A DNA stretch of 20,000 nt, from the IMG/VR virus record IMGVR_UViG_3300014050_000019. One strand, 5' to 3'. This document shows, piece after piece, positions 1 through 20,000 of this stretch. Numbering within the stretch: the stretch's first letter is position 1; each line of letters begins with the position of its first letter. Source of the stretch: an uncultured virus (IMG/VR IMGVR_UViG_3300014050_000019) (lineage: Duplodnaviria; Heunggongvirae; Uroviricota; Caudoviricetes). Position numbers and translations under genes: made by a program. The notes beneath the pieces are model-generated. The model worked only from the letters and a program-made list of their open reading frames with translations. It did no database searches and was not told where the DNA came from.

Positions 1-1941
1 ACCAGTTCTATTGTTATATAATGCATTTTGACCAAATGCAGTATTTTGAGTTCCAGATGTATTAAGTTGAAGAGATTGATTTCCAAATGCAGTATTGTAA
101 GTACCAGTGGTGTTTGAAACAAGTGAATTAAGTCCAACAGATGTATTACTTGAAACCGAGCCAGCACCCATACCAATAACAACACCATTAATGCTTGCAT
201 CAACTGCAGAGGTTAATTTACCTGTTGGGGATATGGATGCAAGCACCGTTCCAGCAGAGTTCTGCCACTCCTGCAAGTTGGCAGTTTGGGAGGCATGGCC
301 TTTAATAACAGCGCCAATATCGGTAGCGCCTTGCGATTGAACAAATAGGTATGTCGGAGTTCCTGTAAGATTTCTATTTGTTCCTAATGAAAGAGTTCCA
401 AATTGATCTACTATAAATTTAGTTGCACCATTAAACCCACCAGCGGTAAAACTTCCATCAAAAGCCACTCTTGCCATTAAAGTACCACTACTATTTTTCC
501 ATTCAGTAATATTTGCAGTTTGACCTGAATTAGACTGTATAGTAAGAGTTGTTCCTCCATAAACGCTGTTAATTACTGTACCGTTAGGACTTAATATTAA
601 AAGAGCTCCGCCAACTCTTTGAATCTTCCATTCTCCATTACTTACAATTCCGCCATAAGCCCCTAGTAGTTTTAATACTCCATTTGTTGATGCACCTGTA
701 GTTGTTGCAGACATTGAAGCAACTGTTGTTGAATCTGGTAGTTGCCATTGTTGTAAGTCTGCCGTTTGCGATGTAGCACCCTTAATTGTCAATCCAACTA
801 CTGATGGAAGACTTGATGTAATTACATCTCCGCCTGCCTTTGAAACCTTATTGCCAATTGATGTAGCTGTTGTCGTTGCAAAATTTGCATCATTGCCTAG
901 TGCCGTGGCTAATTCATTTAATGTATCTAATGTATTTGGGGCAGAGTTAACTAAGTTATTTACTGCTGTTGTAATATCTGAAGTTAGGGCAAGTGTACCT
1001 GTGGCATTTGGAAGGGTTACTGTTATATCGGATGTTACATCTGGTGCTTGAATAGTTAATTCGTTTGCATCCGCCGTTGCGCCTTCAATAATAATTTTGT
1101 TCTCTGGAACTATTAGATTTCCGTCTGCATCTAATGCGGCTGGGCCAGAAGGCTGTCCCAATACATTCAATGGGATATAGTCTCCTAGACTATTTTGTAA
1201 ATCTCCTGCTAATACAAAGTCATTTGATAAATCGTAGTTTTTCCATAGCTCTGTAGTTGAGTCGTATACTAAGGCATTTTTATTCTGTACTTGATTAATT
1301 GCAACATTGTGTAACTCGTGTAACTCAAAGCCATTCTGAATAGATACAAATATTGATCCTGTATTCTGTTGTCCGCCTCTTACTACAACTCCAAGATATA
1401 CTAGGTGTGCTGGTGCCGATGGCTTATTAACAAGACCAAATATCTTAGCCCCATTTACTCCAAGCCATACTGGATCTCCGTCTACCGATCCAGTTGTATC
1501 TACGTTTTCAAGTAATCCATTTGTAACTACCTGACCATTTGAATTATTTGATATTGTAGAACTTACTAGCCCAAATGTTTTTGATGAGCCCGATTCAGTA
1601 GCATTTGTAGCAGATGCAATTAATAGTTTGCCTGATGCTCCGTCAGAGCCTGTTACTCTTACAGGAGTTCCTTTAGTTAAGGATGCCCCGCTCTGATTTC
1701 TTACGTCTTGATAAATTAATTTTGTGCCAGAAACGCCAGCAGTAATTGCTGCTTCTAATTGGGCAATTTTATAGTCATGAGAAGTTGTTACGGTTGAGCT
1801 ATTAACTCCAACCTTAGCCTGCAACTGCTCAATAGCGTCATTTGCGTTTGCATGTTGTGCGGCATGTGAAGGGCTACTTAACTGATCTGTTATTGCGGGA
1901 TTAGTTAATGAGTCTAATGAATTTGGAAAATTAGTAGCCAT
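1..1941 (-). CDS. Tail fibre / receptor-binding protein (partial, runs off the left edge; >=647 aa)
   Basis: Absent from the ORF track because there is no stop in the window. Hand translation from ATG 1941: MATNFPNSLDSLTNP...HANANDAIEQLQAKVG..., tail-fibre motif APNTLDTLNELATALGNDANFATT, three xQTAx(L/I)xxW repeats, and C-terminal NTAFG..L..NT.G beta-roll-like repeats. Confidence 0.85.
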   Translation of the reverse strand, partial: MATNFPNSLDSLTNPAITDQLSSPSHAAQHANANDAIEQLQAKVGVNSSTVTTSHDYKIAQLEAAITAGVSGTKLIYQDVRNQSGASLTKGTPVRVTGSDGASGKLLIASATNATESGSSKTFGLVSSTISNNSNGQVVTNGLLENVDTTGSVDGDPVWLGVNGAKIFGLVNKPSAPAHLVYLGVVVRGGQQNTGSIFVSIQNGFELHELHNVAINQVQNKNALVYDSTTELWKNYDLSNDFVLAGDLQNSLGDYIPLNVLGQPSGPAALDADGNLIVPENKIIIEGATADANELTIQAPDVTSDITVTLPNATGTLALTSDITTAVNNLVNSAPNTLDTLNELATALGNDANFATTTATSIGNKVSKAGGDVITSSLPSVVGLTIKGATSQTADLQQWQLPDSTTVASMSATTTGASTNGVLKLLGAYGGIVSNGEWKIQRVGGALLILSPNGTVINSVYGGTTLTIQSNSGQTANITEWKNSSGTLMARVAFDGSFTAGGFNGATKFIVDQFGTLSLGTNRNLTGTPTYLFVQSQGATDIGAVIKGHASQTANLQEWQNSAGTVLASISPTGKLTSAVDASINGVVIGMGAGSVSSNTSVGLNSLVSNTTGTYNTAFGNQSLQLNTSGTQNTAFGQNALYNNRTG

Positions 1942-1949
1942 ATATTAGT

Positions 1950-1958
1950 ATTATACCA
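1950..1958 (-). promoter_or_regulatory. Extended -10 promoter (TGGTATAAT), near-leaderless start of the tail fibre gene
   Basis: TG-G-TATAAT lies 8 nt upstream of ATG 1941, with no SD; it directly follows a terminator. Confidence 0.65.
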
Positions 1959-1969
1959 GCCTTGTCATT

Positions 1970-2002
1970 AAGAAACAGGCCCTAGATTTCTCTAGGGCCC
2001 GC
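1970..2002 (-). terminator. Intrinsic terminator
   Basis: Minus strand GCGGGCCCTAGA-GAAA-TCTAGGGCCTGT followed by TTCTT, just after the stop at 2020. Confidence 0.8.
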
Positions 2003-2019
2003 TTCTTTATTAATTTTTA

Positions 2020-2292
2020 TTATCCTTCTACTGATGCTGGATTTGGTTTGATATCACCGTTAGAAAGCGCATCTACAAAAGATGTTCCAAATGCTTCTGC
2101 GTTCTCTCTAGTGTCAAACGGACCAGATCTATCTACAACTCTTCCGTCACCATATGTGATGACTACGAGATCTTCGGAGATCTCTTGAGTATATTCAGTA
2201 AAAGAGAGTGTAACCTCTTCAACTGGGAGTGGCTCAGATGATGCAACAAATTCCTCAACTCCAGTTTCTAGTACTTCTGTCTCTTCTGTCAT
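2020..2292 (-). CDS. Acidic hypothetical protein, possible tail fibre assembly chaperone
   Basis: 90-aa ORF with SD AAAGGAG, Glu-rich, directly after the large beta-propeller gene; motif GPFDTRENAEAF. Confidence 0.7.
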   Translation of the reverse strand: MTEETEVLETGVEEFVASSEPLPVEEVTLSFTEYTQEISEDLVVITYGDGRVVDRSGPFDTRENAEAFGTSFVDALSNGDIKPNPASVEG

Positions 2293-2305
2293 TTTATTAT
2301 CTCCT

Positions 2306-4819
2306 TTAGATCTTTGTTAAGTCTACTGCTGGAACTTCATAAATTCCAAAGTATCCTGCGTTTGATGTGTATGGCTGAGTACCCTGATCTTGATCACAGT
2401 ATCCAATTGCCATAAATACGTTTCCAGCTTGTACAAACTTAGAGACTGGGTATGCTCTAAGTGTTTGACGAGTAAAGTATCCTCTTGCCATTGGCAAGTT
2501 CATACCGTTTCTCCACTGAACGTATCCATGTGATCCTCCACCGTAGCTGTTGCCGTCAGTACCCTGTGAGTTATCTCCACGACGTGCAGTTCTACCAATG
2601 AATGCCATTGGAATATCTCCAAATACCTGTACTACTGGAACCTGTGCATTGTTAAATGCATGCTGTCTTTCACCAGGAATTGTACCAAAGTTAGCATTTT
2701 CTGAACGACCAAGTAATGACTGGAACTGATCGTTAGTAGATACAACAGTTTCTACAGTGTTATATAAGAAACCGCTGTTGGTCCTGTCATAAGTTCTTCC
2801 ATTCATGCCGTAGTGATGTGACCATGACTGTAAGTTATTAGAAATTGTTAAGTTAACCACTGCGTTAGATGAGTTTGTTCCATTACCCATGGATGCAATA
2901 GCAACTCCGTTGTTGTAATCGAAGATAAAATCGTCTCCCATTTGTGTGGATGTTGATGTAAAGGTATATGTTGAGTTACCCCATACTACTCCTCTATCAC
3001 CAATTACTGACATGTAATCTGGTGGGTTTCCATCGACGGATCTCCAGTATACGCCATTATCTGATGAGTGATACAAATTTTGAGTTCTTGTCCAACCTCC
3101 TACCCACTTCTCTCCTACCCACTTAATAAACTTAGGTGAGTAATCTTGAGAGTTAGGGTTAGCAGATCCTGGAACACCGTTTGAGTTCCATGAAATTTGT
3201 GTCCATGTAGTTGTCTGTCCAGCTGTTTTATTTGGCTTACCAGCTGTTCTATAGAAGTTACGATTATCTGTTGAAATAGCAACATAAACGTCATTTCCAT
3301 ATTCTACTGTAATTGGAATATGTGAACCTACGTTAAACTCCGATAGCCATGTTTCTCCGTCAAGTGACGTATAAACAGTACCATTAGATGCTCCCAGGAA
3401 CCATACTCCGTTAATAATTTTTAAGAATGCAATCTGCATCTTTGTTCCAGTTCCAGATGATGGACCTGAACCAATTCCAAGGTTTGCACCTGTTCCTGTT
3501 GGGTCTACGTTAAATCTTGCAGAGAACCAAGTCTTACCGTTATCAAGAGATTCCATAAAGTGGAATCCACCAAATAGTCTTCTCTGTGATAAGAATGCTA
3601 GGATTTTATTTGTACCCTTTGCAATCATTTCAAGGTTTCCGTAACCTACAGGCAATGCTGTCATCTGCCATGAATCTGGATTAGATGCGTCATCCTGTCT
3701 AATTTTACCAAAGTTTACAACTCTTGAGTTTAGGTTTGTAAATGATGTTGATGTTGTGTACTGAAGAATTTGATCTCCAGAGTTATAAGTCATAATTGCT
3801 ACCTTTGTTTGACCATCTGTTGCAATTGGTAATGTCTGATTCTGAGAGTTATTCATATCTGTACCATTTGAACCAAAGTAGTTGGTTGCATATGTTATCG
3901 ATGTAGCGTTAAATGTGCTTCCTGTTGCTGACCAGTATGTGCTTGCGTTACCAGCTCCAGCTGCAATCCACTGTGATGTTGATGCTGCCCAAACTACTCT
4001 GTGTAGTTCTGGGGCACCAGAAACCTGTGTCTTTGCGTCCCAAAAAATTCCATCTGGTGATGTAGAAAATCTTCCATTTCCACCAACTGATAGAATGATT
4101 GTTCCATTAAAGGCCATATCATATACGTTTGAGTTGGAATCAAGTGTTGTGTGAGTTCCAAATCCTGTAGTTACTGCTGTCCACGCAAGAGGTGTGTTGC
4201 TGGTTGAATAGGCCATACGACCATTTGTTCCAGCCATGACCCATCTATTTGCAGATCCTGCAGCATATGTTAATGCGTAGATATCATGAATTGATGAGAA
4301 AGCTGCGTTATTAGAAAGAGTCCATGTAATTGCATCTGTTGAATATGCAAACTTTCCATTATTAGCAACAGCTACATAATAGCCATTTCCAAAACGAACT
4401 TTATTAATATATGTTCCACCGAATGGTGATGTTCTTTCAGTCCATGTGTGCTGATTTGTTCCAGTAAAAATACGTCCTAGACGTGTTACTGCAACCCATT
4501 GTCCATTTGCATAAATAGCATCTGAGACATAATCCATGTAATATTTAGACTGGTTGATAGGCAGCGGGCCTTTTCCAGAAAACCATTCAGTTCCATTGTG
4601 TGACCATGCATGAGCACCTTTGGTGCCAAACATAATCCAAATATCGTTACCGTAAGCAATTGTAGTTGCATTGCGTCCAGCATAGTTAGATGTACCTGTA
4701 CCAGATGCACTAATGCCACCTTGAGCAAAAGATACTTCTGTAATATATCCAAGACCTGCTGGAACTGCGGTTGTTAAACCTGTTGCAGAGCTGGTTGAAG
4801 ATAATCTAGTAATCGCCAT
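2306..4819 (-). CDS. BNR/Asp-box-type beta-propeller protein, putative receptor-binding/tail protein
   Basis: 837 aa with repeated S-x-D/N-G-x-x-W motifs (SHNGTEW, STDAITW, SPDGIFW, SLDNGKTW, SLDGETW, SSDNGVYW); tail module context. Confidence 0.8.
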   Translation of the reverse strand: MAITRLSSTSSATGLTTAVPAGLGYITEVSFAQGGISASGTGTSNYAGRNATTIAYGNDIWIMFGTKGAHAWSHNGTEWFSGKGPLPINQSKYYMDYVSDAIYANGQWVAVTRLGRIFTGTNQHTWTERTSPFGGTYINKVRFGNGYYVAVANNGKFAYSTDAITWTLSNNAAFSSIHDIYALTYAAGSANRWVMAGTNGRMAYSTSNTPLAWTAVTTGFGTHTTLDSNSNVYDMAFNGTIILSVGGNGRFSTSPDGIFWDAKTQVSGAPELHRVVWAASTSQWIAAGAGNASTYWSATGSTFNATSITYATNYFGSNGTDMNNSQNQTLPIATDGQTKVAIMTYNSGDQILQYTTSTSFTNLNSRVVNFGKIRQDDASNPDSWQMTALPVGYGNLEMIAKGTNKILAFLSQRRLFGGFHFMESLDNGKTWFSARFNVDPTGTGANLGIGSGPSSGTGTKMQIAFLKIINGVWFLGASNGTVYTSLDGETWLSEFNVGSHIPITVEYGNDVYVAISTDNRNFYRTAGKPNKTAGQTTTWTQISWNSNGVPGSANPNSQDYSPKFIKWVGEKWVGGWTRTQNLYHSSDNGVYWRSVDGNPPDYMSVIGDRGVVWGNSTYTFTSTSTQMGDDFIFDYNNGVAIASMGNGTNSSNAVVNLTISNNLQSWSHHYGMNGRTYDRTNSGFLYNTVETVVSTNDQFQSLLGRSENANFGTIPGERQHAFNNAQVPVVQVFGDIPMAFIGRTARRGDNSQGTDGNSYGGGSHGYVQWRNGMNLPMARGYFTRQTLRAYPVSKFVQAGNVFMAIGYCDQDQGTQPYTSNAGYFGIYEVPAVDLTKI

Positions 4820-4821
4820 TT

Positions 4822-5172
4822 TTAGTTAATCTCCGTTCCAAACAATGTAATTGAAACTCCACCAGTGTTTGAATAAACTGTTACAACATCTCCTGTTGCC
4901 AGTGATGCTGTTGCATTTCGTAGTGTTGCTCCTAACGTAATTGCAATTGAATCATTTGCACCTAATGTTGCGTCGTATGCGATGTAGTGCTTTGAAGCCA
5001 ATGACTCCGCTGCTGGTCTAATTGCAATACGATATGTTGCTGATGCAGATGTTGTATTTGATACTGAAATTGTTGACACAATTGATTGTGTGCTTGCTGG
5101 CACCTGATACACGTCGGTATTAGTTGCTACTGCTGGGGCTACTTGCCCTAAAACTTTATATATTGTTGGCAT
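4822..5172 (-). CDS. Small beta-sandwich structural/tail accessory protein
   Basis: 116 aa, beta-rich (YKVLGQ...YIAYD...FGTEI), SD AGGA, tightly packed in the operon. Confidence 0.75.
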   Translation of the reverse strand: MPTIYKVLGQVAPAVATNTDVYQVPASTQSIVSTISVSNTTSASATYRIAIRPAAESLASKHYIAYDATLGANDSIAITLGATLRNATASLATGDVVTVYSNTGGVSITLFGTEIN

Positions 5173-5176
5173 TTCC

Positions 5177-5473
5177 TTATACTCCTATTAATAGCATTGG
5201 GTTAAACGCAATTCTGCTTTGAATATCAGAAATTGCGGTTGTCGCTGCTGAATTTACTAGATTAACGTTTGTTGTTCCAGCTGAATTAATTGCAGAAACT
5301 CGGTCAGCTGTTGCTGCGACAATATCATTGACGCCCAACATATTACCTAAAGTTTCTAGTGCTTTTGCAATAAAAACTAAATCTTGTGCGCCGTATTGCG
5401 TTGCCGCTAAACTTTGATCGATTTCTGTCTTTACTGCATTTATTTGTGTTGATAAAGTACTGTAATCTGGCAT
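5177..5473 (-). CDS. Hypothetical structural protein (helical/coiled-coil)
   Basis: 98-aa ORF, operon packing, SD GGAAAGG. Confidence 0.7.
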   Translation of the reverse strand: MPDYSTLSTQINAVKTEIDQSLAATQYGAQDLVFIAKALETLGNMLGVNDIVAATADRVSAINSAGTTNVNLVNSAATTAISDIQSRIAFNPMLLIGV

Positions 5474-5474
5474 T

Positions 5475-6569
5475 TTATACCTTTCCTCCTACAAAATTAA
5501 TTCCTGTGATATCTTGCATATATCTCAACAATCCGAAACCAGTGATGTTTCCAGAATTAATACTAACATTTGTCCTGTTATTTAGCAAGTCATCGGTGAC
5601 GGTTGCCCCTATGAAATTTAGAACAGGTCTTTTTAGCAATGTCGTACCATTAGAGGCTATTACCCCATTAGACTGAGTCTGCCAAGAAGATGATGTTCCG
5701 TCTGTGTACAAGAACTTGTCGGCATTTCCAGTTTGAGATGGAATAGTTCCTGCAATAGTCAGGGTTCCACCCAATGACACTGGGGCCCCGTTAATAGTAA
5801 TTGAACTATTAGTCAGGGCGCTGTTTGGAATATTTGTAAGTGTATTTGATGATCCAGAAATTGTTTTATTTGTTAAAACTTCTGACCCCGTAAGCGATGC
5901 TTTTGAGGACAGAGATGTTGCTATTGTTGATGCAAAACTTGCATCGTTATTTAATGCTGTTGCCAATTCTTTAAGTGTATTTAAAGCACTTGGTGCTGCA
6001 TCAATTACTGCGCTTACTGCTGTAGATACAGAATTTGTAACATAGGCAGTTGTTGCAATTTGTGTTGTATTTGTCCCAGCTGGCGCTGTTGGCGCTGTTG
6101 GAATTCCAGTTAATGCTGCGTTTGCTAAAATACCAGATGATGCATTTTGAATATCTGTAAGTGTTTGACTAGCAATTGCACTAATTTGATTATATTGATA
6201 ATTTCCTTCAGAAACAACTCTTCCAAGACTTAGGTTTGTTGTTGCTGTTTCAAGGGCCTTCATCTGAAGAAGAAGTTCTTTTGTATCTACATTTACTACT
6301 GCAACTCCTACTGCTCCAGTTACTGCCGTTCCAGTTGCTGGATTAGTTACAGTAAACTGTTGTGTTGTGGCTGAAGCAATTGTGACATTTGCTAAGTTAA
6401 ACGCTGATGTTGATAGTCCAGTAATTGTTACTATCTGACCAGCAGAAAATCTGTTACTAGCTGTATAAGTTACCGTTGTACCATTTGAAGATGCGGCGGT
6501 AACTGTTGCCGTCAGTCCTTCAATCTTTGATTTAATTACTGACTCTAGATTTGTATAGTTAAGTGTCAT
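5475..6569 (-). CDS. Tail fibre protein
   Basis: 364 aa with ALTGIPTAPTAPAGTNTTQIATTAYV and APSALNTLKELATALNNDASFA, both recurrent phage tail-fibre motifs; SD AAGGAG. Confidence 0.8.
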   Translation of the reverse strand: MTLNYTNLESVIKSKIEGLTATVTAASSNGTTVTYTASNRFSAGQIVTITGLSTSAFNLANVTIASATTQQFTVTNPATGTAVTGAVGVAVVNVDTKELLLQMKALETATTNLSLGRVVSEGNYQYNQISAIASQTLTDIQNASSGILANAALTGIPTAPTAPAGTNTTQIATTAYVTNSVSTAVSAVIDAAPSALNTLKELATALNNDASFASTIATSLSSKASLTGSEVLTNKTISGSSNTLTNIPNSALTNSSITINGAPVSLGGTLTIAGTIPSQTGNADKFLYTDGTSSSWQTQSNGVIASNGTTLLKRPVLNFIGATVTDDLLNNRTNVSINSGNITGFGLLRYMQDITGINFVGGKV

Positions 6570-6577
6570 GATTCTCC

Positions 6578-7582
6578 TTATAGTCCAGCCAACGCTAAGA
6601 CTTCAACATCTGATAATTGACTAGATGTAGCAAATCCCGCTGTATTAAATGCAGTTGTTTGAATTGTATTATCTGGAAATTTAATTCCTGCTCCTGCTGG
6701 AGAAGTTGGAATTAATACATTTCCATTTGAATCAGTCTTGGCAACTCCATCTGCAAAACCAACTACTGATAGAGGAACATAGTCACCTATGCTATTTCCA
6801 ATATTATTTAATTGATTTTGAACATTAGAGTCTAAGCCAGATAGATAATTTATCTCAGATGAAGTAACTGTAACTCCATCTAGAATATTAAGTTCTGCGG
6901 CAGATGCTGTTACATCTGTTATATTTGAAAGCGTATGAGTGTGTCCTGTAGAAGCTTTACTATTAATTTGTGATTGAATTCCTGATGTTACTCCATCAAG
7001 GTATCCGATTTCAGTATCTGAAACACCTGATACACGAGTTTGAATTGTAGAAGTATTTACAGAAATGGATCCTGTATTATCATTATAAGAAAGTCCAGTA
7101 CCAACATTATTTCCCACTGCATCTTGAGCTGCTTCATCAAAATCTGTTATATTTGAAGAAGTGTGGGTATGACCTGTTGCAGATTTACCTGCAAGAAGTG
7201 TGTCTACCTCTGATTTTGTATATGCATTTATTTCTGTAGGAGAACCCCATGTACCAGAATTTTTTACGTATACATCTAAATTTGTTATATCAACATAAAC
7301 GTCACCGTTTTGTCCGTTTGAATTATTTGGCACACCAGCTGCAAATGTTGCTGTTGTTACTAAGGATCCGCCTGCCCCTACTAAAACATTTCCATTATAA
7401 TCATGTGTGTGATTTGTTGTTCCGCCGCCGCCTGCACCTGCGCCTACTTCTAGCCACTCTGTTCCAGAGTAAAATTTAATTTTTGAACTTGTTGAGTTAA
7501 AATAAATATCTCCAGCAAGGGCGGTGGTGGGATCTGTTGTAAGCTGTACTAGGTTAACTGGGACCTTAAATTGTCTCGACAT
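6578..7582 (-). CDS. Tail fibre-like protein with His-x-His repeats
   Basis: 334 aa; NHTH/GHTH motifs (metal-binding triple-fibre type), EIGYLDGVTS/ELNILDG repeats, GDIYFNS motif. Confidence 0.75.
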   Translation of the reverse strand: MSRQFKVPVNLVQLTTDPTTALAGDIYFNSTSSKIKFYSGTEWLEVGAGAGGGGTTNHTHDYNGNVLVGAGGSLVTTATFAAGVPNNSNGQNGDVYVDITNLDVYVKNSGTWGSPTEINAYTKSEVDTLLAGKSATGHTHTSSNITDFDEAAQDAVGNNVGTGLSYNDNTGSISVNTSTIQTRVSGVSDTEIGYLDGVTSGIQSQINSKASTGHTHTLSNITDVTASAAELNILDGVTVTSSEINYLSGLDSNVQNQLNNIGNSIGDYVPLSVVGFADGVAKTDSNGNVLIPTSPAGAGIKFPDNTIQTTAFNTAGFATSSQLSDVEVLALAGL

Positions 7583-7584
7583 TA

Positions 7585-8805
7585 TTAACCTACAATAACG
7601 ACTCTATATTCTCCGTCTGAAGGTGCCGCAGCAAATTTAATTGTTGTGGTGTCATCTGAAGTATGTTCTACATCAGCTTCGACTTGAGCGTATGGAGTGC
7701 CAGTTTGATAAATTTGTACAGTTACATCTTTTGTCCCAAGGTTGTGTGTAAATAAAAATGTAGTATTTGTTGGGCCATTTGTTGCATCTGCTAGAAGAAT
7801 ATTCTTCTTAAACTTACGTGTAATTTCATGGTAATTTGTACCATTATTTGTAAGTGTCCACTTATCCTCTGACTCATTCCACAAAATCTCAACGTCTGGT
7901 GAAGCACCACGTTCTACACGGATACCAGCATCTGTTGTTGGTGTTCCTGTAAAGTCGGTATTAAGGTTGATCTTATTATCAACTATATTTACCTGTGTTG
8001 TGTTTACTGAGTTGATTGTTCCAGTAACATTTAAGTTACCGCCAACTGTTAAGTTGTTTGTGATTGTTACATCATCTGGAAGTCCAATTGTAACGCTAGC
8101 ATTTTCAGAACCTGAACCAGAAACTGTAACTTCATTGGCGGTGCCAGTGATTCCCGCTACATAATTTCCTGTTGTTTGTGTTCCAAGGTTAACATTCTTG
8201 ATTGATACAGCTCCACTTGCGACAGTGAAATCTGCATCAGCAAATGATGCTACGCCTTTATTTGTTGTGCTTGCGTCTTCGCCAGCAATTGTAATTGTAT
8301 TTTCTGTAACAGTAACATCAATTCCTTCTCCACCAGAAACCTGTAAAGATTCTGTAAGAAGAGAAATACCAGTTGTACCAGTATCTCCATTAATTGTTAA
8401 TGTTGTTGCTACATCTGCTTCGCCAGCTACAGTTAATTGACCTTGAGCATTAACAGTAAATGTTGGGATCTTTGTTGCTGATCCATATGCTCCTGCTGTA
8501 ACGCCAGTGTTGGTAATCGAAATTGTTTCGGTTCCTGCTGGATCTCCATAGACCGCAGTAATACCTGTTCCGCCAACAATTGTTGATCCAATGATATCTT
8601 GTATTGCTTCTGTAGAAGCAGACATTGGTACCCATGGACCGTCTGGTGCTGTGCGACCATTGTAATAGTACATTACATTGTCTGAGTTGTTATAGTATAT
8701 CTGTCCTGTTACTGGAAGTGACGGTGCAGATGATACGTTTTGAATTCTAGCATTAATAAGCTCATTCTTGTTGAGGTTAATACTAGTTACAAATAGTCTT
8801 GCCAT
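7585..8805 (-). CDS. Tail fibre / structural protein
   Basis: 406 aa, Gly/Thr-rich; AGAYGSATKIPTFTVNAQGQLT, DAGIRVERG..ILWNESEDKW and C-terminal HNLGTKDVTVQ motifs; SD GAGGAG. Confidence 0.75.
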   Translation of the reverse strand: MARLFVTSINLNKNELINARIQNVSSAPSLPVTGQIYYNNSDNVMYYYNGRTAPDGPWVPMSASTEAIQDIIGSTIVGGTGITAVYGDPAGTETISITNTGVTAGAYGSATKIPTFTVNAQGQLTVAGEADVATTLTINGDTGTTGISLLTESLQVSGGEGIDVTVTENTITIAGEDASTTNKGVASFADADFTVASGAVSIKNVNLGTQTTGNYVAGITGTANEVTVSGSGSENASVTIGLPDDVTITNNLTVGGNLNVTGTINSVNTTQVNIVDNKINLNTDFTGTPTTDAGIRVERGASPDVEILWNESEDKWTLTNNGTNYHEITRKFKKNILLADATNGPTNTTFLFTHNLGTKDVTVQIYQTGTPYAQVEADVEHTSDDTTTIKFAAAPSDGEYRVVIVG

Positions 8806-8818
8806 TTTCTATGCTCCT

Positions 8819-9283
8819 CTAAGACAGGTACGCTGTCCCTGAGAATGGTTGAGCCATTGTCAGTGTTAAAGTGTTAACATTATTATACTCTATACCCGTT
8901 TCTAATATGTCGCCGCCACTGGTTTTTACGGTCACATTTGGGTGGAATTCTAAGTTATGATTTACTTGAATTGAATAAACTGGACCTGTTTGTCCATTAA
9001 ATTGAGCCATTTCCCAAGAGTACTCGAAGGCGATCTCTGTATTTAGAAGATAACTAGTTGCTCCAGCCCATGTTAGATCAGAAGGTTTTGGGCCATAAAA
9101 TCTTGTTGATGCTTTGTCATAATAGAAGTCTCCCTCTAGGCCTAAATTTTCTGCTGGTGCGCCAATGCCATTTAATATTGTTTTGCCACGGGGACCCTGC
9201 GGTCCAGGACTAGCAACAATTACATCGTTTATAGTTTCAGTTACTATAACTTTTGGAATGTTGTCGTTATTGATTATTGGCAT
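8819..9283 (-). CDS. Collagen-like-motif tail accessory protein
   Basis: 154 aa with GPQGPRG, GAPAENLGLEGDFYYD and HNLEFHPNVTV; TAATG overlap with the upstream gene. Confidence 0.75.
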   Translation of the reverse strand: MPIINNDNIPKVIVTETINDVIVASPGPQGPRGKTILNGIGAPAENLGLEGDFYYDKASTRFYGPKPSDLTWAGATSYLLNTEIAFEYSWEMAQFNGQTGPVYSIQVNHNLEFHPNVTVKTSGGDILETGIEYNNVNTLTLTMAQPFSGTAYLS

Positions 9284-9633
9284 TAGATAGTTACCGATCT
9301 ATTTAATGTCATAAATCCTTCAAGTAATTTTATTTTATTACCATTAGAGTCGATGACCATTAAATCATATGAAGATTTTGGATAGAATAATTTGTTAGTT
9401 TGTGTAGGGGTCATCTTAATGGTTAACTTGCCAAGAGCTGGATCTATTGTAATACCACCTGTTGATGGTGATGTTAAAGTAAACGCTAGCTTTGATCCGC
9501 CTTTTGTATCACGGACCTGCATTTTTGCGGTTGCACCTACTAAAGATATTGGTATATCGTTAGGGTCTTTATATTCTACAATAAAAGAGAATGTAGTGTT
9601 TTGATCTACTTCCCAGTTTTTTTGTCCTGCCAT
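9283..9633 (-). CDS. Ig-like tail/baseplate accessory protein
   Basis: Start re-assigned to ATG 9633 (MAGQKNWEV...) behind SD TAGGAG; ATAKMQVR...YDL...KLLEG pattern typical of phage beta-sandwich tail accessory proteins. Confidence 0.7.
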   Translation of the reverse strand: MAGQKNWEVDQNTTFSFIVEYKDPNDIPISLVGATAKMQVRDTKGGSKLAFTLTSPSTGGITIDPALGKLTIKMTPTQTNKLFYPKSSYDLMVIDSNGNKIKLLEGFMTLNRSVTI

Positions 9634-9647
9634 TTGCAACTCTCCTA

Positions 9648-9691
9648 ATAGGAAAACTCCTATGCTCATTTTAGCACAGGAGTCGTCCTAA
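9648..9691 (-). terminator. Terminator hairpin overlapping an extended -10 promoter (TGCTAAAAT)
   Basis: Minus strand ACTCCTGTGCT-AAAATG-AGCATAGGAGT-TTT after the holin stop; TG-C-TAAAAT spans the stem and loop. Confidence 0.55.
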
Positions 9692-9706
9692 TAGCTTAAC
9701 TATATT

Positions 9707-9940
9707 TTACTTCTTTGTGAATCCGAAACTTGTTTCATTTGGATTTAGTGCCTTTAGAATTACTGGGAGACAGGCTGCAATTCCGCCCTTAATTAGGTCT
9801 CCTGGGTCAGTATTTCCAGTCATGTAAAGAGCAATAGCCGCACCCAAAAAGTGACGACCATAGCTTGCCAACGCTGCTAGAATTTTTTCTTGCATTGTTA
9901 CCTTTCCATCATTGTTTAGATCTTCTTTTGTTTTTGACAA
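9707..9940 (-). CDS. Putative holin
   Basis: 77 aa with two hydrophobic segments, ASYGRHF...PVILKALNP...FG and a basic C-terminus; TTG start with strong SD AAGGAGG. Confidence 0.65.
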   Translation of the reverse strand: MSKTKEDLNNDGKVTMQEKILAALASYGRHFLGAAIALYMTGNTDPGDLIKGGIAACLPVILKALNPNETSFGFTKK

Positions 9941-10013
9941 TTTAGATCCTCCTTATTTCTGGGCCTAGTGCCCAGGAATTTTGGGTGTTACCCCAATATT
10001 TATTATATACCTT

Positions 10014-11948
10014 TTATGCAGAAATGTCTACAATCTCACAGTTACCATCTGATGTACATGCAAGCGTAGCATTGGTAGATGTTCCGTCTTCTGTTTCATA
10101 AAATGATAGGTCTTCCCAGCGAATTTCTTTTGGCATTCTTGCAAGTAGCGACTCATACTCTTCTTTTGTTACTTCTTGATATGGAGCCTGCTTATATGTA
10201 TGCTCTGAATGTGGTAAAAATGAAATTCCAGATACTTCATCAAAATGCTTGTACACCCATGCTCCAACTTCCATCCACTCATCTTCTTTAACTGATACGG
10301 TAATAGAAGGTTTATGTTCACACCAAGCACGTTGATAAACTAACCAAATGTTTAAATGGTCTAATGCTGTCAAATCATTTCTAACAATTGCGCCATCTGG
10401 GGCTTTTACTGGAAAGGAAAAGACATAGGTATCATTTGGTTTCATTACATCATCTTCTACTGGAATTCCAACTTCTTTTAGAAATGTAGAGATTGGATCT
10501 CCCTTAGAGCCACGAACCGTTCTAATGTAATATGGTGAATGCCATGGATGCATTCCTGAAGATACCCCGACCAATTGGGATACTGTTCCAGAAGGCTTTA
10601 CACATGTAATAGCTGCAGACTCAGGAATCCCAATTTTTCCTGCTTCATCTTTATTTGTTTCTCTTGCTGATTCTCTTAAAGTCATAAGAAATGCCTCTAA
10701 GGAAACTAAATCCTCTTTACCAGACATAAACTTATGTCCAAACTGCCCTGTAAGGGAAACCCCCAGTAGGCGTTCTTCTTCTGTATTATCTTTCCAAATC
10801 TTACGAAGATACTTAAAATCTGTAAGCGTTGATTGCCATGTTCCAAGAATAGTGGCTAATCTTACTTTATTCTGAATATCTTTCTTTGTATCTTTTTCAC
10901 GTAATACGACTTCTGAAAGATTACAAAACTGATAAGGACGCAAAATAATTTCCGAGCAAGGGTTTGTTCCATAGTGAATTTCAGGATCCCTTCTTCCATA
11001 TTTGGCTGCTTGTGCTTGTGCTGCTGCAACGTTGTAAATTCCACGTTCACCAGACTTTGAGTCATATAAATTTTTCCATTCTGCTATAAATTGTTCCATT
11101 GCTGGCTTACGAGAATATGCCACTGAGTTATTTGAAAGTGCACGTTGAGTATTATTTTCCCACCAGTTACCAGACTTTGCTGCTGCCATTTCAATATCAT
11201 TAATGTTAGAAAGAGAAATCATAGCAGATCGTCTTACTCCACCAACAACTACAACTTCACCAATCTTACACATAATATCGTGTGCCTCAATAGGTTTTAA
11301 CTGACGACCTACTGCATTCTTAAATTTTGCAATTGTAAAATCAAAAAGATTAACAAGTGGCTGAGGTCCAGATGAACGACCACCCATTGTCTTTAACCTT
11401 GCTCCTGCAGGACGAACCTTTGATACATCGATTGCTGGAATGTGACCAGTCCAAAGTAATGCAAGGAGCTCACGGTATGCCTTTGCCCATCCTTGCTTAG
11501 AATCTTCTACAACAATTACCGTGTCTGATTTTTCAAGTGATTCTGGAACGGCAGGAAGTTTATTAACATACTTATACTCTACAGAAAATCCAACACCTGT
11601 TCCACACATTAAGATATACATAGTTTCATCAAAAGAACGTGGGTTATCTACTGGAACAAAAGAACAGTTATACCCTGCGACATGATCTCTATCTAATGCA
11701 GCACCTGAAGTCATTACGGCTCTCATTGATGGCATTACGTTTCTATTAAAAACTGCTTCTTTTAATTCTGTAATTAATTCTTTAGATGGAACGTAGTTAT
11801 AGTTTTCTTTAAGATGATTAGTCATAAAGTCAAAATAGCGATCTACTGTTTCACCCCAAGTTTCACGACGACCTTCTTCTGGGATCCATCTTGCATATCG
11901 AGATAGAGCAATAAAGTTTTCGTATGGGTTAGCAATAGTTTTTGACAT
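10014..11948 (-). CDS. nrdJ: Class II adenosylcobalamin-dependent ribonucleotide reductase
   Basis: 644 aa; YNC, GTNPCSEI (thiyl radical Cys), TCVKPSGT, WCEHKPS and C-terminal ACTSDGNC redox pair; no radical-generating small subunit nearby. Confidence 0.93.
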   Translation of the reverse strand: MSKTIANPYENFIALSRYARWIPEEGRRETWGETVDRYFDFMTNHLKENYNYVPSKELITELKEAVFNRNVMPSMRAVMTSGAALDRDHVAGYNCSFVPVDNPRSFDETMYILMCGTGVGFSVEYKYVNKLPAVPESLEKSDTVIVVEDSKQGWAKAYRELLALLWTGHIPAIDVSKVRPAGARLKTMGGRSSGPQPLVNLFDFTIAKFKNAVGRQLKPIEAHDIMCKIGEVVVVGGVRRSAMISLSNINDIEMAAAKSGNWWENNTQRALSNNSVAYSRKPAMEQFIAEWKNLYDSKSGERGIYNVAAAQAQAAKYGRRDPEIHYGTNPCSEIILRPYQFCNLSEVVLREKDTKKDIQNKVRLATILGTWQSTLTDFKYLRKIWKDNTEEERLLGVSLTGQFGHKFMSGKEDLVSLEAFLMTLRESARETNKDEAGKIGIPESAAITCVKPSGTVSQLVGVSSGMHPWHSPYYIRTVRGSKGDPISTFLKEVGIPVEDDVMKPNDTYVFSFPVKAPDGAIVRNDLTALDHLNIWLVYQRAWCEHKPSITVSVKEDEWMEVGAWVYKHFDEVSGISFLPHSEHTYKQAPYQEVTKEEYESLLARMPKEIRWEDLSFYETEDGTSTNATLACTSDGNCEIVDISA

Positions 11949-12004
11949 TTTTTAAATAACACCTTTTCTCCGCCCTGCGGTTTATATTTTTTAGTTGAAG
12001 TCTT

Positions 12005-12013
12005 ATTCTACCA
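12005..12013 (-). promoter_or_regulatory. Extended -10 promoter for nrdJ (TGGTAGAAT)
   Basis: Matches the TGn-TAnnnT motif seen upstream of other genes; lies in the intergenic gap. Confidence 0.5.
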
Positions 12014-12037
12014 AACTTCTATTTAAAGAGGAAGGGG

Positions 12038-13039
12038 TTATGAAAATCTTTCTTCCAAATGACTAAATGCATTCTTAGTCAACTTAATCCAATCATATTC
12101 TTCATGTATTTTAGTTGACTGAGCAAAATAATATCCTGAATATGCTTTAAAATTAATTACAGATTCATACATTAATTGTTCTAGATGTTTTTCATCTGGT
12201 TTAAACATAAGACCTAAATGTGGATCTCCTACTGCTTTTGGCAATTCTTCATCTGATAAACTAGACTTAAGCTTTAGTGGACCTATATACTTTTTATACT
12301 GAGCCCAATCATAAGTTGTTATAGTTGGCATTCCAGTTGCAAGGGCTTGTAATGGAATAAAACCAAAACCTTCTCCCCAGCTTGGATAGATCAGAACGTG
12401 GTGTGAATGATAGAGAGAAACTAATTGTTCTGCAGAATACTCGTCTTTAATTACTTTAATATTATTATATATGTTTTCTGGTAATCCAAAATTACCATAT
12501 TTATCATATACTCTAATTGTATGAGAATGATGAGATTTAATAGTAAGTTGATAGTCTGGATTGTCTCCAAACATTCTTATAAAAGTATCTACAACTAACT
12601 GACCAGATTTTCTAGGTGCTGGTTCTCCAACATGTAAAAACTTAAATGGTCTTCCTTCTCTTAATTCTCTTTTATAAGGAGTCCATATTTTTTCTATTCC
12701 GTGAGTGTATGTTTTAATTGGAACAGTAACTCCATTATTTTTAAAAACTTCTGCGTTCCAGTCTGATGTTGCCCAAACTTCATCACATAAATTCATACGT
12801 TCAGTCCACTCTGGTCTAATGCCAGTAGATTCCCATGGAGTATAACCAATTTGATATTGTCCTCTATGCATTTTATAATGATGAGGTTGTGTAAAATTTA
12901 ATTGTAAAGGCGTATTTGCATTTGTCCAAGTAACAATGTGTCCCAGGCTTTGTAATGATTTAACTATATTTTGTGCGGCATAGCCAAATCCTGTCGCTGG
13001 ATTTAATCCAGGTCTTGGTATAGATAGTGATATTTTCAT
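12038..13039 (-). CDS. Glycosyltransferase, GT-B fold (GT4-like)
   Basis: 333 aa; TGFG, YTPWES, RKSG and YPSWGEGFGFIPLQALATGMP (GT4 EX7E-like signature). Confidence 0.88.
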   Translation of the reverse strand: MKISLSIPRPGLNPATGFGYAAQNIVKSLQSLGHIVTWTNANTPLQLNFTQPHHYKMHRGQYQIGYTPWESTGIRPEWTERMNLCDEVWATSDWNAEVFKNNGVTVPIKTYTHGIEKIWTPYKRELREGRPFKFLHVGEPAPRKSGQLVVDTFIRMFGDNPDYQLTIKSHHSHTIRVYDKYGNFGLPENIYNNIKVIKDEYSAEQLVSLYHSHHVLIYPSWGEGFGFIPLQALATGMPTITTYDWAQYKKYIGPLKLKSSLSDEELPKAVGDPHLGLMFKPDEKHLEQLMYESVINFKAYSGYYFAQSTKIHEEYDWIKLTKNAFSHLEERFS

Positions 13040-13060
13040 ATTTTTTTCTGGTTGACTGGC

Positions 13061-13090
13061 TTGACACCTACTGTCAAGTAATGCTACTAT
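13061..13090 (+). promoter_or_regulatory. Sigma70-type promoter TTGACA-18-TACTAT (TG-extended), overlapped by inverted repeat CTTGACA-N5-TGTCAAG
   Basis: Read directly upstream of SD AAAGGAGG and ATG 13118. Confidence 0.65.
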
Positions 13091-13117
13091 TATAGTTCGT
13101 TATCTCTAAAGGAGGAA

Positions 13118-13675
13118 ATGCCAATGGAGAATATCAAACAACGTTTGAGCGATGTTGCTCATAACTGGTCGTATATAGGAATGATAACATTATTTTTATT
13201 TACTGTCCAGCCTGGACCAACAACATCTCAAGCATTGACGGTGGAAACACCTAAATCGACAGTACAACTAAAGAAAGAAACCTTAGAGAAGTACAGCACT
13301 ACTGTGTACAAGCCTTCTGAGACGCTAACAGACGGAGAACTAAAAGAACTTCTATCAGCTGTTGGCTTTGAAGGAAAAGCCCTTAAAACGGCTTGGGCTA
13401 TTGCTAAGTCAGAATCTAATGCTAGACCTATGGCTTACAATGGTAACAGGAAAACTGGAGACAGTTCCTACGGAATTTTTCAGATTAATATGTTGGGTGA
13501 ACTCGGCATTGATCGTAAAGAAAAATTTGAATTAAAATCAAATATCACATTATTTGATCCAGTAATAAATGCAGAGATAACGTATCATATGACTAAAGGC
13601 GGAACTGATTGGTCATCATGGCCTTCCCTAAATGGGGCAAGGTATAAAGAATTCCTAGCAGAATTCAAAAATTAG
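13118..13675 (+). CDS. Lytic transglycosylase / lysozyme-like (SLT-fold) protein with an N-terminal hydrophobic anchor
   Basis: AIAKSES (catalytic Glu), SYGIFQIN, LFDPVINA and WSSW motifs; hydrophobic segment YIGMITLFLFTV. Confidence 0.85.
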   Translation: MPMENIKQRLSDVAHNWSYIGMITLFLFTVQPGPTTSQALTVETPKSTVQLKKETLEKYSTTVYKPSETLTDGELKELLSAVGFEGKALKTAWAIAKSESNARPMAYNGNRKTGDSSYGIFQINMLGELGIDRKEKFELKSNITLFDPVINAEITYHMTKGGTDWSSWPSLNGARYKEFLAEFKN

Positions 13676-13687
13676 AAAGGAAGGTAT

Positions 13688-13894
13688 GTGAAGATACAAT
13701 ATGTGTCTAAATACCTTCTTCTAGCAGAGAAGGGCCTTGTTCCTAGACTTGAATGTCCAATGGATCAGGGCCCTTTGATGTGTAACGAAACAGATGAGGG
13801 TATAATATATTTATACTGCTTATCTTGCAGCTTTAAAAAAGACGTGGGATTGGAATATTATGGAAAACTTAAATCAGCCGTCGATTCTAACTGA
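13688..13894 (+). CDS. Small zinc-ribbon-like protein
   Basis: 68 aa, CPMD...CLSC; SD GGAAGG, GTG start. Confidence 0.7.
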   Translation: MKIQYVSKYLLLAEKGLVPRLECPMDQGPLMCNETDEGIIYLYCLSCSFKKDVGLEYYGKLKSAVDSN

Positions 13895-13979
13895 TGGTGA
13901 AGCCATTAAAGAAACTGACGCCATGGGGCGTGAAAAGTTTTGGGAAGATTTAGGAAGACCCGATGACAGCGGAAAATAA
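13860..13979 (+). CDS. Hypothetical 39-aa protein
   Basis: Hand-translated MENLNQPSILTDGEAIKETDAMGREKFWEDLGRPDDSGK; fills the gap and overlaps both neighbours. Confidence 0.45.
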   Translation: MENLNQPSILTDGEAIKETDAMGREKFWEDLGRPDDSGK

Positions 13980-14187
13980 CGAACAGCCACAAAATTTAGA
14001 AGATAATTTGCCAATGGTAAATTATATTATGCTTCATAGAATATATGATTTATTGACATTGATTGCAAATAAAATTGTTGGATCAGAAGATGTATCTAAA
14101 ATGGTTGAATATCATAACCAAGGATACCTCCTGGGTCCTACTCCGTCTTTTACTCCTACAGAGGATAAAGATGAGCGATCTGAATGA
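13963..14187 (+). CDS. Hypothetical protein
   Basis: 74-aa ORF, SD AGGA. Confidence 0.7.
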   Translation: MTAENNEQPQNLEDNLPMVNYIMLHRIYDLLTLIANKIVGSEDVSKMVEYHNQGYLLGPTPSFTPTEDKDERSE

Positions 14188-14347
14188 ATATCCAGATAAA
14201 TATATAAACTACTATAATCAGATTCTTCCAGTTTGTGAAGGTTGTGAATTATATTCAGAATTAGACAACGAGTGCTTGGTTGAAGAGAAAAAAATATTTG
14301 ATATAGTTATATCAGAAAATCCAGTATGTCCTATAGGAGAATGGTGA
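14171..14347 (+). CDS. Small Cys-rich metal-binding protein
   Basis: Start re-assigned to ATG 14171 (SD GAGGA); CEGC...C...CPIGEW. Confidence 0.65.
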   Translation: MSDLNEYPDKYINYYNQILPVCEGCELYSELDNECLVEEKKIFDIVISENPVCPIGEW

Positions 14348-14628
14348 ATAAAATATATATAGATCAGATTGCTTACAAGATGAATCGGGCCAAAAAAGAC
14401 GGTTACGAAGATACTACAAAATCCGCTGCCGCTTTACTATGGATGGTAGAAAAGATTGAGTCTAGGCTAAATAAATGTTTAAATGTAGAAAATGGAAATT
14501 GTAATATGACCTGGAGGCATGACGATTGTCTTGTGCTTATGGAACTACTTTATGATTTAACTAAAGATGAAAAGTATGCAGAAAAGCCATGGATAATGGA
14601 TTCAAATAAAATGTCGCTTTGGGACTAA
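14341..14628 (+). CDS. Hypothetical protein
   Basis: Start likely ATG 14341 or GTG 14344 behind SD AGGAG; C...C...H..C motif. Confidence 0.65.
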   Translation: MVNKIYIDQIAYKMNRAKKDGYEDTTKSAAALLWMVEKIESRLNKCLNVENGNCNMTWRHDDCLVLMELLYDLTKDEKYAEKPWIMDSNKMSLWD

Positions 14629-14634
14629 AAATGG

Positions 14635-14663
14635 TTGACTTAAAATATAAATTATTTTATACT
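14635..14663 (+). promoter_or_regulatory. Sigma70-type promoter TTGACT-17-TATACT
   Basis: Near-consensus boxes with 17-nt spacing; no ORF lies between it and the terminator at 14729-14764. Confidence 0.7.
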
Positions 14664-14668
14664 TCATT

Positions 14669-14764
14669 AGTACGGGTTGTAGCATCCCACAGATTAAGCT
14701 CCCCGTATTCTATGTAGCAATACATAGTAAGACCCCAACCGAATCCGCCTTTGGTTGGGGTTTT
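14669..14764 (+). ncRNA. Candidate stand-alone structured small RNA (~95 nt)
   Basis: Own promoter; stems AGTACGGG/CCCGTATT and CTATGTA-GCAA-TACATAG, plus a 15-bp terminator stem ending in TTTT; G-U pairs favour the plus strand. Confidence 0.6.
14729..14764 (+). terminator. Intrinsic terminator
   Basis: AAGACCCCAACCGAA-TCCGCC-TTTGGTTGGGGTTTT. Confidence 0.8.
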
Positions 14765-14774
14765 ATAATATATC

Positions 14775-14783
14775 TGGTATAAT
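14775..14783 (+). promoter_or_regulatory. Extended -10 promoter TGGTATAAT (leaderless)
   Basis: 6 nt upstream of ATG 14790, no SD. Confidence 0.7.
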
Positions 14784-14789
14784 TATCAT

Positions 14790-15041
14790 ATGTCAGTAAA
14801 TCATGCTAATATTTCAGTTCCTGCGAATACCGTCACATTTGTTGCGGCAAATCCTGGACAACTTACAGTTACAAATACATCTTCAACCGCAACAGTATAT
14901 TTTGGAGATCCTTACGTAACAGCATCTAGTTATGGAGTTGCATTATCTCCTTTATCATCTGTTCATATTGGAACGCTAGATAATAATATATATGCTTTTT
15001 CTACTTCTGCGGCAACAATTTCAATCCTATACGTAGCATAA
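14790..15041 (+). CDS. Small beta-rich hypothetical protein
   Basis: 83-aa ORF with a leaderless promoter; NTSSTATVYFG...YGVAL pattern. Confidence 0.7.
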   Translation: MSVNHANISVPANTVTFVAANPGQLTVTNTSSTATVYFGDPYVTASSYGVALSPLSSVHIGTLDNNIYAFSTSAATISILYVA

Positions 15042-15098
15042 CTATTGAATTGTGCAAGACTATATGCTACTATTGTAGCCTATAGAAAAGGGCGGATC

Positions 15099-15800
15099 AT
15101 GGAAGAATCCAAGAAACCACATTACGACGTAATTATTACAACCCCAGGACATAGCATGAATCAGCTATATGTATTATCACTTGTGGGTACCATTAAAGAA
15201 TTAGAAAAAAGAGGAATCTCTTGGGCATATTTTTCACAGTATGCTTCAAATGTTGTAGAGGCTAGAGAAAATACAATTCTTGGCGGAAGTAATATTCCAG
15301 AGTCTCATAGAATCAATGAACCTATGTTTGGTTCTGTTACATATAATAAAATATTTATGATTGACTCAGATATTGAATGGCATCCAAGTGATTTCATGAA
15401 ACTTTACGAATCTGATAAAGATGCAATTGTTGGTGCATACCTTATGGCAAGTGGTGACAGAACAACTTTATGTGAGTGGAGTCCAGAAGCAGTTTATCAA
15501 GTACCCCCTCATATGGACAAGCAACAAATTCTAGATAGAACAGAACCATTTATAGTTACTGGTAGCGGACTTGGCTTTGCTTGTATTAAGAGCGGAGTTT
15601 TTGAAAGAGTTACACGACCATGGTTTTCACCAATGGTAGTAGAAGTTCCAGATAAGCTTGGTGGGTCATACCTACTAACATACTCTGAAGATATATCATT
15701 TATTTTGAAGATGAAAGATTATGGAATTAATCTATGGTGTGATCCGTTAGTAAGAGTCAACCATATCAAGACAGTTAAAGTTGGTTGGGGAAAAAGGTAA
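15099..15800 (+). CDS. Glycosyltransferase, GT-A fold (GT2-like)
   Basis: Start re-assigned to ATG 15099; AREN, MIDSD (DxD), GLGFACIK, SEDISF and HIK motifs; promoter TGCTACTAT at 15065-15073. Confidence 0.82.
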   Translation: MEESKKPHYDVIITTPGHSMNQLYVLSLVGTIKELEKRGISWAYFSQYASNVVEARENTILGGSNIPESHRINEPMFGSVTYNKIFMIDSDIEWHPSDFMKLYESDKDAIVGAYLMASGDRTTLCEWSPEAVYQVPPHMDKQQILDRTEPFIVTGSGLGFACIKSGVFERVTRPWFSPMVVEVPDKLGGSYLLTYSEDISFILKMKDYGINLWCDPLVRVNHIKTVKVGWGKR

Positions 15801-15802
15801 AG

Positions 15803-15875
15803 CCTCTTCGGCAGGAGTCGAACCTGCGACCAGTCGGGTAGAAACCGAATGCTCTGTCCTCTGAGCTACGAAGAG
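15803..15875 (-). tRNA. trnR: tRNA-Arg(TCT)
   Basis: Cloverleaf CTCTTCG/CGAAGAG, D arm GCTC/GAGC, anticodon loop TT-TCT-AC, T arm GCAGG-TTCGACT-CCTGC; no encoded CCA. Confidence 0.92.
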
Positions 15876-15887
15876 TAGGTTATTAAA

Positions 15888-16283
15888 TTAAGATCTACCA
15901 GATCTTTGATAAGTTCTTATTCTATGACAATTTGCACAAACTACTTCACATTTAGCAATCTCTGCTTTTATAATCTCAATATCTTGAGTATGATTTCTAT
16001 AAGCAGAAACACTAAAGTCTTTATTATCTGAAATATGATCTAGGTCAAGCATATAGTACGGATATTTCTCTCCACAGTCTACACAGCCGAACGACTCTTT
16101 ATAATCTCTAATATGCTTATCAATAGCCCGCCTATAACTTCTTCGTCTGGTATTATAATTAACCTTAACGCTTTCGCTCAAGTGATAAGCTATAGTTCCC
16201 TTAGAGCATCCTAGTATTTCTACTATTTGATTATAAGTTTTGCCCTCAGATCTAAGCCTGAAGATATCCTCTTTATGTCTCAT
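15888..16283 (-). CDS. HNH endonuclease with N-terminal HTH
   Basis: HTH-like GKTYNQIVEILGCSKGTIAYH; CVDC...DLDH...CEVVCANCHRIRT; start re-assigned to leaderless ATG 16283. Confidence 0.85.
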   Translation of the reverse strand: MRHKEDIFRLRSEGKTYNQIVEILGCSKGTIAYHLSESVKVNYNTRRRSYRRAIDKHIRDYKESFGCVDCGEKYPYYMLDLDHISDNKDFSVSAYRNHTQDIEIIKAEIAKCEVVCANCHRIRTYQRSGRS

Positions 16284-16289
16284 AGTTCG

Positions 16290-16318
16290 ATTATACAAAA
16301 TGGATCGAATCATGTCAA
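16290..16318 (-). promoter_or_regulatory. Perfect consensus promoter TTGACA-17-TATAAT (leaderless HNH transcript)
   Basis: Minus strand TTGACA (16318-16313), TATAAT (16295-16290), then 6 nt to ATG. Confidence 0.8.
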
Positions 16319-16325
16319 TAGTATT

Positions 16326-16399
16326 TGGAGCGGATGATGAGAATTGAACTCACCCCTTCTGCTTGGAAGGCAGAGGCACTACCGATATGCAACATCCGC
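16326..16399 (-). tRNA. trnG: tRNA-Gly(TCC)
   Basis: GCGGATG/CATCCGC acceptor stem, anticodon loop CT-TCC-AA, T arm GTGAG-TTCAATT-CTCAT, U discriminator plus encoded CCA. Confidence 0.92.
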
Positions 16400-16401
16400 A
16401 A

Positions 16402-16535
16402 GAGAACTCGGTTTATAGACTCCACACCGTAAGGCTTCCCCGCATGCGTTCTCAACATGGTGTAGTCGACTAGCTATATCGCTACATAACACGTACTTCT
16501 GCAACCGACGGCAGGTGTAGAGGTGCTGGTTCCAG
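16402..16535 (-). ncRNA. Candidate structured RNA(s) between tRNA-Asn and tRNA-Gly
   Basis: GC-richer than the flanks, no credible ORF, three consecutive helical domains. Confidence 0.4.
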
Positions 16536-16608
16536 CTGACCCACCAGGTCTCGATCCTGGGACATTCGAATTAACAGTTCGACGCTCTACCAACTGAGCT
16601 ATGGGTCA
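16536..16608 (-). tRNA. trnN: tRNA-Asn(GTT)
   Basis: TGACCCA/TGGGTCA acceptor stem, anticodon loop CT-GTT-AA, G discriminator; atypical T-loop ATCGAGA; no encoded CCA. Confidence 0.9.
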
Positions 16609-16630
16609 TTATCTTATAAGTATACTAAAT

Positions 16631-16667
16631 AAAGTGCGAAATGAAAAGTGCGCCCGAAAAAAGTGCG
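16631..16667. repeat. Three direct repeats of AAAGTGCG
   Basis: Copies at 16631, 16645 and 16660, upstream of the -10 TATACT (16624-16619) of the tRNA transcript. Confidence 0.75.
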
Positions 16668-16683
16668 GCGGGAAGAGAAGACC

Positions 16684-16965
16684 CTATTTAATTTTATTAA
16701 CTCTTCTCATATGAGTCCTAATACGATGACAATTACTACATACGATCTCACACTTAGCAATTTCCTCATCTATCTTCTTCTTGGACAATGTAGGAATTAA
16801 TTCCATAACATTTGCATGCTTCTTGCCACGTACGTGGTCAAAATCCATGACATAATATGGATAATACTCCTTACAGTCCATGCAAGGAATAGTTTCTTTA
16901 AGGGTTCTGATGTACAGGGCCAAATTAGCCTTCTGCTTGGCTATAGAGAGCTTTTCGGACTTCAT
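16684..16965 (-). CDS. Small HNH endonuclease
   Basis: CMDC...MDFDH...CEIVCSNCHRIRT; paralog of 15888-16283 lacking the HTH; promoter TGCTACAAT at 17011-17003. Confidence 0.85.
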   Translation of the reverse strand: MKSEKLSIAKQKANLALYIRTLKETIPCMDCKEYYPYYVMDFDHVRGKKHANVMELIPTLSKKKIDEEIAKCEIVCSNCHRIRTHMRRVNKIK

Positions 16966-17040
16966 ACTAGGTAATACCTACAAGAGGGTCTCATATGGCT
17001 TAATTGTAGCAAAGAAAATTTCTTTGGCTATCCCGCCTTT

Positions 17041-17175
17041 TTAATTATTTGATTGAGAATACTTTCCAGATTTAATATCTGCATACTCCATGCCATGAGC
17101 TATACAGAACCATATTGATCTATCTTCTTTTAAATTAAACAATGCTGGTTGATTACATCTAGTACATCTATTCAT
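17041..17175 (-). CDS. 44-aa zinc-finger-like microprotein
   Basis: MNRCTRCNQPALFNLKEDRSIWFCIAHGMEYADIKSGKYSQSNN; SD AAGGA; ATGA overlap with the upstream ORF. Confidence 0.6.
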   Translation of the reverse strand: MNRCTRCNQPALFNLKEDRSIWFCIAHGMEYADIKSGKYSQSNN

Positions 17176-17291
17176 TTATTGTTCCTTAGTTTATTTATAC
17201 AATTTACACAGTAATTCTCAAGTACACCTTTATTGTTTAATCTTTCAACATACTTTGGATTATCACAGAAGTTACATTTATTAGTAGTCAA
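17172..17291 (-). CDS. 39-aa CxxC/CxxC zinc-ribbon microprotein
   Basis: TTG start; MTTNKCNFCDNPKYVERLNNKGVLENYCVNCINKLRNNK. Confidence 0.55.
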   Translation of the reverse strand: MTTNKCNFCDNPKYVERLNNKGVLENYCVNCINKLRNNK

Positions 17292-18014
17292 CTAGAATTT
17301 ACCTAATCTATTATTAATATATTCAGGAGATTGCTGAATCTTTATAAAAGCCATATCTTGCTGAATTAAACATCTGTTCATCATTTCATCATTATAGTAG
17401 TGATCTTGTAGAGTTTTAAATGGAACAAACTTTTGAGTTAACATATAAGAGATTATATCTGTAATGCTTGGAGCACCTTCGTTATATCTAAGTATAGGAA
17501 CTTCTAAAATAACTAATGAAGCAAACTTCAAGCATTCTTCCGCTCCTTTTAAAATATCTAATTCGCTACCTTGAGTATCAATCTTTATGATATCAGGTAG
17601 TTCTAAATTATTTTTAGCTACATATGAGTCTAAAGTTGTAGTTGAGACTTTAATTGGATCTATCTTATCAAAGTGACCTGTGACTTCTTTATAATAAGAG
17701 TTTCCATTAATAATGCTATGATCTCCGCTATAAAAATCTACTTCTTTTTTAGAGTCTGAAAGAAATACTCTATGCCACTCATGCTTATAGTTATTTTCTA
17801 CCGCATCTCTTTCAATTGGTTCAAATAGATGAAACTTAGTATGTGGTTCAAGGAACTGTGCTACGACTCTAGAAAATATTCCATCTGATGCGCCAATATC
17901 GTATACAGTATTAAATGAAAATTCATGTGAAAGCGTATCTACTGCTATGAACAAATTTCTAAGATTCATCATGTCTTTATAAATCATGTCAGATTCAAGC
18001 AAAGTATTATCCAA
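17292..18014 (-). CDS. FkbM-family SAM-dependent methyltransferase
   Basis: VYDIGASDG (motif I), FEP, TTLD and IKIDTQGSELDILKGA signature. Confidence 0.88.
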   Translation of the reverse strand: MDNTLLESDMIYKDMMNLRNLFIAVDTLSHEFSFNTVYDIGASDGIFSRVVAQFLEPHTKFHLFEPIERDAVENNYKHEWHRVFLSDSKKEVDFYSGDHSIINGNSYYKEVTGHFDKIDPIKVSTTTLDSYVAKNNLELPDIIKIDTQGSELDILKGAEECLKFASLVILEVPILRYNEGAPSITDIISYMLTQKFVPFKTLQDHYYNDEMMNRCLIQQDMAFIKIQQSPEYINNRLGKF

Positions 18015-18186
18015 CTTGATTTCCTTTATATACTTGAACTGAATCCATAAAAGTTACTTTACGACTTGTTATATATCCGCCTTTTTCATCTAGCTGTTGT
18101 CTAGCTGATATTTCATCTGCTGCAAGAATCTGAATAATCATTTCAACCTTATATGTGTAGCAAGATGTGTCTTCTGATGTATCCAT
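18007..18186 (-). CDS. Hypothetical 59-aa protein
   Basis: MDTSEDTSCYTYKVEMIIQILAADEISARQQLDEKGGYITSRKVTFMDSVQVYKGNQVG; SD AGGA; overlaps the FkbM start. Confidence 0.65.
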   Translation of the reverse strand: MDTSEDTSCYTYKVEMIIQILAADEISARQQLDEKGGYITSRKVTFMDSVQVYKGNQVG

Positions 18187-18244
18187 ATTAATCCTAGTCG
18201 ACTAGTATTTTATATATAACAAAATGTTAATAAAATATTTTTTT

Positions 18245-18352
18245 CTACTTACAGCTTTTCTGATGATTTGTTAATGTCATATGGGCAAATCCAGATCTTA
18301 CCTCTATATCCCGCCCACATTTATCACACTTTACAGTTCTATGAGATGCCAT
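18245..18352 (-). CDS. 35-aa C2HC zinc-finger-like microprotein
   Basis: MASHRTVKCDKCGRDIEVRSGFAHMTLTNHQKSCK; leaderless behind TTGACT-17-TATAAT. Confidence 0.6.
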   Translation of the reverse strand: MASHRTVKCDKCGRDIEVRSGFAHMTLTNHQKSCK

Positions 18353-18359
18353 TGTCTCC

Positions 18360-18388
18360 ATTATATATTATTATAATATTCTAGTCAA
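18360..18388 (-). promoter_or_regulatory. Promoter TTGACT-17-TATAAT
   Basis: The -35 box (18388-18383) lies inside a TAGTCAACT palindrome copy; 7 nt to ATG 18352. Confidence 0.6.
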
Positions 18389-18446
18389 CTGGTTTATATT
18401 TACCTATTTATCCTTTATATATATTATATTTACTATAGTGGATACT

Positions 18447-18585
18447 TGGGGATTTAGATTTTAGCAAAACCCCCCTTTCCCCCCTTTAACAAATATGCTA
18501 AAGTTGGATAAAGAGAGAAGCTTCACTAAACTCCCAAGAATTACTTGGTACATTTGAGTTTCAGTGTAAACCCCCCGAAAACCAG
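18447..18585 (-). ncRNA. Candidate G-tract structured RNA (~140 nt)
   Basis: Follows the promoter at 18592-18621; hairpins at 18515-18576, 18484-18503 and 18448-18475 with multiple G-U pairs on the minus strand; three G6 runs. Confidence 0.5.
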
Positions 18586-18591
18586 ATCCTA

Positions 18592-18621
18592 AGTATAACA
18601 TGACAGATTTTTCGCAGTCAA
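18592..18621 (-). promoter_or_regulatory. Promoter TTGACT-18-TATACT, TG-extended
   Basis: Minus strand TTGACT (18621-18616) and TGT-TATACT (18600-18592). Confidence 0.65.
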
Positions 18622-18753
18622 TACTTTGTTAAAAATATTTTTAGTCAACTACTATTTCAGATTTATGAAAATGTTAATATAGATTTTATTTGTATGATCC
18701 AGGGTTTGTAAATGTCCGTTTTGTCCATATAGTGCGCCCATATATAGGCTAAA

Positions 18754-18769
18754 TGTGACCTAACTCACA
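18754..18769. promoter_or_regulatory. CRP-family-like site TGTGA-N6-TCACA
   Basis: AAATGTGA-CCTAAC-TCACA, exact core consensus. Confidence 0.65.
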
Positions 18770-18870
18770 GACTTTTTTTTCAAATTGTCCGACATGTCCG
18801 ATTTGCGACTTGATATTTGTCAGTGGGTAGGTATATGATTATAGTATAAGAAAAATTAAATAAAGGTAAA

Positions 18871-18911
18871 TGAGCCTAGCAAATAATCCGAAAGGTGAGC
18901 CTAGCAAATAA
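18871..18911 (+). repeat. Perfect 16-bp direct repeat TGAGCCTAGCAAATAA x2
   Basis: Copies at 18871-18886 and 18896-18911, separated by TCCGAAAGG. Confidence 0.85.
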
Positions 18912-18947
18912 ATTACCTAAGTTTATCTAAAAAGAAAGGAGTTCCAA

Positions 18948-19163
18948 ATGAACTCACTAAATGTAATATCAGTAGTAGTAGAACCTACTCATCCAATGTC
19001 TTCTAGTAATACTAAAGATAACAATATCTTCCGCCTTGCTAATGGTAACTACATTAGCCGTATGGCATATGTCTATATGGTAGCCGATAAAGGCTTACTA
19101 TCTCACCGCTACCTCTCACCTAATGAGAGTAAGTGGGTATTCGCTAATAAGGTAGGTGCTTAA
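18948..19163 (+). CDS. Hypothetical early protein
   Basis: 71 aa, strong SD AGAAAGGAG. Confidence 0.8.
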   Translation: MNSLNVISVVVEPTHPMSSSNTKDNNIFRLANGNYISRMAYVYMVADKGLLSHRYLSPNESKWVFANKVGA

Positions 19164-19164
19164 T

Positions 19165-19422
19165 ATGAATAAGTGTCTTGCTAATAATTGCACACATAGT
19201 GCTAAGTTTATTGACCGCTACGATGTAGTAGATGGTAAGGTAGTAAAGAAAGATAACCATAAGTGGCACTTCTGCACTACCTGCGATAAGGTAGTTCATA
19301 AAGACTACATCTCTTACCATGAGATGAGATGCCGTCTCTTCCATGAGACAGCTAAGAATTGTATCGCTAAGGGTCACTACTTAGACGGCACACATAGCGA
19401 ACATGTCGCTTGCAATATGTGA
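19165..19422 (+). CDS. Cys/His-rich hypothetical early protein
   Basis: Start likely ATG 19165 (SD AGGTG); C-x4-C-x-H, CTTC...H...C motifs. Confidence 0.7.
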   Translation: MNKCLANNCTHSAKFIDRYDVVDGKVVKKDNHKWHFCTTCDKVVHKDYISYHEMRCRLFHETAKNCIAKGHYLDGTHSEHVACNM

Positions 19423-19433
19423 GGCAACTCACA
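19418..19433. promoter_or_regulatory. Second CRP-family-like site TGTGA-N6-TCACA
   Basis: TGTGA-GGCAAC-TCACA upstream of the promoter TGTCAGT...TGG-TAGGCT (19462-19483). Confidence 0.65.
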
Positions 19434-19514
19434 CCGACACACCTAGCCCTATGCTAGGTAATGTCAGTAGGCTATGGTAGGCTTACACCATAAAGAAAAC
19501 GAAAGGAAAACTAA

Positions 19515-19643
19515 ATGAATCTAGAAGAATATAAGGCGCATGTAGAGGCGCAACGCAAGGCTAGCCTAGAGCAAGCCATAGCCACATTAACTAAGGCTAA
19601 TAAAAAACTAACCGATAACTTTAACATAGAGGAGAATAACTAA
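19515..19643 (+). CDS. 42-aa hypothetical early protein
   Basis: MNLEEYKAHVEAQRKASLEQAIATLTKANKKLTDNFNIEENN; SD GAAAGGA. Confidence 0.7.
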   Translation: MNLEEYKAHVEAQRKASLEQAIATLTKANKKLTDNFNIEENN

Positions 19644-19822
19644 TGATGAGTAAATGGGATACAATTCAGGCAGATGTTGCGGATGCATATGTTTGGCTAG
19701 ATGAAGAATTAGCACAAGAGGAAACGCATGAAGACGAAGATGTTTTCGGTTTCTCTAAGGCTATTGAAATTGACCATCTTACAGATGAGCAACTAGACAT
19801 GATTGGAGAGATGTTTAACTAA
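19643..19822 (+). CDS. 59-aa highly acidic early protein
   Basis: MMSKWDTIQADVADAYVWLDEELAQEETHEDEDVFGFSKAIEIDHLTDEQLDMIGEMFN; SD GAGGAG; TAATG overlap. Confidence 0.75.
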   Translation: MMSKWDTIQADVADAYVWLDEELAQEETHEDEDVFGFSKAIEIDHLTDEQLDMIGEMFN

Positions 19823-19959
19823 TGACACTAGAATTAAATGACTACGGATTAGAATTCGATACATATGTTTGCTATATAGCGTTATCATGGCAGGTAATTG
19901 TTCCCGCCGTTATTGCGTTAATTGCTTATAAGATTTATAAGAGAAAGAAGAATAAATAA
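19822..19959 (+). CDS. 45-aa single-pass membrane protein
   Basis: MTLELNDYGLEFDTYVCYIALSWQVIVPAVIALIAYKIYKRKKNK; SD GGAG; hydrophobic helix plus basic tail. Confidence 0.7.
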   Translation: MTLELNDYGLEFDTYVCYIALSWQVIVPAVIALIAYKIYKRKKNK

Positions 19960-20000
19960 ATGACAATAAATCGCTTACTAACTACAGCGGTGCAGGTAGG
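19960..20000 (+). CDS. Hypothetical protein (partial, runs off the right edge)
   Basis: ATG immediately after the upstream stop; MTINRLLTTAVQV... Confidence 0.5.
   Translation, partial: MTINRLLTTAVQV

Follow-up and report, generated by a model that had tools for sequence, protein, structure and literature searches.

The 6C RNA (RF01066) belongs to the actinobacterial world and directs a C-rich hairpin loop at the G-rich ribosome-binding site (RBS) of dnaB, repressing it through short G-C pairing without a chaperone; in Mycobacterium tuberculosis (6C/B11) the host itself encodes it, and two of its loops are poly-C (PMC6486639). In phages P1 and P7 the loops of c4 RNA (RF01695) pair in trans around a phage RBS and act on ant by pairing-blocked translation, a control of antirepressor and immunity in temperate proteobacterial phages (PMC12197685). 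The cuckoo RNAs of Alphaproteobacteria (RSs0680/alpha-r14) consist of two to four hairpins side by side, whose stems vary while an anti-Shine-Dalgarno-like loop stays fixed; each hairpin carries CCUCCUCCC, the complement of the canonical Shine-Dalgarno (SD) sequence (PMC4615179). Lambda PreS/LPR1 is a phage sRNA that acts on DNA replication at the level of translation (bioRxiv 10.1101/2024.10.31.621285; PMC12197685), and PreS enhances host dnaN in an Hfq-dependent manner (bioRxiv 10.1101/2024.10.31.621285). The phage sRNAs covered in one review (PMC12197685) were found for the most part in temperate phages whose hosts are enterobacteria or other cultured bacteria. The RNA described here would work like 6C or c4 yet belongs to neither: it is a real, stand-alone small RNA gene in uncultured lake phages, it probably controls the amount of phage DNA-replication proteins made, and it represents an uncatalogued phage sRNA family with an explicit predicted target regulon.

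The likeness to 6C lies in the actinobacterial setting, in a C-rich hairpin loop set against G-rich RBSs with a DnaB helicase among the predicted targets, and in a short G-C pairing that would need no chaperone. Unlike 6C, the RNA is phage-encoded and has one defined loop, UCCGCC, on its terminator, a bulged first stem and predicted phage targets with a recoded SD. The RF01066 model gave no match to the RNA even at E-values up to 10, and matched none of five phage records while the positive control rang in Corynebacterium; instead of the two C-run loops of 6C we find one conserved C-rich loop, AUCCCA being present in only 29 of 57 family members. With c4 it shares the proposed action of a phage RNA loop in trans around phage RBSs, but here the predicted targets are a dispersed replication regulon in genomes that lack a tyrosine integrase (0 of 5). 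The RF01695 model gave no Rfam match, and a further RF01695 search, run without a positive control, was also empty. Like the cuckoo RNAs, it sets hairpins of variable stem side by side and keeps an anti-SD-like loop fixed. The two to four hairpins with a CCUCCUCCC loop that mark those RNAs are not seen in our family alignment (A3), where the single such loop is complementary to a non-canonical SD. The resemblance to PreS is that of a phage sRNA bearing on DNA replication through translation, with the difference that the targets predicted here are phage genes and the likely host is actinobacterial.

The window, that is the whole 20,000-nt stretch analysed, is part of a 29-kb virus record and carries tail genes, a class II ribonucleotide reductase (RNR), a glycosyltransferase, a lysozyme-like SLT gene and three tRNAs. 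Its source is a freshwater actinophage with kinship to Stanwilliamsviridae. Judged by RNR, Streptomyces phages of that family are the nearest cultured relatives (66% identity), and the order lysozyme-glycosyltransferase-RNR is common to them and the window. WhiB, an actinophage marker (PMC10202952), is encoded by all five complete relatives (G001-G005, 104-113 kb), none of which has a tyrosine integrase, and the presence of the one and absence of the other make an actinobacterial host and a virulent lifestyle likely. Genomes that carry the RNA form one clade (support 100/100). Two small ORFs, at 15888-16313 (-) and 16684-16965 (+), lie among the window's tRNA-Arg, -Gly and -Asn; both have the CxxC...CxxCH motifs typical of HNH-type endonucleases, and the first also has an N-terminal HTH.

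The RNA gene lies on the plus strand between predicted ends at 14669 and ~14766 (~95 nt), and its fold, homologues and covariation define three hairpins, P1, P2 and P3. A sigma-A/sigma-70-type promoter precedes it (14635..14663, + strand, 10 of 12 consensus positions), with the -35 element TTGACT at 14635-14640, a 17-nt spacer and the -10 element TATACT at 14658-14663. The window contains 74 promoter matches against 73 in shuffles, which puts a single match at chance level; the arrangement, in which a TTG-type -35 is followed after 17 nt by TAnnnT and the latter ends 3-6 nt short of the RNA, is nevertheless kept in 49 of 57 homologues and goes unmatched in the other eight. In the window the U-tail amounts to no more than TTTT, which pairs with the A-rich linker ahead of it, and a U-rich tail (at least 5 T in 8 nt) is present in 48 of the 57. 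Beyond the RNA, an extended -10 promoter (TG-N-TATAAT, 14775..14783, +) serves a leaderless 83-aa ORF (14790-15041, +, ATG at 14790). This ORF does not follow the RNA in L001-L014, had no relatives in a viral scan, gave a weak phrog_30212 match, and looks like a swapped-in gene.

A first-pass annotation of the letters alone had already placed the promoter, P1, a GCAA-capped hairpin and a 15-bp terminator hairpin where the sequence confirms them, and had given the next gene its separate leaderless promoter. It regarded the element as a stand-alone sRNA and not a 5' UTR, a view now borne out by covariation, the conserved promoter, one copy per complete genome and varying downstream neighbours. 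Those neighbours vary and include convergent tRNA genes, which speaks against a 5' UTR. The family has its own promoter and terminator, a conserved structure and no conserved ORF, along with an unpaired conserved seed and conserved complementary sites in target leaders, as in trans-acting base-pairing sRNAs.

Homologues were collected from several anchors. The upstream gene led to 15 loci, 14 with the RNA and one cut short, and a P1-based pattern to 69. Among the best 80 of 590 lysozyme-anchored loci the loop hairpin was present in 67, and 12 of the remaining 13 end at most 909 nt from the lysozyme gene; L137, an in-clade fragment (8% complete), has no RNA at the usual site. A loop-based pattern added a shorter subfamily, with 22 of 31 distinct contexts retained and nine dropped as not clear members (L198 is borderline at 30 bits). 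The covariance model found a single strong copy per genome across G001-G005, gave no copy for Streptomyces phage Genie2, and revealed a third form lacking P2 (L251, a divergent member); a limit of E up to 1e-8 for alignment A3 removed reverse-strand model matches. In a search of 50 records only G051 gave a strong match, and the model matched neither three outgroup records at least 90% complete nor, with filters off, G053 or the first 100 kb of G018. Three family phage contigs (L247, L248 and L249) sit in GTDB bins labelled Bacteroidia and cyanobacterium and are probably mis-binned.

The annotation's statement that the RNA belongs to no named family held against Rfam, where gathering and E-value thresholds (E up to 10) returned terminator-driven chance matches only. 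Comparison with cultured phages by blastn gave short chance matches, a strict pattern had no hits in GTDB genome contigs, and a loose metagenome pattern returned at least 120 matches, of which the 80 tested had no model match, making that scan uninformative. We found no description of the RNA in the literature, and its loop and P1 words are absent from supplementary files 3-6 of Fremin et al. 2023 (PMC10690425); the family may sit among the 10,000 unnamed candidates of that study, beyond those files.

Folding of the 98-nt RNA is predicted to yield -41.4 kcal/mol (z -7.1 against shuffles), and that of its first 60 nt, without the terminator, has a z of -3.6. P1 (14670..14708, +) has a covarying 7-bp stem (14670-14676/14702-14708), an inner AGC/GCU stem and a variable apical loop, and 9 of its 11 pairs change on both sides among the 57 homologues. 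It also contains a G-U-Y-G bulge (14676-14679, + strand, with G14679-C14701) that reads GTTG or GTCG in 54 of 57. P2 (14710..14727, +) is a variable stem under a GNRA-type tetraloop; a hairpin of at least 4 bp folds there in all 57, capped by GCAA (28, as in the window), GAAA (12), GAAG (9) or GTAA (4). P3 (14728..14765, +) is a terminator-like hairpin of 15-16 bp with its loop at 14744-14749; 100% of its stem cells are paired and 7 of 9 pairs change on both sides. A covariance model built from homologues, a check that the annotation had itself proposed, shows two-sided change in 21 of 25 pairs over the whole RNA. The covariation score of 0.49 compares with 0.23 in shuffles and 0.04-0.09 for slid partners, in an alignment fitted to the covariance model with 57 members hand-picked to span the variants; the corresponding figure from RNAalifold on the family alignment is 17 of 22. 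A function on the minus strand was rejected, since G-U pairs and the U-tail favour the plus strand.

The annotation had put its emphasis on a 25-nt loop within P1 with alternative or crossing pairings. One of these, AGC/GCT, does covary. The crossing TTGT/ACAG pairing is possible in one subfamily only, has no two-sided change in any of its four pairs and is gapped in 34-37 of 57 rows; the apical loop as a whole is variable or absent, shrinking to a few bases in half of the family. Within it, AUCCCAC (window 14684-14690) is conserved across one subfamily (29 of 57) despite varying flanks. It may form a subfamily-specific pseudoknot of 2-4 bp with the P1 bulge, or bind something else; as a second seed it was rejected, its complement not being enriched at RBSs.

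Two pseudoknotted classes were rejected. HDV-like ribozymes are nested double pseudoknots with P1.1 and a catalytic C in J4/2; an HDV-like or theta ribozyme was rejected here on the lack of GG after P1, of a conserved P2 partner and of an Rfam match, and on the frequent deletion of the inner region. Type III antitoxins are tandem pseudoknot repeats upstream of a toxin gene, and ToxI, AbiQ and CptI types were set aside on the single copy, the variable downstream gene and crossing pairs without covariation. The annotation's own suggestion, a protein decoy or antitoxin-like RNA, in which a protein of host or phage would be held by the conserved bulge and loop of P1, could draw on the near-universal bulge, which has no pairing partner, and on the subfamily conservation of AUCCCAC without enrichment of its complement at RBSs. 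We nonetheless consider it very unlikely: the RNA is single-copy with no repeat array, the downstream context varies with no fixed neighbouring toxin or partner gene, and the word in phage leaders that complements the terminator loop would be left unexplained. The invariant element of the RNA is that terminator loop, which the annotation had not singled out and which matches phage RBS sites.

The loop, A-UCCGCC-U at 14743..14750 (+), is the proposed seed, with complement AGGCGGAU. As the fixed part of the RNA, AUCCGCCU occurs in 68 of the 69 P1-anchored loci, which were found without using it, and the one miss (L045) is a chance pattern match; we count the loop in this set because loop-based searches show it by construction. 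It is unpaired in the predicted ensemble, and its invariance above a covarying P3 stem suggests a seed. Were the locus nothing but a terminator region, perhaps bidirectional, plus a stabilising structure in the 3' UTR of the upstream lysozyme operon, invariant loops under covarying stems would not be expected, nor would a covarying P1, a promoter kept in most homologues, or complementary sites at RBSs. We regard this as highly improbable, even though eight homologues lack a pattern-matching promoter, L164 starts right after a stop codon, and the one informative RNA run can be read that way. In that run (X1) the window copy lies inside a 750-nt contig (depth 13) that spans upstream genes, runs through the promoter and ends at 14763, the end of P3. 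X1 also holds a relative's copy of the RNA, and it is the only run holding the window stretch; X2-X4 hold small shares that are uninformative on expression, X4 including the promoter and P1 of a relative. No discrete transcript was seen; all runs are assembled contigs, which cannot show transcript ends, strand or level, and transcription as a discrete RNA is inferred.

The loop complement has a counterpart in the leaders of phage genes. In RNA-carrying genomes GGCGG(A) replaces GGAGG before DnaE, DnaB helicase, RNR and three small genes, and it is lacking from orthologues of these genes in five RNA-lacking relatives. An unbiased test over 78 orthologue clusters, for 5-mers in at least 80% of RNA-positive leaders and absent from RNA-negative ones, put GGCGG at the head of all words with 6 clusters, followed by GCGGA with 5. 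Asked the other way round, for words in RNA-negative and not RNA-positive leaders, it gave at most one cluster for any word. GGCGG is present in RNA-positive and RNA-negative leaders, respectively, in 5/6 and 0/5 cases for DnaE, 6/6 and 0/5 for both RNR and DnaB, 6/6 and 0/4 for a 68-aa gene before DnaB, and 5/5 and 0/3 for a 134-aa gene; a gene of 91-138 aa makes up the sixth tagged cluster. At 2-10 nt before ATG in G001-G005 (as delimited by our own simple gene caller) we counted RGGCGG 37 times, RGGAGG 30, RGGTGG 12 and RGGGGG 5, and RGGCGG peaks 6 nt before ATG, as does RGGAGG. In Genie2, only 1 of 128 RGGCGG occurrences precedes an ATG, against 7 of 63 for RGGAGG, and DnaE and helicase have canonical SDs.

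Individual leaders add detail. Among 83 helicase loci (the viral contigs being the best 80 of ~476 helicase-positive ones), GGCGG occupies the RBS in eight, all in-clade, and in none of the other 75. There the word encodes a Gly-Gly of the upstream ORF, written GGC-GGR in 5/5 genomes, whereas GGA, the commonest Gly codon (6043 vs 2341), would give canonical GGAGG. Within the window, one candidate target is GGGCGGAT (15090..15097, +), the RBS of a 233-aa ORF starting at 15099 (phrog_1574), where the loop duplex is predicted at -13.3 kcal/mol, against -7.6 with GGAGG. Across leaders the predicted duplex energies lie between -12.9 and -13.9 kcal/mol, and with GGAGG between -7.2 and -8.2, loop closure being ignored. 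A second candidate, from leader comparison, is a CCGC-AGG-GCGGA mini-hairpin in the RNR leader just upstream of the SD (11968..11980, -). GGCGG is kept in the RNR leader in 53 of 62 RNA-positive loci; the nine without it retain the hairpin, while L164 and L171 have GGCGG and no hairpin. A compensatory change (CGAC/GUCG) keeps the mini-hairpin even in lineages that lost GGCGG, and it is perhaps a separate cis element.

The association of RNA and tag reaches p 0.001 by Fisher's test (42/408 vs 10/276), a value that overstates it because the RNA-positive genomes are one clade and so a single evolutionary event. No lineage was found in which a changed loop goes with matching changes in RBS leaders. 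The RNA-less fragment L137 keeps GGCGG in its RNR leader; outgroup loci L306 and L308 have GGGCGG before DnaE and no model match, in records 34-54% complete; and motif-positive fragments G054-G057 (42-76% complete) have tagged leaders and no model match. The base following GGCGG is A in 35 cases, G in 6, T in 4 and C in none (n=45), which fits pairing with the loop's U, although A also follows GGAGG in 20 of 30 cases and weakens the argument.

The best reading, and one we hold to be reasonably probable, is a loop-seed antisense RNA acting as translational repressor on a regulon of phage replication genes. Within one clade of virulent freshwater actinophages of ~105-113 kb it would act in trans, presumably transcribed from its host-type promoter; P1 and P2 would shield the 5' end and might contact a protein via the G-U-Y-G bulge, while P3 would end transcription and display the C-rich loop. 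The loop is predicted to pair over 5-8 bp, mostly G-C, with GGCGG(A/G), a putative private SD variant kept before DnaE, DnaB helicase, RNR and a few small genes, and pairing would most likely block 30S binding, damping or shutting off replication-protein synthesis as the RNA accumulates. The seed is short, a caveat on any such pairing. A stable RNA might build up and limit the supply of replication proteins as infection proceeds, or where the host grows slowly, a role as timer or dosage control and possibly as a block on co-infecting kin. Pairing with a canonical anti-SD is about as strong for the target leaders as for the remaining SD-led genes (medians of -8.4 and -8.25 kcal/mol, p 0.33); the target leaders should therefore work alone and be blocked by the loop. 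An altered host anti-SD was rejected, as AGGAG (107 of 681 leaders) and GAAAGG remain main SD words and GGAG/GGAGG stay the main SD in the same genomes.

The same pairing could carry the opposite sign, the RNA activating GGCGG genes either as a trans anti-SD adaptor, with the P1 bulge on the ribosome or a factor, or as an opener of leader hairpins such as that of RNR. In favour of activation, SD spacing is exact at the sites, and the SDs of the DnaE leaders are weak (-5.7 to -5.8 kcal/mol); the C in GGCGG costs ~4 kcal/mol against the canonical anti-SD (median -8.4 vs -12.5), and a host-type promoter implies that the RNA is there from early on, at the time when the phage needs its replication genes. 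In addition, the sequence around the loop, GGAUC-CG-CCUC, resembles the 16S 3' tail. Even so, we judge activation unlikely: for most targets, pairing with the host anti-SD is no weaker than for the remaining SD-led genes, and a natural RNA providing an anti-SD in trans is not known to us. Pairing over an SD, moreover, normally represses, as 6C and c4 illustrate (PMC6486639, PMC12197685). One version of the activation reading, in which replication-gene SDs are recoded to GGCGG and the RNA supplies the anti-SD, docked through the P1 bulge on ribosome or factor as a private translation channel, we rate as distinctly improbable; if true, it would mean preferential translation of polymerase, helicase and reductase, and a natural orthogonal SD/anti-SD pair.

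Alternatively, the loop might be aimed mainly at host mRNAs with G-rich actinobacterial RBSs, as in 6C, the phage GGCGG sites being secondary or shaped by other pressures such as avoidance of a GGAG-cutting nuclease, of which T4 RegB is an example, or binding of a phage repressor protein. That RNA/tag co-occurrence rests on one clade and that RNR leaders hold exceptions to GGCGG would suit this, as would the existence of phage sRNAs that act on host replication genes, lambda PreS among them (bioRxiv 10.1101/2024.10.31.621285). We find it unlikely as well, since the word specific to the clade's leaders complements the loop exactly, and GGAG, still the main SD, is not generally avoided.

If the repressive loop-seed reading is right, a virulent phage tags dispersed replication genes with a one-letter SD variant and addresses all of them with one sRNA that leaves ordinary GGAGG genes untouched. 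Such an RNA regulon would be compact, free of any chaperone and readable from genomes alone. The likely hosts are freshwater Actinobacteria (WhiB in 5/5 genomes), whose infections are barely accessible. The loop/RBS pair could also serve as a selective translational switch.

RNA-negative outgroup phages hold a different stand-alone sRNA candidate, at G018:C1:67183-67275 (+) (L339 7183-7275) and at G047:C1:99030-99120 (+) (L352 19030-19120). It has a perfect TTGACA/TATAAT promoter, a stem in which the internal loop C-GUUCA-GG...CC-AA-G is common to both loci, and a 13-bp terminator; the terminator loops differ and lack a clear RBS match, and Rfam gave no match above threshold. In Genie2, an unannotated 550-nt gap between genes 44 and 43 (L214 10381-10933, -) contains a promoter, a structured RNA and a terminator loop GGGCCAGC complementary to an upstream GCUGGCCC, possibly a pseudoknotted small RNA.

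Follow-up and report, generated by a model that had tools for sequence, protein, structure and literature searches.

Immediately behind a leftward promoter in the 20,000-nt stretch of DNA from an uncultured virus analysed here (the window), we found a structured RNA of about 150 nt which, judging from the comparison of its relatives, looks like a two-state, three-strand design, with two paralogous G-rich strands competing for one pyrimidine-rich strand. On the evidence of compensatory changes among the relatives, both of the exclusive pairings of this shared strand are kept in evolution. We propose, with a probability of roughly 40%, that the element, placed at the head of a leftward early unit, works as an RNA switch of the terminator/antiterminator type. 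New here are the link to a second, more divergent subfamily, the triple covariation, the covariation of the spacer within the G tract and the terminator-like geometry.

Relatives of the RNA and their carriers

A 22-mer across the G tract of the RNA was found in 11 viral contigs, and all 11 loci were homologous (11/11). Two further anchors and one metagenome scan (53 loci) brought the set to 46 distinct RNA sequences, which made up subfamily 1, and the motif G6-TA-G7, together with a covariance model (R1), led to the more divergent subfamily 2, with 18 matches at E <1e-5, 15 of them distinct. There were 61 distinct versions in total, and their sources were the 53 metagenome loci and roughly 30 viral contigs. 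Two doubtful matches (L166 and L211, at 21.7 and 21.6 bits, GC 0.51) were left out, as were five weak matches that lie at loci of the element itself but on the opposite strand.

The homology block began roughly 20 nt before the -35 box and continued to about position 18406, and both of its flanks were mosaic. At least 10 different first genes followed the element among the relatives, with no constant downstream gene, and in the three long contigs (3/3) it occurred once each, at a divergent strand switch. We did not find the element at 14 loci around distant methyltransferase relatives, at 10 pattern-only loci or in any of three Stanwilliamsviridae (Streptomyces phage) genomes, and an exact search on either strand with its invariant 5' 22-mer gave no matches in 185,579 species genomes.

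The source virus fragment is 29 kb long and about 23% complete, and the contigs in this study were 23-56% complete. Genes for WhiB, a GP88-family protein and DUF7455 are present in a 64-kb relative, and another product of this relative, a 581-aa protein whose matches are annotated as 'hypothetical protein', matched Streptomyces phages only (127/127 records); in addition, a glycosyltransferase-RNR pair was syntenic with Stanwilliamsviridae phages. The runs with the sequence were labelled freshwater, lake, aquatic, wastewater, marine or unspecified metagenome, the best being freshwater, as were three of the four runs whose contigs were placed on the stretch. Taken together, the three encoded proteins, the kinship with Streptomyces phages, the synteny and the freshwater runs point to uncultured freshwater (lake) actinophages as the carriers.

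Among the runs listed, 20 hold part of the stretch and 12 are on record as RNA. The RNA-library contigs of four runs break at the G runs and include the promoter; strand and ends are not shown by them and DNA carry-over is possible, so that we base no claim of expression on them and give no meaning to gaps in their cover. Two further studies contributed RNA-library contigs of 151 and 178 nt that cover little beyond the RNA, for which a DNA origin is possible as well.

Promoter and coding potential

The initial annotation had placed a TG-extended leftward promoter at 18621-18592, and its elements were found there on the minus strand, namely a -35 box TTGACT (18616..18621) and an extended -10 element, TGt-TATACT (18592..18600), with an 18-nt spacer to the -35 box. 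The -35 motif TTGACN, and indeed the entire pattern TTGACN-N15-TGN-TANNNT with constant spacing, was present in 45/45 distinct upstream stretches. By its sequence, this is a sigma-70/SigA-type promoter with a TG extension. The match of R1 spanned positions 18439..18592 of the minus strand (180.6 bits, E about 1e-40), and the true 5' end of the RNA is probably near 18588-18585. RNA lengths among the relatives ranged from 132 to 156 nt, and about 150 nt of non-coding sequence lie behind the promoter of the window.

The single ORF of at least 40 aa within the region (18461-18601, 46 aa) has its start codon inside the -10 box, and indels of 1-2 nt break its frame in relatives, for which reasons a coding reading was rejected, in agreement with the earlier statement that no credible ORF follows the promoter. 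A UUG mini-ORF after the G tract was also discarded, because its frame is lost in the L019 type.

Further downstream, an AT block (AAAUAUAAUAUAUAUAAAGGAU, 18410..18431, minus strand), TATAAT-like in sequence, keeps its position in the alignments; TATAAT, TATATT or TATTAT was seen in most of the downstream stretches inspected by eye, and in the L019 type the block forms the spacer between AAGGA and ATG. These motifs suggest that the block at 18431-18410 is probably the -10/ribosome-site region of whichever gene comes next. The window has, in addition, a strong separate promoter, TTGACT-N17-TATAAT, at 18388-18360 on the minus strand (11/12 consensus positions), which serves a zinc-ribbon ORF of 35 aa (18352-18245, minus strand). 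The AT-rich DNA noticed earlier at 18360-18440 is thus present but not featureless, since it holds both the TATAAT-like block and this promoter. An antisense promoter in the AT block (plus strand, 18399-18427) was considered and is not claimed, because it matched at only 9/12 positions. Finally, a sequence scan of the window gave no 3' end or terminator after 18440.

Fold and strand of the RNA

The minimum-energy fold reached -64 kcal/mol, compared with a shuffle mean of -44.6 (z -4.78), and none of the 200 shuffles was as good. It contained the stem GGGGGGTTT/AAGCTTCTC, the stem CACTGAA.CTC/GAGTTTAGTG, the pairing CCAAG/CTTGG and the hairpin CTTTAGCA/TGTTAAAG, so that every one of the stems and hairpins listed in the initial annotation was recovered. 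The minus-strand orientation, which had been fixed by G-U pairs, also held: such pairs were many, and model R1 scored 180.6 bits on the minus strand of the window versus 19.8 bits on the plus strand. Two other pairings were dropped, one of them (UUUAGCA/UGCUAAA) because it is lost in the L024 type; the other, a 5'-3' closing helix between leader and tail with -7.5 kcal/mol in the window and -12.5 kcal/mol in L158, was weak in many others and is not claimed.

When the whole window was compared with Rfam 15 at gathering thresholds, only three tRNAs were obtained, none of them at the RNA, and with permissive filters the best E values in 18100-19000 were 2.8-10, far under the gathering scores. A blastn search of 18150-18960 against 50,697 GenBank phage records gave zero matches. 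None of the titles listed in a literature search on actinophages, freshwater and non-coding RNA dealt with such an RNA, and we claim no wider absence. The promoter conserved in 45/45 stretches, the non-coding character, the strand-specific covarying structure and the lack of an Rfam family bear out the suggestion that this is a novel phage non-coding RNA, and the proposed check on relatives gave compensatory changes, with the G runs kept, in the 61 distinct sequences.

Three strands and their alternative partners

Three strands, all encoded on the minus strand, can be distinguished in the RNA. The 5' strand, S1 (G6-UUU-ACACUGAAACUC-AAAUGU-ACCAAGUA, 18542..18576), is the partner of the middle strand in one state (A) and is self-folded in the other (C). 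The middle strand, S2 (CUUGGG-AGUUUAGUG-AAGC-UUCUCUCUUUAUCC, 18506..18538), is shared by the two states and includes the pyrimidine tract. Between S2 and the 3' strand lies the hairpin hp2 (CUUUAGCA-UAUU-UGUUAAAG, 18484..18503), which abuts the G tract. The 3' strand, S3 (G6-AAA-G6-UUUU-GCUAAAAUCUAAAU-CCCCAAGUA, 18443-18484), is an S1 look-alike, and from its second G run onwards (G6-UUUU-GCUAAAAUCUAAAU-CCCCAAGUA, 18475-18443) it is a visible copy of S1; its distal part (CUAAAAUCUAAAUCCCCAAGUA, 18443..18463) is the paralogue of distal S1 and pairs with proximal S2 in state C. S2 is complementary both to S1 (state A) and to S3 (state C), and these pairings are mutually exclusive.

State A is the minimum-energy fold of the window's own version. 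In a MAFFT alignment (A4), 90.2% of its cells were paired, versus 43-69% with slid partners, and in a model-based alignment of the 61 sequences (A6) the value was 91.3%, with 16/40 pairs changed on both sides. S1, which is nearly fixed, was complementary to each of three different S2 versions and to one deletion form, and the pair CCAAG/CUUGG was turned into CCGAG/UUCGG or CUAAG/CUUAG in relatives. State C, in which S2 pairs with S3 and hp2 stands at the tip, is the minimum-energy fold of most relatives, with 93.0% of cells paired in A4. In A6, which was fitted to state C and therefore inflates its counts, 95.2% of cells were paired, 25/43 pairs were changed on both sides and 0/500 shuffles scored as high; the distal S3 helices (3-6) contributed 12 pairs with changes on both sides in this same alignment.

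The internal pentamer of S1 was the same as the 3' pentamer of S3 in 46/46 sequences (38 CCAAG, 4 CCGAG, 3 CUAAG and 1 CCAGG), and S2 changed in step with both of them (CUUGG, UUCGG, CUUAG). The pentamer copies co-varied also where S2 offers no partner, in L123 and in the CCAGAUG group, suggesting that gene conversion between the repeats may contribute. The sequence of hp2 was free while its structure was kept, with 7/7 model pairs changed on both sides and at least six sequence versions, and the self-fold of S1 (GGGUUU/AAACUC closed by UGGU/ACCA) was paired in 97-98% of cells (A6).

For the full RNA, state C was lower in energy than state A in 46/46 sequences (means of -44.7 vs -35.7 kcal/mol), and in L046 the S2:S3 duplex reached up to 24 contiguous pairs plus hp2. 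A duplex that is long and nearly continuous in several variants, and that belongs to the ground state of all 46 sequences, might instead be a processing or stability element, that is, an RNase III-type site or a 5' stabiliser for the leftward early transcript, whose formation S1 would delay. RNase III hairpins are present in the early transcripts of T7 and lambda, and a site after an early promoter and ahead of varied genes suits a generic transcript-level signal. Nevertheless, bulges interrupt the duplex in the window's version, and both the invariant S1 and the U run are left unexplained by this function, which we regard as improbable.

Covariation of the G tract with the pyrimidine tract

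The G tract, G6-AAA-G6, was located on the minus strand at 18470..18484 (18484-18470 in the direction of transcription), confirming its presence, and is the 3' arm of a hairpin with the pyrimidine tract. Among the 61 sequences it had the form G6AAAG6 in 39, G6UAG7 in 15 and G6AG7-8 in 7, and the G runs were invariant (61/61). The spacer AAA was opposite UUU or UU in 38/39 and opposite a single U in one, the spacer A was opposite U in 7/7 and the spacer UA was opposite UA in 15/15, that is, the letters matched in 61/61 overall. Given this covariation, selection acts on the G tract as one arm of an RNA helix. Because G can pair with C as well as with U, and two G strands share one partner, the design accounts for the invariance of the G runs together with the drift between C and U in the tract. 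Mimicry of the anti-Shine-Dalgarno sequence by the pyrimidine tract was rejected, because the tract varies freely between C and U.

Three G6 runs in one RNA, all of them invariant, could also form an intramolecular RNA G-quadruplex through which the element would act, as had been suggested. In silico, however, the quadruplex term left the ViennaRNA folds unchanged (15/15), each G run has a covarying pyrimidine partner, and the shared-strand design, with G pairing with C and U, explains the invariance; we therefore give a quadruplex-forming element very little credence.

The other function proposed in the initial annotation was that of a primer RNA at a transcription-primed (R-loop) origin. Applied to the two states, the nascent G-rich S3 would in state A be available for staying on the template or for forming a DNA:RNA quadruplex beside the AT block, and would be sequestered in state C. 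The G runs do not vary among the versions (61/61), 7/61 carry G6AG7 or G6AG8 followed by U's, the element is found as a single copy per contig at a strand switch, and its promoter fires into a G-rich RNA beside easily melted DNA; furthermore, passages of PMC11012335 describe two conformations of ColE1 RNA II, one of them priming. Against these points, the spacer and the pyrimidine tract covary, indicating selection of the G tract as an RNA helix arm, no quadruplex appeared in 15/15 quadruplex-enabled folds, and the AT block looks like a promoter or ribosome site for whichever gene follows. The cumulative GC-skew minimum was near the RNA in one contig (G001) and about 5 kb away in another (G002), and all the skew extremes, in contigs that are 23-56% complete, fell at strand switches or gene-orientation blocks. 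The 64-kb relative was covered over its first 35 kb, to the left of the RNA and around it, and none of the 53 ORFs there had a recognisable Pfam replication domain. The three Stanwilliamsviridae genomes (3/3) gave no element, and in one relative, represented by RNA-library contigs, 18328 is joined to 18712 and the module seems to be missing, which is a hint only.

Thus, of the earlier alternative between a non-coding RNA and an R-loop origin, the former stands, and the latter received no independent support from skew, context or covariation; the skew inflection that was to be looked for turned out to track gene orientation. The R-loop origin is currently disfavoured and, in our estimate, unlikely. 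Harder still to credit is a self-regulating primer switch, in which state A would leave a CSB II-like G tract (G6-A/AAA/UA-G6-8 plus a U run) on the DNA beside the (TA)n block, as an R-loop or a DNA:RNA hybrid quadruplex, giving priming, and state C would stop it.

Terminator-like geometry and a proposed switch

Directly after the hairpin there is a U run, UUUU followed by GC (18464..18469, minus strand), which forms a terminator-like tail. The hairpin composed of the pyrimidine tract, hp2 and the G tract was 41-49 nt long, with a dG of -17.2 to -28.8 kcal/mol (mean -22.7), and ended 0-2 nt before the U run in 46/46 sequences (UUUUGCUAA in 45/46 and UUUUCCUAA in 1/46). In its geometry, this hairpin with the adjoining U run corresponds to an intrinsic terminator. 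However, the U run has only 4 U in subfamily 1 and 3 U in subfamily 2, which is short compared with a norm of about 7-9 nt for intrinsic terminators; the tail UUUUGCUAA has 5 U in 8, and the tail of subfamily 2 is UUUGCUAAAA. A simple terminator scan with a loop rule of 3-8 nt did not call the hairpin, whose loop is outside the rule.

With the RNA truncated directly behind the G tract, the mean energy was -30.8 kcal/mol for the fold with the last G run off S2 and -31.1 kcal/mol for the fold forbidding S1:S2, the former being lower in 26/46 sequences. In the unconstrained fold of the cut RNA the last G run was paired in 46/46, suggesting that S1 would act only kinetically.

We propose that the main (SigA-type) polymerase of the host would transcribe the RNA of about 150 nt leftward at a divergent early control region. 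State A could form first, during transcription, with state C as the alternative, which is the more stable one once the RNA is complete. The G6-UUU of S1, a copy of the 3' arm of the hairpin, would keep the pyrimidine tract away from that arm in the manner of an antiterminator, and formation of the hairpin would lead to termination at the U run. The switch would in this way set the read-through from the RNA promoter into the leftward early genes, a direction of control that we infer, and a putative factor which binds or stabilises self-folded S1, possibly an anti-antiterminator, may tip the balance. A search for a sensor gave no conserved ORF or leader peptide, no riboswitch or T-box match and no known protein site, and the self-hairpin of S1 is a candidate sensing element.

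Several observations weigh against the switch, among them the shortness of the U run and the pairing of the last G run in the cut RNA. Simple termination at the U run does not explain the covarying distal S3 beyond it, and the varied next gene and the strong separate promoter at 18388-18360 fit a free-standing RNA gene at least as well. Such a gene would give a trans-acting phage RNA (an sRNA, a decoy or a protein sponge) with the two folds as its nascent and mature forms, and either exposed S1 (state C) or the G-rich S3 (state A) may then bind RNA or protein of the host or of the phage. A strong and conserved promoter in front of the RNA would be expected of an independent gene of this kind, as would a discrete mosaic module with different genes on both flanks, a further promoter behind the module in the window and conservation that reaches about 18440, past the U run; the 151- and 178-nt RNA-library contigs, which barely exceed the RNA, point weakly in the same direction. 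On the other hand, no 3' end or terminator was found after 18440, and there was neither a perfect target nor a source, the invariant 22-mer being absent from the 185,579 species genomes. We obtained no support for the idea that the G runs act as a sponge for an RNA of the 6C type, which has a C-rich loop: in incomplete data, RF01066 did not turn up in 4/4 MAGs taken from the WhiB search, which are partly mis-binned phage contigs and for which the Corynebacterium control was weak, and no C-rich-loop hairpin gene was seen in three contigs (G000, G001 and G002), where the C runs were promoter spacers or terminator stems. A trans-acting RNA, which accommodates the self-contained mosaic module equally well, is in our estimate the second most likely reading, and the switch remains our preferred one.

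Comparison with known systems

To our knowledge, the structured RNAs of phages of the dominant freshwater Actinobacteria are almost unexplored. The RNA described here, with its clear promoter and no Rfam match, is common in metagenomes, as its 61 distinct versions show. Its legible strand competition makes it a clean natural system in which to study co-transcriptional strand exchange, and it might serve as a component of synthetic switches.

HK022 put and lambda nut are cis-acting early-leader RNAs that modify polymerase and are not two-state designs. The phage RNA resembles them in its position, directly behind an early promoter and ahead of a long early unit, and differs in that no structural or sequence likeness was seen.

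ColE1 RNA II adopts two alternative conformations, one of which primes, according to passages of PMC11012335. The phage RNA, like the RNA II described there, is promoter-driven, has G-rich segments and has two conformations that would decide the fate of its 3' part. In contrast, it is about 150 nt long rather than 555, it has no sequence or Rfam relation to RNA II, the only RNA I-like antisense promoter at the locus is an unconvincing 9/12 match on the plus strand (18399-18427), and skew, context and covariation gave no independent support for an origin at the phage locus.

In human CSB II, the commonest variants are G6AG7 and G6AG8, with 37% and 35% of genomes in the data quoted from PMC5027508. 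These two forms, with a U/T run behind them, occur in 7/61 phage versions, on the non-template strand and just downstream of a promoter, as in the parts of PMC5027508, PMC4176368 and PMC3488243 that deal with this element, and two long non-template G runs followed by a T run are present in 61/61. In contrast to CSB II, the spacer of most phage versions is AAA or UA, and the upstream pyrimidine tract carries the corresponding complementary changes, so that selection acts on an RNA hairpin; moreover, the phage promoter is of the bacterial sigma-70 type. If the output of the RNA were priming, phage replication and the CSB II mechanism of mitochondria would be connected through it, and the primer switch, if true, would be a bacterial-virus counterpart of mitochondrial LSP/CSB II, with ColE1-like control in one RNA of 150 nt.

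If the output is termination, as we prefer, the RNA would represent a new type of early-gene control in actinophages, whose closest comparison is with attenuators. The trp-type and PyrR-type attenuators are terminator/antiterminator leaders, the PyrR-type with an anti-antiterminator. In contrast to these, the phage RNA has no recognised leader peptide, ligand pocket or known protein site, no single gene family lies downstream of it, and its 3' strand continues beyond the U run as a conserved copy of S1, termination here being predicted. As in attenuators, a shared middle strand pairs either upstream or downstream, the downstream pairing gives a hairpin that abuts a U run, the upstream strand (S1) can fold on itself, and the two choices are nearly equal in energy at the decision point.

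Promoters and upstream boxes around the RNA gene

Reading leftward beyond the structured RNA, a promoter of the form TTGACT-N17-TATAAT, matching 11 of the 12 consensus positions, was localised at 18360-18388 on the minus strand, followed by an open reading frame (ORF) for a 35-aa CxxC zinc ribbon (18245-18352, minus strand). The end of the TATAAT hexamer was only 8 nt from the ATG of this ORF, so that the zinc-ribbon mRNA would have almost no leader, or none. In relatives, different but similarly tiny zinc-ribbon ORFs, of 39-46 aa, were found directly 3' of the RNA. A relative about 88% alike, from one sample (runs X1 and X2), had position 18328 joined to 18712 in contigs from RNA-labelled libraries; 383 nt of the window, including the RNA gene and its promoter, were skipped at this join, where other letters may lie between the two sides.

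The sequence also contained a palindrome, CTAGTCGACTAG, and two near-copies of it (TAGTCAACT), at 18194-18205, 18382-18391 and 18642-18651. These sites precede the leftward promoters by about 25-60 nt. Of the 45 distinct upstream stretches, 18 had a TAGTYRACTA box in the 75 nt before the RNA. This box is a candidate operator or activator site.

On the plus strand, a promoter-like motif, TTGTCAGTG, separated by 8 nt from TATGAT (18817-18839), pointed rightward, towards the ORF at 18948; it is a putative PafBC-type (RecA-NDp) promoter. At comparable places in two long viral contigs of relatives (G001 and G002), and at the far end of a third (G000), TGTCAG preceded TANNNT, with a C-rich spacer in between. 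Inside the leader of the same ORF, two copies of the direct repeat GAGCCTAGCAAATAA (18872-18886 and 18897-18911, plus strand) had UCCGAAAGG between them. This piece of about 40 nt (18872-18911) had the highest depths of the region in the RNA-library contigs and was all that such contigs from two studies had in common, with unrelated flanks on either side; it is a small, widely shared module.

Other genes of the window

Two HNH-endonuclease ORFs alternated with three tRNA genes (Arg-TCT, Gly-TCC and Asn-GTT) on the minus strand, over 15802-16608 together with 15888-16313 and 16684-16965.

A ribonucleotide reductase (10014-13039, minus strand) adjoined a glycosyltransferase. The PHROG and GenBank records named no class for the reductase, which we guess to be class II. 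It shared 66% identity with its Streptomyces phage counterparts, and the order of the reductase and glycosyltransferase genes was that of the phages Jay2Jay and Genie2.
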